In this document: piece by piece, positions 1 to 64,000 of the stretch
Layout of the letters: the number at the start of each line of letters is the position of its first letter
Numbering within the stretch: the stretch's first letter is position 1
Program-made: the position numbers and the translations under genes
The notes under the pieces: generated by a model
What the model saw: the letters and a program-made list of their open reading frames with translations, nothing else
Database searches by the model: none
Told to the model about the DNA's origin: nothing
Origin: Candidatus Latescibacterota bacterium
GTDB taxonomy: Bacteria; Latescibacterota; UBA2968
Length of the DNA stretch: 64,000 nt
Reading direction: 5' to 3'
NCBI GenBank assembly: GCA_965116885.1
Contig: OZ220741.1
Location: 1,536,001 to 1,600,000, forward strand

Positions 1-96
1 TGTGTCGCCATTGCGAAAGGCGCCGGTGTCCGGGAGGTAGAGGGATTCCGCCCAGGCGATCAAATCGTCGCGGATGGGGTTGAGGGAGATTGTCAT
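1..96 (-). CDS. Hypothetical protein, N-terminal part (runs off window start)
   Basis: ATG at 96 on the minus strand reads MTISLNPIRDDLIAWAESLYLPDTGAFRNGDT open to position 1; starts 11 nt after the peptidase stop. Confidence 0.55.
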   Translation of the reverse strand, partial: MTISLNPIRDDLIAWAESLYLPDTGAFRNGDT

Positions 97-107
97 GCGG
101 TTCTCAT

Positions 108-2036
108 TTATGCCAGGGCCGCCTGGAGTCCAGGGACCTGGTCCGCGCCCTCTGGCACCTGAATTTTCGATCCTTGAAAGTCCTCTCCGACTGGTTCAAA
201 CTGTCCGCCCAGGTGCTCGGACAAGAACGCCTCGGCGACGGCGTAAAACGATAAGCGATTTTCCGGCCGTGCGAATCCGTGCCCTTCGTCCGGATAAAGC
301 ACGTAGGTCACGGGGATGTTTTTTTGTTTCATCGCCTCGACGATTTGATCGGATTCGACTTGCTTGACGCGCGGGTCGTTGGCACCTTGGCCGATCAGCA
401 GAGGCCGCTGGATCTGATCTACACGCGCAAGCGGTGATTTGGCGAGCAAGGATTCCTGCCCCTCCTCTGTTGTCCAGTCACCTACGCGATCTTTCATCAT
501 CGGCAGGATCGGAACCCAATAAGGCGGCACGTTTTGTAGTAACGTGACGAGGTTGCTCGGACCGACGATATCGACGCCGCAGACGAATGTCTCGGGCGTG
601 AAGGTCAATCCGACCAGGGTCGCGTATCCGCCGTAGCTGCCGCCCATTATCGCCACCTGGTCGCGTTGCGTGATCTTTTCATGGACTGCCCAGTTGACAG
701 CGTCAATCAGGTCGTCGTGCATTTTGCCGGTCCACTCGCCATTGCCGGCGTTGGTGAATTTCTTGCCGAAGCCGGTTGAGCCGCGGAAGTTGACGCTCAG
801 CACGGCGTAACCGCGGTTTGACAGCCATTGATGCTGCGGATCGTAGCCCCAGATGTCGCGTCCCCAGGGACCCCCGTGAACCAGCAAGACCAACGGGACC
901 GGATTGCTCGGCCGAGCATCGCCGTCGGGAGTGCTATCGGGGGGGAGCGTCAGATAGCTGATCAGGTTCCACCCGTCGCGGGATTTGATGGTCAGCGAAT
1001 GCATCCTGGCCAGTTGGTACTCGTCCAGGTCCGTGCGGTTGCTAAACAGGTAAGTCGCCTGTTTTCTGGCGCGGTCGTACAGGTAGTATTTGACCGGTCC
1101 GTTGTCCAGGACGTAAGCCGCCGTCCACAAGCGGTCGTCGAGCGTGCGGCTGGTGATGGACAATTCGCCGTCTTCCACCGAGTGCAAGTAATCCATGTCC
1201 TCTTGTATCGCCGGGTCCAGCACGTGCCAGCGGTTGCGGTCGTAAATGAACGATACGGCTTGTACGTGTTTCTCTGTCGGATGAACCAATATCCCGCCCA
1301 CATCTGCGTGGTCGTCCTCGGCCACCAGTTCTTGTTTGCCGGACGCCAGGTCGAGGGTGAACAAGGCGGCTGTGTTTCGCTTGCGGCTGTCGATCAGATA
1401 GAGGATCTGGTTTGATTTGTCAAAGCCGGTCAGATAGGTCGTCAGGGCGTCGGTGTTGGGAACCTCTATGAAGGGTTGCCACTGGTTGTTCTCGTCCCAT
1501 TGGAGGATCTCCTGTCCCCCGGTCGGCGAAAACGTCATGGCAAAACGCGTGCGGTCGTCGTTGTCGAACAAGTAAGAGACAAAGCCCGGATTCTCTTCGA
1601 TCAGGGTCCGCTCGCCGGTGGAAAGCGCGATTCGATAGACGTCGTGTAGTTGTGGATTGCGGTTGTTGATGCCGATCAGGATTTCGTTGGGTGTCTTTTC
1701 ATTGACTGAGAGAATCTGCGCGTTGACTTTTTCAAAGGGCGTCAGGTCTCGGGTCTCGCCCGTGGCGATATTCGTCGCGTACACGTGCCAGTCTTCGTCG
1801 CCTTTGGCATCCTGGTAGTACAGGATGTGCTGACCGTCATAGGTCCAGTCGTAGTAGCGGATGCCGCGTTCCTCGTCTTTGGTGATCGGCTTGGCTGAGT
1901 CGGGATTTTCTACTGTGGCGACCCAGACGTTCAAGACGCCCTCTACTGGCGCGAGGTAGCTCAGGTACTCGCCGTCGGGACTGATCCGAGCCATGGTTTT
2001 TTCTGGGTTGCCGAATAGCACTTGTCTGGGAATCAA
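108..2036 (-). CDS. S9 family peptidase (prolyl oligopeptidase/acylaminoacyl peptidase type)
   Basis: Beta-propeller N-terminus, HGGP, GGSYGG nucleophile, ANDPRV Asp and EGHG His motifs; AAGGAG SD before a TTG start. Confidence 0.92.
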   Translation of the reverse strand: MIPRQVLFGNPEKTMARISPDGEYLSYLAPVEGVLNVWVATVENPDSAKPITKDEERGIRYYDWTYDGQHILYYQDAKGDEDWHVYATNIATGETRDLTPFEKVNAQILSVNEKTPNEILIGINNRNPQLHDVYRIALSTGERTLIEENPGFVSYLFDNDDRTRFAMTFSPTGGQEILQWDENNQWQPFIEVPNTDALTTYLTGFDKSNQILYLIDSRKRNTAALFTLDLASGKQELVAEDDHADVGGILVHPTEKHVQAVSFIYDRNRWHVLDPAIQEDMDYLHSVEDGELSITSRTLDDRLWTAAYVLDNGPVKYYLYDRARKQATYLFSNRTDLDEYQLARMHSLTIKSRDGWNLISYLTLPPDSTPDGDARPSNPVPLVLLVHGGPWGRDIWGYDPQHQWLSNRGYAVLSVNFRGSTGFGKKFTNAGNGEWTGKMHDDLIDAVNWAVHEKITQRDQVAIMGGSYGGYATLVGLTFTPETFVCGVDIVGPSNLVTLLQNVPPYWVPILPMMKDRVGDWTTEEGQESLLAKSPLARVDQIQRPLLIGQGANDPRVKQVESDQIVEAMKQKNIPVTYVLYPDEGHGFARPENRLSFYAVAEAFLSEHLGGQFEPVGEDFQGSKIQVPEGADQVPGLQAALA

Positions 2037-2060
2037 TTTGGTATCTCCTTTTAGTTTTGC

Positions 2061-3290
2061 TTAAGACCAACCGCGCACCATATACGCCTGTAATATGCCG
2101 CTTTCATCGGAGTTGAAGAAGCCCGATTGTCCATCCGGAGAGAGGAAGGGGTGGATGTGCGTGTGTTTTTGCCAGGACGATCCGGGGTCCGCGACTTTCC
2201 GCGCGTTTGCGAGCGCGCCTTCCTCTTCTTCGGGGAGGTCGAATAGCCAGACTGCTCCGCCCGCATCTATTGGACCTGCGTCTGTGATTAGTCGTTTCCC
2301 GTCAATGTCTGTTGCGAAGTGGCAGAAGTCGGGCGTGTCGAAGGATCGGGACAGGTCGTTTCGCCAGCCGCCCGGGGTGTTGATGCCTTCGTCTCCGACG
2401 TGAGGCGCGGCGCGTCCGGAGATGAGTTGTCTTTCAGCGGGTTCGCGCGTGCTCGTGCTGGTGATGGCGATGTCGCTTTGTCCCTGCCAGCATTGATGCC
2501 CCTGACAGAATTCGTTTCCGTCTCGTCCCCAGGGAAAGTCGCGCAGTGCCGTGCCGTCGTCGCGGATCAGGTGGATGTCTGCGCCCTGTCCGCTGACGAG
2601 TGTTTCTACGCTGCCGTCGGGTGATGCGGTGTTTCCGTGGTTTTCCTGGATCATGATGTCGTGGGAGGCGACAGGGTCTGTCTGGCGCGTGTATTGTGGG
2701 TGGATGTTGCACCAGGAGGGTCCGTGAAAGATCAGGCGTACGGATGGTTTTTCAATTTCAAAGACGAGGAGGCCCCATGGCGCGCCTGCGGTTTTGCCGT
2801 CGCCGAGGAATCCCGAGATTGCGATGCGCTTGCCGTCGGATGAGATTGTGGAGAGGGGATACGGTCGGCTCAACCTGAAGTCGGTGTCGGATATGGGGTG
2901 ATCCAGGACATAGATGGTGTCGCGTTCTGTTCCGTCCATTTTGACGCGTTTGAGCGTCAAGCGTCCGCCCCCGGGTTCTGTTTCGTTGACGAAGTAGTAG
3001 AGCCATTCGCCATCGGGCGAGATGGATGGTCCGGTTGTTCCGAGTTCGGTGGTGATTGGCGTTAAGCTGCAATGATCCTCCAGGTCGCAGATGAGGAACT
3101 GATGCTCGGGGTCCTTTGGGTCGGAGCCGTGGGGATGTGCAGACCGGTGAATGATTAGCCGCTGAGAGTCGGGCGTGAAGATCTGCGCTTCCATGTAGAT
3201 GTGTGATGAAGGGACCGATTCATCCGTGAGCTGGATGACTTCGAGGTTGTTCCGCTCGGTCTCCGGGACGAGGTCGGGTCGGATTTTCAT
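2061..3290 (-). CDS. Beta-propeller protein, oligogalacturonate lyase/TolB-like
   Basis: HIYMEAQIFTPD start, SPDG repeats, C-terminal HIHPFLSPDG...FNSD..G..QAY; ATG at 3290 overlaps the upstream TGA (ATGA). Confidence 0.65.
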   Translation of the reverse strand: MKIRPDLVPETERNNLEVIQLTDESVPSSHIYMEAQIFTPDSQRLIIHRSAHPHGSDPKDPEHQFLICDLEDHCSLTPITTELGTTGPSISPDGEWLYYFVNETEPGGGRLTLKRVKMDGTERDTIYVLDHPISDTDFRLSRPYPLSTISSDGKRIAISGFLGDGKTAGAPWGLLVFEIEKPSVRLIFHGPSWCNIHPQYTRQTDPVASHDIMIQENHGNTASPDGSVETLVSGQGADIHLIRDDGTALRDFPWGRDGNEFCQGHQCWQGQSDIAITSTSTREPAERQLISGRAAPHVGDEGINTPGGWRNDLSRSFDTPDFCHFATDIDGKRLITDAGPIDAGGAVWLFDLPEEEEGALANARKVADPGSSWQKHTHIHPFLSPDGQSGFFNSDESGILQAYMVRGWS

Positions 3291-4018
3291 TTTTTGTTTT
3301 CCTTTGTATAGGTATGCGCGAGGTCGTCCTTTGGTTCCCATCCCAGAATACGCTTTGCTTTTTCGTTTGAGAATTTCTGGTGCGGTCGGTTTGCAAAGAT
3401 GTTGAAGACTTCACATTGCGATGGCAGGGTTTTGAGGTCGATGGTCAGGCCCGGTAAGAACGCGGCTGCTGCATCTCGCCAGGTTACGAGGAATGGGCGG
3501 TTTAGACCGGGTCTCGACAGGTCGTCGTGATAGCAGAAGATGTAGAATAAGTAACACAGTACATAGACATCGCTCTGCTCGGCAAAGATTCGGCAGATTT
3601 CTTGTCCCAGGCCCTTGGATAGGGCGTATAGATTTGTGCTGGGTTTGGGGGGGACATCGGGACCGATGTTGTGATCCAATGCCTCGTAGGGTGCGCCCTG
3701 TACGGTGAAGTGCGGTCCTGTGTTGATGACCCGCGGGATCCCTTGTTCAACTGCTGCGCGCATGATGTTGTAGCATCCCAGGGTGTTGACATCAAAGGCG
3801 ATCTGTCGGTGGGGACGCAAGACGGATAGGTTGATGATTGCGTCCATGCCCTCTGCTGCGCGCGTGACCGCATCGGGGTCTGATACATCTACGATCATCA
3901 TTTCGTGTGGGGTGTCATAAGGCTCCAGGTCGGTCAAACGCAGATCTACATGTCCTTCCAGTGCTTTGACTACGTGCGGTCCCAACTGGCCATTGCTTCC
4001 GTAGATTACGACTTTCAT
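3287..4018 (-). CDS. NAD-dependent epimerase/dehydratase (uronate dehydrogenase-like)
   Basis: GSNGQLG Rossmann motif, YALSK catalytic motif; GGAG SD before ATG at 4018. Confidence 0.8.
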   Translation of the reverse strand: MKVVIYGSNGQLGPHVVKALEGHVDLRLTDLEPYDTPHEMMIVDVSDPDAVTRAAEGMDAIINLSVLRPHRQIAFDVNTLGCYNIMRAAVEQGIPRVINTGPHFTVQGAPYEALDHNIGPDVPPKPSTNLYALSKGLGQEICRIFAEQSDVYVLCYLFYIFCYHDDLSRPGLNRPFLVTWRDAAAAFLPGLTIDLKTLPSQCEVFNIFANRPHQKFSNEKAKRILGWEPKDDLAHTYTKENKK

Positions 4019-4059
4019 GTTCTTCTCCAAAAAATTATTGTTTTGCAATAGCTTACGGT

Positions 4060-4083
4060 GGCGGGTTGGGAAACCCGCCCTAC
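4060..4083 (-). repeat. Single GTAG-tagged REP-like palindrome
   Basis: Minus strand GTAGGGCGGGTTTCCCAACCCGCC: GTAG tag followed by a GGCGGGTT/AACCCGCC stem, intergenic. Confidence 0.65.
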
Positions 4084-4121
4084 GTTTCTTTCGTCTATAA
4101 TCCCTACAGGTTCGGGTGCTT

Positions 4122-4766
4122 CTAAAGTCCCAGTGTTTGCTTTGCCTGGGCTGTGGGGAACCGGGCATTTTCAACGTCTGATTGTACGTGCAATACCTGC
4201 CACATGGGTCCGTTTGTCGCGAGTGCTTTTCCGATGGCTTTTACTGCGTCTTCTGTTGTCAATGCTGTGTCGCCGTCGCCGTCTATGTCTCCGAATCGCA
4301 AGCAGGTTACGCGGACTGAGTGCTCTCGCGCAAATTCTCGGCAGGTAAATTCACCCAGGTAGCGCGCCATGGGACCCGATTCTGTTGTGGGTCTCGGTGC
4401 CCAGACTTCTGTGACGTTCCAGTTGGGGTCGCAGGACGCGAATAGGCTGAGGGAACTGACATAGATGACGTGGGGGACGTTTTTCTCCCGTGCCGCGTGC
4501 ATGATGTTGTAAGTACATCGGGTTTGAAAGTCTATTTCCCGTTCGTCATTTTTCAGTTCTTCGGGCAGTTCCGCGAGATGCACGATGGCGTCCATACCCT
4601 GTACGAGGGCTTCTGTTTCTCCTTCGTGCCCGAGTTCGCATTTAACAAAGTCGCAATCTGTCTCTACTTCCACGAGATCTGTCAGGACGACTTCGTGCTC
4701 TTTCGACAGATCCGCTGATAGTGCCCGGGATAGTGCTGTTTTGCCCGAGGTGATCAATACGTTCAT
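4122..4766 (-). CDS. NAD(P)-dependent epimerase/dehydratase-like protein
   Basis: MNVLIT start, GMDAIVHLA, VIYVSS; resembles the downstream gene but with degenerate glycine and YxxxK motifs. Confidence 0.7.
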   Translation of the reverse strand: MNVLITSGKTALSRALSADLSKEHEVVLTDLVEVETDCDFVKCELGHEGETEALVQGMDAIVHLAELPEELKNDEREIDFQTRCTYNIMHAAREKNVPHVIYVSSLSLFASCDPNWNVTEVWAPRPTTESGPMARYLGEFTCREFAREHSVRVTCLRFGDIDGDGDTALTTEDAVKAIGKALATNGPMWQVLHVQSDVENARFPTAQAKQTLGL

Positions 4767-4782
4767 GGTTTGCTCCTGTTTT

Positions 4783-5633
4783 TTATCCTGCGTACCGTCC
4801 GATATTTGCTTCGTCGTAGTATTTATTCACATTTGGTATTTCGCGCATGCCGTGCCAGACGCCGCGGAACAGGGTTTGTCGCTTTGGGGGCATGGCGGCA
4901 ATGACTTCAGGTGGCGGGCACCCTTTGCCCCATTTTGCATTTACGGTGTTGTAACAGGTGAATAGGCTCAACCTATCCCATTCTTCGTTGCCCCATTTTG
5001 TGCCGGTATGACACAGGGCTTCGGTGAAGATCAGTGCGGATCCCGCGGCGCAGGAATACGTGTCCCACAGGTCGCTTTCGCGTCCGCTGAGGGTTTCGGG
5101 TCGCGGGAATGCGGCTTTGTGACTGCCCGATAAGAACATGGTGCCGTCGCCTTCTCGCACTTCGTTCAATTCCCAGACGACGCGGATCAATCCCGCGTGA
5201 ATTTTCCCCGGTTGCATCTGATAGATGTGCGAGTTGCCGCAGAAGTTGAAGTATCCACCCCCGCCATGGGGTCGGAAGTTGTCGTGACCGGCTTGTCGAT
5301 GACTGGTGTACGTATGGTCGAACCGAAATCCGTAGCAGTCTTCGGTTGCCAGTCTCTGATGTGAGATGATTTCGTTTAATACGCCGACCACAGCCGGGTG
5401 GTCGAGTAGGATTTGCGATGCGCCGCCGTGATTGTCGCGTTCATCAGGGAGCATGAGTCGCGTTCGTACAGAAATTTCATCTGGTGTTCGCGCACGGGTA
5501 TGAGTTCTTCTTCACTGAGCAAGCCGGGCAGACAGACCCATCCCTTCAGGTCAAACCGGTATTTCTGCTCTTCACTCATGGGCACGATGGGTAAGCCGTC
5601 GGCATTGGTCGTGGGTAGTAATGAGTTAGACAT
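4783..5633 (-). pseudogene. Phytanoyl-CoA dioxygenase (PhyH) family protein, frameshifted near 5452
   Basis: N-part (QKYRFDLKGWVCLPGLL) is in ORF 5376-5633; C-part (GSHK, GSALIFTEALCH, R.SLF) is in ORF 4783-5454; joined by a 1-nt frame change. Confidence 0.75.
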
Positions 5634-5654
5634 AAAAACACTCCTGAGAAATGG

Positions 5655-6644
5655 TTATATCCTCAACAATTCCTTCCACTGATCCTCATCTACGAGCACG
5701 CCTTTCTCCTCGCTCTCGCGTCGTGTCCGCAACATGCCTTCGCCGGGATAGCGCGCGGATTCGTGAACTTCATGCAGGTCGTCAATGATGCCGTTTACAA
5801 TGCGTTCACACAGTTCACGTCCGTTTAGTGATGTGACGTCAATTGCAATATAGGTTTGCGATACGGCGTGTTCATCGCCCTGGGCACCGATGTCGTGCGT
5901 TGTTTGACCGGCTGATAATAGCGCGGCGAGGGTGTCGAGTACAATTGCGAGTGCCGATCCTTTCCAGTAGCCTATTGGGAGGGCGCGTTTTGAATCGAGG
6001 ATGGCGCCGGGGTCGCAGGTCAGATTGCCCTCTGTGTCAAATCCGCCGGCGATGGGCAGGGTTTCTCCTCGCGCTTGCAAGACTTCCAGTTTGCCATTGG
6101 AATACTGGCTCATCGCCATGTCCAGGAGGATGTGTCCCTCTTTTCTCGGGATGGCCATTGTCATGGGATTGTTTCCAATGCGTTTTTCCGTTGCGCCCCA
6201 GGGCGGCATGAGTGGGGTTGTGTTGGTCCAGCACATGCCGATGCATCCCGCGTCGGCGGCTTGCAGGCCATAAGCTCCGGCGCGCATCCAGTGGTTTGTG
6301 TTGCGCAAGCCTATGCATCCCATGCCGTTTGCTTTTGCGATTTCGATTGCGCGTCCCATTGCGAGATGGGCATTGACCAGCCCGATTCCCATTTTGCCAT
6401 CCCATTGTTCTAAGACGCCGAGTGCTTTTACGCATTCGGGTTCGGCAGTGCCGTCTAATCGCCCTTCGCGCAGTTTTGCCAGTAGTCCGGGAAATCGGTT
6501 CAGGCCATGGGAATAGACGCCGTCGCGCTGATTTTCTGCGAATAATCGCCCGCATAATTCCGCGCGGTCCTGTGACAATTTTCCTTTCAGGAGTGCCGCG
6601 ACAAATGCGTCTTTTAATTTATTAAAAGGAACCCGTGTTTGCAT
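5655..6644 (-). CDS. yiaK: 3-dehydro-L-gulonate 2-dehydrogenase (Ldh_2 family)
   Basis: DGVYSHGLNRF, LRNTNHWMRAG, GNNP, DMAMSQYS, GYWKGS motifs characteristic of YiaK/DlgD. Confidence 0.88.
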   Translation of the reverse strand: MQTRVPFNKLKDAFVAALLKGKLSQDRAELCGRLFAENQRDGVYSHGLNRFPGLLAKLREGRLDGTAEPECVKALGVLEQWDGKMGIGLVNAHLAMGRAIEIAKANGMGCIGLRNTNHWMRAGAYGLQAADAGCIGMCWTNTTPLMPPWGATEKRIGNNPMTMAIPRKEGHILLDMAMSQYSNGKLEVLQARGETLPIAGGFDTEGNLTCDPGAILDSKRALPIGYWKGSALAIVLDTLAALLSAGQTTHDIGAQGDEHAVSQTYIAIDVTSLNGRELCERIVNGIIDDLHEVHESARYPGEGMLRTRRESEEKGVLVDEDQWKELLRI

Positions 6645-6675
6645 CTGATTTTTCCTTATTTAAGCATGGATTATC

Positions 6676-6748
6676 GTAGGGGACGGCCCCCGTGCCGTCC
6701 CGCTTGTCGTTGTTCTATGACGGGCGGGCACAGGGGCACCGCCCCTAC
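6676..6748. repeat. GTAG-tagged REP doublet (type A forward, type B reverse)
   Basis: GTAGGGGACGGCCCCCGTGCCGTCCC (6676-6701) and GGGCGGGCACAGGGGCACCGCCCCTAC (6722-6748); near-identical units at 36759 and 47139. Confidence 0.85.
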
Positions 6749-6751
6749 ATG

Positions 6752-7687
6752 TTACGCAATATCCCCAAATTTCCGATACAGGTCCTCTTCCAGCAAGGCG
6801 GCACCTGCTCGCGCATTGTCTATTACTTGTTCGACTTTTGTTGCGCCGGGGATGACGACGGGATTGGATTTGTGGGAGATGACATACCGGAGAGCGGTTT
6901 CCACGAGCTTTGAATCATCTCCAATAGCTTCTTTGATCGCTTCCAGCTTGTCCAGCATGTCTTCGTATTCTTCGCGGTCGGATTGTCCCGGGTTCCAGTC
7001 GTCGCGCACGGTGTCGCCAAATACGCTTTCGCGGTTGTATTTGCCGGATAAGACGCCCTTGGCCAATGGGCCTCGCACGAGGATGCCCAGGTTTTTTTCT
7101 GTGCAATAATCGAGAAATCCCGCTTCTGGTTCGCGATTGATCAGTGAGTAATCCACTTCTACTACGGCGCAGGCGCCGTTTGATAGTTCGTAGAAGTTTT
7201 TCAGGACATCCAGGCTATTTGTCGAAATGCCATAGGTGCGGACAAAACCCTCTTGGCACAGGGTATTAAAGCCTTCAATGTACACGGTTGGGTCTTCAAT
7301 GCTACCTTCATGGCATAACATGACGTCGATTCGGTCGGTTTGCATGCGGCCCAGACATGCATGTCCGCACAGGCGAATGGCATCAGCGCCTGTTTTTGGC
7401 ACAGGCGCCCCGGTGCGACTTCCCCAGTTGCCGATTTTGCTCACGATGATCAGTTTGTCGCGCATTGAAGGTGTCAGGGTTTTGCCGATGCGCAATTCGC
7501 TCATGCCGTTGGGGATGCCATAAGATTCGGCGGCGTCCAGCAGGTTCATGCCATTGTCAATCGCGGCTAATATAATATCGGTTGCCTCCTGATCGCTCAA
7601 CTCGCCCCACTGGTTGCCCAGGTTCCAGGTTCCCAATCCTACGACGGAAACACGCCACCCGGTTTTGCCAAATGTTCGATAGATCAT
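6752..7687 (-). CDS. Aldo/keto reductase
   Basis: GLGTW, LLDAAESYG, SE..IG, PLAKGVLSGK, IPGATKVEQV motifs. Confidence 0.9.
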   Translation of the reverse strand: MIYRTFGKTGWRVSVVGLGTWNLGNQWGELSDQEATDIILAAIDNGMNLLDAAESYGIPNGMSELRIGKTLTPSMRDKLIIVSKIGNWGSRTGAPVPKTGADAIRLCGHACLGRMQTDRIDVMLCHEGSIEDPTVYIEGFNTLCQEGFVRTYGISTNSLDVLKNFYELSNGACAVVEVDYSLINREPEAGFLDYCTEKNLGILVRGPLAKGVLSGKYNRESVFGDTVRDDWNPGQSDREEYEDMLDKLEAIKEAIGDDSKLVETALRYVISHKSNPVVIPGATKVEQVIDNARAGAALLEEDLYRKFGDIA

Positions 7688-8832
7688 TCTTGTCTCCTGT
7701 TTTTATTTTTCCACATGGGATAATCCTTTTCCAAAATTCGCGCAGGCCAGTATCCGTACCACGCATATCCGGTTCGCCTTTCCAGGGCGACCTGTGATAG
7801 AGAATAGACTTTGTTGCCGTCCCGGTTGGCCATGAAGGGGCGGTTTGTACCTATTTCGTGAAAGCGCGCCCACAAAGGCGGGGCGTCCGGGTCTTTGACA
7901 ACGATCAGGTCTGTGGTCGCGGTGTGATTTCTGAAGCGCGTGGGAGATATTTCGATGCGTTTTAGTCGAATGCCTTCTATTTTTGCGTTGTGAAACCATT
8001 GTACCGCACTTTCAATTGCGTCTATTATTTCGGGGCTTGGATTTTCAATACGCATTAAAAAATGCACGATCTTCGCCGTTTGTCCCGCTGTAATAGACGG
8101 CAATTCATAGGTGCGCGCTTTTACGGGTTTATAAGTTGTATGGTCGTGTTGTTGACACCATCCCGTTTTTTTGCCTTTGACGACGATCTGACATTTCAGG
8201 GTTACAGCAATCGCCCGGTGCAGTGCGGCTCTGGCTTTGGTGTGCAGTTCATCACTTGCCCATGCAAATTGAGGCTTGCGGTCTGCGATATCTTTCAACA
8301 GGGTCATTATGCCAATCATGACGCCATCATTATATGTAATGGCATCTACATCCCAACCACGCCATCCACCTGTGGGGTGTTGCTCTCGGAATATATAGTC
8401 CAGCCCCCGTTCGACTGCATTGCGATATCGCGTCAGGTCAGTCGCAACGTACACATTTGCCAGATAATCGATCTGTGAGAACGTGTTGTGATTGTCAAAT
8501 GTGCTGACCATCCGCCGTTCGCCTTTGATCGCTCTGACTGTGTCGGGGTCGATCTGCGCCTGCCAATCTACATTGTTGGGCCAGCCACCATCTGCGTTCT
8601 GGTAAGCGAGCATGTTTTCGGCAATATGGACAATTTGCGAGGGATCGTACATCGGATCGTTGCGGTCGCGTCCGTATCGCTTGCGCCAGTGACTCATCCC
8701 ATCTCGCAATGGGTGAAGGTCAATGGCTTGATATGTTTGCGCTTTGGCTGTTTCAATCCTGTCATTGGCTTGACAAAGCCCAATAGCGAGAAAATAGAAG
8801 ATTAAAAATAGGCAAAGTTTCATCTTTTTCAT
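7684..8832 (-). CDS. Pectate lyase, PL10 (PelA type), secreted
   Basis: Signal peptide; YQNADGGWP, STFDN, ITYND, WCQQHD, ARTYELPS, LWARF, ERRTGYAWY; ATG at 8832 overlaps the upstream stop. Confidence 0.9.
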   Translation of the reverse strand: MKKMKLCLFLIFYFLAIGLCQANDRIETAKAQTYQAIDLHPLRDGMSHWRKRYGRDRNDPMYDPSQIVHIAENMLAYQNADGGWPNNVDWQAQIDPDTVRAIKGERRMVSTFDNHNTFSQIDYLANVYVATDLTRYRNAVERGLDYIFREQHPTGGWRGWDVDAITYNDGVMIGIMTLLKDIADRKPQFAWASDELHTKARAALHRAIAVTLKCQIVVKGKKTGWCQQHDHTTYKPVKARTYELPSITAGQTAKIVHFLMRIENPSPEIIDAIESAVQWFHNAKIEGIRLKRIEISPTRFRNHTATTDLIVVKDPDAPPLWARFHEIGTNRPFMANRDGNKVYSLSQVALERRTGYAWYGYWPARILEKDYPMWKNKNRRQE

Positions 8833-9236
8833 CCATCCTCTCGATAGCCCAATACGACGAGCAGACATGAGCCATCGCCGATGACCGAAAGCCCCAATTT
8901 TTCTCCCGTTGATATCGCTTTTGCGCTCTCAGCACCGGGTTGCATCCACACATGTTGAATGCCCGCTTCGCGAGCTTGAGGGATTATGGTTTCTGTCACA
9001 GGGGGCGGTGTGATGATTGAGATGCCGTGAACGGGTTCGGGGAGTGAATTCAGGTCGGGGAAACAGGGTTGTCCCTCGATTTCTGTCTCTTTGGGATTTA
9101 CGGGATAAGCGGTCAATCCGTTCTGTAGATAGCACCGCAAGATCTTGTTGCCGTATTTTGCCCGGTCTCGCGATGCGCCGACAACGCCGAATGCTTTTCC
9201 TTTGAGAAATTCGTCAATTCGTTTTGGGATTGTCAT
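8829..9236 (-). CDS. CoA-binding protein
   Basis: VVGAS, YPVNP, VWMQPGAES motifs of the CoA_binding_2 family. Confidence 0.9.
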   Translation of the reverse strand: MTIPKRIDEFLKGKAFGVVGASRDRAKYGNKILRCYLQNGLTAYPVNPKETEIEGQPCFPDLNSLPEPVHGISIITPPPVTETIIPQAREAGIQHVWMQPGAESAKAISTGEKLGLSVIGDGSCLLVVLGYREDG

Positions 9237-9411
9237 GCAAGCCTCATTGATTTAATGGTATTGAGGAAGTCAACGGCCATGTTTTAAGATATTCGAAATA
9301 TAGCAGAAAATCCACGTTGAAAAAGGGTGCTGTCTTAAAATTTTACGTGTATAGCAAAATAAAAAATTGAGGATCAAACGTCCCTAAATAGTGTATCGAT
9401 CATTCCTGATG

Positions 9412-9447
9412 ATAGCGACATATCGTTTTTTCGCGACATATCGCTAT
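9412..9447. promoter_or_regulatory. Candidate upstream activator (enhancer-binding protein) site
   Basis: GCGACATATCG repeated at 9415 and 9433, with outer ATAGCGA/TCGCTAT symmetry, about 140-170 bp upstream of a sigma54 site. Confidence 0.5.
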
Positions 9448-9554
9448 TTTTATATAACCTGTTGTAATAAAAAAAATTATGCATCATTTCGGTTGGTTTT
9501 TTATGATATATCGTGAAAATTATGAAATTTAGAAAAATTAAAAATGTTCAATAA

Positions 9555-9567
9555 AATCAATATGTTA
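9555..9567 (+). promoter_or_regulatory. IHF-binding site
   Basis: AATCAATATGTTA matches WATCAANNNNTTR with an A-rich flank, lying between the putative UAS and the sigma54 site. Confidence 0.65.
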
Positions 9568-9582
9568 TATAAATAATTAGAG

Positions 9583-9599
9583 TTGGCACGGATATTGCT
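9583..9599 (+). promoter_or_regulatory. Sigma54 (-24/-12) promoter
   Basis: TTGGCACGGATATTGCT = TGGCAC-N5-TTGC, about 67 nt upstream of the haloperoxidase start. Confidence 0.85.
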
Positions 9600-9665
9600 C
9601 CTTTCAAATAGTCTGTAGTAGCTATGCCAGTTAATCTATCTACACTATCTCAGGAGGGAGATAAT

Positions 9666-12443
9666 ATGTATAAAAAGCCTTTTATCTGTGTACTCTTCAC
9701 TTTTCTCGCGCTGTCCGCCTCTCCAACTCTTGCCCAGCACTCGGTGGCGCGGCAGTGGAACGATGCCTTGTTGACGGCGATTAGCAATGATAAAGCCTTT
9801 CCCACAATCCAGGCTCGCAATCTTTTTCACACCAGTATCGCGTTGTACGATGCATGGGCGGTGTACGGCGATGGACCCGAGCAGACTTATTTGCTGGGTA
9901 AAACCGTCAATGGTTTTGCTGTTCCCTTTGCCGGTGCGCCCCGTCCCGATGATGTAGAGGAGGCCCGCCACGAGGCCATGAGCTATGCGGCTTATCGCCT
10001 CATAGAACACCGCTTTGCCTATTCGCCTGGTGCGAGGACGACGTTCAACCACATCGGCACGCTTATGGCACAACTGGGATACGATCCGAATTTCACCTCC
10101 ACAGACTATACCGATGGCAACCCTGCGGCTTTGGGCAACTATATCGCCCGGCAATTGATTCAGTTCGGCTTGCAGGACGGTGCCAATGAGCGAGACGCTT
10201 ACCGCATTCGCTACTACACGCCGCTCAATCCGTCTTTAGACCCCTTCCGGCCGGGACATAACGGTCTTATTGATCCCAACTTCTGGCAGCCTCTCAGCCT
10301 TGGAGAATACGACGCGTTTCTCACGCCAGAATGGGGTTCCATGATGTCTTTTGCCCTCGGCGAAGAGGACATGACGATGTACCAACGGGACGGCATTAAC
10401 TATCCAGTCTTCCACGATCCGGGACCGCCGCCCTGTATAGACTTCCAACAACAAAACAGTGAGCGCGCTGGACAGAGAATGGCGTCCGAAGAGTATCAAT
10501 GGGGCTTTGCTCTGGTCGCGCTGTGGTCGTCCCATCTCGACCCGGCTGATGGCGTCCTGTGGAATATTTCGCCCGGTGCTATCGGCAATGCGCCAGCATT
10601 GCCGCAGACCTTGAGCGAGTATAAGGCGTTCTACAACTTTTTCGACGGCGGTGATGCCAGCCAGGGGCATTCGGTTAATCCCCATACCGGGCAGCCGTAT
10701 GAAGACCAGTGGGTGCCGCGCGCCGACTATGCCCGGGTGCTGGCCGAATTTTGGGCCGATGGTCCAGATACCGAGACGCCGCCGGGCCACTGGTTCAGTA
10801 TCCTCAACTATGTCAGTGACCATCCGCTTTTTGAGAAGCGTTTTAAAGGACAGGGACCGATTCTCGACGATCTGGAATGGGATGTAAAGGCATACCTGTC
10901 CCTGGGGGGAGCCATGCACGATGCCGCGGTGAGTTCGTGGAGCATAAAGGCCTGGTACGACTATGTCCGTCCTATTTCGGCCGTTCGCTGGCTGGCTGAC
11001 CGCGGCCAGAGTAGCGATCCCGATCTACCGCGCTATGACCTGGCTGGTCTGCCGCTCGTGGATGGCTATATCGAGTTGGTCAAAGCCAGCGATCCCCTCG
11101 CTGGTACATACGGCGAACACATCGACAAAATCAAATTGAAGGCCTGGCGTGGTCCGGATTATGTCAGGGATACGGCGACTGATATCGCCGGCGTGGGCTG
11201 GATATTGGCCGAGAATTGGTGGCCATATCAGCGGTCCAATTTTGTGACGCCACCTTTTGCTGGCTATGTTTCGGGGCATTCGGTTTTCTCGAATGCTGGT
11301 GCCAGAGTTTTGACTTTGCTCACTGGGGATCCGTTTTTTCCAGGGGGGATGGGCGAGTTTCGCATCCAGCGCAATCGCTTTCTCGTTTTTGAAGAAGGTC
11401 CCAGTGTGGATGTGGTGCTGCAATGGGCTACGTATCAGGACGCTTCAGATCAGAGTTCTCTCTCGCGTCTTTGGGGCGGCATCCATCCGCCTGTAGATGA
11501 TATTCCCGCGCGTATAATTGGTGCCCATATTGGCGAGGATGCTTTTGAGCTATCTGAAGCGTATTTTGGTCAGCCGCTACCATGGGTACTTGATGCGCCT
11601 GTGGTGACGGGATCATCGGCGACCCGTGTGACAGTGAATTGGGAGGCTCCCACCACGACTGTCACGAGCTACGATTTGCGCTACCGACAGGGCGATACGC
11701 TGGTCTTTACGGACGGTCCGCAGGATGTGACCGGGACGAGTGCGACCATTACGGGGCTAAGGCCCAATACCGCATACGTAGTGCAGGTGCGGGGGAGCAA
11801 TGCGACAGGCGATGGCGATTGGTCGCCCGTGGGTGTTGGTAAGACGGCCACGCCGTCTGTTTCTCTGGATGTGGATGATGCTGAAGCGGACCAGTCCCTG
11901 TCCTTTCTCGATGTTTTTCCCGAGCGCGTTATCTCTATCCAGATTTTTGGTAGGTATTTTCAAGCGATAGATAATTTTTCACTGCGCTTTGAATACGATG
12001 CGACGCAGGTGGTTTATGAGGGATTTAGCAGGGGTAGTGTATCTGGCACCTCGGCTCTTTCCGGAAGAGATTTTGTGGCGATAGGGATGACGTTGTCAAA
12101 AGAAAAGCCAGTGGTTGATGGCAGTCTGATGGGCACGATTCGCTTTCGCACTACAGAGGTTTTTTCAGGCACAGATATACGCCTGATGCGGGTGAGCGTT
12201 GTGGGAGAGGAATACGCCGAGATGCTACCCGTGGATCTGAATATTGCCCTGGGCAAGGCTACTCCGCCTTCTCCGGACTTTGACGGCAATGGGATTGTTG
12301 GTATCTCTGACTTTTTGCTCTTTGCTGAGGTGTTTGGTGCCCGGGTGGGTCAAGCAGGGTATGAGGAAAAATACGACCTGGATGGCGATGGCGAGATTGG
12401 AATTTCCGATTTTCTGATCTTTGTGGAGAGCTTTGGCAAATGA
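9666..12443 (+). CDS. Secreted vanadium-dependent haloperoxidase/PAP2-family protein with FN3, cohesin-like and dockerin-like (double EF-hand) C-terminal domains
   Basis: Signal peptide; KAWYDYVRP, GYVSGHS, SRLWGGIH motifs; FN3 (VNWEAP, YDLRY, ITGLRPNTAYVVQV); FEYDATQV cohesin-like; two D(F/L)DGxGx(V/I)GISDFL repeats; AGGAGG SD. Confidence 0.8.
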   Translation: MYKKPFICVLFTFLALSASPTLAQHSVARQWNDALLTAISNDKAFPTIQARNLFHTSIALYDAWAVYGDGPEQTYLLGKTVNGFAVPFAGAPRPDDVEEARHEAMSYAAYRLIEHRFAYSPGARTTFNHIGTLMAQLGYDPNFTSTDYTDGNPAALGNYIARQLIQFGLQDGANERDAYRIRYYTPLNPSLDPFRPGHNGLIDPNFWQPLSLGEYDAFLTPEWGSMMSFALGEEDMTMYQRDGINYPVFHDPGPPPCIDFQQQNSERAGQRMASEEYQWGFALVALWSSHLDPADGVLWNISPGAIGNAPALPQTLSEYKAFYNFFDGGDASQGHSVNPHTGQPYEDQWVPRADYARVLAEFWADGPDTETPPGHWFSILNYVSDHPLFEKRFKGQGPILDDLEWDVKAYLSLGGAMHDAAVSSWSIKAWYDYVRPISAVRWLADRGQSSDPDLPRYDLAGLPLVDGYIELVKASDPLAGTYGEHIDKIKLKAWRGPDYVRDTATDIAGVGWILAENWWPYQRSNFVTPPFAGYVSGHSVFSNAGARVLTLLTGDPFFPGGMGEFRIQRNRFLVFEEGPSVDVVLQWATYQDASDQSSLSRLWGGIHPPVDDIPARIIGAHIGEDAFELSEAYFGQPLPWVLDAPVVTGSSATRVTVNWEAPTTTVTSYDLRYRQGDTLVFTDGPQDVTGTSATITGLRPNTAYVVQVRGSNATGDGDWSPVGVGKTATPSVSLDVDDAEADQSLSFLDVFPERVISIQIFGRYFQAIDNFSLRFEYDATQVVYEGFSRGSVSGTSALSGRDFVAIGMTLSKEKPVVDGSLMGTIRFRTTEVFSGTDIRLMRVSVVGEEYAEMLPVDLNIALGKATPPSPDFDGNGIVGISDFLLFAEVFGARVGQAGYEEKYDLDGDGEIGISDFLIFVESFGK

Positions 12444-12505
12444 TGCACAAGTGCCGGTGGTTTTTAGGTGATTAGTTCCGAAATTGTTTTTTGTGGGAGA
12501 ATATT

Positions 12506-13099
12506 ATGAGCAAAGAAAATGCAGAGGTAGTACCAGATATAGAAGTCTATATTAAAATTATAGAGGAAATTAAACAGAGGGTAGATGTTGTATTACGACT
12601 GCATAAGGGGGAATTGTTTGTGGAGTATCGGGCTACGCAGGTTGAATCAATGATACTTCAAGTTCGTAAGATTTTAGAGTTAATAGTACTGGCGTCGTTG
12701 TCTGCGAATAAATCAATTTTTGAGCAAAACAGGAAGAAATTTGAAGATCATTGGCGTCCTAAAGACATAATTAAGGATATAGAAAGCATAAATCCGGGCT
12801 TTTATCCTATACCAGTTGAGGAAAAACCGTCGGAAGATGAAGGAGTTGTGGACCTGGTTGATGTAAAAACAAAGTTTATGGATCGGGTGGAACTTCTTTT
12901 CGTTTATAGTGAGTGCAATAGATGTTTACATGCATCAAATCTGTACGGGGAAGGTATAGATTATGAGTATTATATAAAAAAAGTGTCTATATGGATAGAT
13001 TGGATTGTTGGGTTGCTCCATACTCACAAGATAGTACTTTTGAATGACAATGACATATATCTTGTGCGTATGGATGTAAAGGGTGAAGTACGCATATAG
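12506..13099 (+). CDS. Hypothetical AT-rich protein, possibly HEPN-like fold
   Basis: About 197-aa ORF with GGGAGA SD, low GC, helical ES..LQ.RK.LE motif and later CNRCLH. Confidence 0.6.
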   Translation: MSKENAEVVPDIEVYIKIIEEIKQRVDVVLRLHKGELFVEYRATQVESMILQVRKILELIVLASLSANKSIFEQNRKKFEDHWRPKDIIKDIESINPGFYPIPVEEKPSEDEGVVDLVDVKTKFMDRVELLFVYSECNRCLHASNLYGEGIDYEYYIKKVSIWIDWIVGLLHTHKIVLLNDNDIYLVRMDVKGEVRI

Positions 13100-13220
13100 T
13101 TTTGTGTTGGAACGAAATTTTTGGTATTTTTTTCGGCACTATTGAATATAATTCCCAAAAATTAAGAAACACCGAGTTTATATCTGTTTAATCTTTCGGA
13201 AATAATCAGACTGTAATTTT

Positions 13221-13256
13221 TACCCCGTCGCGATCATCCGGTATTGCGATGGGGTA
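13221..13256. terminator. Stem-loop, possible terminator
   Basis: TACCCCGTCGCGAT...ATTGCGATGGGGTA inverted repeat with T-rich flanks. Confidence 0.45.
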
Positions 13257-13383
13257 ATGTTTTATATGAACATCGGGTATCGCTTTGTTGAAAGGAGGCT
13301 TTTTGTAGGCTAACCTATTCGTTAAGAAGATTTTGTTTTTTCGATGTATCACAAACTACACACTGGATGGAGGTATCACGCGT

Positions 13384-14710
13384 ATGAAAAAGTTTTTGAA
13401 TATTTTGTTTGTCGCTGCATTGCTATGTACCACGGGTCTTAGTGTTCACGCGGAGGAGACGGTTAAGCTCGGCGTGTTGCACTCTCTGAGTGGGACCATG
13501 GCGATCTCTGAGGTTTCACTGCGCGATGTCGTGCTTATGGCTGTTGGGGAGATCAATGCCAGTGGCGGCGTGCTGGGGAAGAAGATTGAACCCGTGGTTG
13601 TCGATCCGGCATCGGACTGGGATCTGTTTGCCGAGAAAGCCAAAATGTTGCTTCGGGAGGAGAAGGTCGCCGTGACTTTTGGGTGCTGGACTTCGGTTTC
13701 GCGCAAGTCTGTTTTGCCGGTTTTTGAAGAGAGCAATGGTTTGCTTTTTTATCCGGTTCAATACGAAGGGGAGGAGTGTTCTCGAAATATTATTTATACC
13801 GGTGCTTTTTTATCCGGTTCAATACGAAGGGGAGGAGTGTTCTCGAAATATTATTTATACCGGTGCTACGCCCAACCAGCAACTGATTCCCGCTGCTGAA
13901 TATCTGATGAGTGAAGAAGGGGGCAGTTATAAGAAGTTTTATCTGCTGGGTACGGACTATGTTTTCCCGCGTACCGCGAATAAGATTCTTCGCGCTTTCT
14001 TGCTGCACAAGGGTGTGCCCGAAGAGAATATTATTGAAGAATATACGCCTTTTCACCATCAGGACTATCAGACCATAGTCCAGAAGATCAAGCGCTTTGC
14101 CGCCAATGGCGATGCCGCTGTTTTATCCACTATCAATGGCGATTCCAATGTTCCGTTCTACAAGGAATTTGCCAATCAGGGTCTCACATCGGCAATGTGC
14201 CCGATTATGGCGTTTTCTGTCGCTGAAGATGAGTTGCGTTCGATGGATACGGAGTTTCTCGTCGGTCATCTGGCTGCCTGGAACTATTTCCAATCTATTC
14301 CCGTTGCGGAAAATCGCGCGTTTGTGAAAAAGTTTAAAGATTATTGCGCGGCAAACGGGTTGCCCGGTGGTGCCAAGCGCGTTACCGATGATCCCATCGT
14401 GTGGTCTTATGTGGGTGTTTATCTCTGGAAAGCAGCAGTTGAAAAAGCCGGTTCTTTTGATGTTGATGCCGTGCGTCCCGCGCTTTACGGCCTCACATTT
14501 GACGGTCCGGGTGGTACGGTGATGATGGATCCGGTGAATCACCATTTGCACAAGCCCGTGCTGATTGGCGAGATCCGCAAGAACGGTCAATTCAAGATTG
14601 TATATGAGACCGATGGTCTCGTCGCTCCCGATCCCTGGGACGATATCACGAGTGCGGACAAAGATTGCGATCATGTCAAGCACATGGGAACCTATACACT
14701 CAAACAGTAG
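13384..14710 (+). pseudogene. urtA: Urea ABC transporter substrate-binding protein, frameshifted by a 61-bp tandem duplication
   Basis: Signal peptide, [47 protein letters not shown]; exact duplication at 13742-13867 shifts the frame. Confidence 0.9.
13742..13867 (+). repeat. 61-bp perfect tandem duplication inside urtA
   Basis: 13742-13802 is identical to 13803-13863, with TGCT microhomology at 13742, 13803 and 13864. Confidence 0.95.
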
Positions 14711-14759
14711 TGAATTGGGCGGAGCAATTCGATTGTTCCGCCCGTAAAAGGAGAAAAAA

Positions 14760-15659
14760 ATGAAAAAATTGTTGCTGCTTCTCGCGATCCTGGCTTTTTC
14801 AGCCACATCGTCATTCGCTCAGATCAAAATTACAGATAACCTCACGGTTACGGGATTTTTCGATATGTCGTCAACGTATGATACGGCAACCAAATCCAAT
14901 AGTCTGTCTTTTGATCAGTTTGAAGTTGACTTTATTTACAACTATGGACGCGGGCTGTCAGCCCAGGCCGATATCAATAGCTTGAGTGGCGGGTCTGTTG
15001 ATCTCGAGCAGGCTTTTGTGACTTATAAAGCACCGAATGGATTCAGTATTACGGGCGGCAAATTTTTGAGTTGTTCGGGTTGGGAGACTGCAGAACCCAC
15101 AGGTTTGTATCAATATTCTTATTCTGCTACACTTGTTTATGGTGGTTATCAAAATGGTGCCGCTGTGGGGTTTGGCAATGGCAAAGTTGGTTTCTTTGGC
15201 TCTGTTGTTTCCAGCGTGTGGGATGGGTCCGATACCAGTTTTGATGATCTGGGTTTTGAAGCACAGATTGCTTTTACACCTGTTGAAGCATTTACAGCTA
15301 AGGTCGCGTACCTCTGGGAAGATATGGGTGGTTTTGAACAATCGCTTCTCAATGGTTGGGCAATGTATGCCACGGGCCCTGTGACACTGGCTGCGGAATA
15401 CAACTATCTGGCGAACTGGGGGGAAAGTGGAAATGGTGGCTATGGCTGGATTTTAATGGGTAATATGGCTTTGTCCGACAAGGTCGGTGCCACGGTGCGC
15501 TACAGTGGTCTGGATACAGATGCCGATGGAAAGTTTACGGAGATTACTTTTAGTCCCAGCTATACGATTACCGATAACTGGGGTGTGTTGGCCGAATTGC
15601 GCCGCGATATTGATTCAGAAGTAACCCTGTTTGCTTTTGAATCTATCTTTACGTTTTAA
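14760..15659 (+). CDS. Outer-membrane beta-barrel porin in the urea uptake operon
   Basis: Signal peptide, LEQAFV, GGKF..GWE.AEP motifs, amphipathic strands, C-terminal Phe; AAAGGAG SD. Confidence 0.8.
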   Translation: MKKLLLLLAILAFSATSSFAQIKITDNLTVTGFFDMSSTYDTATKSNSLSFDQFEVDFIYNYGRGLSAQADINSLSGGSVDLEQAFVTYKAPNGFSITGGKFLSCSGWETAEPTGLYQYSYSATLVYGGYQNGAAVGFGNGKVGFFGSVVSSVWDGSDTSFDDLGFEAQIAFTPVEAFTAKVAYLWEDMGGFEQSLLNGWAMYATGPVTLAAEYNYLANWGESGNGGYGWILMGNMALSDKVGATVRYSGLDTDADGKFTEITFSPSYTITDNWGVLAELRRDIDSEVTLFAFESIFTF

Positions 15660-15680
15660 CTTGAAAAAATCCCCCGCAAA

Positions 15681-15729
15681 AGAGGGATGCCGCTCTCCTC
15701 TGGGTCTCTCCCAGGTGGCGGTATCTCTC
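15681..15729 (+). terminator. Intercistronic stem-loop after the porin (mRNA stabiliser/attenuator)
   Basis: GAGGGATGCCGC...GCGGTATCTCTC pairing with an inner CTGGG/CCCAG helix. Confidence 0.45.
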
Positions 15730-15754
15730 ACTGTGGAGGAGCTGACTTAAACGC

Positions 15755-17428
15755 ATGAAAATAAAACGCCACAATTTTTTGCGCTCTGTCTGCGCGCTGG
15801 CCCTCATTTTGGGCGTATCGCCCATCCAGGCACAGATGGATCACCCGTTGCAACTCGGGCGCATTGTCAGCAATGACCGCGATAGCATCACTACTGCGGT
15901 CAGAGTTATTTCCGATGCGAAAGATATCGCTTATTATGCCCTGATGGTTGCGCTTTTTAACGGTGAACTCTATCTAAAGAATAATGAGCTCGTCATTATC
16001 GGCGACATGCAAGAAGACGATTATGGCGATACCTTCGCCCCGCTCTACACCGCTTATCCCAAACGCCATCCCATTCTGAACGATGAGGGCAAGCCCCTTA
16101 TTGCGCCGCTGATTGATCTCGAAGAGATTGACAGCAATCGTCGCATCCGCGCGCTTATTCAACCTTATCTTACGCAGATGGAGATTTTTCATCCAGATCC
16201 CGGCAAGCGCCGCGTTGCTGTAGAAACGCTCGGCAATCGCGGTGATCTGGGCGCAGTCCCCATGCTGCGAGATGCTCTGGATAAAGAGGCGGATAGCAGT
16301 ATTCAAAGTCTGATCCGCGTTGCTCTGGGCAAGCTCGAACTCACGCATCCCGACGCCGAGATTCGTCTCAATGCGGCTAAAGCGCTGGGTGAACTCAATA
16401 ATACATTCGTTCTTTCTTTTTTGCGCGCGCGTGTTGAACCCGATGTCAGTGGCAATATTGCCGAGTCAGATCCCGCGGTTCGGAACGAGATACGCGATGC
16501 AATTCAGTGGCTGGAAACATTTAACCAGATCATGGTTGTGATCCAGACAGCTTTTGTCGGTCTCAGTCTGGGGTCTATTCTCATTCTGGTTGCGCTTGGT
16601 CTGGCGGTTATTTATGGGCAGATCGGTATTATCAATATGGCGCATGGCGAATTTATGATGGTTGGGGCTTATTTTACGTTTATTGTGCAGAATATTTGCA
16701 TGATTGTCCTGCCCGCTGCCTATATCGATCTGTTTTTTCTGCTGTCTTTACCCATTGCATTTCTCACGGCTGGTGGTATGGGGTTGCTTGTGGAGTCTCT
16801 GGTTATTCGCCGCCTTTACAATCGTCCTCTCGAGAGTTTGCTGGCTACGTGGGGGATTGGTCTTATTCTCGTACAGCTCGCGCGTACGATTTTTGGGGAT
16901 CTCACGGCTGTCAAGTTGCCCCAGATTCTCAGTGGCGGTTTCGAATTGGCGCCGCAGGTTATGCTGCCGTATAACCGGATCTTTATCATCTGTCTGACCG
17001 CTGTTATCCTGGTTGGTTTGGTCGCATTTTTCTTTAAGACCCGGTTTGGTCTTCGGTTGCGCGCGGTTACACAAAATCGTGAGATGAGTGCTTGTATGGG
17101 TATTCCCACCCGTCGCGTTGATGCGATTGCTTTTTTTCTTGGTACGGGTATCGCAGGGATCGCGGGCTGGGCTATGACGCTTATTGGCAATGTCGTTCCA
17201 AATATGGGGCAGACGTATATTGTCGATGCTTTTCTCGTGGTTGTCGTTGGCGGTGTTGGAAAAATTTTAGGGACGATTGTCGCGGGTCTGGGTATTGGCA
17301 TGTCCAATAAGGTTATTGAACCCTTTGCCGAAGCCGTTTATGCCAAGGTTCTCATTTTGGGCCTTATTATCCTCTTTTTACAGTTGCGTCCCACGGGCAT
17401 CTTTCCCGCGAAGGGGAGAGATGAATAG
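15755..17428 (+). CDS. urtB: Urea ABC transporter permease with N-terminal HEAT-repeat region
   Basis: INMAHGEFMMVGAY, PLESLLATWG, GQTYIVDAFLVVVVGGVG; HEAT-like repeats in the N-terminal half. Confidence 0.92.
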   Translation: MKIKRHNFLRSVCALALILGVSPIQAQMDHPLQLGRIVSNDRDSITTAVRVISDAKDIAYYALMVALFNGELYLKNNELVIIGDMQEDDYGDTFAPLYTAYPKRHPILNDEGKPLIAPLIDLEEIDSNRRIRALIQPYLTQMEIFHPDPGKRRVAVETLGNRGDLGAVPMLRDALDKEADSSIQSLIRVALGKLELTHPDAEIRLNAAKALGELNNTFVLSFLRARVEPDVSGNIAESDPAVRNEIRDAIQWLETFNQIMVVIQTAFVGLSLGSILILVALGLAVIYGQIGIINMAHGEFMMVGAYFTFIVQNICMIVLPAAYIDLFFLLSLPIAFLTAGGMGLLVESLVIRRLYNRPLESLLATWGIGLILVQLARTIFGDLTAVKLPQILSGGFELAPQVMLPYNRIFIICLTAVILVGLVAFFFKTRFGLRLRAVTQNREMSACMGIPTRRVDAIAFFLGTGIAGIAGWAMTLIGNVVPNMGQTYIVDAFLVVVVGGVGKILGTIVAGLGIGMSNKVIEPFAEAVYAKVLILGLIILFLQLRPTGIFPAKGRDE

Positions 17429-17440
17429 ACGAGCTATCTT

Positions 17441-18535
17441 ATGACTTATTACCGTCCCATTATCGTATTCCTTCTCTTTGGCATTGCCGCGCCTGTGCTC
17501 AATGAGATGGGGTTGCTTTCAGATACGACGTTGAATCTTTGGGGTCGTTATTTTTGTTTTGCGATTGCCGCACTGGGGATTGATCTGATCTGGGGATATA
17601 CGGGTATTCTGTCGCTGTGTCAGGCGTTCTTTTTTTGTTTGGGCGGGTATGCGATTGGCATGCACATGTTGCTCAAGACGGGTACGCAAGGGGTTTATGG
17701 GAGTGCGTTACCCGATTTTATGGTGTGGAACCGCGTGGAGCAATTGCCGCTTTTTTGGGAGCCTTTTCACACTTTTACATTTGCGTTTATTCTGGCGCTT
17801 ATGATTCCGGCGATTATTGCGCTCATTTTTGGGTTCCTCGCTTTTCGCAGCCGGCTTCAGGGGGTTTATTTTGCCATTATTACGCAGGCTCTTGCCCTGG
17901 GGGTCTGGCTTATTTTTTTGCGGAATGAGACCATGCTCGGCGGTACCAATGGTCTGACGGATTTTAAGACGTTGCTCGGTTTTGAATTGGCGGATCCGGC
18001 GAGCAAACGCGGTCTTTATATCATTGCGTTTGTCACGCTTTTTGTTTCCTATTTTTTGTGTCGTTTTGTGGTGAAATCCAAGCTCGGGCGCGTGCTTATT
18101 GCGGTTCGAGATAGTGAGCATCGGTTGCGTTTTATCGGCTATCGCGTTATGAGCTACAAGGTATTTGTTTTTGTGATGGCCAGTATGCTCGGTGCTCTGG
18201 GCGGGTTGCTCTATGTGCCTCAGACCGGGATTATTACACCGGGGCGGATGGATGTGCAGGCTTCTATTGAGATGGTGATATGGGTTGCTGTTGGCGGGCG
18301 GGGGACTCTGATCGGTCCGATTATTGGCGCGGTGCTTGTGAATCTTCTCTACAGTTTTTTGACGGGCGCGTTCCCCGGTACATGGCTCTACTTTTTGGGC
18401 TTTCTTTTTATCGGTGTTGTGCTCTTTTTCCCCGATGGTCTTATTGGTCTGCGATCTAAGATAAAGATAAGGAGTTTGAAGCGATTTTTGCCCACACGCA
18501 TCCCAGCACCTGTACCTGCTGAAAGTCAGGATTAA
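17441..18535 (+). CDS. urtC: Urea ABC transporter permease
   Basis: DLIWGYTGILSL, LPDFMVW, GVYFAIITQA, GGTNGLT, WVAVGGRGTL. Confidence 0.92.
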   Translation: MTYYRPIIVFLLFGIAAPVLNEMGLLSDTTLNLWGRYFCFAIAALGIDLIWGYTGILSLCQAFFFCLGGYAIGMHMLLKTGTQGVYGSALPDFMVWNRVEQLPLFWEPFHTFTFAFILALMIPAIIALIFGFLAFRSRLQGVYFAIITQALALGVWLIFLRNETMLGGTNGLTDFKTLLGFELADPASKRGLYIIAFVTLFVSYFLCRFVVKSKLGRVLIAVRDSEHRLRFIGYRVMSYKVFVFVMASMLGALGGLLYVPQTGIITPGRMDVQASIEMVIWVAVGGRGTLIGPIIGAVLVNLLYSFLTGAFPGTWLYFLGFLFIGVVLFFPDGLIGLRSKIKIRSLKRFLPTRIPAPVPAESQD

Positions 18536-18536
18536 T

Positions 18537-19289
18537 ATGATTTTTGATCCGGTTCTGCTGACTGTTGAAAATTTGCGCGTGTCCTTTGATGGATTTGTCG
18601 CGCTCGATATAGACGAGTTTGTCCTGCACGACCGCGAATTGCGCGTTGTTATCGGTCCAAATGGTGCGGGTAAGACCACTTTTCTCGATGTTTTGTGCGG
18701 GAAGACCAGACCCGATCGCGGCAGTGCGCGTTTTGAAAAGTTCGATCTTACCCAGATGAGTGAAGATGCGATTGTCAAAGCGGGGGTTGGGCGGAAGTTT
18801 CAAACGCCGTCTGTTTTTACCTCTCTCACGGTGTACGAGAATCTGATGCTGGCGCTCAAGACTGACCGCACAGTTCTCTTTTCGCTTGTTTCGCGTCTGT
18901 CGGACAAGAATCGCGACCGCATCCAGGCTGTTGCAGAGCAGACGGGGCTGGCCGATCATCTGCATACGGTTGCCGATGCGCTTTCGCACGGGCAGAAACA
19001 GTGGCTGGAGATTGCGATGGTTATTTTGCAAGATCCAGAACTTTTTTTGATTGACGAACCCGCTGCTGGTATGACGGATGAAGAGACGGTTAAGACGGGG
19101 GAGCTTCTCGAACGCCTGACGATGAATCACGCGATTATTGTTATTGAACACGATATGGAATTTGTGAGACAGATCGCCCGCACGGTTACGGTTCTCCACG
19201 AGGGCAAGGTGCTTGTTGAAGGACCGATGGATCAGGTGCAAAATGATCCCCGGGTTATTGAGTGTTATTTGGGTAGTGCGCAGCATTGA
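18537..19289 (+). CDS. urtD: Urea ABC transporter ATP-binding protein
   Basis: GPNGAGKTT, GRKFQTP, LSHGQKQWLEI, DEPAAGM. Confidence 0.93.
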   Translation: MIFDPVLLTVENLRVSFDGFVALDIDEFVLHDRELRVVIGPNGAGKTTFLDVLCGKTRPDRGSARFEKFDLTQMSEDAIVKAGVGRKFQTPSVFTSLTVYENLMLALKTDRTVLFSLVSRLSDKNRDRIQAVAEQTGLADHLHTVADALSHGQKQWLEIAMVILQDPELFLIDEPAAGMTDEETVKTGELLERLTMNHAIIVIEHDMEFVRQIARTVTVLHEGKVLVEGPMDQVQNDPRVIECYLGSAQH

Positions 19290-19315
19290 ATTAAGAATTA
19301 AAAATTAAGAATTGG
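19288..19315 (+). repeat. Tandem heptamer repeat (RAATTAA x4)
   Basis: GAATTAA GAATTAA AAATTAA GAATTGG, starting in the urtD stop codon. Confidence 0.75.
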
Positions 19316-19327
19316 GATAGTATTTCA

Positions 19328-20047
19328 ATGACTACGATCACAGACACCGCTCTCACTGTTCGAGGTCTGGATGTTTATTACGGTGAGAGTCTCATTTTGC
19401 GCGATATTGATATGGATATTCCCAGAGGGGCGATTGTGGCGGTTATGGGGCGCAATGGGGTTGGGAAGACGACGCTTATCAAGACGATCATGGGTTTGTT
19501 GCAACCTCGGGGAGGCGATATTCTGTTGAATGGGGTGAATATAACGGGGCAGACACCGGATTTTCGGGCGCGTGCGGGTTTGAGTTATGTGCCGCAAGGG
19601 CGCGAGATTTTTCCGAAATTGACAGTGAACGAGAATTTGCAGATTGGTTTGGAAGCGCGGACAGATGGTCTTACTACTCTGCCGGAGGATCTGATTTACG
19701 ATCTTTTTCCCGTGTTGGCCGATATGCAAGATCGAATGGGTGGAAATCTCAGTGGCGGACAGCAACAGCAACTCGCCATTGCCCGTGCGCTTGTTGGCGA
19801 TCCGGATATTCTCATTCTGGACGAACCTACAGAAGGTATTCAGCCTTCGATTATTCTCGATATAGAGAATGTGTTGATCCATCTGAAGGACAAAGGGAAT
19901 CTCACCATTATTCTGGTGGAGCAGTACTTTGATTTTGCCCGGCAGATTGCCGATTATTTTTATTTGATGGATCGCGGAACGATTGCGTTGTGCGGTTCTG
20001 CGGATGAATTGTCGGATGAGAGTATTAAGCAGTATCTTACGTTTTGA
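19328..20047 (+). CDS. urtE: Urea ABC transporter ATP-binding protein
   Basis: [38 protein letters not shown]. Confidence 0.93.
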
Positions 20048-20060
20048 TCAGGGATTTTTC

Positions 20061-20825
20061 ATGTATTTATCGCCCAAAGAAATTGACAAATTGATGCTTC
20101 ACAACGCGGGTTTTCTCGCGCAGAAGCGGTATGCTCGGGGCTTGCGTCTCAATTACCCGGAATCTATATCGCTTATCGCGGCACAGCTTCTCGAGTTTAT
20201 TCGCGATGGCGAGTCCGTTGCCACGCTTATGGATAAGGGCAAGCAGTTGCTGGGTACGGAAGATGTTTTGCCCGGTGTTCCGGATATGGTTCACGAGGTG
20301 CAGGTGGAGGGTACGTTTCCCGATGGGACGAAGCTCGTGACGGTTCATCATCCTATTTGCCGCGCAGAAGGCGATTCTGAACTCGCGTTGTACGGTTCGG
20401 GGCTTACGCGCGTTCGCTCGCCCTGGTCGCCGGATAATGCGGTTTCTGATACGCCGGGTGCCGGAGCTACGGCTGCTGATCCAATTGCGCTCAATGCGGA
20501 CCGGGAGACGATTTCTCTTTCTGTGACCAATACCGGAGATCGCCCGATACAGGTGGGTTCGCATTATACATTTTTTGAAGTTAATCCCGCGCTTTCGTTT
20601 GATCGCGAGAAAGCTTATGGCTTCCGTCTCGATATTCCATCTGGTACTGCCGTGCGTTTTGAACCGGGTGAGAGCAGGACGGTTGATCTCGTCGCTATTG
20701 CCGGGAACCGCACGGTCTATGGGGGGAATGGCCTTATTTCGGGGCAGATCGATGAGAATAAGGCAGAGGCTTTGCAACGGGCGGGAGATGGTGGATTTAA
20801 GGGGGTTCCAAATGTCTCAGATTGA
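20061..20825 (+). CDS. ureAB: Urease fused gamma/beta subunit
   Basis: Gamma ([27 protein letters not shown]) fused to beta ([28 protein letters not shown]). Confidence 0.93.
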
Positions 20826-22515
20826 TCGAATTGCTTATGCCAGTATGTACGGTCCCACAACGGGAGACCGCGTTCAATTGGGCGATACCCATCTCGTCGT
20901 TGAGGTGGAAAATGATTACACGATTTACGGCGATGAATGCAAATTTGGCGGGGGTAAGGTGCTCCGCGACGGCATGGGTCAGGCTACGGGTGTGTCGCAG
21001 GATAGGGCGCTGGATCTCGTTATTACCAATACGCTTGTGGTTGATTCTACGGGGATATACAAAGCGGATGTTGGGATTAAAGACGGGCGTATCGCCGGTA
21101 TTGGCAAAGCGGGTAATCCCGATATTATGTCGGGTGTTGATCCCGATCTCATCGTGGGGGTTACGACCGAGGTTATTGCGGGTGAAGGTCATATGCTCAC
21201 GGCTGGTGCGCTCGATGTGCATGTCCATTTTATTTGTCCTCAGCAAGTTGAGGAGGCGATTGCTTCGGGTATTACGACTATGCTGGGTGGTGGTACGGGT
21301 CCGGCGACGGGGACCAATGCTACGACCTGCACGCCGGGGGCGCACCACATTCGCATGATGCTGGAGTCGAGTGATGCTTTTCCCCTCAATTTTGGATTTT
21401 TGGGCAAGGGCAATTCCTCGCTTCCGCAAGGGCTTGTTGAGCAGATTGAGGGTGGGGCTTGTGGTCTCAAGCTCCACGAGGACTGGGGTACGACGCCTGC
21501 GGCTATTGATGCCTGTCTTTCGGTTGCCGATGAATACGATGTTCAGGTGGCGATTCATACGGATACGCTCAATGAGTCGGGTTTTGTGGAGCAGAGTTGT
21601 GCAGCTTTTAAGGGGCGCACGATTCATACGTATCACACCGAGGGCGCGGGTGGGGGACACGCGCCGGATATTATGCGTCTTTGCGGCGAGGCGAATGTTT
21701 TGCCTTCATCTACGAATCCCACGCGGCCTTTTACGGCGAATACGATTGACGAGCATCTGGATATGCTTATGGTGTGTCATCATCTGGATAAAAATATACC
21801 CGAGGATGTGGCTTTTGCCGAGAGTCGCATTCGGCAGGAGACGATTGCGGCAGAAGATATTTTGCACGATATGGGGGCGCTGTCGATTATTGCATCGGAT
21901 AGTCAGGCGATGGGGCGCGTGGGGGAGGTTGTTTGTCGTACATGGCAGACTGCCCATAAGATGCGCGAGCAGCGGGGTGCACTGCGCGGCGATCGGGGGC
22001 ATGATAATGGGCGCGTGAAGCGGTATATTGCCAAATATACGATTAATCCCGCGACGGCTCATGGTTTGAGCGATTATATCGGTTCGGTTGAGGCGGGCAA
22101 GCTCGCGGATCTGGTGCTCTGGAAGCCATCTTTTTTTGGGGCAAAACCCGAGATGGTGATTAAGGGGGGTATAATCGCGTATTCGCAGATGGGCGATCCA
22201 AATGCTTCGATTCCCACGCCGCAACCCGTGTATCCGCGTCCTATGTTCGGCGCTTATGGCAATGCCGTGGGTTCTACGTCGCTGGCTTTTGTCTCCCGTG
22301 CTTCGCTGGATACTGTTGCGTCTTATGATCTGTCCAAAGGCGTTGTTGCGGTGTCCAATTGTCGGGATATTGGGAAGAAGGATATGAAGCTCAACGACTT
22401 TATTCCCGATATTCATATTGATCCGGAGACTTATAGCGTTACGGTCGATGGCGAGTTGCTCACCTGTGAGGCGGCAGAGAAACTGCCGCTGGCGCAGCTT
22501 TATAATTTGTTTTGA
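20812..22515 (+). CDS. ureC: Urease alpha subunit
   Basis: [58 protein letters not shown]. Confidence 0.97.
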
Positions 22516-22517
22516 TT

Positions 22518-23186
22518 ATGCTACTCGATCTTCTCACACTTGCCGATAGCAATTTCCCTACGGGTGGATACGCATTTTCCAATGGGCTGGAGGCCACCAA
22601 ACAAATGGGGTTGTTGCGTTCTTCCAATGATCTGGATGCGTATCTTCAAACGGTGATTCACGCGACGGCAAGGGGTGAGATTCCGTTTATTAATACGTGT
22701 TTTAAAGGTGATCCGGTTCCCGCTAATTTGACGGATATGCTGCTCACTTACGACGCGATGCTGACGGCACCGGCGATTGTCCGCGGCAGTGAGGTGCAGG
22801 GTTGCAATTTGTTGCGGCTGATGCGCGATTTGTATTTTTCCGATGCGATGACGCGGTTGTACAAAATCTTACTTTCGCAACCTGTGCCGGCTCATTATAC
22901 GATTGTTTTTGGTACGACGTTTCGGATTGCGGGTCTTAAACGCGGGCATACGTGTCGGATTTTTATGTATCAGTTTTTGCGCGATCAGATCAGTGCGGCT
23001 GTTCGCCTGGGGCAGATTGGTCCTCTCGAAGCCGCGCGGTTGCAAAAACGCCATCACAAGACGGCGATTAGAGCTATGACTTCTGTCGCGCAGGCAGATT
23101 ATACCTGTGCGACGCGCTGTGCGCCCCAATGGGATATTGCACAGGGTATGCACGAGTATCTGTATTCGCGGTTGTTTCAGAGTTAG
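22518..23186 (+). CDS. ureF: Urease accessory protein UreF
   Basis: [36 protein letters not shown]-terminus. Confidence 0.9.
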
Positions 23187-23196
23187 AGGATTTGCT

Positions 23197-23907
23197 ATGC
23201 ACGATCATAATCACGACCACGATCATTCTCACGAGCCTTTTGAATCTCCGGGGGACTTTGCTTTGCGCGAGTCGGTCCTTTGTGATCGCGATTTTTCACA
23301 GCGGGCGTTTACCGTGGGGGTTGGCGGTCCGGTGGGTACGGGGAAGACGGCGCTTGTTCGCGTGTTGTGCGAAGCCCTGCGCGATCGGTTTAGTCTCGGT
23401 GTGGTTACGAATGATATTTTTACGCGCGAGGATGCCGAATTTCTTTTGCGTCACAAGGCGCTTGAGGCCGATCGCATTATTGGGGTTGAGACGGGCGGAT
23501 GCCCGCATGCAGCTATTCGCGAGGATATTTCGCTCAATTTGAATGCGCTCGAGGATTTGATGATCCGCTTTGCGTGCGATATCGATTTGCTTTTTGTGGA
23601 GAGTGGCGGCGATAATCTGGCGGCGCATTTTAGCAAGGAGCTTGTCGATTACGCTATTTATGTGATTGATGTCTCTGCTGGGGACAAGATTCCCCGAAAA
23701 GGGGGTCCGGGGATTACGCAATCGGATTTGCTGGTTATTAATAAGACTGATCTGGCCGGTCTGGTTGGCGCAGATCTGGGGGTTATGGGGCGAGATGCAA
23801 AGAAGATGCGCGGCGATGGTCCCACGCTTTTTTCCTGTCTCAAACACGGGTCGGGGCTTGACGAGATTATTGAGTATGTTCTCCGAGCGCGCAGGTCTAT
23901 TTTGTGA
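23197..23907 (+). CDS. ureG: Urease accessory GTPase UreG with His-rich N-terminus
   Basis: [42 protein letters not shown]. Confidence 0.95.
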
Positions 23908-23939
23908 ATTAAAAATTAAAAATTGAGAATTAACAATTG
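23906..23939 (+). repeat. Tandem heptamer repeat (RAATTAA x4-5)
   Basis: GAATTAA AAATTAA AAATTGA GAATTAA CAATTG fills the ureG-ureD spacer. Confidence 0.75.
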
Positions 23940-24761
23940 CTTCCTTCCCAAATTGAAGTGACCCGCAATGGCTCCCGTTCTGTTCTGACTGCCTGTCGCT
24001 CAGTCGCGCCTTTGAAGTTGCTCAATCCCGCCGCACAGGGCGATTATTGCGCTGTTGTGCTTTCCAGTTATGGAGGCGGTATGGTGGAGGGGGATGCGAC
24101 GACGCTGTGTGTGCGTTGTGGTGAGGGGGCAGCTCTTTATCTGGGGACTCAGGCGTTTACCAAAGTTTATAAGAGTCCCCGTGGTATTCCGTGTAAACAA
24201 ATAATTAACGGTGAGGTGGAAGCCGGGGGCCTTGCCGTTGTTTTGCCCGATCCCATTGTTCCATACTCGCGAAGTGTTTTTGAGCAGGCGCAGACGTGGC
24301 ATCTGGGGACTGACGCATGTCTGGTGCTCGCCGATGGTCATACGGCTGGACGCATGGCTTTTGGGGAGTGTTTTGGGTACACGAGTTACAGGTCTGATAT
24401 TACTGTGCATACGGCTGAACGCCCGATTCTGATGGAGCGCTATTATTCCGAGCCGGGGGTGTTGTCGCCGGTACATACGGGTGCTTTTGGGGCTTATGGT
24501 GTTGTTTTTAATATTTTTGTTGCGGGTAATTCCGCGCGTTTTAGCTGTTTGGTTGAAAGTCTTTCCCAATCGCTCACTCCTTTGTTGAAACCCTCGCAGG
24601 ATTCTTTGTTGCTTTCCTTTGCTTCCCCCAGGCCCGATCTTTTTGTGATACGATCCCTCGCGCAAAATGTCGAGTGTCTTCATCCTCTCTATAAAGCTCT
24701 CCGCAATGCAATCGCCCATCCCAATGTCCTCGGTGCAGATCCGCTGGCGCGAAAGTATTGA
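23937..24761 (+). CDS. ureD: Urease accessory protein UreD
   Basis: PLKLL, YGGGMVEGD, TQAFTKVYK, LPDPIVPY, GR.A.GE.F, RKY C-terminus; operon position. Confidence 0.88.
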   Translation: MLPSQIEVTRNGSRSVLTACRSVAPLKLLNPAAQGDYCAVVLSSYGGGMVEGDATTLCVRCGEGAALYLGTQAFTKVYKSPRGIPCKQIINGEVEAGGLAVVLPDPIVPYSRSVFEQAQTWHLGTDACLVLADGHTAGRMAFGECFGYTSYRSDITVHTAERPILMERYYSEPGVLSPVHTGAFGAYGVVFNIFVAGNSARFSCLVESLSQSLTPLLKPSQDSLLLSFASPRPDLFVIRSLAQNVECLHPLYKALRNAIAHPNVLGADPLARKY

Positions 24762-24934
24762 AGCGGTCTGTTCATCCGGCCTCCAGCTCTCAATCTCCAG
24801 TAATACTTGATATTGCCGAAAAAATGAGTTAGTTTGAGGTTGAGACGCCAGGAAGCTGTTTATGCGTCATGTGGATGACCTTTTGGCGGAGTTGTACACC
24901 CCTTACCTGGCATTGACCAGAGGAGAACTTAGAA

Positions 24935-26026
24935 ATGAAGATTACGAGCGTTGATTTGACCCCTGTTGCATCGAGGCGTGAGACTGGGCATTTGTCTCGT
25001 CACGTCATTATTCGCATGCACACAGATGAGGGATTGATCGGTCTGGGGGAGATGTCCGATGTGGGTGACTGGGGTGTTATGTACAATCTCGATGATGTCA
25101 AGGGTGCGTACGAGTCGTTGCTCGTGGGGAAGGATCCGCTGGCGTGGCGTACGATTACCATTGCAGCGAGGTCCCGGTTGCGAATGGGTGGGGCGATTCG
25201 AGCGGGGTTTGAGATCGGTCTTTTCGATTTGGTCGGCAAGATCCAGGGGCAGTCGGTTGCGGGTGTGTTTGGCGGGGCGCTGAGGGATAAGTGGCGCGTG
25301 TGTTATCCGATTTTCAGGAATTATCATAGGGAAGATGCCGAGGCGAATATCGCGCGTGTCAATCGCCGGATGAAAGAGGGACAGGATCTGTTTCGATTGT
25401 ATCACGGCGGAAATGTGGAGGCAGATGAGATTTTTTTGGATGGGGTGAAGTCGTCCTGGGGCGATCAGTTCGTGTTGAAGTCGCTCGATTTTAGCGGCGC
25501 GCACAAGTGGAAACGGGTGGTGCAGGCGCTGGATGTTTTGCTGAGATACTACAGGCCTTTTCATCTGGAATCCGTTTCTGACCGGCGAGATCTGGAGGGT
25601 CAATACGAGGTGCGAAAACGCATTGATCTGCCGATTAGTGAGCACGTCAGTTCACTGGATCAGGCCTATCAGTTTGCCCGGCACCGGTATGTCGATATTT
25701 TTAATATCAGTTTGTCGGGTGCGGGGGGGTTCACAAATGCGCTGCATATCGCGCAGGTTGCCGATGCGGCTGGTCTGTCGTGTCTGGTGGGTACGACGCA
25801 GGAGTTGTCCATTGGCGTGGCGGCTCAGGCGACGTTTGGTTCTGTGGTGGAGAATCTCGATTATCCGGGCGATCCAACAGGTGGGTTGCTGTACGAGAGC
25901 GATGTGGTGAAAGAGCGCATACAATACGAGAAGGGTTACGTGATTTTGCCAGAAGGTCCGGGGTTGGGTATGGAATTGGATGAGGAGAAGATCGCCGCGA
26001 TTTCAGAGCCTTTGAGTTCTGTGTAG
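24935..26026 (+). CDS. Mandelate racemase/muconate lactonizing enzyme family protein
   Basis: TDEGLIGLGE, GLFDLVGK, GGFT, PEGPGLGMELD. Confidence 0.85.
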   Translation: MKITSVDLTPVASRRETGHLSRHVIIRMHTDEGLIGLGEMSDVGDWGVMYNLDDVKGAYESLLVGKDPLAWRTITIAARSRLRMGGAIRAGFEIGLFDLVGKIQGQSVAGVFGGALRDKWRVCYPIFRNYHREDAEANIARVNRRMKEGQDLFRLYHGGNVEADEIFLDGVKSSWGDQFVLKSLDFSGAHKWKRVVQALDVLLRYYRPFHLESVSDRRDLEGQYEVRKRIDLPISEHVSSLDQAYQFARHRYVDIFNISLSGAGGFTNALHIAQVADAAGLSCLVGTTQELSIGVAAQATFGSVVENLDYPGDPTGGLLYESDVVKERIQYEKGYVILPEGPGLGMELDEEKIAAISEPLSSV

Positions 26027-26044
26027 CTGTGAGAGGAGAACACG

Positions 26045-26878
26045 ATGTCTCAAACAGCGGTCTGGTCCCCTGTTGAGGGCACAGTTGATGAGATTCTCGC
26101 GCAGGTTCCGCGGCCGTTCGATGCGATGATGGCGAGCGAGATTCCCGCTGTTATTGTGCGTCGCGCGTTTCCGTCGGATCACTGTGCGGCTCTTATTGAG
26201 CGGTTTTACGAGCGCGGTTTGCTCTACGATCCGCGCAAGGTGGGTGATGGCAGTCCCCGCCGGGTCGATATTGGTACGAGTCTGGGTCACCACGGGAATG
26301 ATCCCGATGCCTTTTACGAACATTCTCGCCAAACGCACGATCTTTTTTCATATTTGTTTGACGGGTACGATGATCCCGTGAAGACGCTGTACCATGCGCT
26401 TGATAGGATGCTTCCGGATAAGCGGGTTATGACGGCTCGGAGCGTTGATGGTCGTCTTTACGGTCCGGCTATTTTTAGGACTTATCACGAGGGCGTGGGG
26501 CATTACCCGCATTACGATTCCGTGTCCAAGCGGTCCAAACGCTACAATTTTACGGTTTCCCGGTTCAGACATCAGTTTGCGGGTGTGCTGTGTTTTCAGA
26601 ATAGTGAGGATCGAGGTGATAGCGGCGAGGGGGTCCTGTACAGGGCACCTATGTCGCCGGCGTTTCAACGTCCTCTCGAGGAGAGGCGATTTCGCGAGTA
26701 CGCGGAGGAGGAGGGGATTGCGCGCGTGCAGGTCAGTCTGGAACCGGGGGATCTCTACTTTTTTTATTCGGAGACGATTCACGAAGTTCCTTTTGTCGCA
26801 GGCTCTCAGCCCCGCGTTGTGCTGGCGTCGTTTATCGGTATGTCTGAAGACGATCCAGAGGTTTATTTGTGGTCATGA
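26045..26878 (+). CDS. 2OG-Fe(II) oxygenase superfamily protein
   Basis: HYD triad start, PGDLYFF, distal HEV and the following R. Confidence 0.7.
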   Translation: MSQTAVWSPVEGTVDEILAQVPRPFDAMMASEIPAVIVRRAFPSDHCAALIERFYERGLLYDPRKVGDGSPRRVDIGTSLGHHGNDPDAFYEHSRQTHDLFSYLFDGYDDPVKTLYHALDRMLPDKRVMTARSVDGRLYGPAIFRTYHEGVGHYPHYDSVSKRSKRYNFTVSRFRHQFAGVLCFQNSEDRGDSGEGVLYRAPMSPAFQRPLEERRFREYAEEEGIARVQVSLEPGDLYFFYSETIHEVPFVAGSQPRVVLASFIGMSEDDPEVYLWS

Positions 26879-26879
26879 A

Positions 26880-26919
26880 GACCTACCCCCTAACCCCCTT
26901 CCTACAAGGAAGGGGGAAC
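26880..26919 (+). repeat. C-tail plus hairpin repeat (left flank of DUF559 gene)
   Basis: GACCTACCCCCTAA + CCCCCTTCCT-ACA-AGGAAGGGGG; 39/40 identical to the reverse complement of 63731-63770. Confidence 0.9.
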
Positions 26920-26975
26920 TGTGATCGGTTGATCAACTGTTAGTATTGAAAGATTAGCTGAATACATTTCGTTTT

Positions 26976-27353
26976 ATGAAAAAATCCAAACGAAATATTG
27001 TGATTGGTCAACGCGTTACGCCTGAGAAAGTAAACCTGTCGCGAAGTTTGCGAACTCAGATGACAGCAGAAGAGAAACGGCTCTGGCAACGGTTACGTGC
27101 GAATCGGCTTGATGGCTTTCACTTTCGACGGCAGCAAATTATTGATGGTTTTATTGTCGATTTCTACTGTCATAAAGCTGGCTTGGTAATAGAAGTTGAT
27201 GGCGAAGTTCATAAAGATCAGATCGCTTATGATGCACAACGAGATGAGATTCTCAAAGCGCGCGGATTACAAATTTTACGTATTCCAAATGCTGAAGTCC
27301 GCAACAATTTAGATGGCGTTCTCGAATCCATCAGAGCTTATATTAACACTTAA
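26976..27353 (+). CDS. DUF559 family (Vsr-like PD-(D/E)XK) endonuclease
   Basis: LRTQMTAEEKRLWQRLR, FRRQQII, IVDFYC, IEVDGEVH, RD..L...G..ILRI.N. Confidence 0.92.
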   Translation: MKKSKRNIVIGQRVTPEKVNLSRSLRTQMTAEEKRLWQRLRANRLDGFHFRRQQIIDGFIVDFYCHKAGLVIEVDGEVHKDQIAYDAQRDEILKARGLQILRIPNAEVRNNLDGVLESIRAYINT

Positions 27354-27380
27354 TTTCACCTCCTTCATTTCTCGATTTCT

Positions 27381-27422
27381 CTCCCCCTCTCCTCTCAGGA
27401 GAGGGGGCCGGGGGGAGAGGTC
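27381..27422 (-). repeat. C-tail plus hairpin repeat (right flank of DUF559 gene, inverted)
   Basis: Reverse complement GACCTCTCCCCCCGG + CCCCCTCTCCT-GAG-AGGAGAGGGGG; same architecture as the left flank. Confidence 0.85.
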
Positions 27423-27446
27423 CACTTTCACTTTTGGATTTTTCCT

Positions 27447-28448
27447 ATGAACCAACCTCCTGAATCATTCGTTCACGTCTATGAAGATCGCCTTCTGGAT
27501 TTTGCTGCGGCTTGTTTTGAAAAGGCGGGGCTTGAGGCCGATCACGCGAGGGTTATCAGCCGCTTGCTGGTCAATAGCGATCTGCGAGGTGTTCGCAGCC
27601 ACGGTACGCGGACTGTGAATGGCTATTGTAAGAGTTTTGAAAATGGGAGTCTCAATCCGCGTCCCAATGTGCGGGTGATCGGTGAGACGCCGACGTGTGC
27701 TGTTATTGATGGGGATGGTACGGTGGGGTATTTGCCGATGGTGCGCGCAGCAGAGCATGCGATTCGCAAAGCTCAAGAGCTGGGTATGGGTATGGGGCTG
27801 GCGCGACATGTGGGGCATATTGGTTCGGCGGGTCATTATGCGCGGATGTGTTCCGAGGCGGGGTGTATTGGTTTTTGCGTGCAGGGCAGGCAGCTGGGCA
27901 ATGCAAAGCGGGATGGGAGAGGACCGCTTCTCGGCTATTTTGGCAATCCTCCAATATGTTTTGCAATTCCCTCTGGGGACGAGCCTCCAATTGTTCTGGA
28001 TGCGGCGACCTGTATTTTGGCGGATTATCAGCGGGGTCCGGAGTTTGAGGCTTTGTTCGAGATGATTCCGGCGGCGTTTTTTAAGAGTATTGGGTACACG
28101 GCGGTGGCTTCGATTATGGGGGGTGGGCTGGCAGGTGCCAGTCTTCCGTCTTCTCATGAGATGAAGGAGAAATGGCCCTCGTCAGGCGCGGGTGGTTGTG
28201 TTCTTGCGATCCGCGTTGATCAGGCGGTTTCCGAGGAGGTTTTCAGGGCTGAGTCAGATCACATGGTGAGAACGGTGCGCGAGACGTACGAGCCGATGCC
28301 GGGACATGATCGCGCGCTGCTGCCGGGTGCGATTGAAGAAGAGCGCATGGCGTTTCACCGCGCCGAGGGTATTCGCTATGGCGAGATGGAGCAGGAAAAC
28401 GCACGCGAGGTTAGTGCGCGTCTGGGGGTGCCGCTTCCCTGGGGTTGA
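27447..28448 (+). CDS. Ldh_2 (malate/L-lactate/ureidoglycolate dehydrogenase-like) oxidoreductase
   Basis: DLRGVRSHG, HIGSAGHY, GNPPICFAIP, LDAAT. Confidence 0.85.
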   Translation: MNQPPESFVHVYEDRLLDFAAACFEKAGLEADHARVISRLLVNSDLRGVRSHGTRTVNGYCKSFENGSLNPRPNVRVIGETPTCAVIDGDGTVGYLPMVRAAEHAIRKAQELGMGMGLARHVGHIGSAGHYARMCSEAGCIGFCVQGRQLGNAKRDGRGPLLGYFGNPPICFAIPSGDEPPIVLDAATCILADYQRGPEFEALFEMIPAAFFKSIGYTAVASIMGGGLAGASLPSSHEMKEKWPSSGAGGCVLAIRVDQAVSEEVFRAESDHMVRTVRETYEPMPGHDRALLPGAIEEERMAFHRAEGIRYGEMEQENAREVSARLGVPLPWG

Positions 28449-28469
28449 TGGGACAAAGGTCTAATAACT

Positions 28470-28503
28470 AAAGCCCTATAGCTTATTGCTCTGGGGCTTT
28501 TTT
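28470..28503 (+). terminator. Rho-independent terminator
   Basis: AAAGCCCTATAGC...GCTCTGGGGCTTTTTT after the Ldh_2 gene. Confidence 0.7.
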
Positions 28504-28539
28504 AATCGGGCTTTCAAATGGAAAGCCAAATCATACACA

Positions 28540-28568
28540 TTGACATTGAGAGAATCGGAACTTATTTT
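28540..28568 (+). promoter_or_regulatory. Putative sigma70 promoter
   Basis: TTGACA-17 nt-TATTTT upstream of the uxuA-like gene. Confidence 0.5.
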
Positions 28569-28617
28569 GGCATTTAACGCACTATCGCAGTTCTAACTTC
28601 ACAAATTGGAGGCTACC

Positions 28618-29601
28618 ATGTATATCGGAACACAGGTGGGGTGTCGGAACGACACGGATATTGAGGTTCTCGCGCAACTCGGGGTTTTTAATGTCGATCA
28701 AACACCGGAGGGACCCTGGGCGGAGTGGAGTGCCGATGCGATTAAGTCCATGCGCGACCGGTTTGATAAATACGGTATTAATTTGGAGATGATTCACATT
28801 CCGCTGGGTTCAAGCAGTGCTTTTAAGAATGAGGCTGGGGCGATTTTCCTGGGGCCAAGCGACGAGCGCGACCGGGCTATTGAGCGGATGTGCGAGACGG
28901 TTAGAATGGCGGCGGAAGCGGGGTTGCGAGGGCTCAATTACAATATCACGATTTTGGGGCATATGCGGACAGAGCCGCGATACGGACGCGGGGGCGCGAG
29001 GCTGTCGTCGTTTGAGTACGATAAATTGGACCAGTCTTTGGGCGAGTTTGAAGGCGGCGCTGCGGATGAAGACGAGATGTGGGCGCGCATCGATCACTGG
29101 TTGCAGAATATTATGCCCGTGGCGGAGGAGTACAAGATCCAGATGGCGTGTCATCCCTCGGATCCGGGTATCGGATATGGGACCACGTATCGGGGGGTCG
29201 CGCGCGTGCTCGGTATGGTGGATGGGTTTAAGAAGTTTATCGATTTGTACGATAGTCCGTATAATGGATTGAATTTCTGCCTGGGCTGTATGTCCGAGAG
29301 CCTGGAAGATCCCAGTGCAGACGCGTATGATGTGATCCGTTATTTTGGAGAGCGCAAGAAGATCTTCAATGTGCATTTCCGCAATATCAAGGGTGGGCTT
29401 CGCAATTTTGTCGAGGTGTTTCCCGATGAGGGCGATGTGGATATGCTGAAGGCTTTGCGGACGTTCAAAGAAGTCGGCTACGAGTATATGATTATGCCCG
29501 ACCACGTTCCGGGTATTTCCGGTCCGGAAGCCAGGCAGGTCGGTTTTGCGTACACGTACGGGTACATCCACGCGCTGCTGCAAGCGGTTAATGAAGAGTA
29601 A
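28618..29601 (+). CDS. Mannonate dehydratase (UxuA)-like protein
   Basis: PVAEE, MACHPSDP, SPYNGLNFCLG, VHFRN, PDEGDVDM, MPDHVP; GGAGG SD. Confidence 0.8.
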   Translation: MYIGTQVGCRNDTDIEVLAQLGVFNVDQTPEGPWAEWSADAIKSMRDRFDKYGINLEMIHIPLGSSSAFKNEAGAIFLGPSDERDRAIERMCETVRMAAEAGLRGLNYNITILGHMRTEPRYGRGGARLSSFEYDKLDQSLGEFEGGAADEDEMWARIDHWLQNIMPVAEEYKIQMACHPSDPGIGYGTTYRGVARVLGMVDGFKKFIDLYDSPYNGLNFCLGCMSESLEDPSADAYDVIRYFGERKKIFNVHFRNIKGGLRNFVEVFPDEGDVDMLKALRTFKEVGYEYMIMPDHVPGISGPEARQVGFAYTYGYIHALLQAVNEE

Positions 29602-29604
29602 TCT

Positions 29605-31611
29605 ATGTCCGCATCTCCAGAACCGCGCCTTCCCAAATCAGAAACCGCCGAAGGCTCTTCCGTTATTACCAAACGATCCCTCCTGATTGGGCTGGGTATG
29701 GCCATGCTTATGCCTCTGTGGCCGACTTATACCAGCTTTGTGGTGAATTCAACGCGGGCTGATCATTCTCATCTTTCGATGGCGATGCTCATTCCTTTTG
29801 TGGGGCTTCTGATTCTGAACGCCTTTCTCGAGCGGCGCGGTATCGGATTTTCTCCAACGGAATTGCTCACGGTTTGCTGTATCGGTTTTGTCGCATCTAC
29901 TATGCAGGGCGAGTGGCTCACGGTGTGGTTTTTGCAGATGCTGACGATGCCGGCGTATTACGCGTCGCCAGAGAATCGATTCGATGAGCTTCTCCTGCCG
30001 TACATGCCGAGTTGGACGACGATTACCAATCGCGATGCAGTGCGCGGATTTTACGAGGGGCAAGTGCCCGGTGCAGCGTTTCCGTGGGGCGAGTGGTTTT
30101 CGGTGCTTTTCTGGTGGGGTGCGCTGATTGCGAGTATTTTGGCGATTCACCTGTGTCTGAGCGTTTTGCTGCGGAAACAGTGGATGGAATATGAGCGGCT
30201 GTCTTTTCCGGTTGCTACCGCGTTGCTGGAGCTTACAGGTGTTTCGGGTACGACGGGTACGCTGAGGACGCTTGTGCGCAATCGTCTGTTTCAATGGGGG
30301 TTTGGCCTTACGTTTGCCATTATTGCGTGGAATGTGTTCACGTGGTTTTCAGTCAATTTGCCGATGTTTCCTTTTCTGGCGGGGCGATATGGGCGGAATG
30401 TGATTTCGGTGGCGCCGGGCTTTCCGAGTATTGTGACTACGTTTGTGTTGCTCACGTTTTGTCTGGGGTATTTCACCAAGCTGGAGGTGCTTTTCAGCCT
30501 GTGGTTTTTCCATGTGGTTCAGATCTGTGTGGTGGGGTTGTTCAACCGCTTTGGCCTGGATTTGGGTGCGAACGATCCGTGGAGTTCGAGCCATCCGGCG
30601 ATTGGCTGGATGACATTTGGGGGGATGGCCGTTTTTGTCGGCTGGGGGTTCTGGATTGCGCGGTCTCATTTTCGAGATGTTTTTCGCAAGGCGTTTTTGC
30701 GCGATGAGCGTGTAGATGATTCCGAAGAGATTATGTCTTATCGCACGGCTGTCTGGCTTTTGCTGACGTGTTGCGGTTTTGTTTTTCTGTGGCTCTGGCG
30801 CGCGGGGATGGGGCCGGAGACGATTCTCGCATGGTCATTTGCGATGCTCGTTTTGTTTGTGGGGATGTCCCGCATTGTGGTGGAGAGCGGTCTGGTCTAT
30901 CTTCGGGTGCCTCTCACGGCGCCGGGGTTTACATGGCATGCCGTCGGCGTGGGGAATATGGGGCCTGCTGGCGCTTCTATTTTGACGCTTACGATGAGTC
31001 TTGTGGCGGATGGGAAGACGTTTGCGACGACGCAGATGGCGCATGTTCCGAGGTTGAGCATGGCGATGGCAAAGCGCAGTCGAAAAGCCGTGGCGCCGAC
31101 TGTGCTCTTCGGGTGTTTGCTCGGTGCGGCGGTGGTTATCATATTCGTCATATACCAGGGGTATTACGGTATTGGCAGTGCCAATTTTGGCCGGACGACT
31201 TTTAAGGGTATTGGATCTCTCAATGGGGCGGGTTTTAGCCGGCTGGCTGTGTCCCGAATTCAGGGCGATGTGCTGTTCACGGATTGGAATCGCGTTTTGT
31301 TTATGGGTATTGGTGGCATTTTTACGGGTACGCTCTACTTTCTGCGGTATCGCTTCCCGGGTTTTCCGATCCATCCCATTGGTTTTACGATCTGCGGCAT
31401 GGTCGAGATGCAGGATAATTCTTTTAGCATTTTCCTGATGTGGGGTGTGAAGACGATTATTATGAAGTTGGGCGGTTTGGAGCGCTATCGGCACTATGCA
31501 CCCTTTTTCCTGGGGATGATTATGGGCTATATTGCGGGTGTTTTTTTGGGTGTTTTTGTCGATGTTTTCTGGTTTCCCGGAGAGGGGCACGAGATCCATT
31601 GCGACCCATGA
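29605..31611 (+). CDS. Polytopic membrane protein, DUF6785/DUF6784-like putative transporter
   Basis: Many TM segments; RKQW...ERLSFP, SLWFF, R.V.E.G, PIHPIG, PFFLG motifs. Confidence 0.7.
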   Translation: MSASPEPRLPKSETAEGSSVITKRSLLIGLGMAMLMPLWPTYTSFVVNSTRADHSHLSMAMLIPFVGLLILNAFLERRGIGFSPTELLTVCCIGFVASTMQGEWLTVWFLQMLTMPAYYASPENRFDELLLPYMPSWTTITNRDAVRGFYEGQVPGAAFPWGEWFSVLFWWGALIASILAIHLCLSVLLRKQWMEYERLSFPVATALLELTGVSGTTGTLRTLVRNRLFQWGFGLTFAIIAWNVFTWFSVNLPMFPFLAGRYGRNVISVAPGFPSIVTTFVLLTFCLGYFTKLEVLFSLWFFHVVQICVVGLFNRFGLDLGANDPWSSSHPAIGWMTFGGMAVFVGWGFWIARSHFRDVFRKAFLRDERVDDSEEIMSYRTAVWLLLTCCGFVFLWLWRAGMGPETILAWSFAMLVLFVGMSRIVVESGLVYLRVPLTAPGFTWHAVGVGNMGPAGASILTLTMSLVADGKTFATTQMAHVPRLSMAMAKRSRKAVAPTVLFGCLLGAAVVIIFVIYQGYYGIGSANFGRTTFKGIGSLNGAGFSRLAVSRIQGDVLFTDWNRVLFMGIGGIFTGTLYFLRYRFPGFPIHPIGFTICGMVEMQDNSFSIFLMWGVKTIIMKLGGLERYRHYAPFFLGMIMGYIAGVFLGVFVDVFWFPGEGHEIHCDP

Positions 31612-31626
31612 TCGCGGGGTGAGAGA

Positions 31627-32745
31627 ATGAAAATTACGGATGTCAAGACCTATACTGCTGGGCAGGATGGCAGAAATTTTTTGTTTTGCAGAGTTTTTAC
31701 GGATGAGGGGATCTATGGCGTGGGAGAGGCGTCTGGATGGCCGAGTATTCAGACGGAGATTCACCACAAGGCGAGCGTGATTATTGGCGAGGATCCCTTT
31801 AATATCGAGCGGTTGTGGAGTAAGATGTTTTTGCAGACCCATGGGATGTCGGGCATTGTGGGCGCAGGTGCGATTTCAGCTATTGAGATGGCGCTGTGGG
31901 ATATTAAGGGGAAAGCGTTTAATATGCCGGTCTGGCAATTGCTGGGGGGGCGAATGCGCGAGCGATTGCGGGTGTACACGCACGCGAATACGGCCGAGCG
32001 CGCCAGGGAACTCGTGGATCAGGGCTATACCGGTCTCAAGATGGGGGGGATTGAGCACTGCATCCGCGATATTACGGCGATACGCAATGAGGTGGGGGAT
32101 GATGTCGATATTATGGTCGATTTGCACGGTATGCCGTGGATGACGACGCGCGATGCGATTTCTATGGGGCGGAGGCTTGAAGAATTTGGGGTGTTTTTTT
32201 ATGAGGAACCGGTGGCGCCCGAGAACGTGGAGGCGCTTGCGCGCGTGTCCGAAGCGATTAATATCCCCCTTGCAGCCGGGGAACGGCTCGCATACATCTT
32301 CGGTGCGCGGGAGCTTATTGAGCGCGAGATCGTGGATGTTATCCAGCCGGATGCCGGGCGGTTTGGGGGTCTGGCTCAGATGAAGAAGCTCGCGGGCATG
32401 GCCGAGGCACACTATATCCAGTTTGCGCCTCACGATGGGTCGCTGGGGCCGGTGGGGGAGATCGCGTCTCTCCATCTGTGTGCGACGTTGCCAAATTTTT
32501 TGATCTGGGAGCACCGAACGGGCGATGTTCAGGCGCGGTATGAGGTGATGGCTCCGCAACCTGAGGTGGTCGATAGTTATATCGCGATTCCCGAGGGTCC
32601 GGGCTTAGGTGTTGATCTGGTGGATGAAGAGATCGAAAGATATGCGTGTGAATTACTGGGCGGGCGTTCGTCCTATGCGGAGGACAATACGTACGACAGT
32701 CAGTACGTATATGCCCGGTTCCCCCGGAAACGGTGGCTGGGGTAG
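31627..32745 (+). CDS. Mandelate racemase/galactonate dehydratase-like enolase-superfamily enzyme
   Basis: MKITDVK, IEMALWDIKGK, MVDLHG, YEEP, AAGER, IQPD, APH. Confidence 0.88.
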   Translation: MKITDVKTYTAGQDGRNFLFCRVFTDEGIYGVGEASGWPSIQTEIHHKASVIIGEDPFNIERLWSKMFLQTHGMSGIVGAGAISAIEMALWDIKGKAFNMPVWQLLGGRMRERLRVYTHANTAERARELVDQGYTGLKMGGIEHCIRDITAIRNEVGDDVDIMVDLHGMPWMTTRDAISMGRRLEEFGVFFYEEPVAPENVEALARVSEAINIPLAAGERLAYIFGARELIEREIVDVIQPDAGRFGGLAQMKKLAGMAEAHYIQFAPHDGSLGPVGEIASLHLCATLPNFLIWEHRTGDVQARYEVMAPQPEVVDSYIAIPEGPGLGVDLVDEEIERYACELLGGRSSYAEDNTYDSQYVYARFPRKRWLG

Positions 32746-32754
32746 GGAATTTGC

Positions 32755-33924
32755 TCAAATCTCCATCACGGTCTGCGCCTGGATTCGGTCCCAATCGATT
32801 TTTCGCCCGAGTCCGGGCGTTTGCGGTACGAACATGTAGCCGTCTCGTACTTCTGTCGTTTCTTCGATCAAGCCGGCAAATGCCGACGCGAGGGATCTGT
32901 CTGCGCCCGTGGGCGGCCAGGATGAGACTTCCCACCAGTCGTCGTTTCGGACTGCGGCTACGACGTGGGGATTTCCCCCGTGGCAGTTTAGACCAAACAT
33001 TTCCGCGAGGTTGGCCAATTTCATTTGTCCCGTGATGCCCAGTCCTGTTTGGCGCACGATGTCGATGGCGCCGATTGACAGGTACGGCGCGGCGAGGTAG
33101 GGGTTGCCCTGGATGGATTCCAGTGCCATTACTGGAAGGTCGATTGCGTCTGACAGCCGCTTCAGGCCGTTGATGTCGAATTCCTGCAGGGGTTCTTCGA
33201 TCCAGAGATAATTCAGTTCTTCGAGTCCGCGTCCGACTACGATTGCATCTTCGACAGAGTATTGTTGTACCGGGTCGTGCATGAGTACCATGTCGTCGCC
33301 TACGAGGTCCCGGATGTCTTTGGCGAGCGCGAGGTTGGTTTCCACGCCGAGCATGGAATGGTCTTTGAAGCCTTTGTATCCTTCGTCAACAGCCCGTTGA
33401 GCGGATTTTAGGGTGTCTTCGTAGGGTATGCCGGTTTCGGTGAGGTACGCGGGAACGCGATTGCGAAATCCGCCGAGCAATTTGTGGATGGGTAATTGTG
33501 CGTGAAGGCCCGCCAGGTCCCAGAGGAGGGAGTCGATGAGGGCGAGCGGTGCGGTGGATGCCATGTGGAAATACCGCCGCGCCATCCACATTTTGTGCCA
33601 CATATACTCCCGGTCCAGCGCGTCCGTGCCTGCGATTTCCGGTTCCCACTGTACTTTGAATGTGCGCGCTGCCCATTCGAGGTCTTCCTGTGCCCAGCCT
33701 GTGGAAAAAATACCGCAGGTTTGTAGGTTTGCATCTGTGCGGATGCGAAGCAGGGTGAGGTAAGCCGGTCTTTTTGTGAGCTGAATTCCCTCGCCTTGAA
33801 AGAGCCGATGACCAAATCGCACTTTGTGCGCGCCGGGATATTCCCGCATGGTGCGCAATGGTCGCCATTCCGGGGTTACGGGTTCGCTTTTCAGGATCAG
33901 AAAGTCGATTGCTTCAATTTTCAT
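32755..33924 (-). CDS. Mandelate racemase/muconate lactonizing enzyme family protein
   Basis: LWDLAG, LLGGFR, KGFKDH, LMHD, WIEEP, PGLG. Confidence 0.85.
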   Translation of the reverse strand: MKIEAIDFLILKSEPVTPEWRPLRTMREYPGAHKVRFGHRLFQGEGIQLTKRPAYLTLLRIRTDANLQTCGIFSTGWAQEDLEWAARTFKVQWEPEIAGTDALDREYMWHKMWMARRYFHMASTAPLALIDSLLWDLAGLHAQLPIHKLLGGFRNRVPAYLTETGIPYEDTLKSAQRAVDEGYKGFKDHSMLGVETNLALAKDIRDLVGDDMVLMHDPVQQYSVEDAIVVGRGLEELNYLWIEEPLQEFDINGLKRLSDAIDLPVMALESIQGNPYLAAPYLSIGAIDIVRQTGLGITGQMKLANLAEMFGLNCHGGNPHVVAAVRNDDWWEVSSWPPTGADRSLASAFAGLIEETTEVRDGYMFVPQTPGLGRKIDWDRIQAQTVMEI

Positions 33925-33936
33925 GGCGTTATCCTC

Positions 33937-34677
33937 CTATTTTCCTACTGAGCCGAAATATACGGCAAAATGTTCGACGCCGTCGAGTTTGAGTGCCCGA
34001 TTCAATTCGTCGTCGTTGAATGCCGCACTGGTGCAGGCGCGGCAGTTTACCGCCATGGTGCCCAGGTACAGGTTCTGCCCCACATGACCGGCGTCAAGAT
34101 GGATGTAGCGATACCCCCGGTCGCCGTAGCGCCAGGTCATTCGGGTGGCTACTGTTGTCCAGATGAATGTGGCGGCACTTGTCTGGATCAGTTCGGGTTG
34201 CAAGGTGGTGTTGGCAATTTTGTCGCCTATTTCCTCTGATTGGTCGATTATCCCCAGCTTGTGTCCCATGGCCAGATACCGGTATAACCCGCGGTCCAAT
34301 CCTTCCACGTTATTTACTACGATATAGGTTTCAAATGCGTGGCGCGCACCCGCCGATGGTACGGTGCGAAATGTTTCGCCTTGATCAAATTCTTTTACGC
34401 CCTGCGTTGCCCAGAGTAAGTAGGTCAGGGTATCCAGTGTGATGGGTTCGTCGAAGAATACGCGTTCGCTCTTGCGCTCGTCTATGGCTCGGCGCAGGTC
34501 GATTTGCGTTGTTTCGATCTGCGCGGGTTCGGGTAGATCTATTGTTTCGCCCTGGTAATGCAATTCGGGCATGGGTGGTGGTTCTCTGCGCGCTTGCCCG
34601 GTTGGACCCAGATTTTTAAACTGTGTGCGCCGCATGAATTCCGGTCCCGCTTGCGGTCGTCGTTTGCGTTTTGCCAT
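33937..34677 (-). CDS. SagB/ThcOx-family nitroreductase-fold dehydrogenase
   Basis: RKSER, LLWATQG, RTVPSAGARH, YGDRGYRYIHLDAGHVGQNLYL. Confidence 0.9.
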   Translation of the reverse strand: MAKRKRRPQAGPEFMRRTQFKNLGPTGQARREPPPMPELHYQGETIDLPEPAQIETTQIDLRRAIDERKSERVFFDEPITLDTLTYLLWATQGVKEFDQGETFRTVPSAGARHAFETYIVVNNVEGLDRGLYRYLAMGHKLGIIDQSEEIGDKIANTTLQPELIQTSAATFIWTTVATRMTWRYGDRGYRYIHLDAGHVGQNLYLGTMAVNCRACTSAAFNDDELNRALKLDGVEHFAVYFGSVGK

Positions 34678-36270
34678 TTAATTTTCCTCTTTGATTTGTG
34701 CGCCTATGGCTTCTACGGCTTCTATGCCCAGGCGGTCTTCGAGTTGTTTTAAGTACAGACTGCGCGGAACTACTTTTTGTCCGTGCGATTCCCAGTATCC
34801 ATCTTCGCGTTTGTACCGACCGTTTCGTTTCTCGCCGATGCAGCCGATGGCGTAATTTTGCGATGTTGGGGGTTTTTGTAAGATAAAGCTCTCTGCCTCG
34901 CAATTCCACAATACTTTTTGCGCGCCCGCCCAACCGTGACCGGTGCCCGAACTTTGCCGGTCCTGTACGTTGATGGCGTTGCCGTTTACGATTATGTTGT
35001 CAAATAGGGTGCAGACAGACCAGCGGTGATGGGGGCCGGTGTCGGAGTGCGCGATGTCTGCTACGCAATCCACGAATGCATTTGGTCCCGGTACGCGTGC
35101 GTGTAGTACATAATCGTGACGACCTCGGCGGGTATAACACCGTTGTACGAGGGATAATTGTCCGTGGATGGGGAAGGAGTAGCGCCGCGATCCGGTGATT
35201 TTTGATACGGGGTCGAGACACTGGCTATCCTGTACGGTCATCCATTTTGCCTGGTTGCCAATGGTTACACACGCATATCCAAAGTGAACCGAGGTGATGT
35301 CGCGCGCCCAGGCATTTTGTACATAGGAGAATACGACGAAGTTCCAGGCGTGGTCTTCGTCGATGTATTCGTTTTTTCGCCGGGGATCTTTTTTGCGGTT
35401 GTCGTATTCCGATACACCGCGCAAGTTTTCAATGCCGACCTGTTCAATGCGCCCGGGATATTCGTATTTGTAAATCGATCCGCCGCCGTATTCGCGTTCT
35501 ATCGCGTTGCCCATTGGCGCGTCGATTGTTATTTGATTGCCTTCTATGGCAGTTATGGTGCGGTCAAAGTGGAAGTCGTAAGAGCCGGGTTTCCATTGCC
35601 GAACGTCGGGGTGTCTCATTTCGATGCGGTCCATACCTATGGTCGCGATCCACTTTGCGGTGCTGGGGCGATGTACGATGATGTTATCGCCGACTGCAAA
35701 ATTCGAAGCATCTTCTATAGAAAATATTTTTTCGCCTACTGGGACGTAATTATCTACAATTGTCTGTCGCGTGTTTTCTATTTCTCGCGGTCTGCGTCCC
35801 CGGCCTTTAAATTCGATTAATGTGCGCTGTCCTTTCCCCGTTGCGATCAATACTGTGCCGTTTTCACCCGTGCCCTCACCGCGGAGCACGATGCCACTTG
35901 CCCGAATATGCAGGGTTCCGCTAATTCGATATTGTCCGCGTTCGAGTAATAAGGTGCCGCGAAATCCATTGGCGTCCGGTGTGCGCGCAGATACGTCGTC
36001 AATTGCCGCTTGTAATCGCGCTGTGTCGTCTCCTTCAGCCTGGGGTTGAACGGTTAATACGACGGGTACATCTGGCAGTGCCACACCACCACCCATGTAC
36101 CCGCAGTGCGAGAAGTCCGGGATTATATTGCCCTTTTCATCCGGTACATAGACCAGTCGTCCGTCAGGTCCCGGATATACCAATTTGCTGTGGTTTCCTT
36201 CTGCCCACGCGGTTGTGGTGCAGGAGAGAAATACGCACAGTACGACGATAAAGCTCAGTATATCAATCAT
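34678..36270 (-). CDS. Secreted beta-helix polysaccharide lyase-like protein
   Basis: Signal peptide, IPDFSHCGY, GDDTARLQAAID, VLRGEG, GPHHRW, GHGWAGA, SLYLKQL. Confidence 0.65.
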   Translation of the reverse strand: MIDILSFIVVLCVFLSCTTTAWAEGNHSKLVYPGPDGRLVYVPDEKGNIIPDFSHCGYMGGGVALPDVPVVLTVQPQAEGDDTARLQAAIDDVSARTPDANGFRGTLLLERGQYRISGTLHIRASGIVLRGEGTGENGTVLIATGKGQRTLIEFKGRGRRPREIENTRQTIVDNYVPVGEKIFSIEDASNFAVGDNIIVHRPSTAKWIATIGMDRIEMRHPDVRQWKPGSYDFHFDRTITAIEGNQITIDAPMGNAIEREYGGGSIYKYEYPGRIEQVGIENLRGVSEYDNRKKDPRRKNEYIDEDHAWNFVVFSYVQNAWARDITSVHFGYACVTIGNQAKWMTVQDSQCLDPVSKITGSRRYSFPIHGQLSLVQRCYTRRGRHDYVLHARVPGPNAFVDCVADIAHSDTGPHHRWSVCTLFDNIIVNGNAINVQDRQSSGTGHGWAGAQKVLWNCEAESFILQKPPTSQNYAIGCIGEKRNGRYKREDGYWESHGQKVVPRSLYLKQLEDRLGIEAVEAIGAQIKEEN

Positions 36271-36280
36271 AAGATCTCCT

Positions 36281-36736
36281 TTACACGATGTCCTCGTATC
36301 GCGGTAGTGTGTCTATGAAGCGATAGGCGTTGTTTTTTCGATCAATTGCACAGCAATAATGTTGCAGGCCATTTGTTGCGATGAGGTAGGTGGCCTGTAC
36401 GACTGTATTGTATCGCCCAATCTGGTCAAAGACCTGTTGGGTGATTTTTACTTCGGGGGCTTTGCATTCTGCCATTAACAGTGCTTTTCCTTTTACGTCA
36501 TATACGAGTACATCGGCGCGACACTGCATGCCCTGAAATACAAATCCGGTTTCGATTGCGGTGCGTCCCTGCGGATAGCCCAGTCCTTTGATCAAATATC
36601 GCACAAGATTCTGTCGCACCCATTCTTCGGGGGTTAATACCACGTATTTTTGACGGAGGGAGTCTAAGATCATTTCGCTTCCGTCGCGGTTTGCGATGTC
36701 AAATGTGGATGAGGTTGGGAAATTTAGTTTTTGCAT
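36281..36736 (-). CDS. Stand-alone type I restriction enzyme HsdR N-terminal domain protein
   Basis: LTPEEWVRQ, GYP, RADVLVY, ECKAP, Q..RYN, TNG. Confidence 0.88.
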   Translation of the reverse strand: MQKLNFPTSSTFDIANRDGSEMILDSLRQKYVVLTPEEWVRQNLVRYLIKGLGYPQGRTAIETGFVFQGMQCRADVLVYDVKGKALLMAECKAPEVKITQQVFDQIGRYNTVVQATYLIATNGLQHYCCAIDRKNNAYRFIDTLPRYEDIV

Positions 36737-36758
36737 GGTGTTATCTTATCGTATAAGC

Positions 36759-36833
36759 GGGCGGGCACAGGGGCACCGCCCCTACAAAAACCCGATAACA
36801 TATCATCGTAGGGGACGGCCCCTGTGCCGTCCC
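36759..36833. repeat. GTAG-tagged REP doublet (type B reverse, type A forward)
   Basis: GGGCGGGCACAGGGGCACCGCCCCTAC (36759-36785) and GTAGGGGACGGCCCCTGTGCCGTCCC (36808-36833). Confidence 0.85.
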
Positions 36834-36854
36834 GAATGACCATAGAAAATCCCT

Positions 36855-38126
36855 CTATTCCCTCAATGCCACGACGGGCGCGAGTGAGGCGGCTTTGCGG
36901 GCGGGCAAGAGCGCGAATATAAAGCACAATCCCACGGATGCGATAGATATGTATGCAAAATCAATGGCGAGCATTTTTACGGGTAATGCCTGGATGATGT
37001 AAATTTGACCGGGGAGTTTGATCCATTCAAAGGTTTGTTGCGACCAGCACAGGAGATAGCCAATCGCATTGCCCAAAACGACGCCTGTAAGGCCAACGCC
37101 CAGGCCCTTGAGTGTGAAGATTTTGCCAATTGCACGCGGTGTTGCGCCCATTGCTTTTAATATGCCGATGTCGCGCTGTCTGTCGCCTACTGTCATGGTC
37201 AAGATGCTGACGATGTTGAAACCGGCTACCATTACAATGAGACACAGTACCAGAGAGCTAAACCATTTTTCCAGACGGATGGATGCATACAGGTTGCGGT
37301 GGGTGTCCATCCAGGTTATGACATCAAAATCTGTTCCTGCGGGAAGGGTGGATGCGATACGGTGTGCTTCATAAGGTTCGGCGAGCCGAATCTGGATGCC
37401 CGAGATTTGGTCGCGCCATCCCAGGTCGCGTTGTGCCGCTTCGAGCGGTACAAATGCGAGTGCAGAGTCGAGTTCGTCCAGGCCCGTGTGAAAGATGGCG
37501 GTTACTTTGTAGGGCCACAATTGCGGTTGTTGTCCCATTAAGACTTCTTTGGGTACCAATCCCAGCATGATTTCGGTGCCGACTACTGCGCCGAGCCGGT
37601 CTGCGAGTACGCGGCCAATGGCCGTGCCATACACTTTGGCGCGTCTGGTGGCGGGCGTGATTTGATCGGGGTCGGGAGGTTGAATATTCAGATCGAGGTC
37701 TCCTGCCCATAAATACGCATTGAGGTCTGTAATTTTTGCCAATTGTGCGGCGTCTATTCCCCGCACGGCCACGCCAGCCTGGATCATTTCGCCGCCAGGG
37801 GGTCGCCGAAGCGCGAATCCCTCAGTCGCTATAAAAGGTGCTGCTGCGCGTACAGCGGTCTGTTTTTTTATGTATTCGATTTGTTCTGCGTTGGGCGACA
37901 TGGGCTGTGCATGGGGTTTTTGCACGATGACATGCGGGCTTACACTCAACAGGCTGTCCCACAACAATGCCGAAAATCCATTAAAGACGGATAGGACAAT
38001 GACGAGAGCGGCAACGCCAATGGTTACGCCTGCAATAGCAATGGCAGCGGTTAACGATATCTGGCGTTGCTGGCGCATGGCGCGCATGAGTCGCCGCGCG
38101 ATGAAGTATTCGTAGGTATTACTCAT
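36855..38126 (-). CDS. Lipoprotein-releasing ABC transporter permease (LolC/E family)
   Basis: GVAALVIVLSVFNGF, VAGFNIVSIL, DIGILKAMGA, Y.I..LPV. Confidence 0.88.
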   Translation of the reverse strand: MSNTYEYFIARRLMRAMRQQRQISLTAAIAIAGVTIGVAALVIVLSVFNGFSALLWDSLLSVSPHVIVQKPHAQPMSPNAEQIEYIKKQTAVRAAAPFIATEGFALRRPPGGEMIQAGVAVRGIDAAQLAKITDLNAYLWAGDLDLNIQPPDPDQITPATRRAKVYGTAIGRVLADRLGAVVGTEIMLGLVPKEVLMGQQPQLWPYKVTAIFHTGLDELDSALAFVPLEAAQRDLGWRDQISGIQIRLAEPYEAHRIASTLPAGTDFDVITWMDTHRNLYASIRLEKWFSSLVLCLIVMVAGFNIVSILTMTVGDRQRDIGILKAMGATPRAIGKIFTLKGLGVGLTGVVLGNAIGYLLCWSQQTFEWIKLPGQIYIIQALPVKMLAIDFAYISIASVGLCFIFALLPARKAASLAPVVALRE

Positions 38127-39348
38127 ATCTAATAGCTTCTATGGGGTCCAGTTTTGCCGCTCGTTTTGCGGGCCAGCGGGCAAATACGAGGCATAGCAAT
38201 AATGCCAGTGCCGAGATCATCGCGAAGTCCAGTATATTTATGGTTACGGGTAGGGCGTTGATAAAATAAATATCGCCGGAAAGCGATATGGGTGCATAGA
38301 CCTTTTGTATCCAGCACAGGCCCCCGCCCAATATATTGCCCAATAATACACCACTCGCTCCGATTATTAGACCTTCTCGGGAAAAAATTTGGGCGATGCT
38401 TTTGGGTGCTGCCCCCATTGCTTTCAAGATGCCAATTTCGCGTCTGCGCTCATTCACGGCCATGGTTAGTATGCTGATGATGTTGAATCCCGCGACGACT
38501 ACGATCAGGCTCAAGACCACGAAGCTCGCCCATTTTTGCAACTGGATCCACGCGTACAGATTGCCCTGTGCATACATCCACGATGTGGGGAACATATCGG
38601 CATGCGTTTCCGCCAATGTCTCTCGCAATTCAACGCTGACGCGATCGGCCTCAAATGCATTGACGAGGCGCACTTGAATGCCCGTTGCCAGGTCGCCCCA
38701 TTGTAAGTCCCGTTGTGCAGCCGAGAGGGATACGTAGATTAGTGAGGCGTCAAATTCGTAAAATCCCGTTTCAAAAATGCCGGTTATCACATATTGTCGA
38801 AGGGGGGGTATGTTGGTGAGGTCTTTGGGGGCGGCCAGCAGGCGAATTTTTGATCCTGTGGAGGCACCCAATTTTTCGGCGAGTGTTTTGCCTATCACGA
38901 TTCCAAAGGTGTTGCCTTCTATGCGGGTTAATTCCATTTTCCCTTCGGTTATGTGATGGACGATGTCGCTGCTTTTCACAATGCCATCTACGCCCCGCAC
39001 TAAGACACCCGATGTGACAGTGCCCACATCTTTGACCCTGTTCAGTACATAACCTTCTGTTTCTATGACGGGGTTGGCTCCGACTACTTCGGGATGTTTT
39101 TCGAGCAATTGGATGATGGGGGCGTAATTTTCTATGCGTTCGCTGTACGGGCGCCGCACGGTTATATGGGGATTTATGCCCACCTGGCGGTCAAAGATCA
39201 TGTCTGCATAGCCATTCATTACCGATAGAGTGATGACGAGTGCCCCAACTCCCAGTCCGACGCCTATGATGGCAATGATTGTGGTTAATCCCATGCGACG
39301 ACCAACGCTGAAGAGGTGTCGTCTAATTATGGTCCATTCATATCCCAT
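38119..39348 (-). CDS. Lipoprotein-releasing ABC transporter permease (LolC/E family)
   Basis: GVGALVITLSVMNG, FETGFYEFD, VAGFNIISIL, EIGILKAMGA, LDPIEAIRYE. Confidence 0.9.
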   Translation of the reverse strand: MGYEWTIIRRHLFSVGRRMGLTTIIAIIGVGLGVGALVITLSVMNGYADMIFDRQVGINPHITVRRPYSERIENYAPIIQLLEKHPEVVGANPVIETEGYVLNRVKDVGTVTSGVLVRGVDGIVKSSDIVHHITEGKMELTRIEGNTFGIVIGKTLAEKLGASTGSKIRLLAAPKDLTNIPPLRQYVITGIFETGFYEFDASLIYVSLSAAQRDLQWGDLATGIQVRLVNAFEADRVSVELRETLAETHADMFPTSWMYAQGNLYAWIQLQKWASFVVLSLIVVVAGFNIISILTMAVNERRREIGILKAMGAAPKSIAQIFSREGLIIGASGVLLGNILGGGLCWIQKVYAPISLSGDIYFINALPVTINILDFAMISALALLLCLVFARWPAKRAAKLDPIEAIRYE

Positions 39349-39437
39349 ATCCCAGCCTTTATACAAAAAATCCCGATTCAGAAACACACCGGTGTTTAGA
39401 ATCAGGATTTTTGTGTTGTGATGTTCAGGTTGCAGTT

Positions 39438-40187
39438 TCACAAGTTGTTTTTTTCCAGCGAACTGAGCCTGTCTCTCAACCGAGCCGCTTGTTCATATCG
39501 TTCTTCGACAATGGCTTTTTGGAGTTTTTGCACCAGTTTTTGTTGCAAAGTGATTGGGCGATCGCGTTCTATTTCTTCAGCCCATGCGGAGAGGGCTTCG
39601 ATCTCTTCGTCTGCTTCAACGCCAGAATTTGCCACGCATGTTTGAATTTTGTCGATTCCTTCTTCAATGTGGTTCAGAGCACCGGCATAATCGTCTTTTT
39701 GCAAACAAATTTCACCCCGCGCACGGGTGTGAATCATGAGTACATAAGGCCGATAGTGTTCAAATATTTTTCGATCCTCTTCTTCTTCGGCATAAGCCCG
39801 CACGAGATCCAGAAGTGCCAGATTGTGGGCGGTGTCGCGCACGACTGATTCAAAATCGCCCAGGCGCATCAAACAGACATAGCGATGATAAAATAATAGT
39901 CCCTCTTGGCTCAATTCGATGCACGCATCTCTGTCGAGATAAAAATTCTCATCTGTACCAGAATGCGTGTGTTCGGCTTCGAGTTGATCTAAATAGTAGT
40001 CCAGCAATGAAAAATGGCCGTTCGGACACGTTCCGTCAGGTCTATCGTTCATTTCCATCTGCATTAAGCCCAGATCCAGACGTACTTGCAATTTTTCCCG
40101 TCCGTCCAGGCCCCGAATTTTGCGTACACAAATATCAGTGGGGTCAAAATCCCAGTTAGATAAAAATGGGCTGAGGTCGTGTTTCAT
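39438..40187 (-). CDS. UvrB/UvrC motif-containing protein
   Basis: LQVRLDLGLMQME..RPDG N-terminal family motif; C-terminal AIVEERYEQAARLRD UVR motif. Confidence 0.8.
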   Translation of the reverse strand: MKHDLSPFLSNWDFDPTDICVRKIRGLDGREKLQVRLDLGLMQMEMNDRPDGTCPNGHFSLLDYYLDQLEAEHTHSGTDENFYLDRDACIELSQEGLLFYHRYVCLMRLGDFESVVRDTAHNLALLDLVRAYAEEEEDRKIFEHYRPYVLMIHTRARGEICLQKDDYAGALNHIEEGIDKIQTCVANSGVEADEEIEALSAWAEEIERDRPITLQQKLVQKLQKAIVEERYEQAARLRDRLSSLEKNNL

Positions 40188-40278
40188 TATTTTTCCTTTT
40201 TTTAGTCAGTCTGTAAATGTCGGAGAAATATGAAGAAAACCCCACTAAAAGTCAACCCGTTTGCAAGGACTACGGTAC

Positions 40279-40308
40279 TTGACAATTACATCTGGCGGGC
40301 GTTATTTT
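40279..40308 (+). promoter_or_regulatory. Putative sigma70 promoter for rsgA
   Basis: TTGACA-18 nt-TATTTT. Confidence 0.45.
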
Positions 40309-40344
40309 GGGGCGTTCATCACAGAGGGAAGGCTCTGAATAGAT

Positions 40345-41310
40345 ATGTCTAAATCTGACAATGAAGGTACTGTTATCCGCCACCACCTCGGCCATTATGT
40401 CGTCCAGACTGCCGATCGCGTGGTGATGTGCGCGCTTTCGACTCGTTTGAGGAAACAGCTCGAATATCCCGAAGCTGCGCCGGGTTCGCGCCGCCGCCGC
40501 GTGCAGTCAGTGAGACGGGTTCGCGTGATTGATCCGGTTGCGGTTGGAGACCGCGTGGTTTTTTCTGAGGGTGCCGATAATAGGGGTATGATCCGCGAGG
40601 TGTGTCCCCGCAGTAATAAGGTTTCTCGGCGTGCGTCTGGCGGGTCTCATAGAGAGCAACTCTTAGCTGCGAATGTCGATCAGGTTGTCCCCATTATTTC
40701 TGCGGATGAGCCTGCTCCAGACTGGCATTTGCTGGATCGCATGATAGGTATTGCAGAGTGGCAGCAGATACCGGTGTCGCTGTGTCTCAATAAACTCGAT
40801 CTCACCGATGAGACCTGGGCAGATCGGGTTATGCGTTCTTATAAGGCAATGGGATATCCGGCGGTTTATACCAGTATTATTTCCGATGCGGGTAAAGAGG
40901 CGTTTTACGATCTTTTGCGCGGAAAAGTTACCCTTTTTATGGGGGCTTCTGGCGTTGGGAAGTCGAGTTTGCTCAATTGGTTGCAACCGGGATTGCAATT
41001 GCGTACGGGACCTGTTAGCAAAGCTACGGGCGAGGGGATACATACGACAACCCATACGGAATTGGTCGCGCTCGATAAGGGGGGATTTGTCGGGGATATG
41101 CCCGGTGTTCGAGAGTTTTATCTGTACGATATAATGCCCGAAGATATTCCCGTTCTTTTTCGAGATTTTCAACCCTTTCTCGGGGGTTGTCGGTTTCGCG
41201 ATTGCGCGCATGTCCACGAACCCAATTGCGCGGTGAGGATGGGTGTGAATGATGGCGATATCGCGCTTCAACGCTATGAGAGCTATCTGAGGTTGCGAGA
41301 GAGGCCGTGA
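40345..41310 (+). CDS. rsgA: Ribosome small subunit-dependent GTPase A
   Basis: AVGDRV, AANVDQ, NKLDL, GASGVGKSS, HTTT, DMPG, CRFRDCAHVHEPNC zinc finger. Confidence 0.95.
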   Translation: MSKSDNEGTVIRHHLGHYVVQTADRVVMCALSTRLRKQLEYPEAAPGSRRRRVQSVRRVRVIDPVAVGDRVVFSEGADNRGMIREVCPRSNKVSRRASGGSHREQLLAANVDQVVPIISADEPAPDWHLLDRMIGIAEWQQIPVSLCLNKLDLTDETWADRVMRSYKAMGYPAVYTSIISDAGKEAFYDLLRGKVTLFMGASGVGKSSLLNWLQPGLQLRTGPVSKATGEGIHTTTHTELVALDKGGFVGDMPGVREFYLYDIMPEDIPVLFRDFQPFLGGCRFRDCAHVHEPNCAVRMGVNDGDIALQRYESYLRLRERP

Positions 41311-41314
41311 GTAT

Positions 41315-42256
41315 TTAAAAAACCCGCGTTAGAAATAGAGATAAAAACGCTTCGGCATTGACGTGCATCGCGCAATCCACAGGTTCTCCAAGACGATAGG
41401 GTGGGGGTAGGCCGCGGCGGTCTGTGACGACCTGGCCCAGGGTGAGGTCGCCCGATGTTTCTATGTCGATGTACAGGGTTTCTGAGCGCAGGAGTTCGGG
41501 TGTGATGGCCGCGCCTACGGCGAGGGGGTCGTGCAGGTACACGATTGGCGCGCGTCCGAGTTGTCGGTAGAGTGCGAATACGTTCTGTACGGCATCGACG
41601 ACGAATTGAGATGCGACTGTTTTCAGGGGGGCGATCTGGTTTTCGATATCCGATCCGGATAATACGACCTGACGCGTTGCATCTAATGGTACGATCAGAA
41701 GTGCTGCGCCGGAATGGATGACTGTGTGTGCAGCGTGGGGGTCGGCGTAAAAGTTGAATTCTGCTACGGGTGTTGAGTTGCCGGTTTCTGCAATGGCGCC
41801 GCCCATTACGATGACCTGTTTGGCTTTTTGGAGTATGCCCGGTTGGCGCTGTTCTGCCAGTGCCAGATTTGTCAGGGGTCCGACGGCTATTATTGTGATT
41901 TCGCCCGGTTGGTCGGATAGGGTTTGCACGAGGAAGTCAACCGCATTGCCACGCACGTCCAGGGCGGGTTCTGGCAATATGGCTTGTCCCATGCCGCTTT
42001 CGCCATGGACTTCAGTGGCAAATACGGGGTCGCGTTTTAAGGGCTGGTCCGCACCCGCATAGACGGGTATTTCTGTGCGTTCCAATAGTTGCAATAGTCC
42101 TTGTGCGTTGCGCGTGCCGGTGTTGAGAGGGACGTTGCCGCTTACTGTGCAGATGCCCATTACATTGAGTTCCGGAGAGCCCAATGCCAGCATGATGGCC
42201 AGCGCGTCATCCACGCCGGGGTCGGTGTCTAAGATTACAGGTTGTGTGGTCGCCAT
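41315..42256 (-). CDS. Nucleoside hydrolase (IUNH family)
   Basis: DTDPGVDDA, VHGESG, GPLTNLA, MGG, AEFNF, LHDP. Confidence 0.93.
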   Translation of the reverse strand: MATTQPVILDTDPGVDDALAIMLALGSPELNVMGICTVSGNVPLNTGTRNAQGLLQLLERTEIPVYAGADQPLKRDPVFATEVHGESGMGQAILPEPALDVRGNAVDFLVQTLSDQPGEITIIAVGPLTNLALAEQRQPGILQKAKQVIVMGGAIAETGNSTPVAEFNFYADPHAAHTVIHSGAALLIVPLDATRQVVLSGSDIENQIAPLKTVASQFVVDAVQNVFALYRQLGRAPIVYLHDPLAVGAAITPELLRSETLYIDIETSGDLTLGQVVTDRRGLPPPYRLGEPVDCAMHVNAEAFLSLFLTRVF

Positions 42257-42260
42257 ATTG

Positions 42261-43775
42261 CTAAATCCCATACAACGGTTCGTACTTTGCCCTCAGATGC
42301 CGCATTAAGGGTTCATGGCTCAGGGGTTTTCCGGTTACGACTTCGATGAGTTCATTTGCGCGGTAGCGCTGACCTTGCGAGTAGATTTTTTCGGTTAGCC
42401 AGTTTTTCAAGGGGTCGAATACGCCTTCGGCAAATTGTGCATTCAGGTCGCCCACGTCCTGGCGCGCTTGTTCAAAGAATTGCGCGGCGTACAGATTGCC
42501 CAGAGAGTATGTTGGAAAGTACCCTATCCCTCCGCCGCTCCAGTGTATGTCTTGCAAACACCCCAGAGCATCGTCCGGGGGTGTTAGTCCCAGATATTTT
42601 TCAAATGTTTCGTTCCAGACGCCAGGGATATCTTCGGCTTTTAACTCGCCATCGATCAGTGCTTGTTCGAGTTCAAAGCGCAACATGATGTGCAAATTGT
42701 ACGTGGCTTCGTCGGCTTCTACGCGAATATATGAGGGGGCGACGGCGTTGACTGCCGCGTAGAAGTCGCGTTCGGATACATCGCTTAGTGCGTCTGGAAA
42801 TGCGGCTTGCACTTTGGGGTAGAAGTGTGCCCAAAATGCCTCACTGCGGCCGACGAAGTTTTCCCACATGCGCGATTGTGATTCGTGGATGCCCAGGGAT
42901 ATGGATGATCCCATTGGGGTTCCGTAATGTTCGTCGTTTAATCCCTGGTCGTATATGCCGTGGCCCGCTTCGTGCATGATGCTGAAAAAGGATTCGGAAA
43001 AGAAGTGTGTGTTATAACGCGTGGTCAGGCGGGTGTCGCCCGGTCCAATGCCGCTGCAAAATGGGTGGGTGGTGATGTCTAAGCGCCCGTGGTCAAAGTT
43101 GAAGCCGATTTGCGCGGCTGCGGTTTTTCCAAATGCTTCTTGCTGGTCTATGGGGTATGTGCGCGTGAGGATGTTTTCATCGGGTTTTTTGCCGGATTCG
43201 GCGATTGCGCCTACGAGTTCGACGAGTTCGTCGCGCAAGCCCGAGAAGACCCGGGTCAGGTTTTCAGTGGTTTCGCCGGGTTCATAGTCGTCTAATAGCG
43301 TGTCGTAAGATGTTTCGCCGGTGTTTAGCGCATTTACTTGTTGGTGTTTTAGATCAAGGATCTTTGTGAGATGGGGTTGGAACAGGGCGTAGTCCGATTT
43401 TTCGCGTGCTTCTCGCCATACTTGTTGCGAGATGGTGGCTACGCGGGCGAGTTCTTCGACGAGGGATCGGGGCAGTTTGATAGCCCGATCGTAGTCCCGG
43501 CGAAGTTCTCGTATGTTGACTGCGGCTTCGGAACGGGGGTCGGAGATCAGGTCGCTGTTTTCTATTTCAGAGAGCCAGTCGCCGATTTGAGGGGCGGTTG
43601 CGCGTTCGTGTATCATGCCCGTGAGCAATGCGAGTTGTTCGGCGCGATGCCCAGCTCCGCCTTTGGGCATGTAGGTCTGTTTGTCCCAACCCAATACACC
43701 GGCACAGGATCCCAGGAGGGAGATTTGTTTTATTTCTGCAATCAATTTCTGATATGTGGATTTGACATCGGCCAT
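42261..43775 (-). CDS. Carboxypeptidase M32 (Taq type)
   Basis: HPF, HEAGH, HESQSR, IRVEADE, QDIHW, GYFPTYSLG. Confidence 0.95.
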   Translation of the reverse strand: MADVKSTYQKLIAEIKQISLLGSCAGVLGWDKQTYMPKGGAGHRAEQLALLTGMIHERATAPQIGDWLSEIENSDLISDPRSEAAVNIRELRRDYDRAIKLPRSLVEELARVATISQQVWREAREKSDYALFQPHLTKILDLKHQQVNALNTGETSYDTLLDDYEPGETTENLTRVFSGLRDELVELVGAIAESGKKPDENILTRTYPIDQQEAFGKTAAAQIGFNFDHGRLDITTHPFCSGIGPGDTRLTTRYNTHFFSESFFSIMHEAGHGIYDQGLNDEHYGTPMGSSISLGIHESQSRMWENFVGRSEAFWAHFYPKVQAAFPDALSDVSERDFYAAVNAVAPSYIRVEADEATYNLHIMLRFELEQALIDGELKAEDIPGVWNETFEKYLGLTPPDDALGCLQDIHWSGGGIGYFPTYSLGNLYAAQFFEQARQDVGDLNAQFAEGVFDPLKNWLTEKIYSQGQRYRANELIEVVTGKPLSHEPLMRHLRAKYEPLYGI

Positions 43776-44044
43776 TTTTGCTCCTCGTTTGTCATTTGAC
43801 TGTCATCGCGGCATGATTGTAGCCGTGATCCAGATGATGGTTTTTCAATGCGACGCATGCACAGCAAAATCTACGTGCCTTCCATGCACCCGTCAAGCGC
43901 AAATACGGTTCTTCAAGTATCCGTCGCACTTCTGGTCTCAAAAGCCGGAAAGTCTGAACACACAATCAGAAAAGCACTTGAAAGAAGACGCAATTCTGAG
44001 TATGCTTTGTGGAAACTGGTCAGAGTAAACAATGTGAGGACTTT

Positions 44045-44797
44045 ATGGCACGCGATATTATCCAGAATCTTGTCGATGCGTTTTCAACAGAACCCGTGTG
44101 TGTGGCTGATGCGCTGTCGGATGGGCGGTTTTTTTTGGATGAGAAATACGATGCGCTGTCCCGGCGGCTCGGCGATCTGTTCTGGTTGCCTGTGTCACAT
44201 GCTTATGTCGTGTTCTGTTATGCGTATAGCGCGTTGTTCGGGATTCCCGATTTTACGCGTGAAGCCCTGATGCGCCAGCCCGATCGGTTTTCGCAAAAGC
44301 GTTTGGCGCTGACGATTCGCTCGACGAGTGGTTTTGTACTCGATGGTTTTGGCTATGACCGTCGCACGGAGCGGTATCGCAAAGATATTTATTGGCCCGG
44401 TCCGGTTATTCGCAGTGTGCATGTGGAGAGTCCCAGGCACAATAAGGCGCGGATTTCCAATCTGGCAATGGCGTATTTTGGGTATCATCTCATCCGCGCG
44501 GCAGAGTGGCTTTCTGTACATCGCGAGAATACGGATTTTGCCAGAGAACGTCGGCGGCACTATGATTTTGTTGGTGACTTTTTCCGCACGGCTGATTATC
44601 CTTTCCCTGTGGGTCGCCGCGACGCGAGGGAATTTTCGAGGCAGGTCGATGGGTTGCTGGCTGGGGATGACTGTGCGGATTGCTGGCATAACATCCGCCA
44701 CGCAGCAAGAGATCTGGACGTAGGTCTCGATCTCGATGATCTCGCGTCTTTTTTGCCGAAACGCACGGGTGTATTTTTTAGGCAAGCGGTTTTTTAA
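44045..44797 (+). CDS. Hypothetical protein, possible MpaB/DUF2236-like oxygenase
   Basis: GAGGA SD; KRLALT ... IRSVH ... ISN..M.Y spacing recalls the MpaB-like heme domain (weak). Confidence 0.45.
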   Translation: MARDIIQNLVDAFSTEPVCVADALSDGRFFLDEKYDALSRRLGDLFWLPVSHAYVVFCYAYSALFGIPDFTREALMRQPDRFSQKRLALTIRSTSGFVLDGFGYDRRTERYRKDIYWPGPVIRSVHVESPRHNKARISNLAMAYFGYHLIRAAEWLSVHRENTDFARERRRHYDFVGDFFRTADYPFPVGRRDAREFSRQVDGLLAGDDCADCWHNIRHAARDLDVGLDLDDLASFLPKRTGVFFRQAVF

Positions 44798-44888
44798 TTC
44801 GTTATAATATAGGAGGCATGATATGTCGAAGAGCCTCTTTCACAAGGTCGCTCATTCGCTTTTCACTCTTTTCAAAAGGAGACGTCAC

Positions 44889-45128
44889 ATGGCCCGGGTA
44901 GAAATTGAATATTGTGCAGCTTGAGGCTATGAAACACAATCCGTCGGGATGACGGATCAAATTGTCAATGCATTTAAGCAGGATATCGAAGCTATTACCC
45001 TGATTCCGTCCAGCGGTGGTCGCTTTGAGGTTACGGTTGATGGCGAACTGGTGTTCTCCAAACTCAAGGAGAAACGCTTTCCGGAATACGAGGAAATTCA
45101 ACCGCATATTCAAAGTCGAATTTCGTGA
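44889..45128 (+). CDS. SelW/Rdx-family selenoprotein (CxxU)
   Basis: Hand translation MARVEIEYCAAUGYE...GGRFEVTVDGELVFSKLKEKRFPE; in-frame TGA at 44922-44924; AAGGAG SD; absent from the ORF track. Confidence 0.9.
44939..44957 (+). promoter_or_regulatory. Bacterial SECIS-like hairpin
   Basis: ATCCGTC-GGGAT-GACGGAT 7-bp stem with G-rich loop, 14 nt after the UGA. Confidence 0.7.
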
Positions 45129-45149
45129 ATTGGGGATGCTGGAAATAAG

Positions 45150-45176
45150 TGAGCCGGGGTAAAAAACTCCGGCTCA
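45150..45176. terminator. Stem-loop downstream of the selenoprotein gene
   Basis: TGAGCCGGGGT-AAAAA-ACTCCGGCTCA. Confidence 0.55.
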
Positions 45177-45223
45177 AACTCAGGCGATTAAGGGAAAAAA
45201 GACTGCCGCGGACATTCTAAGCG

Positions 45224-45565
45224 ATGATCACAACAAAGGTTGCGATTATGGAAACAGCCATTCGGGAAATGACGCGCAGAATTATTGAACAATTCAATCC
45301 CATAAAGATCGTTCTTTTTGGGTCTCATGCGCGAGGGACTGCTGTTTCGGACAGTGATATTGATCTTTTGGTTATCAAAAAAATAGAAGGCTCCAAACGC
45401 AAGGAGCGAGTCGCTATAGGCATTGCCCTTCACGATATCCATGTACCAAAGGATATTATTGTTGCCTCGCCCGAAGAGGTTGCAAAATTCGGAAACACTG
45501 TAGGCACAGTATTATATCCCGCCCTGAAAGAAGGCAAAGTACTATATGAAAAAACCCTCGTCTGA
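45224..45565 (+). CDS. Minimal nucleotidyltransferase (MNT) antitoxin
   Basis: LFGSHARG, SDIDLLVI, EGKVLY. Confidence 0.88.
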   Translation: MITTKVAIMETAIREMTRRIIEQFNPIKIVLFGSHARGTAVSDSDIDLLVIKKIEGSKRKERVAIGIALHDIHVPKDIIVASPEEVAKFGNTVGTVLYPALKEGKVLYEKTLV

Positions 45566-45965
45566 AACTATAGTACTGGTCAAAGAATGGATATTCTATG
45601 CCGAAGAGGATTTCAGAAATGCAGAGCATACACTGACTATGACGGAGGATTGTCCCTTCAGTACGGTCTGTTTTCACGCTCAGCAAGTTGTAGAAAAATA
45701 TATCAAAGCTTTTTTGACATTGCGTACAATCCCGTTTGCCCGAACCCACGATATCGAAAATCTTATTCATCAACTCCCAGAAGATATTCAGATTCCATTA
45801 TCTATTGAGGAACAACGTCTGCTCACTGATTATGCAACGGTCAGTCGTTATCCCGGCGAATGGGAACCGATTGATCGCTGTGACGCAAAATCAGCAGTCG
45901 CACTTGCAAAAAAAGTCCGCGAAATGATTCGCCCGCTTTTTCCGTCTAAAACGTTAGAATCTTGA
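45546..45965 (+). CDS. HEPN domain protein (MNT-HEPN pair)
   Basis: W...[26 protein letters not shown]; overlaps the MNT gene. Confidence 0.88.
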
Positions 45966-46032
45966 TCTATTTTTTATTTTTTTAGGAAACCCATTCCCAA
46001 ACCTTTTTAGCGATTTAATCACGGAGGCTTTT

Positions 46033-47070
46033 ATGAGCGATCTCAATGTCGGCATTGTTGGACTCGGCTGGGTAGCTGGGGCACATATTGATACGTTTAA
46101 GGCGGTCAACGGTGCAAATGTCACGGCGATATGTTCTCGTCGGGATCACAACGAAGATGATCTTGCGGCACAATACGGCACGCCTTTGAAGGCGTATAAG
46201 AATTACGATGATATGATCGCAGATCCCGATATTCATATTATCGATATTTGCACGCCACACAAATTTCACGCCGATCAGGCGGTTGCGGCTGCCGAGGCGG
46301 GCAAGCACCTGCTTATCGAAAAACCTATATGTCTGTCTTATGAGGACCTCAAACGGGTGCGCGATGCGATTGTAGCAGCCGGGGTGCAATCCTGTGTTTG
46401 TTTTGAGTGTCGCTTTAGCGCGCACTTTTCTATGATCCGCTCGATTATTGACGAGGGGTTGCTCGGCGAGTTGCACTATGGCGAGGTTGATTACTACCAC
46501 GGGATTGGTCCCTGGTATGGTCAATTTGAATGGAATGTGAAGAAGGATTTTGCCGGGTCGAGTTTGCTCACTGCGGGATGTCACGCTCTGGATGCGTGTC
46601 TATTCTTTATGGATGGCGATGTGGAGGAGGTGACCAGCCTGGCTACGAGATCGAAATCCGATATTTTTGAACCTTATGAATACGATACGACCACGGTTTC
46701 TCTTCTCAAATTTGCCAATGGGAATGCGGCAAAGGTGACTTCGTGTGTCGATTGCTTGCAGCCCTATTATTTTCATATTCATCTCGTGGGTTCCGAAGGT
46801 AGTTTGCTGGACAATCGGATCTATTCGCACAAGTTGCACGGCATGAGCAAAGAGAGGTGGAGTACGCTGGAGACGTCGCTGATTGACTCTGGGGATGTGG
46901 CAGATCATCCCTATGAGCCGCAGTTCCAGGCGTTTGTAGATGGTATCAATGCGAATGAGCCGATGCCGCGCACGAATTTTGATATTGCTTTTGAGACCCA
47001 TCGCGTCAATTTTGCCGCCGATCTTTCGGCGTCGGAGGGACGCACGGTCCAGCTTTCGGAATTTGACTGA
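46033..47070 (+). CDS. Gfo/Idh/MocA family oxidoreductase
   Basis: [28 protein letters not shown]. Confidence 0.92.
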
Positions 47071-47090
47071 GGGGACGATGATTACGACAG

Positions 47091-47126
47091 AAACCCACTC
47101 GCGAGGATGGCGGGTGGGTTTTTTTT
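47091..47126 (+). terminator. Rho-independent terminator
   Basis: AAACCCACTCGC...GCGGGTGGGTTTTTTTT. Confidence 0.8.
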
Positions 47127-47138
47127 ATGCCATCTGAC

Positions 47139-47207
47139 GGACGGGCACGGGGGCACCGCCCCTACGGTTAATCATTCAGGTGTAGGGGACGGCCCCTGTG
47201 CCGTCCC
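47139..47207. repeat. GTAG-tagged REP doublet (type B reverse, type A forward) overlapping the 3' end of the TrmH-family gene
   Basis: GGACGGGCACGGGGGCACCGCCCCTAC (47139-47165) and GTAGGGGACGGCCCCTGTGCCGTCCC (47182-47207). Confidence 0.85.
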
Positions 47208-47975
47208 GATGTGTTGAATTTGATACAGGAGGATGCCGGTTGCGACTGCAATGTTGAGCGATTCGACCGGGGCGGCCATGGGTATGGTGACGGTGTGATC
47301 GGATAGGGCGAGGAGGGCGGGGTCAATGCCAAAGGCTTCGTTGCCGAGGAGGAGGGCAACGGGTTTTTGGGGTTGGAGTTTGTGGAAGGAGATGCCGCTG
47401 GTGTGTGCTGCGATGATCTGGATGTTGCGCTGGCGGAGTTGGTGTAACAGGGCGGGTCCGTCCTGGAGGGGGAAGACGGGCATGCGAAAGATGGCACCCA
47501 TGGTGGCGCGCACGACTTTGGGGTTATAGACTTCGACCGATCCGCGAGTGAGAAAGATGCCTTTGCATCCGGCGGCTTCGGCTGTTCGCATGATGACGCC
47601 CAGGTTGCCGGGGTCGGAGACGCGGTCGAGGATGAGGAATGGGCCGTTGGTGTTGAGGACGGTTTTGCGATCATAGGTCGGCATTGATACCACGCCGAGT
47701 ACGCCTTGCGGTGTGTCTGTGTCTGACATGTGTTTGAAGGCGCGCCAGTCGGTTTGCTGAATGGGGATGCGCTGTGCAAGGGTCGCCTGGTAGAGGTTTT
47801 CGAGGCGTGTGTTGCGGGCGATGCTTTCGCGGCAGAAGATGAGTTGTTCGAGGGTGTCGCTGCTTTTGAGTGCTTCTTCGCAGAGACGGATGCCCTCTAT
47901 GAGATATTTTTGTTCTGCCTGACGCATTTTGCGGCGTTTCAGGTTCAGAATTTTTTTGGCGTTTTTGATGGCCAT
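47172..47975 (-). CDS. TrmH/SpoU family RNA methyltransferase
   Basis: TPQG, DPGNLG..MRTA, KVVRATMG, GNEAFG, ESLN.AVA. Confidence 0.92.
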   Translation of the reverse strand: MAIKNAKKILNLKRRKMRQAEQKYLIEGIRLCEEALKSSDTLEQLIFCRESIARNTRLENLYQATLAQRIPIQQTDWRAFKHMSDTDTPQGVLGVVSMPTYDRKTVLNTNGPFLILDRVSDPGNLGVIMRTAEAAGCKGIFLTRGSVEVYNPKVVRATMGAIFRMPVFPLQDGPALLHQLRQRNIQIIAAHTSGISFHKLQPQKPVALLLGNEAFGIDPALLALSDHTVTIPMAAPVESLNIAVATGILLYQIQHIGTAQGPSPTPE

Positions 47976-47979
47976 GGGG

Positions 47980-48129
47980 CTATGGGGTGTTGTCTTTGGT
48001 GATGGCGGCGCGCAGTTCGCGCAGTTCTTCCCATATTGCTTTTTCGCGTTTGGACAGGCTCAAAAAGTAGAGCAAGATGGCGACCCATATTATGATGTAC
48101 GCCGCAGTCATGTATTCGAGGTGTTGCAT
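47980..48129 (-). CDS. ccmD: CcmD-like heme exporter small subunit
   Basis: AAYIIIW TM segment followed by a charged tail; GGAGG SD; directly after ccmC. Confidence 0.75.
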   Translation of the reverse strand: MQHLEYMTAAYIIIWVAILLYFLSLSKREKAIWEELRELRAAITKDNTP

Positions 48130-48141
48130 AAATGCCTCCGT

Positions 48142-48164
48142 GACGAATAGACGAATAGACGAAT
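48142..48164 (+). repeat. Tandem octamer repeat (GACGAATA x3)
   Basis: GACGAATA GACGAATA GACGAAT between ccmC and ccmD. Confidence 0.7.
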
Positions 48165-48234
48165 CCCGCCCTGCCACCCAAAGTCGTTACGAGCTTCGAT
48201 GACAGGTATAAGAAAGTAAAAAAAAAGTTTATTT

Positions 48235-48924
48235 TCAATCCCGAATTTCAGCTTTGAGTGATTCGAGTTCGTCTCGTGCCTTTGCAAGTGATACGCGCTT
48301 GAAGAGCAGGGCGAAAAAGAGCGCGAAGAAGGTGATGACGCAAAAGAAAAAAGCGATTTTCATGTCGGGCGGCAGGCTGATTTCTTCGCCGCGCACCACT
48401 TCGGGGTGGTGCGTGCGCCACAGTTTGGTGGCGTAGTGGATGAAGGGTACGTTGAGGAAGCCGATTATGCCGAGGACTGCGCGAAAGCGCGCACTTTGAA
48501 CCGGATCTTCGAGGTAGGCGCGCAACATGTGATACGCCGCGAGAATGAGCCAGAGTATGAGTGTGAGTGTGAGTTGCGCATCCCAGACCCACCACGCGCC
48601 CCAGATGGGTTTTGCCCAGATCGCACCTGTGATTAAGACCAGGGTGCCAAAGAGCAGGCTTACTTCGGCTGAACACGCCGCCCATAAGTCGCAGTTTTTG
48701 TCGCGTTTCCAGAGATAGAAGATGCTGAAGACAAAGCAGAGAAAGCTGCCCAAGAACATTGAGAAAGCAGATGGGACGTGGTAGTAGAAGATTTTTTGTG
48801 CCAGTCCCATTTCTTTTTCTATTCCGGCGTAAACGAATACCAGATAGGGTGCGATGGATAGACAGATGAGCGCAAGAATACCGAAGACAAATGGAAGGAT
48901 GTAGGGTTTTTGGGGCATTGTCAA
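48235..48924 (-). CDS. ccmC: Heme exporter/cytochrome c biogenesis protein CcmC
   Basis: IFYYHVP, TGAIWAKPIWGAWWVWD WWD motif, WRTHHP. Confidence 0.92.
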   Translation of the reverse strand: MTMPQKPYILPFVFGILALICLSIAPYLVFVYAGIEKEMGLAQKIFYYHVPSAFSMFLGSFLCFVFSIFYLWKRDKNCDLWAACSAEVSLLFGTLVLITGAIWAKPIWGAWWVWDAQLTLTLILWLILAAYHMLRAYLEDPVQSARFRAVLGIIGFLNVPFIHYATKLWRTHHPEVVRGEEISLPPDMKIAFFFCVITFFALFFALLFKRVSLAKARDELESLKAEIRD

Positions 48925-49598
48925 TCCTCCAGAACATATTCAAATAAGAGCAGGCAGGCAGCGATGTAGAGTGTGACAAAAGCACCGCTGAGGACGAGCC
49001 AGTCTGTGATTTCACTGCCTTCGAGAACTGCGCGAAAGGATTCGATGGCTGCGAGAAGTGCCGGGATGAATATGGGCAGTGTGAGCAGGGGTAAGAAGGC
49101 CTCTCGCAATCGGGTGTTGAGCGACATGGCAGAGAAGAGGGTGCCAATGGCTGCAAGACCGAGGGTGCCCAGCAAGATAGGCAGGATTAGACGCGGGAGT
49201 GCCTGTGCGATTTCCAGGTTGAGAAAGATGACAATGATGGGCAAGATGAGCGCCTGGAGTATGAGCATGGTGAGGGTGTTGCCCAGCATTTTGCCCAAAA
49301 AGATCGCACCCGGGTCTGCAGGTGTGAGGCGCAATCCCATCAGGCAGTCGTTTTGTGTTTCAATGGCATAAGATCGACTGAGGCCCAGCAGTCCTGCAAA
49401 AGCTGTGGCGATCCAGAAGATGCCGGGGGCGACGGTTTTTATGATTGGGGATCCAGGTTCATATATAAAATTGAAGATGATGACGATTAGCAATGCGAAA
49501 AAGGCCATGGCACTGAGGCGTTCTCTGGTGCGCCATTCGGTTTTGAGATCTTTTTGAAGAATGGCGAGGGTTTGTGTGAAGAAAAGAGGCATTTTCAA
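48921..49598 (-). CDS. ccmB: Heme exporter permease CcmB
   Basis: KDLKTEWR, IFLGK, LPLLTLP..IP. Confidence 0.9.
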   Translation of the reverse strand: MKMPLFFTQTLAILQKDLKTEWRTRERLSAMAFFALLIVIIFNFIYEPGSPIIKTVAPGIFWIATAFAGLLGLSRSYAIETQNDCLMGLRLTPADPGAIFLGKMLGNTLTMLILQALILPIIVIFLNLEIAQALPRLILPILLGTLGLAAIGTLFSAMSLNTRLREAFLPLLTLPIFIPALLAAIESFRAVLEGSEITDWLVLSGAFVTLYIAACLLLFEYVLED

Positions 49599-50305
49599 AG
49601 GGTGATTTTGGTTTCGTAGAGGGTTTGCAATTCGGATTCACCGATGTCTTTTGTCGATGCTTCGTGTACTAATTGGCCTTGGAAGAGGATGCCAAAGCGG
49701 TCTGCGAGTGCGAGACCCCGCGCGAGGTCGTGTGTGACCAGGAAGATGGTGCGTCCTTCTGCTTTGAGGGTGGTGATCATGTTGGATAATACCGACTGAG
49801 CCGATGTGTCGAGGCCAGTGAAGGGTTCGTCGAGCAAGAGGGTCGATGGGTGGTGCAAGATGGCCCGGGCTATGGCCAGTCTCTGCTTCATGCCCCGGGA
49901 AAATTTGTGTATCCGATCGCGCTGGCGATCTTTCAGGCCAACGGCGAGGAGGACTTCTTCAATGCGGGTATTGAGATTTTGAAGGCCGTACATGCGTCCG
50001 TAAAATGAGAGGTTTTCTCGCGCTGTGAGGTCGTCGTAGAGCATGGTTTGATGCGAGATGAAGCCGATGTTTTTGCGTATTTCATGCGGATTGCGCCGGA
50101 TGTTTATACCGCTGACCCAGATGTCGCCCGATGATGGTTTTGATAGTGTGGCGATGAGGCGCAACAGGGTTGTTTTGCCCGCTCCGTTTGGGCCAAAGAG
50201 TGCAAAAACACATCCCGTTGATACGGTGAGGTTTATGTCTTGCAGGGCCGTGATATGACCAAAACGGCGGGTTGTGTTCTGTATGTCAATGGCCGATGTG
50301 TTCAT
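49595..50305 (-). CDS. ccmA: Heme ABC exporter ATP-binding protein CcmA
   Basis: GPNGAGKTT, LTARENL, FSRGMKQR, LLDEPFTGLD; operon context. Confidence 0.88.
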   Translation of the reverse strand: MNTSAIDIQNTTRRFGHITALQDINLTVSTGCVFALFGPNGAGKTTLLRLIATLSKPSSGDIWVSGINIRRNPHEIRKNIGFISHQTMLYDDLTARENLSFYGRMYGLQNLNTRIEEVLLAVGLKDRQRDRIHKFSRGMKQRLAIARAILHHPSTLLLDEPFTGLDTSAQSVLSNMITTLKAEGRTIFLVTHDLARGLALADRFGILFQGQLVHEASTKDIGESELQTLYETKITL

Positions 50306-51336
50306 TAGTTGCTATCTGATAGATCAATGACTTCGGCTTTGAGGGCATTGCGCCTGTTTTTGTAATCGTCTTCTGAGAGGTTGCCGCTTTCATATCGCTC
50401 GTCGAGGTCGGCGATTTGTTCGAGCAGTATTGTGCGCCGGTTGGGCGTTGTTTTGAGCGAGCGCATGTAGATGACGAGGATTGCGACGACGACCACACTG
50501 GCAGCAGCGATCCATATTGGGGTTTGTAAATTGGATGCGGTCTCGGCTGATGAGAGTTTGATGTCAATTTGTGTGCCGGGCGCGAGTTGTTCGGCGCCAA
50601 AGCGCTGAAAGACATGATCGCCCAGGGTTATGCCGCCGAGGTCTCGAAGTACTGTTGTGGAGATGGGGGTATCGGCTGGCTGGACGAACAAGTCCATGCC
50701 CGCGGTGGGATAGGTGATGCGTTGTGCGATGCGGTTGGACGGGGGTATGGCAAATGTGAAGAAGGTCTGGCTATTTCCCGGGATGATGGGGCGCGGGTCA
50801 ACGAGCAATGTGCCGTGCAGGTGTACGCCTTGCGGTGCGCGGATAAAGTCGGTTACGCCGTCGGGCAGGGGTATTTCCAGGCCGTGACCGTGGTCGCCGC
50901 CCGTGAGGTAGGTGCGGTCGCCGTGGTTGTGTACGATGAAGATGTATGTGACTGTGCCAGCCTGGGCGTCGAGGAGGATGTGGTGTGAGGATAGGGATAT
51001 GGCGGTGTCGGATTCCGTGGTTTCAAATACGGGGATGTCAACGGTGTCGCCCGCAGGTGCCGGGTTGCCGGGATAGTCAATGCCGTTGTATCGGGCGAAT
51101 AGCATGGGCGGTGGTTCGGCGCCCGGGTCTGAGGGAACGTCGAGGATGAATTGGCCTTTGCTGTCGGTGGTGTCGCGCATTACGGTGACGTCTCCAGTCT
51201 CATGGAGGATGTACGAGACTTCGACATCGGGTTCGGGACGGTTGAGGGTCTGGTTGATGACGCGACCCGTAAGCGCGAAGGTAGGGGTGGAGATAAGAAG
51301 TGTGAGGAATGCGATGAGGGATATAAATAGTTGCAT
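50305..51336 (-). CDS. Exported, C-terminally anchored protein associated with the ccm operon (carboxypeptidase-regulatory-like domain)
   Basis: Signal peptide, TTDSKGQF, C-terminal TM, then LLEQIADLDERYESG..SEDDY. Confidence 0.7.
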   Translation of the reverse strand: MQLFISLIAFLTLLISTPTFALTGRVINQTLNRPEPDVEVSYILHETGDVTVMRDTTDSKGQFILDVPSDPGAEPPPMLFARYNGIDYPGNPAPAGDTVDIPVFETTESDTAISLSSHHILLDAQAGTVTYIFIVHNHGDRTYLTGGDHGHGLEIPLPDGVTDFIRAPQGVHLHGTLLVDPRPIIPGNSQTFFTFAIPPSNRIAQRITYPTAGMDLFVQPADTPISTTVLRDLGGITLGDHVFQRFGAEQLAPGTQIDIKLSSAETASNLQTPIWIAAASVVVVAILVIYMRSLKTTPNRRTILLEQIADLDERYESGNLSEDDYKNRRNALKAEVIDLSDSN

Positions 51337-51355
51337 TTTGTTCTCGCGTTTCAAG

Positions 51356-51613
51356 TCACGCATCTAACATGCGCTGAAATGCCTCGAGATTGGGCACCTG
51401 TATCGCCGCACGGAGCAACTGCTTGAGGCGTTGCAAATCGTCTATGGCGGCAATGCGGTCAGATATGGGATGCGCTTCGCTCAGGTCAAATCGAATCTCC
51501 AACACTTCGAGGATAGCTTCGATCGTGCTTTTTCTTTCCCCTTGCTCAATACCTTCCTCTCTGCCCTCTCGCTTAAAGTATTGAATAAGGGATGATTCGC
51601 GGATCAGATCCAT
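51356..51613 (-). CDS. Putative internally initiated small Rpn protein (RpnS-like antitoxin, 85 aa)
   Basis: AAGGAGG-GTCTC-ATG in frame inside the rpn gene, giving MDLIRESSLIQY...RMLDA. Confidence 0.7.
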   Translation of the reverse strand: MDLIRESSLIQYFKREGREEGIEQGERKSTIEAILEVLEIRFDLSEAHPISDRIAAIDDLQRLKQLLRAAIQVPNLEAFQRMLDA

Positions 51614-52252
51614 GAGACCCTCCTTCATAATGATTTCAGAAACAGTTTCAGGCGCGTAAACCAACTCGCTTAAGGTCGCCATGCATGCCAGATAATTGGC
51701 CTTGCGCGTCCGTTCTATGCGGCTCGTCTGAGCCGTGTGAATACACCGATTTAACCACGCTTCTGAGGCCATCCCCTCAGGTGGTTTCATCAATGGCGTG
51801 AAAGGAATCAGACCCGAATGCCCCGTATTTAGGATGCGTTGGCCTTCTATTTCGATCAGCCGAATCACATTGTACTGAATCACCACGCGATAGCCAAGCT
51901 GGGCTTGCTCGTAGAATCCAGGATCGCGCCGACCCGCATTGGGACGCAGGTAGATGACATTGGAATAGATCGGCAGACCGTGATGCTCAATGGCGCGTCC
52001 GATATAGCCAGCCATGCGGCGCGGCATAGGCGGATTGGTGCTGTCGGTGGTTTGAAACTCGTTATGTACCAACGCCTCTTCGTCGCCGATTCTCACGCGG
52101 ATGAAGCTATCGGCCTGTCGGGCTTCAACCGTGAGTTGCTCCGTGTCAATGACTTCAATTACCTCGATGTCGTCTCGTGCGAGGGCAAAATGTGCGAAGT
52201 GGTCGGGATAGTGTTGAATGAGGTATTTGGAGATGGTGTCAATATCTGCCAT
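51356..52252 (-). CDS. Rpn-family (PD-(D/E)XK) recombination-promoting nuclease-like protein
   Basis: D..SK.L, RQADS, HNEFQT, MPRRMAGY, VIYL; C-terminal EGREEGIEQG and LEIRF (DUF4351-like). Confidence 0.85.
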   Translation of the reverse strand: MADIDTISKYLIQHYPDHFAHFALARDDIEVIEVIDTEQLTVEARQADSFIRVRIGDEEALVHNEFQTTDSTNPPMPRRMAGYIGRAIEHHGLPIYSNVIYLRPNAGRRDPGFYEQAQLGYRVVIQYNVIRLIEIEGQRILNTGHSGLIPFTPLMKPPEGMASEAWLNRCIHTAQTSRIERTRKANYLACMATLSELVYAPETVSEIIMKEGLMDLIRESSLIQYFKREGREEGIEQGERKSTIEAILEVLEIRFDLSEAHPISDRIAAIDDLQRLKQLLRAAIQVPNLEAFQRMLDA

Positions 52253-52555
52253 AAGAGATGCCCCGGATCTGAAGGTTAGCGTCTTTTTGGAATACACGCA
52301 ACTGTCAGAATCCAAAGCAAATATCAGGCCAATGTCACAGCATCGCACGACAAATGGTATGGACAGTACTTAAATACCCTTATTTATGTCTTCAATATGC
52401 TGTATTGTGCCCTTTTTTACAACCTGAATTTGTGGATTGCCTGTTTGGTGCAGAACAATATCGTGTACATTTTGAGCGATGAATGGGCGGTTATGTGAAA
52501 GATATGTGTCGCTTGACCAGGTGGCCGCGGTGGTTCTTGCGTAATCCATAACTTC

Positions 52556-52604
52556 TGGCAAATAACAAAGGCTACGTCTTTGGAGGCGTAGCCTTTTCTT
52601 ATTC
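52556..52604. repeat. 49-bp direct repeat copy 1, containing a bidirectional terminator-like hairpin
   Basis: TGGCAAATAACAAAGGCTACG...CGTAGCCTTTTCTTATTC; 45/49 identical to 54042-54090. Confidence 0.9.
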
Positions 52605-52654
52605 TCTGCTTCTGCACTATCCTATATTGTCTCCTAAATCAAAACACCCGACAG

Positions 52655-52876
52655 CTACCTCCGATCATCTCCTTTCTCCGTGTTTTCACTGCTGCCATTT
52701 TCACCACCACTCGGTTCGGAACCGTGTTGAGGATCTTGTGACGGGGACGGCATTGGTGGTGGAGATGGTATCGGAGCCACATTTATGGGGCGAGGCGGAC
52801 GTGATAACGGCCTATGATGTTCATCATTATGTTGCTGTACGGCTCTAACAACTCTGGTTTTGTTATTCTGCTCCAT
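52655..52876 (-). CDS. Small Pro-rich, disordered hypothetical protein
   Basis: CAGGAGAG SD before ATG; 73 aa; followed by a terminator-like repeat. Confidence 0.45.
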   Translation of the reverse strand: MEQNNKTRVVRAVQQHNDEHHRPLSRPPRPINVAPIPSPPPMPSPSQDPQHGSEPSGGENGSSENTEKGDDRR

Positions 52877-52967
52877 ATTGTCTCTCCTGTGATGATCCCA
52901 TTCTTTTGTTACGCGGTGCCCCTAAACCCTTTGAAACAACATTGATTTGTGCATCATTTGTGCATAT

Positions 52968-53027
52968 ATTCGTCCCGCAACGCGTCGGGAAAGGAGAATA
53001 TATGAGCAAAAAAGAACATCATTTTGA
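52968..53027 (+). pseudogene. C-terminal remnant of a BrnT-like toxin
   Basis: Frame reads IRPATRRERRIYEQ, like BrnT C-termini (SAR.A...E...Y), overlapping the BrnA start; no start codon or N-terminal part. Confidence 0.55.
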
Positions 53028-53262
53028 GACCGCCCAACAAGGCCCTGTCGTTCAGCCACCACCCGGCAAGACGCGCATCACTATTCGCCTTGACACAGAC
53101 ATTCTGAATTGGTTTAAGAAACAGGTTCATGAAGCAGGGGGCGGAAATTATCAGACGCTTGTGAATCAGGCGCTCAGAGAACACATTCAGGCTAACAATG
53201 GCGCATTGGAACAAACACTACGCAAAGTCATTCGTGAAGAACTCGGTTCACACGCAGTCTAA
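53002..53262 (+). CDS. BrnA-family antitoxin
   Basis: KTRITIRLDTDILNWFK, GGNYQTLVNQALR; AAAGGAG SD. Confidence 0.9.
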   Translation: MSKKEHHFETAQQGPVVQPPPGKTRITIRLDTDILNWFKKQVHEAGGGNYQTLVNQALREHIQANNGALEQTLRKVIREELGSHAV

Positions 53263-53359
53263 CAAATTTGCATCCCAAAAACATTTGACAATGTATAAAA
53301 TCTCGGGCTTGCCAATGGGGTGTACGTAATTCTAAAAATGAACCAAAACGAGGCCCAGT

Positions 53360-53665
53360 ATGTCATCTACAAAACGGGATTTCGAGGGTGTCCGGAAACA
53401 TCCCCATATCATCACAAATAATCAGATTTTGGGCGGAGAGCCAATTATCAAAAATACGCGCACACCTGTTCGGGCGATTATTGAAGTCTGGCGTTTGGGC
53501 ACACACCCCGAAAATATTCCAAACCACCTTCCACATTTGTCTTTGAGACAAGTTTTTGATGCCCTGAACTATTACAACGACCATCAAGAGGAAATAGAAA
53601 AATATATTGAAGAAAATCGCATTCCCAACAGATTGATCGATCCCCTGGCACACGCAACACAATGA
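53360..53665 (+). CDS. DUF433 protein (antitoxin-like)
   Basis: ILGGEPIIKNTRTPV, P.LS..QV.DAL.YY.DHQEEI. Confidence 0.9.
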   Translation: MSSTKRDFEGVRKHPHIITNNQILGGEPIIKNTRTPVRAIIEVWRLGTHPENIPNHLPHLSLRQVFDALNYYNDHQEEIEKYIEENRIPNRLIDPLAHATQ

Positions 53666-54006
53666 GTTTATTTATTGAATTATATCTCGATGAAGATGTC
53701 GATATCCTGATAGCAGATTTACTCAAAGCTCATGACTTTTCTGCACTTACAACGAGAGATGCAGACCAGCTTCAGAATCGCGATGCAGATCAATTGGCTT
53801 ATGCAACCAGACAACAGAGGGCATTTCTTACTCATAATCGCGTTCACTCCGAGATTCTTGCCAGGTCATATTTTGAAAAAAATAAAACACATTGGGGGAT
53901 AATTATTGCGGTTCGTCGTTCACCTTACGAAATTGTGCAACGACTTTTGGGTATCTTAAATCGCGTTACAGCAGAGGAAATGATAAATCAGATCCGATAT
54001 ATCTGA
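53662..54006 (+). CDS. DUF5615 PIN-like toxin
   Basis: LYLDEDV, D..QL.YA, LTHN, H.GII; ATGA overlap with DUF433. Confidence 0.88.
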   Translation: MSLFIELYLDEDVDILIADLLKAHDFSALTTRDADQLQNRDADQLAYATRQQRAFLTHNRVHSEILARSYFEKNKTHWGIIIAVRRSPYEIVQRLLGILNRVTAEEMINQIRYI

Positions 54007-54041
54007 TATATATCGGCCGTGATGCTCAATCGCCTGTCCGA

Positions 54042-54090
54042 TGGCAAACAACAAAGGCTACGTCTTTCAAAGCGTAGCCTTTTCTTATTC
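54042..54090. repeat. 49-bp direct repeat copy 2 (terminator-like hairpin)
   Basis: TGGCAAACAACAAAGGCTACG...CGTAGCCTTTTCTTATTC between convergent genes. Confidence 0.9.
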
Positions 54091-54104
54091 CCTATCTTGA
54101 AATC

Positions 54105-54740
54105 TTATGATCCAACATCATGTTCATCAGATTTATACCACGTAGGGCGATTACTCGCATCCCCTTCTGAAATCCATCGAAAGAGACCGTTATTCCATGT
54201 TTGTATCTCTTGGACTTGCGGATTCCAACACCACATAATTTCACCAAAATTGCGATCTCGGTTGTATTTATACAAAAAGTCTATGACATCTTCCTTGTCT
54301 CCAACAACGAGAAACCTACGAAGGCGATAGGGTCTATCACGATCTCCTTTGCAACCGCCTATATAGGCATTATTCCCACTAAGAAGTTGTTGAGCACGAA
54401 GATCGGTTTCGGTCATGGGTTCTCCGCCATCAGAAATATTCTCATCATCCGAAACAGATTTGTCTTGACTCGTATTTTCAAGACTTTCACCACAATAACG
54501 ACATTTAATCGCTTCAGCTTTAACAAGTTCAGCGCAGAAAGGACACTTTTTCATGTCACCTGTGTTAATGGCTCTCTTATCTACTTCAGTCTGATCTTCA
54601 GGAACAACCAAAGCTAAAACAATTCCGAGAGGTCCACATAGAGAGACAATAATGAACCAACCACAACCGCTTCGACCCTTATTTGAAGCTATAACAGCAC
54701 CGATTATCCCGCAAATAATCCATATAAAGAAAAATTCCAC
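54105..54740 (-). CDS. Membrane protein with zinc ribbon (UPF0547-like) and unknown C-terminal domain
   Basis: Two TM segments around ASNKGRS, then KKCPFCAELVKAEAIKCRYCG. Confidence 0.8.
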   Translation of the reverse strand: MEFFFIWIICGIIGAVIASNKGRSGCGWFIIVSLCGPLGIVLALVVPEDQTEVDKRAINTGDMKKCPFCAELVKAEAIKCRYCGESLENTSQDKSVSDDENISDGGEPMTETDLRAQQLLSGNNAYIGGCKGDRDRPYRLRRFLVVGDKEDVIDFLYKYNRDRNFGEIMWCWNPQVQEIQTWNNGLFRWISEGDASNRPTWYKSDEHDVGS

Positions 54741-54874
54741 ATAAAACCTCTAAAGCTATTTGTCCTTAAATGACCTCAACCAAAAAAGAACGCCGCGATT
54801 TCGCAGTTGAAAATTTGTCGTTCCAACTGCTCAACGTATGCTTTTATCCGCCGTCCCTTGTATCTCCTGATTTT

Positions 54875-56383
54875 TCAAATTTTGATTAGTTTATCGCGCC
54901 ATTTGGAATTCTCATAGTTTTTCAGACATTTGGTAATCAATGCTGCTTCTGGATAATTGCTGAGTATTTCGAGGGGTTTTTCTATATCCTCTTGATAAAA
55001 AGATTCTTTAGGTTCTGAGTCTTTTAATTTTTCATGTAAAAATTTTATCAGTTCGTCTTTCTCTTTATGTTTTGACAGAATGCACATTATCTTATTAAGT
55101 CGCCTAATTTTGAGACGGAACTTGTAATCGTCATCCAAAAAACACTCCAATAAAGCACCTCTCAACATGTCGTCAGGCCAAGCGTTAGGTTCTCCAATCC
55201 ACTGATCAAGAAAATCTACAGCGTCGCGTGCGTAGAGTGAGTCTGAGTTTCCCTCAGCGGTTTGCAAAATATTACGACCAAGTTTTCCGGCTTGATCAGC
55301 GTCCAAGTTTCCTAAGTTTTTCTCTCCATTTTGCATTATTAGTTGCATTGCTGAATTTTGGGTGTAAAAATGAAGAGACTCCAGAGCTTTTATAATCCGA
55401 TCGAAGCAGGTAGATGTTTTCAAACCCGACGCTATCAACGTTTCCATTCCACTTTTCTCAATAGCCTCTTGAAATCTGTCTTTCTGTCTATCGTTAAGCA
55501 CATTATCGTCGTACAGATACTCCAAATCATTTAGACCAGATGGTCTAATATTTGAGTTATCTATTAGGTGCGAGACGATACTATCTTGAGCACGCTGCCC
55601 AATTTCTTTGAATAATCCCGGGTGTTTTGCAAGTATTAAGCACAAAATTTGCGGATATTGTATAACGAGATTATGCCACTTATCAGCACTGTAAATGCTA
55701 CAACCTACAAGTTCTAAAAATTTGCGGAGAAACCAAGTCGCCCTGTCCGTAAATAATTTGAGACTCCAGTCGTCGGCGTCAGGCTCAACTTGTTTGATGT
55801 ACTGTTCTACAAGATAACCGTAAACATTTTTATCGAGCTTTGGTGTAATGTCTTCTGCCTGTTTGCTGACAGCGGGTTCGTAATTGTCGAGAAAGGTGGG
55901 GTTTTCCATCAGATTCTTGATCAACCAGGATACATAACCCTCTTTCAAAGTGGTAGGTTTGGATAGCACATTCTCGACTACTGTGCAGGCAGCATGTATG
56001 ACTTCTTCCACAGTGGGAGCTTCTTCATAAGGATGCCCGAAGATACAACGCATTTTATAGATATGTTCTAATTTTTCGTACGCGACATCAGATACGAAGC
56101 CATATTTTTCAGCTTCAGAGAGAATCATTTTATCGATACTCTGATGATTTTCTTCTTTATTTTTCAATTTACCAACAATTTTTCCAGCATTGTGGTCTCT
56201 GGTAGCAGCTTCTTGAAATTTACGTTTTAGAGATTCCAAACACGAAAGCCATAATAGAATGTAGGCTCCTCTTAATGCTCCAACTTGTGCAGATTTAACG
56301 GCCTCGTCAAAGAGCGGTTTATCTTCATCCTCAAGTACTCTGTTTTGATATTCAGATAAATCTGTCCCGTTCTCGTTATGCAT
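54875..56383 (-). CDS. AT-rich hypothetical protein with N-terminal HEPN-like domain
   Basis: FDEAVK...ALRGAYILLW helix, then R-x4-H motif RCIFGH(P); helical C-terminus; GAGGAG SD. Confidence 0.65.
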   Translation of the reverse strand: MHNENGTDLSEYQNRVLEDEDKPLFDEAVKSAQVGALRGAYILLWLSCLESLKRKFQEAATRDHNAGKIVGKLKNKEENHQSIDKMILSEAEKYGFVSDVAYEKLEHIYKMRCIFGHPYEEAPTVEEVIHAACTVVENVLSKPTTLKEGYVSWLIKNLMENPTFLDNYEPAVSKQAEDITPKLDKNVYGYLVEQYIKQVEPDADDWSLKLFTDRATWFLRKFLELVGCSIYSADKWHNLVIQYPQILCLILAKHPGLFKEIGQRAQDSIVSHLIDNSNIRPSGLNDLEYLYDDNVLNDRQKDRFQEAIEKSGMETLIASGLKTSTCFDRIIKALESLHFYTQNSAMQLIMQNGEKNLGNLDADQAGKLGRNILQTAEGNSDSLYARDAVDFLDQWIGEPNAWPDDMLRGALLECFLDDDYKFRLKIRRLNKIMCILSKHKEKDELIKFLHEKLKDSEPKESFYQEDIEKPLEILSNYPEAALITKCLKNYENSKWRDKLIKI

Positions 56384-56401
56384 TTAGCTCCTCTGCCTTT
56401 C

Positions 56402-56428
56402 ATCTGCGTCTATCTGCGTCATCTGCGG
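56402..56428 (-). repeat. Short degenerate tandem repeat (CGCAGAT x3)
   Basis: Minus strand CCGCAGATGACGCAGATAGACGCAGAT at the island boundary. Confidence 0.7.
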
Positions 56429-56438
56429 ATAGTGTTCA

Positions 56439-56813
56439 TCAGCGTTTTTTTCTGGTGCGGCGAATGGCGGCGATTTCTTTTTCTATCTGGTCGGAGATCC
56501 CTTGCGGTTTGGGGGCGGGACGGTCTGTGCGTTCAGCGGCTTTGTCGAGGGATTTGATGAGTTCTACTGCCTGTGCGGTATAGCGGGCGCGGGTTTGTCG
56601 GTAGTCGTCTTCTTCGACTTTTCCCATGCGATGGTCAAAGTCGAGTTCGCGGATGGCTTCATAGACCATGTCGCGCTGTTCGATCAGTTCGCGGCGGCGC
56701 GCTTCTCTGCGGGAGATCTGGTTGATGGTGTTGGCGTCGCGGGGGTCAAATAGGGGTGTGAATACAAAGAGCAAGATGCCCGCTGCGATGAGGATAAAAG
56801 CGGCAATGGTCAT
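56439..56813 (-). CDS. CcmI-like N-terminal/ccm-associated membrane protein
   Basis: N-terminal TM, AIRELDFDHRMGKVEEDDY; directly after ccmH. Confidence 0.7.
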   Translation of the reverse strand: MTIAAFILIAAGILLFVFTPLFDPRDANTINQISRREARRRELIEQRDMVYEAIRELDFDHRMGKVEEDDYRQTRARYTAQAVELIKSLDKAAERTDRPAPKPQGISDQIEKEIAAIRRTRKKR

Positions 56814-57271
56814 TACTCGCGCTCCTTGAGGTCGCTTTCGAGGCGGTCGAGGTACGGGTCATCGCGCGCGGGTTGTGCTGCTGGTGTGGCGGGACTTTTT
56901 GTTTTTGACCAGGCGCGGAGTACGCTGCGTACGGCGAAGAATCCGATGAGAAGAACGAGAGGCGGCATAAGCCAGGCTGTGAGGTTGAAGCCTTTGGCTG
57001 GCGGTTTGGAGAGGATTTCCAGGCCAAATTCACTGATATAAGCATCGACAATGGCCTGCGGCGTTTGACCGTCGGCCAGCATTTTTTTGATGCGTTCGTG
57101 CTGTTGCTGTGCATATCCGCAGATGCATTCGTCCAGTGGTCTGCGCGGGCAGTCGCCGCACAGGCAGGCGAGTTCTTTGCCGACTTCTTTGATCTGCTCC
57201 CGGGTCACTTCGGCACGGGCGGGGATTGCGAAGAGGAGAAAAAATATTGGGATCAGGAGTGTGGGCTTCAT
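56813..57271 (-). CDS. ccmH: Cytochrome c biogenesis protein CcmH/NrfF-like
   Basis: Signal peptide, LACLCGDC...ECIC, FG.EIL..PP..GFN..AW..P; ATGA overlap with ccmF. Confidence 0.8.
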   Translation of the reverse strand: MKPTLLIPIFFLLFAIPARAEVTREQIKEVGKELACLCGDCPRRPLDECICGYAQQQHERIKKMLADGQTPQAIVDAYISEFGLEILSKPPAKGFNLTAWLMPPLVLLIGFFAVRSVLRAWSKTKSPATPAAQPARDDPYLDRLESDLKERE

Positions 57272-59253
57272 GCCATCGCCTCCCGCATTTGCAATGCCTG
57301 TTTTTCGCGCTTGTCGGGCCACATGACGACGATGGTGCCGATTGTGATGATCCACGCGCCTATCCAGACCCACATGACGAGGGGGTTGATGTACAGGTGA
57401 AAGAGGGCGACTTCTTCGCCGTCTCGCATGTCAACGCCCTGGTAGAGTGCGTAGAGGTCTTCTCGCAAGTTGGATCGAATGGCGACTTCTGTGGTGCTTT
57501 GTTGATCTTGTCGCTTGTGATAGACCTTCTGGTGGGGCCACATGGTGCCCAATCGCTGTCCGTGTTTATAGACGCCGAGCTGGGCGACGATGTCCCAGGT
57601 GAGTGGATTGGTGGATTCGGTAATGCCTTCATACGTGAGGGTGTAGGGTCCGATGTCGGTGGATTCCATGTATTTAAGTTCGACCTGGGAATCTTTGTTG
57701 AACGCATTGCCGGTGAATCCGATGAAGAGCAGGACCACGCCAAAGTGGATGATATAACCGCCGTATCGGCGGCGATTTCGCCGGGTGAGATTGACGATGG
57801 CGCGGAGATAGGATTCGCCAGAGCTACTGCCGCGCGCCCGTGCGCCGCGGTGAAATTCGGTGATGATTGTGCCTGTGACAAAGCCGCAGAAGATGAAGGA
57901 TATGATGGCGTAGATATCGCGTACGCCGAGGGCAATGGCGACGATGCCGCAGATCAGCCCCAGGATGCTTGATCCCGTGAAGTGTTTTCTCAGACTTTTG
58001 CCCGAGGTGCGCCGCCAGGCGAGCAGCGGACCTATGCCCGTGAGTACGAGCAGGAGCAGGCCAATGGGTACCATGACGGTGTTGAAGTAGGGCGGCCCTA
58101 CGGTGATTTTGTCGCCGGTAACGGCTTCGGAGATCACGGGAAACATGACGCCCCAGAAGACGGCGAATGTGGCGGTGAGGAAGAGCAGATTGTTGAGCAA
58201 AAAACCACCTTCGCGGGAGATGGGAGATTCGTATTGGGTTCTGGTTTTGAGCAGGTCCAGGCGCGAGACGAGGAGGAGGCTTGAGAAGATGACGATCAGG
58301 ACGACGAGGACGCCAAACCAGGGACCTATGGGGGACTGGGCAAACGCGTGTACGGAGGATACGACGCCACTTCGGGTTAGGAAGGTGCCGTAGATGCACA
58401 GGGTGTAGGTGGCGATGATGAGGACCATGTTCCAGATTTTGAGCATGCCTTTTTTTTCCTGGATCATGACGGAGTGCAAGAAGGCCGTGCCGGTCAGCCA
58501 GGGTAAGAGGGCGGCGTTTTCGACCGGGTCCCAGCCCCAGTATCCGCCCCAGCCGAGGACGACATAAGCCCATTTGCCGCCGAGGAGTTGGCCCGTGCCC
58601 AGGAAGAACCAGGCGAGGAGGGTCCAGCGGCGGGTGGTGCGAATCCATTCTTCGTCAATTTGTCTGGATAAGAGGGCGGCCATTGCAAAGGCAAAGGGTA
58701 CGGTAAAGCCGACGTAGCCGTGATAGAGCATGGGGGGGTGGATGGCCATGACGGGATGGACGAGCAAGGGGTTCATGCCGGTTCCATCGGGCAGGGCGCG
58801 CGGCATGGTGACAAATGGATTTTCGTGGATGCAGATGAGCGCGAGGAAGAAGGCCAGCGTGAAGGACATGATGGCTGTGGCATAAGAGGCGAGGGGTCCG
58901 CGAAAGGCGCGGGTTTTGATGACGGCAAAGAATATGAATCCGGATAGGATCAATGCCCAGAGCAGGAGCGATCCCTGCATGCCGGACCAGACGGCTGTGA
59001 ATTTGTAACCGGTGGGCAGGTCGCGGCTGGAGTGGGTGGCGATGTAGTAGATGTCGAAGCGGTCTGTGAGGAAGAGCACTTCGAGAATGGCCATGGCAGA
59101 GAGGCAGAGTAAAAAACCCGTGAGGACCGCGCGTTCTGTGCTCAGGATGAGGCCCATTCGCCGGGTTTTGGCAGCCAAAATTGCGGCGATGACCGCATAA
59201 GCCGAGGTGAATAGGGCGAGGTAAAGGAGAAAGTTACCGAGTTGTGGGAGCAT
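57268..59253 (-). CDS. ccmF: Heme lyase CcmF
   Basis: GSLLLW, GMNPLL, IHPP, WAYVVLGWGGYWGWDPVENA, TRSG..SVHAF, NPLV.W.W. Confidence 0.95.
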   Translation of the reverse strand: MLPQLGNFLLYLALFTSAYAVIAAILAAKTRRMGLILSTERAVLTGFLLCLSAMAILEVLFLTDRFDIYYIATHSSRDLPTGYKFTAVWSGMQGSLLLWALILSGFIFFAVIKTRAFRGPLASYATAIMSFTLAFFLALICIHENPFVTMPRALPDGTGMNPLLVHPVMAIHPPMLYHGYVGFTVPFAFAMAALLSRQIDEEWIRTTRRWTLLAWFFLGTGQLLGGKWAYVVLGWGGYWGWDPVENAALLPWLTGTAFLHSVMIQEKKGMLKIWNMVLIIATYTLCIYGTFLTRSGVVSSVHAFAQSPIGPWFGVLVVLIVIFSSLLLVSRLDLLKTRTQYESPISREGGFLLNNLLFLTATFAVFWGVMFPVISEAVTGDKITVGPPYFNTVMVPIGLLLLVLTGIGPLLAWRRTSGKSLRKHFTGSSILGLICGIVAIALGVRDIYAIISFIFCGFVTGTIITEFHRGARARGSSSGESYLRAIVNLTRRNRRRYGGYIIHFGVVLLFIGFTGNAFNKDSQVELKYMESTDIGPYTLTYEGITESTNPLTWDIVAQLGVYKHGQRLGTMWPHQKVYHKRQDQQSTTEVAIRSNLREDLYALYQGVDMRDGEEVALFHLYINPLVMWVWIGAWIITIGTIVVMWPDKREKQALQMREAMA

Positions 59254-59268
59254 GTGTTTGGGTCTCGT

Positions 59269-59706
59269 TTATTCGTATGACGCTTTGATTTCTTCGTAGC
59301 TCTGGCTTTCGTATTTGGAGGGGCATTTGGCGAGCATGTCGTCGGCTATGAAGATGCCGTTGGGTCCGATTTTGCCTTCGAGTACGACGTCGGCTTCTTC
59401 TCGGAAGGTGTCGGGTACGACGCCGCTGTATCGGATGGTGCGTTTGCTGGCAGAGGGGTCCTGGTCGATGAGGTCAGAGATTTCAAATTCGACGGTGCGG
59501 TTGCCGTCGCGGGAGATGATGGAGCCAGGGATGACTTTGCCGGCGAGTTTGAAGCGGGTATTGGCAAATTCGGTTTCGCGCGCTTCCAGTTCGGAGACGG
59601 TGAGGTAGTACAGCGACATTTTTTCAGAGCTGTACACGACCAGAGTGAGCAAGCTGGCGACAATGACGGCAAATCCGGCGATGAATTTTATTTTTTTGGT
59701 GGTCAT
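59269..59706 (-). CDS. ccmE: Heme chaperone CcmE, CxxxY variant
   Basis: N-terminal TM, YY.TVSE, G.V.PGS, Y.G.VPDTF, LAKCPSKY. Confidence 0.92.
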   Translation of the reverse strand: MTTKKIKFIAGFAVIVASLLTLVVYSSEKMSLYYLTVSELEARETEFANTRFKLAGKVIPGSIISRDGNRTVEFEISDLIDQDPSASKRTIRYSGVVPDTFREEADVVLEGKIGPNGIFIADDMLAKCPSKYESQSYEEIKASYE

Positions 59707-59781
59707 TTCATCCTCTGCGCTTTTTGGCTACCAATGGGGTCTCAGAAAATTAAAGATAGATAAGTCCCCCTAAATTAACAA

Positions 59782-60648
59782 CTATTTTAAGCCCAATTGT
59801 GCGCGGTAGGCGATGTCTTCAACTTTGTTTTTGTTCCAGTAGTCGATCATTGTAGCATGCGTTTTGCGCGCTGTGGTCGTGGTCCAGCGGCCCCGGCGTT
59901 GCGTGGATTCTTCCCAGCCGAGGATGGCGTGGGGATAGTTTTTTTCAAAGGTTATGGCGAGTTTGCGGCCGATAGAGGTGTAGGTGAGGGTGTAAACCGA
60001 GGTCTCGTCGTCTGTGGTGAGTTTTGCATTGGCGGTCTGGACATCTGGGAGGGTGTGTGTCAGGCGCTGGAATAGCATGCCGGGGATGATCTGGATTTCA
60101 CCTGTGGGCAAGCGCTCGGGTGCCAGTCGGATGCGCGTCCAGATTTCGTCTTCGAGGATGGCGCTGGGCAATGTGAGGTCGCGGTCGCCATCGCTTTGAA
60201 AATAAGATCGCAGTGTGGCTTTGTATTTGCCGTCGCGATGGTTTATCTGGGCAAAGGTGTGTCCGCACCATTCCTGAGCTGTGCTGGTGACTTTGAGCGT
60301 GCGTGTTTGGTCGGGGGCTACGGGTGTGAATACAGAGGTCATGATGGAGTAGGGATAGAGGCCCGTTGTGAATTGGCGCATGGCGTTGAGTTTGAGTACG
60401 GAGGTGCTCGGCCCGTCGCCGCGTTCGTGCTTTACGTGTTTGTCTGTGAGAAAGTTCTCGGTTACGAAGATGAGTACGGCGTCGCCGTCATAAACACCGC
60501 GATATTGCGCCTGTTTGAGTTCATAGCGGGTGATTTCCGCGAGTCCGGCGTACCATTGTTTTTTGAATGCGTCATCCCAGGGTTTTACTTCTGCATGGGT
60601 CGGGGCGATGAAGATGATGGTGAAAAATATGGTGATTAAGTGTCGCAT
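59782..60648 (-). CDS. Exported hypothetical protein
   Basis: Signal peptide; conserved-looking W..G.AEITRY, IFVTE.F, VLKLN, TG.YPYS, QEWCG, YW motifs. Confidence 0.75.
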   Translation of the reverse strand: MRHLITIFFTIIFIAPTHAEVKPWDDAFKKQWYAGLAEITRYELKQAQYRGVYDGDAVLIFVTENFLTDKHVKHERGDGPSTSVLKLNAMRQFTTGLYPYSIMTSVFTPVAPDQTRTLKVTSTAQEWCGHTFAQINHRDGKYKATLRSYFQSDGDRDLTLPSAILEDEIWTRIRLAPERLPTGEIQIIPGMLFQRLTHTLPDVQTANAKLTTDDETSVYTLTYTSIGRKLAITFEKNYPHAILGWEESTQRRGRWTTTTARKTHATMIDYWNKNKVEDIAYRAQLGLK

Positions 60649-60747
60649 GGCGTGCTCCTGTTGAGGGAAACGGGTGGCGCTACGTGGTGTAAGTTGTATA
60701 TTGGTACAGATGTTAAGCAGGCATGAATATAACTATGGAGTGATAAT

Positions 60748-62244
60748 ATGCGACCGAATTTTTTGATTTTTTGCGTGGATCAGATGCAGGCGTATTGCAT
60801 GGGTTGCAGTGGGCATCCGGATGTGCAGACCCCCAATCTGGATCGTTTGGCGGGAGATGGGGTTTTGTTTCGCCGCAATTATTGCTCGCATCCGGTGTGC
60901 CAGCCGTCGCGGGCTTCTTTGATTACCGGGTTGACGCCTTCGCAACACGGGTTGATACAAAATGGCATGAGTTTGTCCGAAGAGATGCCGACTGTGACCG
61001 GGGCGTTGTCCGAGGCGGGGTATCGCACGCATGCGGCGGGCAAGTTGCATTTGCAGCCTTTTTCGGGCGGTGATTCCTGGGAGAACCGATATCGGTGGTA
61101 CAGCGGTGAGGTGACCCATTTGCCCGAGGGGTATTACGGTTTTGGCGAGACGGATTATGTGGGTGGGCATGTGAATTACGTTTGTGGGGATTATCGAAAT
61201 TGGTTAGAAGGAGAATATCCGGATGTCGCGCAAAAGGATCATCCGGAAGACGGTCCTTCAACATGTGTTCCCTATGCTCAGTTTTCGGCGTATCAGAATT
61301 TTGGCTACCAGACCTGGAAGATTGATCAAATTCCGGCTGAGTTGCATTACAATCACTGGATTGCAGATCGCACGATGGCTTTTATAGATGGTTTGGACGC
61401 GGGTGAAAATTTTTTTGCGTGGTGTTCTTTTCCAGATCCGCACCATCCTTTTGTGGCTTGCAAGCCGTATAGTGAAATGTATGATCCCGGGGCTTTAACC
61501 CTGCCGGAGACGTTTGTTGTTGACGAAGATCCAGATTCTGATAGTTTGCTGCGGAGGGTTGGTCCCGCCTGGTTTGATGGCGATGAGGCGGATTTGCGGC
61601 AGGTGATGGCGCAGACTTATGGCATGACTTCGCATATTGATGATAATGTGGGTCGCGCGATTGATTTTTTGCAGGCGAAGGGTTTGTACGATCATACGGT
61701 TATTGCGTTTATCGCAGATCACGGCGAGTATCTGGGGTCACACCATTTATGGCATAAGACGCCCTATCAGTGGGAGGAGTTGCTGCGCGTGCCGTATATT
61801 TGGCGGGTGCCTGGGGGACAGACGGGTGTTTGCGATGATGTTGTGAGTAATCTGGATCTTGTGCCTACTGTGCTGGATTATGCGGGGATAGATCAAGTTT
61901 CTATGCGTTTTCGACGCGAGGATTGGGCTGTTGAGGGTTTTGAGTTGCCCGGGCGTTCGTTGAGAGGTTCTATTAATGATGGCGCGGATATGTCCGACCG
62001 CGCGGCTTTGGTGGAGATGGGGTCCATGCGGACGTTGATTACGGAGCACTATAAAATTGTGGTGGATGCCTCGGGCATTGGGCATAATGTGCTGGTGGAT
62101 CTGGAAAATGATCCACGCGAGAAAGTAAATTTGTGGGATCGTTCGGAGGCGCGGGATGTGAAAGCGGATCTTTTGACGCGTTTGATGCGGGAGTGTATTC
62201 GCTGTACGCGTGTGGATAATCCCAAAATTACACCTGGTGCATGA
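60748..62244 (+). CDS. Sulfatase (S1, Cys-type)
   Basis: RPN, DQ, CQPSRASLITG, GKLH, PHHP, ADHG, DLVPT. Confidence 0.93.
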   Translation: MRPNFLIFCVDQMQAYCMGCSGHPDVQTPNLDRLAGDGVLFRRNYCSHPVCQPSRASLITGLTPSQHGLIQNGMSLSEEMPTVTGALSEAGYRTHAAGKLHLQPFSGGDSWENRYRWYSGEVTHLPEGYYGFGETDYVGGHVNYVCGDYRNWLEGEYPDVAQKDHPEDGPSTCVPYAQFSAYQNFGYQTWKIDQIPAELHYNHWIADRTMAFIDGLDAGENFFAWCSFPDPHHPFVACKPYSEMYDPGALTLPETFVVDEDPDSDSLLRRVGPAWFDGDEADLRQVMAQTYGMTSHIDDNVGRAIDFLQAKGLYDHTVIAFIADHGEYLGSHHLWHKTPYQWEELLRVPYIWRVPGGQTGVCDDVVSNLDLVPTVLDYAGIDQVSMRFRREDWAVEGFELPGRSLRGSINDGADMSDRAALVEMGSMRTLITEHYKIVVDASGIGHNVLVDLENDPREKVNLWDRSEARDVKADLLTRLMRECIRCTRVDNPKITPGA

Positions 62245-62275
62245 TATCGGGTATTTTTCAAATAGAGGAGATGCT

Positions 62276-63682
62276 ATGGCTAACAAACCAAATGTTATTG
62301 TCTTTTTTACAGATCAACAGCGCTGGGATTGCATGGCAGCGCATGGTAATCCATTGGGGATTACGCCGAATCTGGATCGCGCGGCTCAGCACGGGACGCA
62401 TGTGTACAATAGTTTTACGTGTCAGCCTGTGTGCGGTCCGGCGCGTTCGTGTTTGCAGACGGGGATGTACGCGAGTGAGACGGGGGTGTATCGCAATGGG
62501 ATTGGGCTGAATCCGGATCACAAGACGCTTGCGCAGTGTTTTAATGATGCGGGTTATCACACGGGGTATATTGGGAAGTGGCATCTGGCGACGACTGGGC
62601 GCGGTTTTGTGCCGGAAGAAGCGCGCGGTGGATACCAGTTCTGGCTCGCGGCAAATGCGCTGGAGGGGACGTCTGATACGTATGATTGCGTTGTTTATGA
62701 CAATGATAATCAGGAGGTGAAGTTGCCCGGTTATCGGGTCGATGCGCTGACGGATGCGGCGATTCGGTATGTGGATGAACATCAGAGCGATCCCTTTTAT
62801 CTGTTTATTTCTTTTTTGGAACCGCATCACCAGAATCATCTGGACGATTATCCGCCGCCAGATGGGTATCGCGAGATGTATGCGGGACGATGGACACCGC
62901 CCGATCTGGCGGGATTGCCCACGCATCCTTCAGCCGAGGGCGAGTATCCCGGCGCGGTTCCCACGGGGGGGAGTACGCAGCAGCATTTGGGTGGGTACTG
63001 GGGTATGATCAAGCGTTTGGATGAGGCTTATGGGCGTTTGCTCGATTCCCTGAAGAGTTTGGGGCTGTTAGAGGATACGATTGTGCTGTTCACTTCTGAT
63101 CACGCCTGCCATTTCCGCACCCGCAATAAGGAATACAAGCGTTCGTGTCACGAGAGTTCTATCCGCACGCCAACGGTGTTGACGGGTGGCCCGTTTACAG
63201 GAGGGGGCACGTTGGGCGAGTTGGTGAGTCTGGTGGATTTGCCGCCGACGCTGTTGGATGGTGCCGGGTTGGAGATTCCCGATCAGATGTCGGGGCGTTC
63301 CGTGCTTCCCATTTTGGGCGGTGGTGGGAAATCACTTGCAGATCCCTGGCCGGATGATGTGTTCGTGCAGATTTCAGAGAGCGGTATTGGTCGCGCTGTT
63401 CGCACAAAGCGATGGAAGTACGCGGTCCAAAGCGATGCGGTGCCGCCCGGTGCAGAGGGTGCGAGAAGTTATGAGGAGGCGTATCTCTACGATCTGGAGG
63501 CAGATCCGTACGAGTTGCGCAATTTGATTGGCTATGAAAGCCACCGTCCGGTTGCAGACCGAATGAAGGCGCGGTTGCTCGGCTATATTCGAGATGTTGA
63601 AGGGTATGTTCCCGAAATTGTCGATGCGAAAGAACGACAAGGTGGTCAACGGCGGGTGTCTGATGTCGAGGTTGAGATGTGA
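62276..63682 (+). CDS. Sulfatase (S1, Cys-type)
   Basis: KPN, TDQQR, CGPARSCLQTG, GKWH, EPHH, SDH, LYDLEADPYE; GAGGAG SD. Confidence 0.93.
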   Translation: MANKPNVIVFFTDQQRWDCMAAHGNPLGITPNLDRAAQHGTHVYNSFTCQPVCGPARSCLQTGMYASETGVYRNGIGLNPDHKTLAQCFNDAGYHTGYIGKWHLATTGRGFVPEEARGGYQFWLAANALEGTSDTYDCVVYDNDNQEVKLPGYRVDALTDAAIRYVDEHQSDPFYLFISFLEPHHQNHLDDYPPPDGYREMYAGRWTPPDLAGLPTHPSAEGEYPGAVPTGGSTQQHLGGYWGMIKRLDEAYGRLLDSLKSLGLLEDTIVLFTSDHACHFRTRNKEYKRSCHESSIRTPTVLTGGPFTGGGTLGELVSLVDLPPTLLDGAGLEIPDQMSGRSVLPILGGGGKSLADPWPDDVFVQISESGIGRAVRTKRWKYAVQSDAVPPGAEGARSYEEAYLYDLEADPYELRNLIGYESHRPVADRMKARLLGYIRDVEGYVPEIVDAKERQGGQRRVSDVEVEM

Positions 63683-63686
63683 AAGG

Positions 63687-63770
63687 CACCCCTCCCCCGG
63701 CCCCTCCCCGATACGGGGAGGGGAGACCTGGTTCCCCCTTCCTCGTAGGAAGGGGGTTAGGGGGTAGGTC
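63687..63770. repeat. Gene-less inverted doublet of the DUF559-flanking hairpin repeats
   Basis: CACCCCTCCCCCGG + CCCCTCCCCG-ATA-CGGGGAGGGG, short spacer, then an inverted copy 39/40 identical to 26880-26919. Confidence 0.9.
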
Positions 63771-63796
63771 CTATATGTATCAGGAGGCGATGAGAG

Positions 63797-64000
63797 ATGT
63801 ACATTCAAGATCAGGTTCATTACGATAATTTGGACGACGATATTTTGAGTTTTTACAGAGCGATTAGCGTGGATTCGATTCACCTCGAGTTGCGGGGCGG
63901 TAGGCCGTCTGCAAAATCGGCGAAGCGCAGTGGCACGGGTGTGGCGAATACGGCGCTGGCACAGCGGATTTACGCAGGAGAGGATTGTACGGAGGAATTT
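63797..64000 (+). CDS. Partial CDS, possibly a UxuA-like N-terminus (runs off window end)
   Basis: MYIQDQVHYDNLDDDILSFYRAISVDSIHLELRG... open to 64000; loosely resembles the start of the 28618 gene. Confidence 0.5.
   Translation, partial: MYIQDQVHYDNLDDDILSFYRAISVDSIHLELRGGRPSAKSAKRSGTGVANTALAQRIYAGEDCTEEF

Follow-up and report, generated by a model that had tools for sequence, protein, structure and literature searches.

The BoxC/PIT/TM repeats were already known in the 1990s, yet neither their origin, nor a partner protein, nor a cause of the instability near them has been reported (PMC4666352). They consist of three consecutive blocks that can fold as a G/C-rich, purine-motif intrastrand triplex, with stems of 6-15 nt and loops of 1-6 nt; the E. 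coli elements, TMECO, have a consensus of 37 nt. The loop is TTA in type A and CCG in type B, and an inverted pair always joins an A with a B (PMC4666352). Holder et al. (2015) describe high variability around these sites and give no mechanism for it. Their article text reports neither a mobility gene of TM elements nor any effect in vivo, does not mention ycjD or DUF559, and states that the purine-motif triplex cannot form in RNA (PMC4666352).

Two described systems have a gene that lies between repeats of its own. Chenal et al. (2025) report Ssn, a 94-aa GIY-YIG nuclease whose gene is flanked by hairpins and which cuts single-stranded DNA at those repeats; the article text proposes a domesticated element for Ssn (PMC11893778). 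The RAYT/TnpA-REP systems (REP, REPIN, BIME, REPtrons) also have a repeat-flanked gene, gene-less inverted doublets and tandem mosaic arrays by the gene. Here we describe a locus that shares traits with both.

The window, by which we mean the whole stretch of 64,000 nucleotides that was analysed, comes from a genome of 5.56 Mb in one contig (G000). Several of the public runs containing the stretch carry the label sponge metagenome. The genome has one full DUF559 gene (26976..27353, plus strand, 125 aa), which is YcjD/NGO0050-like with a Vsr/EDxHD fold. It lies in a cassette of 543 bp (26880..27422, plus strand) made up of a triplex unit, a leader, the gene and an inverted triplex unit. Outside the cassette, the upstream host gene encodes a WelO5-like oxygenase (PF22814; 26045..26878, plus strand) and the downstream one a dehydrogenase of the Ldh_2 family (PF02615; 27447..28448, plus strand); both are syntenic in congeners. 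The initial annotation of this DNA had pointed to a complete, AT-richer DUF559 gene between two metabolic genes, and this is what we find: PF04480 is matched at full length, and the GC content of the ORF is 41.5%, against 54.7% and 56.8% in its neighbours and 51.1% in the genome. The inverted flanking elements of one design that it had seen are there as well, each with a tail, a linker and a hairpin of 10 or 11 bp with a 3-nt loop.

The left unit (26880..26916, plus strand) has a TTA linker and is type A-like. Its C-strand runs from a GACC tag and tail (26880-26890) through TAA to a stem (26894-26903), a loop and the second half of the stem (26907-26916). On the plus strand GACCT stands at 26880, the tail covers 26881-26890 and the hairpin has 10 bp and a 3-nt loop; the G-rich triplex strand is the minus strand. 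The right unit (27383..27422, minus strand) is inverted, has a CCG linker and is type B-like. Here an 11-bp stem with a 3-nt loop (27383-27393 with 27397-27407) is followed by CCG (27408-27410) and the third strand (27411-27421), the cassette ends at 27422, and the G-rich triplex strand is plus. No outer TIR was found on the cassette. A search of the locus gave no terminator-like site and promoter matches at chance level only, and Rfam gave no family at gathering level (two matches, both chance-level). RNA-library contigs from two studies span the cassette, although contigs of this kind show neither strand nor level and are no proof of transcription. Elsewhere in the window there is a gene-less inverted doublet of ~83 bp (63688..63770, no strand assigned) from the repeat family of the cassette flanks. 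Furthermore, a urease-like gene cluster, read off translations, lies at 20575-24761, upstream of the catabolic region.

By design the cassette flanks are BoxC/PIT/TM intrastrand-triplex units and more than plain hairpins: the C-tail mirrors the purine stem. A mirror check matched 10/10 triads in the left unit and 11/11 in the right, and both units have the published block structure, with loops of 3 nt. As in the described elements (PMC4666352), there is a C-rich tail, a 3-nt linker and a G/C hairpin; a TTA type (left) is paired with a CCG type (right) in inverted orientation; and the units are intergenic and strain-variable, with dispersed intergenic copies in the genome. What sets the window apart is the ACCT-ended subtype and the nuclease gene that stands between the A and B units. 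Aligned with the BoxC copy between fabI and ycjD, a window unit has the same design, with stem and tail diverged.

The annotation had observed that the stem sequences differ while pairing is kept. The pairing stands, and stem covariation is found, but the notion of a plain hairpin does not hold, since the tail is a third strand. The triad match averages 0.875 over 231 distinct units taken from DUF559 flanks, compared with 0.763 after stems were exchanged among units (at most 0.782 in 1000 swaps; the units share descent, so the swap figure is no probability) and 0.649 with shuffled tails. Tail length and pattern also track the A-tract of the stem. Stem and tail covary three ways in these units, and therefore the conserved thing is the three-block structure, not merely a hairpin. 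From this we infer that the G-rich strand of the window units would form a triplex. ViennaRNA, which models the hairpin alone, gives z-scores of -4.3 and -3.9 for the left unit and only -1.9 for the right.

A regular expression for the tail-plus-hairpin motif, whose spread through the genome the annotation had left to be counted, matches 43 times in the genome, and three base shuffles gave 0 matches each; the motif is therefore not chance. In total there are 45 units at 28 sites, mostly gene-less inverted doublets of ~85 bp, and both end types of the cassette are genome-wide subtypes, not private to it. Unit ends begin (G/A)ACC(T/C), and there is no conservation farther out. Phage records gave 3 matches only. 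We considered origin-proximal clustering of the repeats (26/28 sites) as a specific trait and rejected it, since it is common to three other families of this genome (GTAG 154/231, CGTC 17/19 and a third family 29/44). Every intergenic repeat family tested in this genome is over-represented in the half of the chromosome nearest the origin. CGTC-type hairpins are present at 19 sites; no free-standing Ssn-like gene was found in the genome with the query used, GIY-YIG matches lying only in frames of 464 and 619 aa.

DUF559 is the sole Pfam domain of the window protein (PF04480, E 1.3e-36, model positions 5-108 of 109, 125.2 bits against a cut-off of 20.6), and the PDB entry for NGO0050 (3HRL) is matched at E 5.5e-19. 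With 82 bits the protein falls below the cut-off of the NCBIfam equivalog PRK09767 (218 bits) and therefore belongs to a different subfamily from YcjD. Its closest named relatives are from Candidatus Latescibacterota, and PADLOC gives two weak partial matches, to restriction-like proteins. An AlphaFold model (pLDDT 88) has its best fold match in NGO0050 (Z 15.7, rmsd 0.8, 91 aligned), ahead of I-Bth0305I (Z 11.6, rmsd 2.0, 91 aligned) and Vsr (Z 10.2, rmsd 1.8, 96 aligned); Foldseek agrees on the top two. Next come RAP-type domains (RAP/FASTK and mitoribosomal Vsr-like domains, Z 7.7-9.2), then Tn7 TnsA at Z 6.7, which is within the range that the fold-search tool calls common.

The catalytic positions tell a similar story. 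Q53, E73 and D75 are invariant (100%) in 132 rows, and E33, D62, H79, D86 and R89 are conserved at 97-99% (D62, H79 and D86 at 98%). An HMM alignment puts D62 on D196 and D86 on D222 of I-Bth0305I, with H79 adjoining H213. Relative to the copy in G008, a congener with an intact cassette, dN is 0.039 and dS 0.16 (dN/dS ~0.24), and six other comparisons give 0.13-0.25. With a Vsr-type fold, an intact and conserved active site and a dN/dS that speaks of purifying selection, the gene probably encodes an active nuclease of hydrolytic chemistry, and neither a separate DNA-binding domain nor a strand-transfer centre is predicted. Neither an HUH Y1 transposase domain (PF01797) nor a tyrosine centre was found in the window protein, nor a DDE domain by Pfam; the suggestion of a PD-(D/E)XK rather than an HUH protein was correct. 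Fold and aligned catalytic positions are shared with Vsr, with EDxHD homing endonucleases such as I-Bth0305I and with NGO0050 (3HRL) (PMC2677866, PMC3239194). However, the window gene is free-standing and intergenic and comes without an N-terminal DNA-binding domain, intron or intein, and no methyltransferase adjoins it. NGO0050 and YcjD are themselves uncharacterised.

The pairing of gene and repeat extends well beyond this genome. We pooled 149 DUF559 loci, of which 17 were dropped as duplicates. The remaining 132 span Latescibacterota, Cyanobacteria, Chloroflexota, Planctomycetota, Thermodesulfobacteriota, Proteobacteria, Deinococcus and others; 10 of 34 plasmid and phage DUF559 matches were included in the pool. 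A hairpin lies within 260 bp at 126 of the 132 distinct loci, on both sides at 91 and not at all at 6, in a sample that is non-random, with 78 rows from the window's own clade. On the downstream side 104/132 DUF559 loci are flanked, compared with 11/146 control ORF 3' ends, and the expected enrichment of such flanks beside DUF559 genes is thus borne out. Among 41 related genomes, 20 of 21 strong DUF559 matches examined are flanked, against none of 9 weak DUF559-like domains of large proteins. A GTDB scan (78 loci from the best 80 of 368) found a unit within 250 bp in 70/78, compared with 13 of 400 distant windows, a mostly coding control that the ORF-end control supersedes. For example, BoxC units adjoin the DUF559 gene ycjD of E. 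coli K-12, and hairpin flanks are present at an NGO0050-like locus.

Furthermore, the type of repeat follows the type of enzyme. The ACCT-ended subtype of the window, with CCCCCTTCCT/CCCCCTCTCCT stems, accompanies one protein clade in at least seven phyla, and the subtypes found with different protein clades include the ACCT type, the E. coli BoxC type and a CCCCCTTT type. When subtype labels are placed on a quick protein tree of 132 rows, 27 changes are needed, against 57 after shuffling; with the dominant clade thinned, a careful tree of 60 rows gives 10 against 24.3 (10 unlabelled rows uncounted). The subtype patterns and labels were defined after the loci had been seen, and co-inheritance alone would also cluster labels. 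That said, some single genomes hold several DUF559 clades, each with its own subtype (G028, G036, G041). Orientation varies: only 45/91 loci have their outermost units inverted in the manner of the window cassette, and all orientations occur.

The surroundings of these genes are varied. Several cassette copies occur within single genomes (G029, G039), in tandem in G029. Long BIME-like tandem arrays of unit, spacer and unit adjoin DUF559 genes at several loci (L007, L008/L030, L012, L031, L078, L080). In two cases cassette and hairpins are read through in frame (L002:319-2559 and L212:1369-3318), the hosts being an HsdS-like restriction subunit and a methylase-like gene, named from translation; many other DUF559 matches sit in open frames of 400-1800 aa. 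At three alphaproteobacterial loci (L236, L239, L243) the flanks are double-hairpin elements, which we take to resemble CIR/RIME repeats. Families of the CIR/RIME type may be part of the DUF559-repeat system.

Presence/absence polymorphism with an empty site, another expectation of the annotation, is plain at the window locus. Among 20 congeners, a survey that leaves out G010, the cassette site is empty in 14, intact in 2 (G008 being one), internally deleted in 1 (G014) and occupied by unrelated inserts in 3. The empty alleles have 33-59 bp of intergenic sequence, and 11/14 begin with TAGAGGT, which corresponds to the last bases of the right unit (the AGAGGT end motif). This comparison found no target duplication at the empty site. 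The deepest branches of the congener tree are empty, and hence the empty state is probably ancestral. That the three carriers form a clade is rejected on the downstream gene (p-AU 0.004) and not on the upstream gene (0.127). The deletion in G014 starts in the loop of the left hairpin; its remnant differs from the window cassette at ~2/95 bases (3' part), while the flanking genes are ~93% identical. This greater closeness of the remnant than of its flanks hints at allelic transfer of the cassette involving G014. In contigs of 3/4 metagenomes filled and empty forms occur together, possibly in different species. Counting G010 (L052) along with G009, G015 and G018 (L038, L039, L051), four congeners have unrelated inserts of 0.4-1.6 kb at the cassette site, and for this reason the intergenic site is an insertion hot spot.

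Insertion junctions could not be read as cleanly. At six sites of the window's genome, compared across 20 orthologous stretches, none of the junctions in the alignments listed was precise, being blurred by deletions and other repeats, and orthologues of the G010 sites showed no precise junction or target duplication, with gaps of hundreds of bases. A comparable exchange is seen in E. coli, where the fabI-ycjD-sapF stretch is present over at least 80% of its length in 3343 of 5426 genomes. There a 658-bp block with ycjD and BoxC (L001:1664-2321) is replaced as a unit by the eef operon (L273; one alternative genome inspected), and in that one genome no BoxC match was found in the eef-bearing fabI-sapF allele. 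In this species the fabI-sapF site can be filled either by the ycjD-plus-BoxC block or by the eefRABCD efflux operon; gene swap at the eef site has been described (PMC12817139).

The initial annotation proposed to test whether repeat abundance tracks the gene. It does so within the genus, where four gene-bearing genomes have 12, 20, 88 and 496 pattern matches and 17 genomes without the gene have 0-6. In the sister family (f2) it holds weakly: repeats are found in 16/16 genomes, and the gene-linked difference has a one-sided p of 0.10. In the phylum of G044 (121 genomes) a BoxC-type pattern occurs in 23/32 gene-positive and 16/89 gene-negative genomes, and in 151 Cyanobacteria in 7/8 genomes with the cognate clade and 13/143 without. 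Repeat presence is therefore associated with gene presence in three genome samples, although kin genomes are not independent and the abundance p-values overstate significance. For copy number the relation fails in the Cyanobacteria, with the four highest counts (36, 25, 20 and 20) in genomes where no cognate-clade gene was found.

These cyanobacterial exceptions can be explained by carriage, since 16/19 copies inspected from four gene-negative genomes are enclosed in a MITE with its own TIRs. In the window's genome, outer TIRs are found on 6/18 doublets, compared with 0.2% of random sites. We had considered 251-bp internally deleted cassette derivatives of the sister family to be non-autonomous copies moved by their GACC ends, and this was discarded because 13 of 15 sit in a larger MITE. 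That MITE, of ~400 bp, carries the leader, first codons and gene end of the cassette (L175-L193) and occurs in four genomes of three genera (G025, G026, G029, G039). A second, ~135-bp family in the window's genome has AT-rich TIRs (G000:C1:246171-246304, L058, and sites 328445, 562681, 754075 and 1458752), and its cargo repeats differ by site, the triplex doublet among them. This genome has one DDE_Tnp_1 gene, and repeats of several unrelated families gather in its intergenic regions. The IS families behind the TIRs of these various MITEs may be IS5-, IS630- and IS1380-like. The dispersed arrays of G010 have spacer sequence in common with the arrays beside its DUF559 gene, and no outer TIR is evident in 12 clusters. 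The claim that DUF559 is the trans-acting mobiliser of the repeats thus fails to account for the many dispersed copies that lie inside MITEs with their own TIRs.

How, then, does the cassette compare with described systems? Like Ssn/NTS/SRM, it has a small single-domain nuclease gene, oriented hairpin flanks and dispersed copies, and in both systems enzyme variants are paired with repeat variants (PMC11893778). Linkage for Ssn is 71% on one side and 42% on both, compared with 95% and 69% for DUF559, whose sample is non-random (PMC11893778). However, Ssn is a GIY-YIG protein (cd10448) and the window protein has the Vsr/EDxHD PD-(D/E)XK fold; an NTS is a CGTC-tagged hairpin and the window repeat a three-part triplex motif; and cleavage, which is shown for Ssn, is a prediction for DUF559. 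The three traits of RAYT systems listed above recur here too, but without an HUH/Y1 domain or a GTAG tag, the flanks starting (G/A)ACC(T/C). The only Y1 transposase gene of the window's genome is 31 kb away from the nearest unit and lacks such flanks. DDE-moved MITEs are similar in being short and non-autonomous, and many dispersed doublets ride in them, yet they are vehicles of the repeat bounded by their own TIRs, and the window cassette has none. In contrast to classical IS and MITE elements, it also has no DDE, no perfect TIRs (its ends are diverged subtypes) and no target duplication. The DUF559 cassette would work like Ssn-NTS, looks like a REPtron and is a member of neither. The annotation took RAYT as its model; with a hydrolytic Vsr-type site and no HUH or tyrosine centre, Ssn/NTS fits better and is, by analogy, the closer working precedent.

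We consider it rather probable that the locus is a polymorphic DUF559 cassette between inverted, predicted-triplex BoxC repeats, whose product is a putative site-specific nuclease that recognises and nicks the repeats in an Ssn-like manner. Whenever the G-rich strand becomes single-stranded (in replication, in transcription or in incoming DNA), it would fold into the hairpin plus third strand; the enzyme would recognise this folded strand and nick at or near the unit. Host recombination and repair could then copy the unit, amplify it into tandem BIME-like arrays or delete it, and could also bring the cassette into empty alleles by allele conversion. On this model the enzyme would be a nickase, selfish or domesticated, and would not transfer strands as a transposase does; gene-less doublets, once made, would spread further as passengers of ordinary MITEs. 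That the enzyme cuts its own repeats is likely because the gene-repeat pairing recurs across many phyla. However, linkage and clade matching are also expected if gene and flanks are simply inherited together, repeats remain where the gene is missing (in 16/89 genomes and in the four richest Cyanobacteria), 6/132 loci have no flanking hairpin, the orientation seen in the window holds at 45/91 loci, and Holder et al. report neither an in vivo effect nor a mobility gene for TM elements in their article text (PMC4666352). A bolder proposal, which we regard as possible and no better than doubtful, is that DUF559/YcjD proteins are the first nucleases to read an intramolecular DNA triplex, with a clade-specific code. 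Nicking of the two inverted ends would make the cassette home into empty alleles without an intron and insert in frame into genes, and it would be the origin, so far missing, of BoxC repeats and of the instability measured near them.

Other readings account for parts of the same evidence. The gene might be passive cargo, captured between recombinogenic BoxC repeats, with a protein that acts on another substrate (in repair, defence or toxicity) while MITEs and host recombination spread the repeats. Outer TIRs on 6/18 doublets, 13/15 derivatives and 16/19 cyanobacterial copies agree with this, as do the unrelated repeat families that gather between genes in the window's genome and the weak PADLOC matches to restriction-like proteins. 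Cargo leaves unexplained the flanks that 126/132 loci from deep clades retain within 260 bp, and the clade's own subtype kept in distant phyla and within one genome, the unflanked fused domains (0/9) and the lack of an outer TIR on the window cassette itself also speak against it; we hold it to be rather unlikely. A true REP-like transposase, which would excise units or the cassette and insert them at new sites like RAYT or the TnpA of IS200/IS605 but with PD-(D/E)XK chemistry, strikes us as very unlikely. Strand transfer needs a tyrosine, serine or DDE centre, and a 125-aa Vsr-type hydrolase has none. The defined (G/A)ACC ends with no conservation beyond them, the gene-less doublets and internally deleted derivatives that keep the cassette ends, the several copies in single genomes (G029, G039) and the AGAGGT motif already present at 11/14 empty alleles, like a target or a scar, are what one would look for in a transposon; even so, neither the six doublet sites nor G010 yielded a target duplication or a precise junction, the derivative copies mostly travel inside MITEs, and the distant match to Tn7 TnsA (Z 6.7) has a score within the common range. 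Equally improbable in our view is a partner at the RNA level, in which the protein would bind or cut the hairpin after transcription (RNA is the target of Vsr-like RAP domains) and the flanks would be autoregulatory or stabilising RNA elements. RAP/FASTK and mitoribosomal domains do follow in the fold ranking (Z 7.7-9.2), the cassette is spanned by RNA-library contigs of two studies, and cassettes often lie in frame inside genes. Nevertheless, the closest folds are DNA nucleases, units are found in all orientations, and the covariation fits a purine-motif triplex (G.G-C, A/T.A-T), which according to the article text of Holder et al. is impossible in RNA (PMC4666352).

The repeat family (BoxC/PIT/TM) and the protein family (DUF559) are each already known. 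Full-text searches of mainly open article text returned no paper that links the two, although supplementary tables, those of PMC4666352 on genes beside TMECO and those of PMC11893778, could list ycjD or DUF559. Examined directly here were the triplex covariation, the 20-genome empty-site series, the matching of clade and subtype and the caveat of MITE passengers, which means that repeat copy number alone cannot identify a mobiliser. The DUF559 cassette system is real, and the activity of its enzyme is putative. If the favoured reading of a repeat-nicking nuclease is true, there would be a second family of small repeat-specific nucleases beside Ssn, with an unrelated fold; a non-B triplex structure would apparently be what it recognises, and nature would offer many pairs of enzyme and site. 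The conserved nucleases YcjD and NGO0050 have no assigned substrate, and the pairing with BoxC makes repeat and enzyme alike open to a direct and cheap test.
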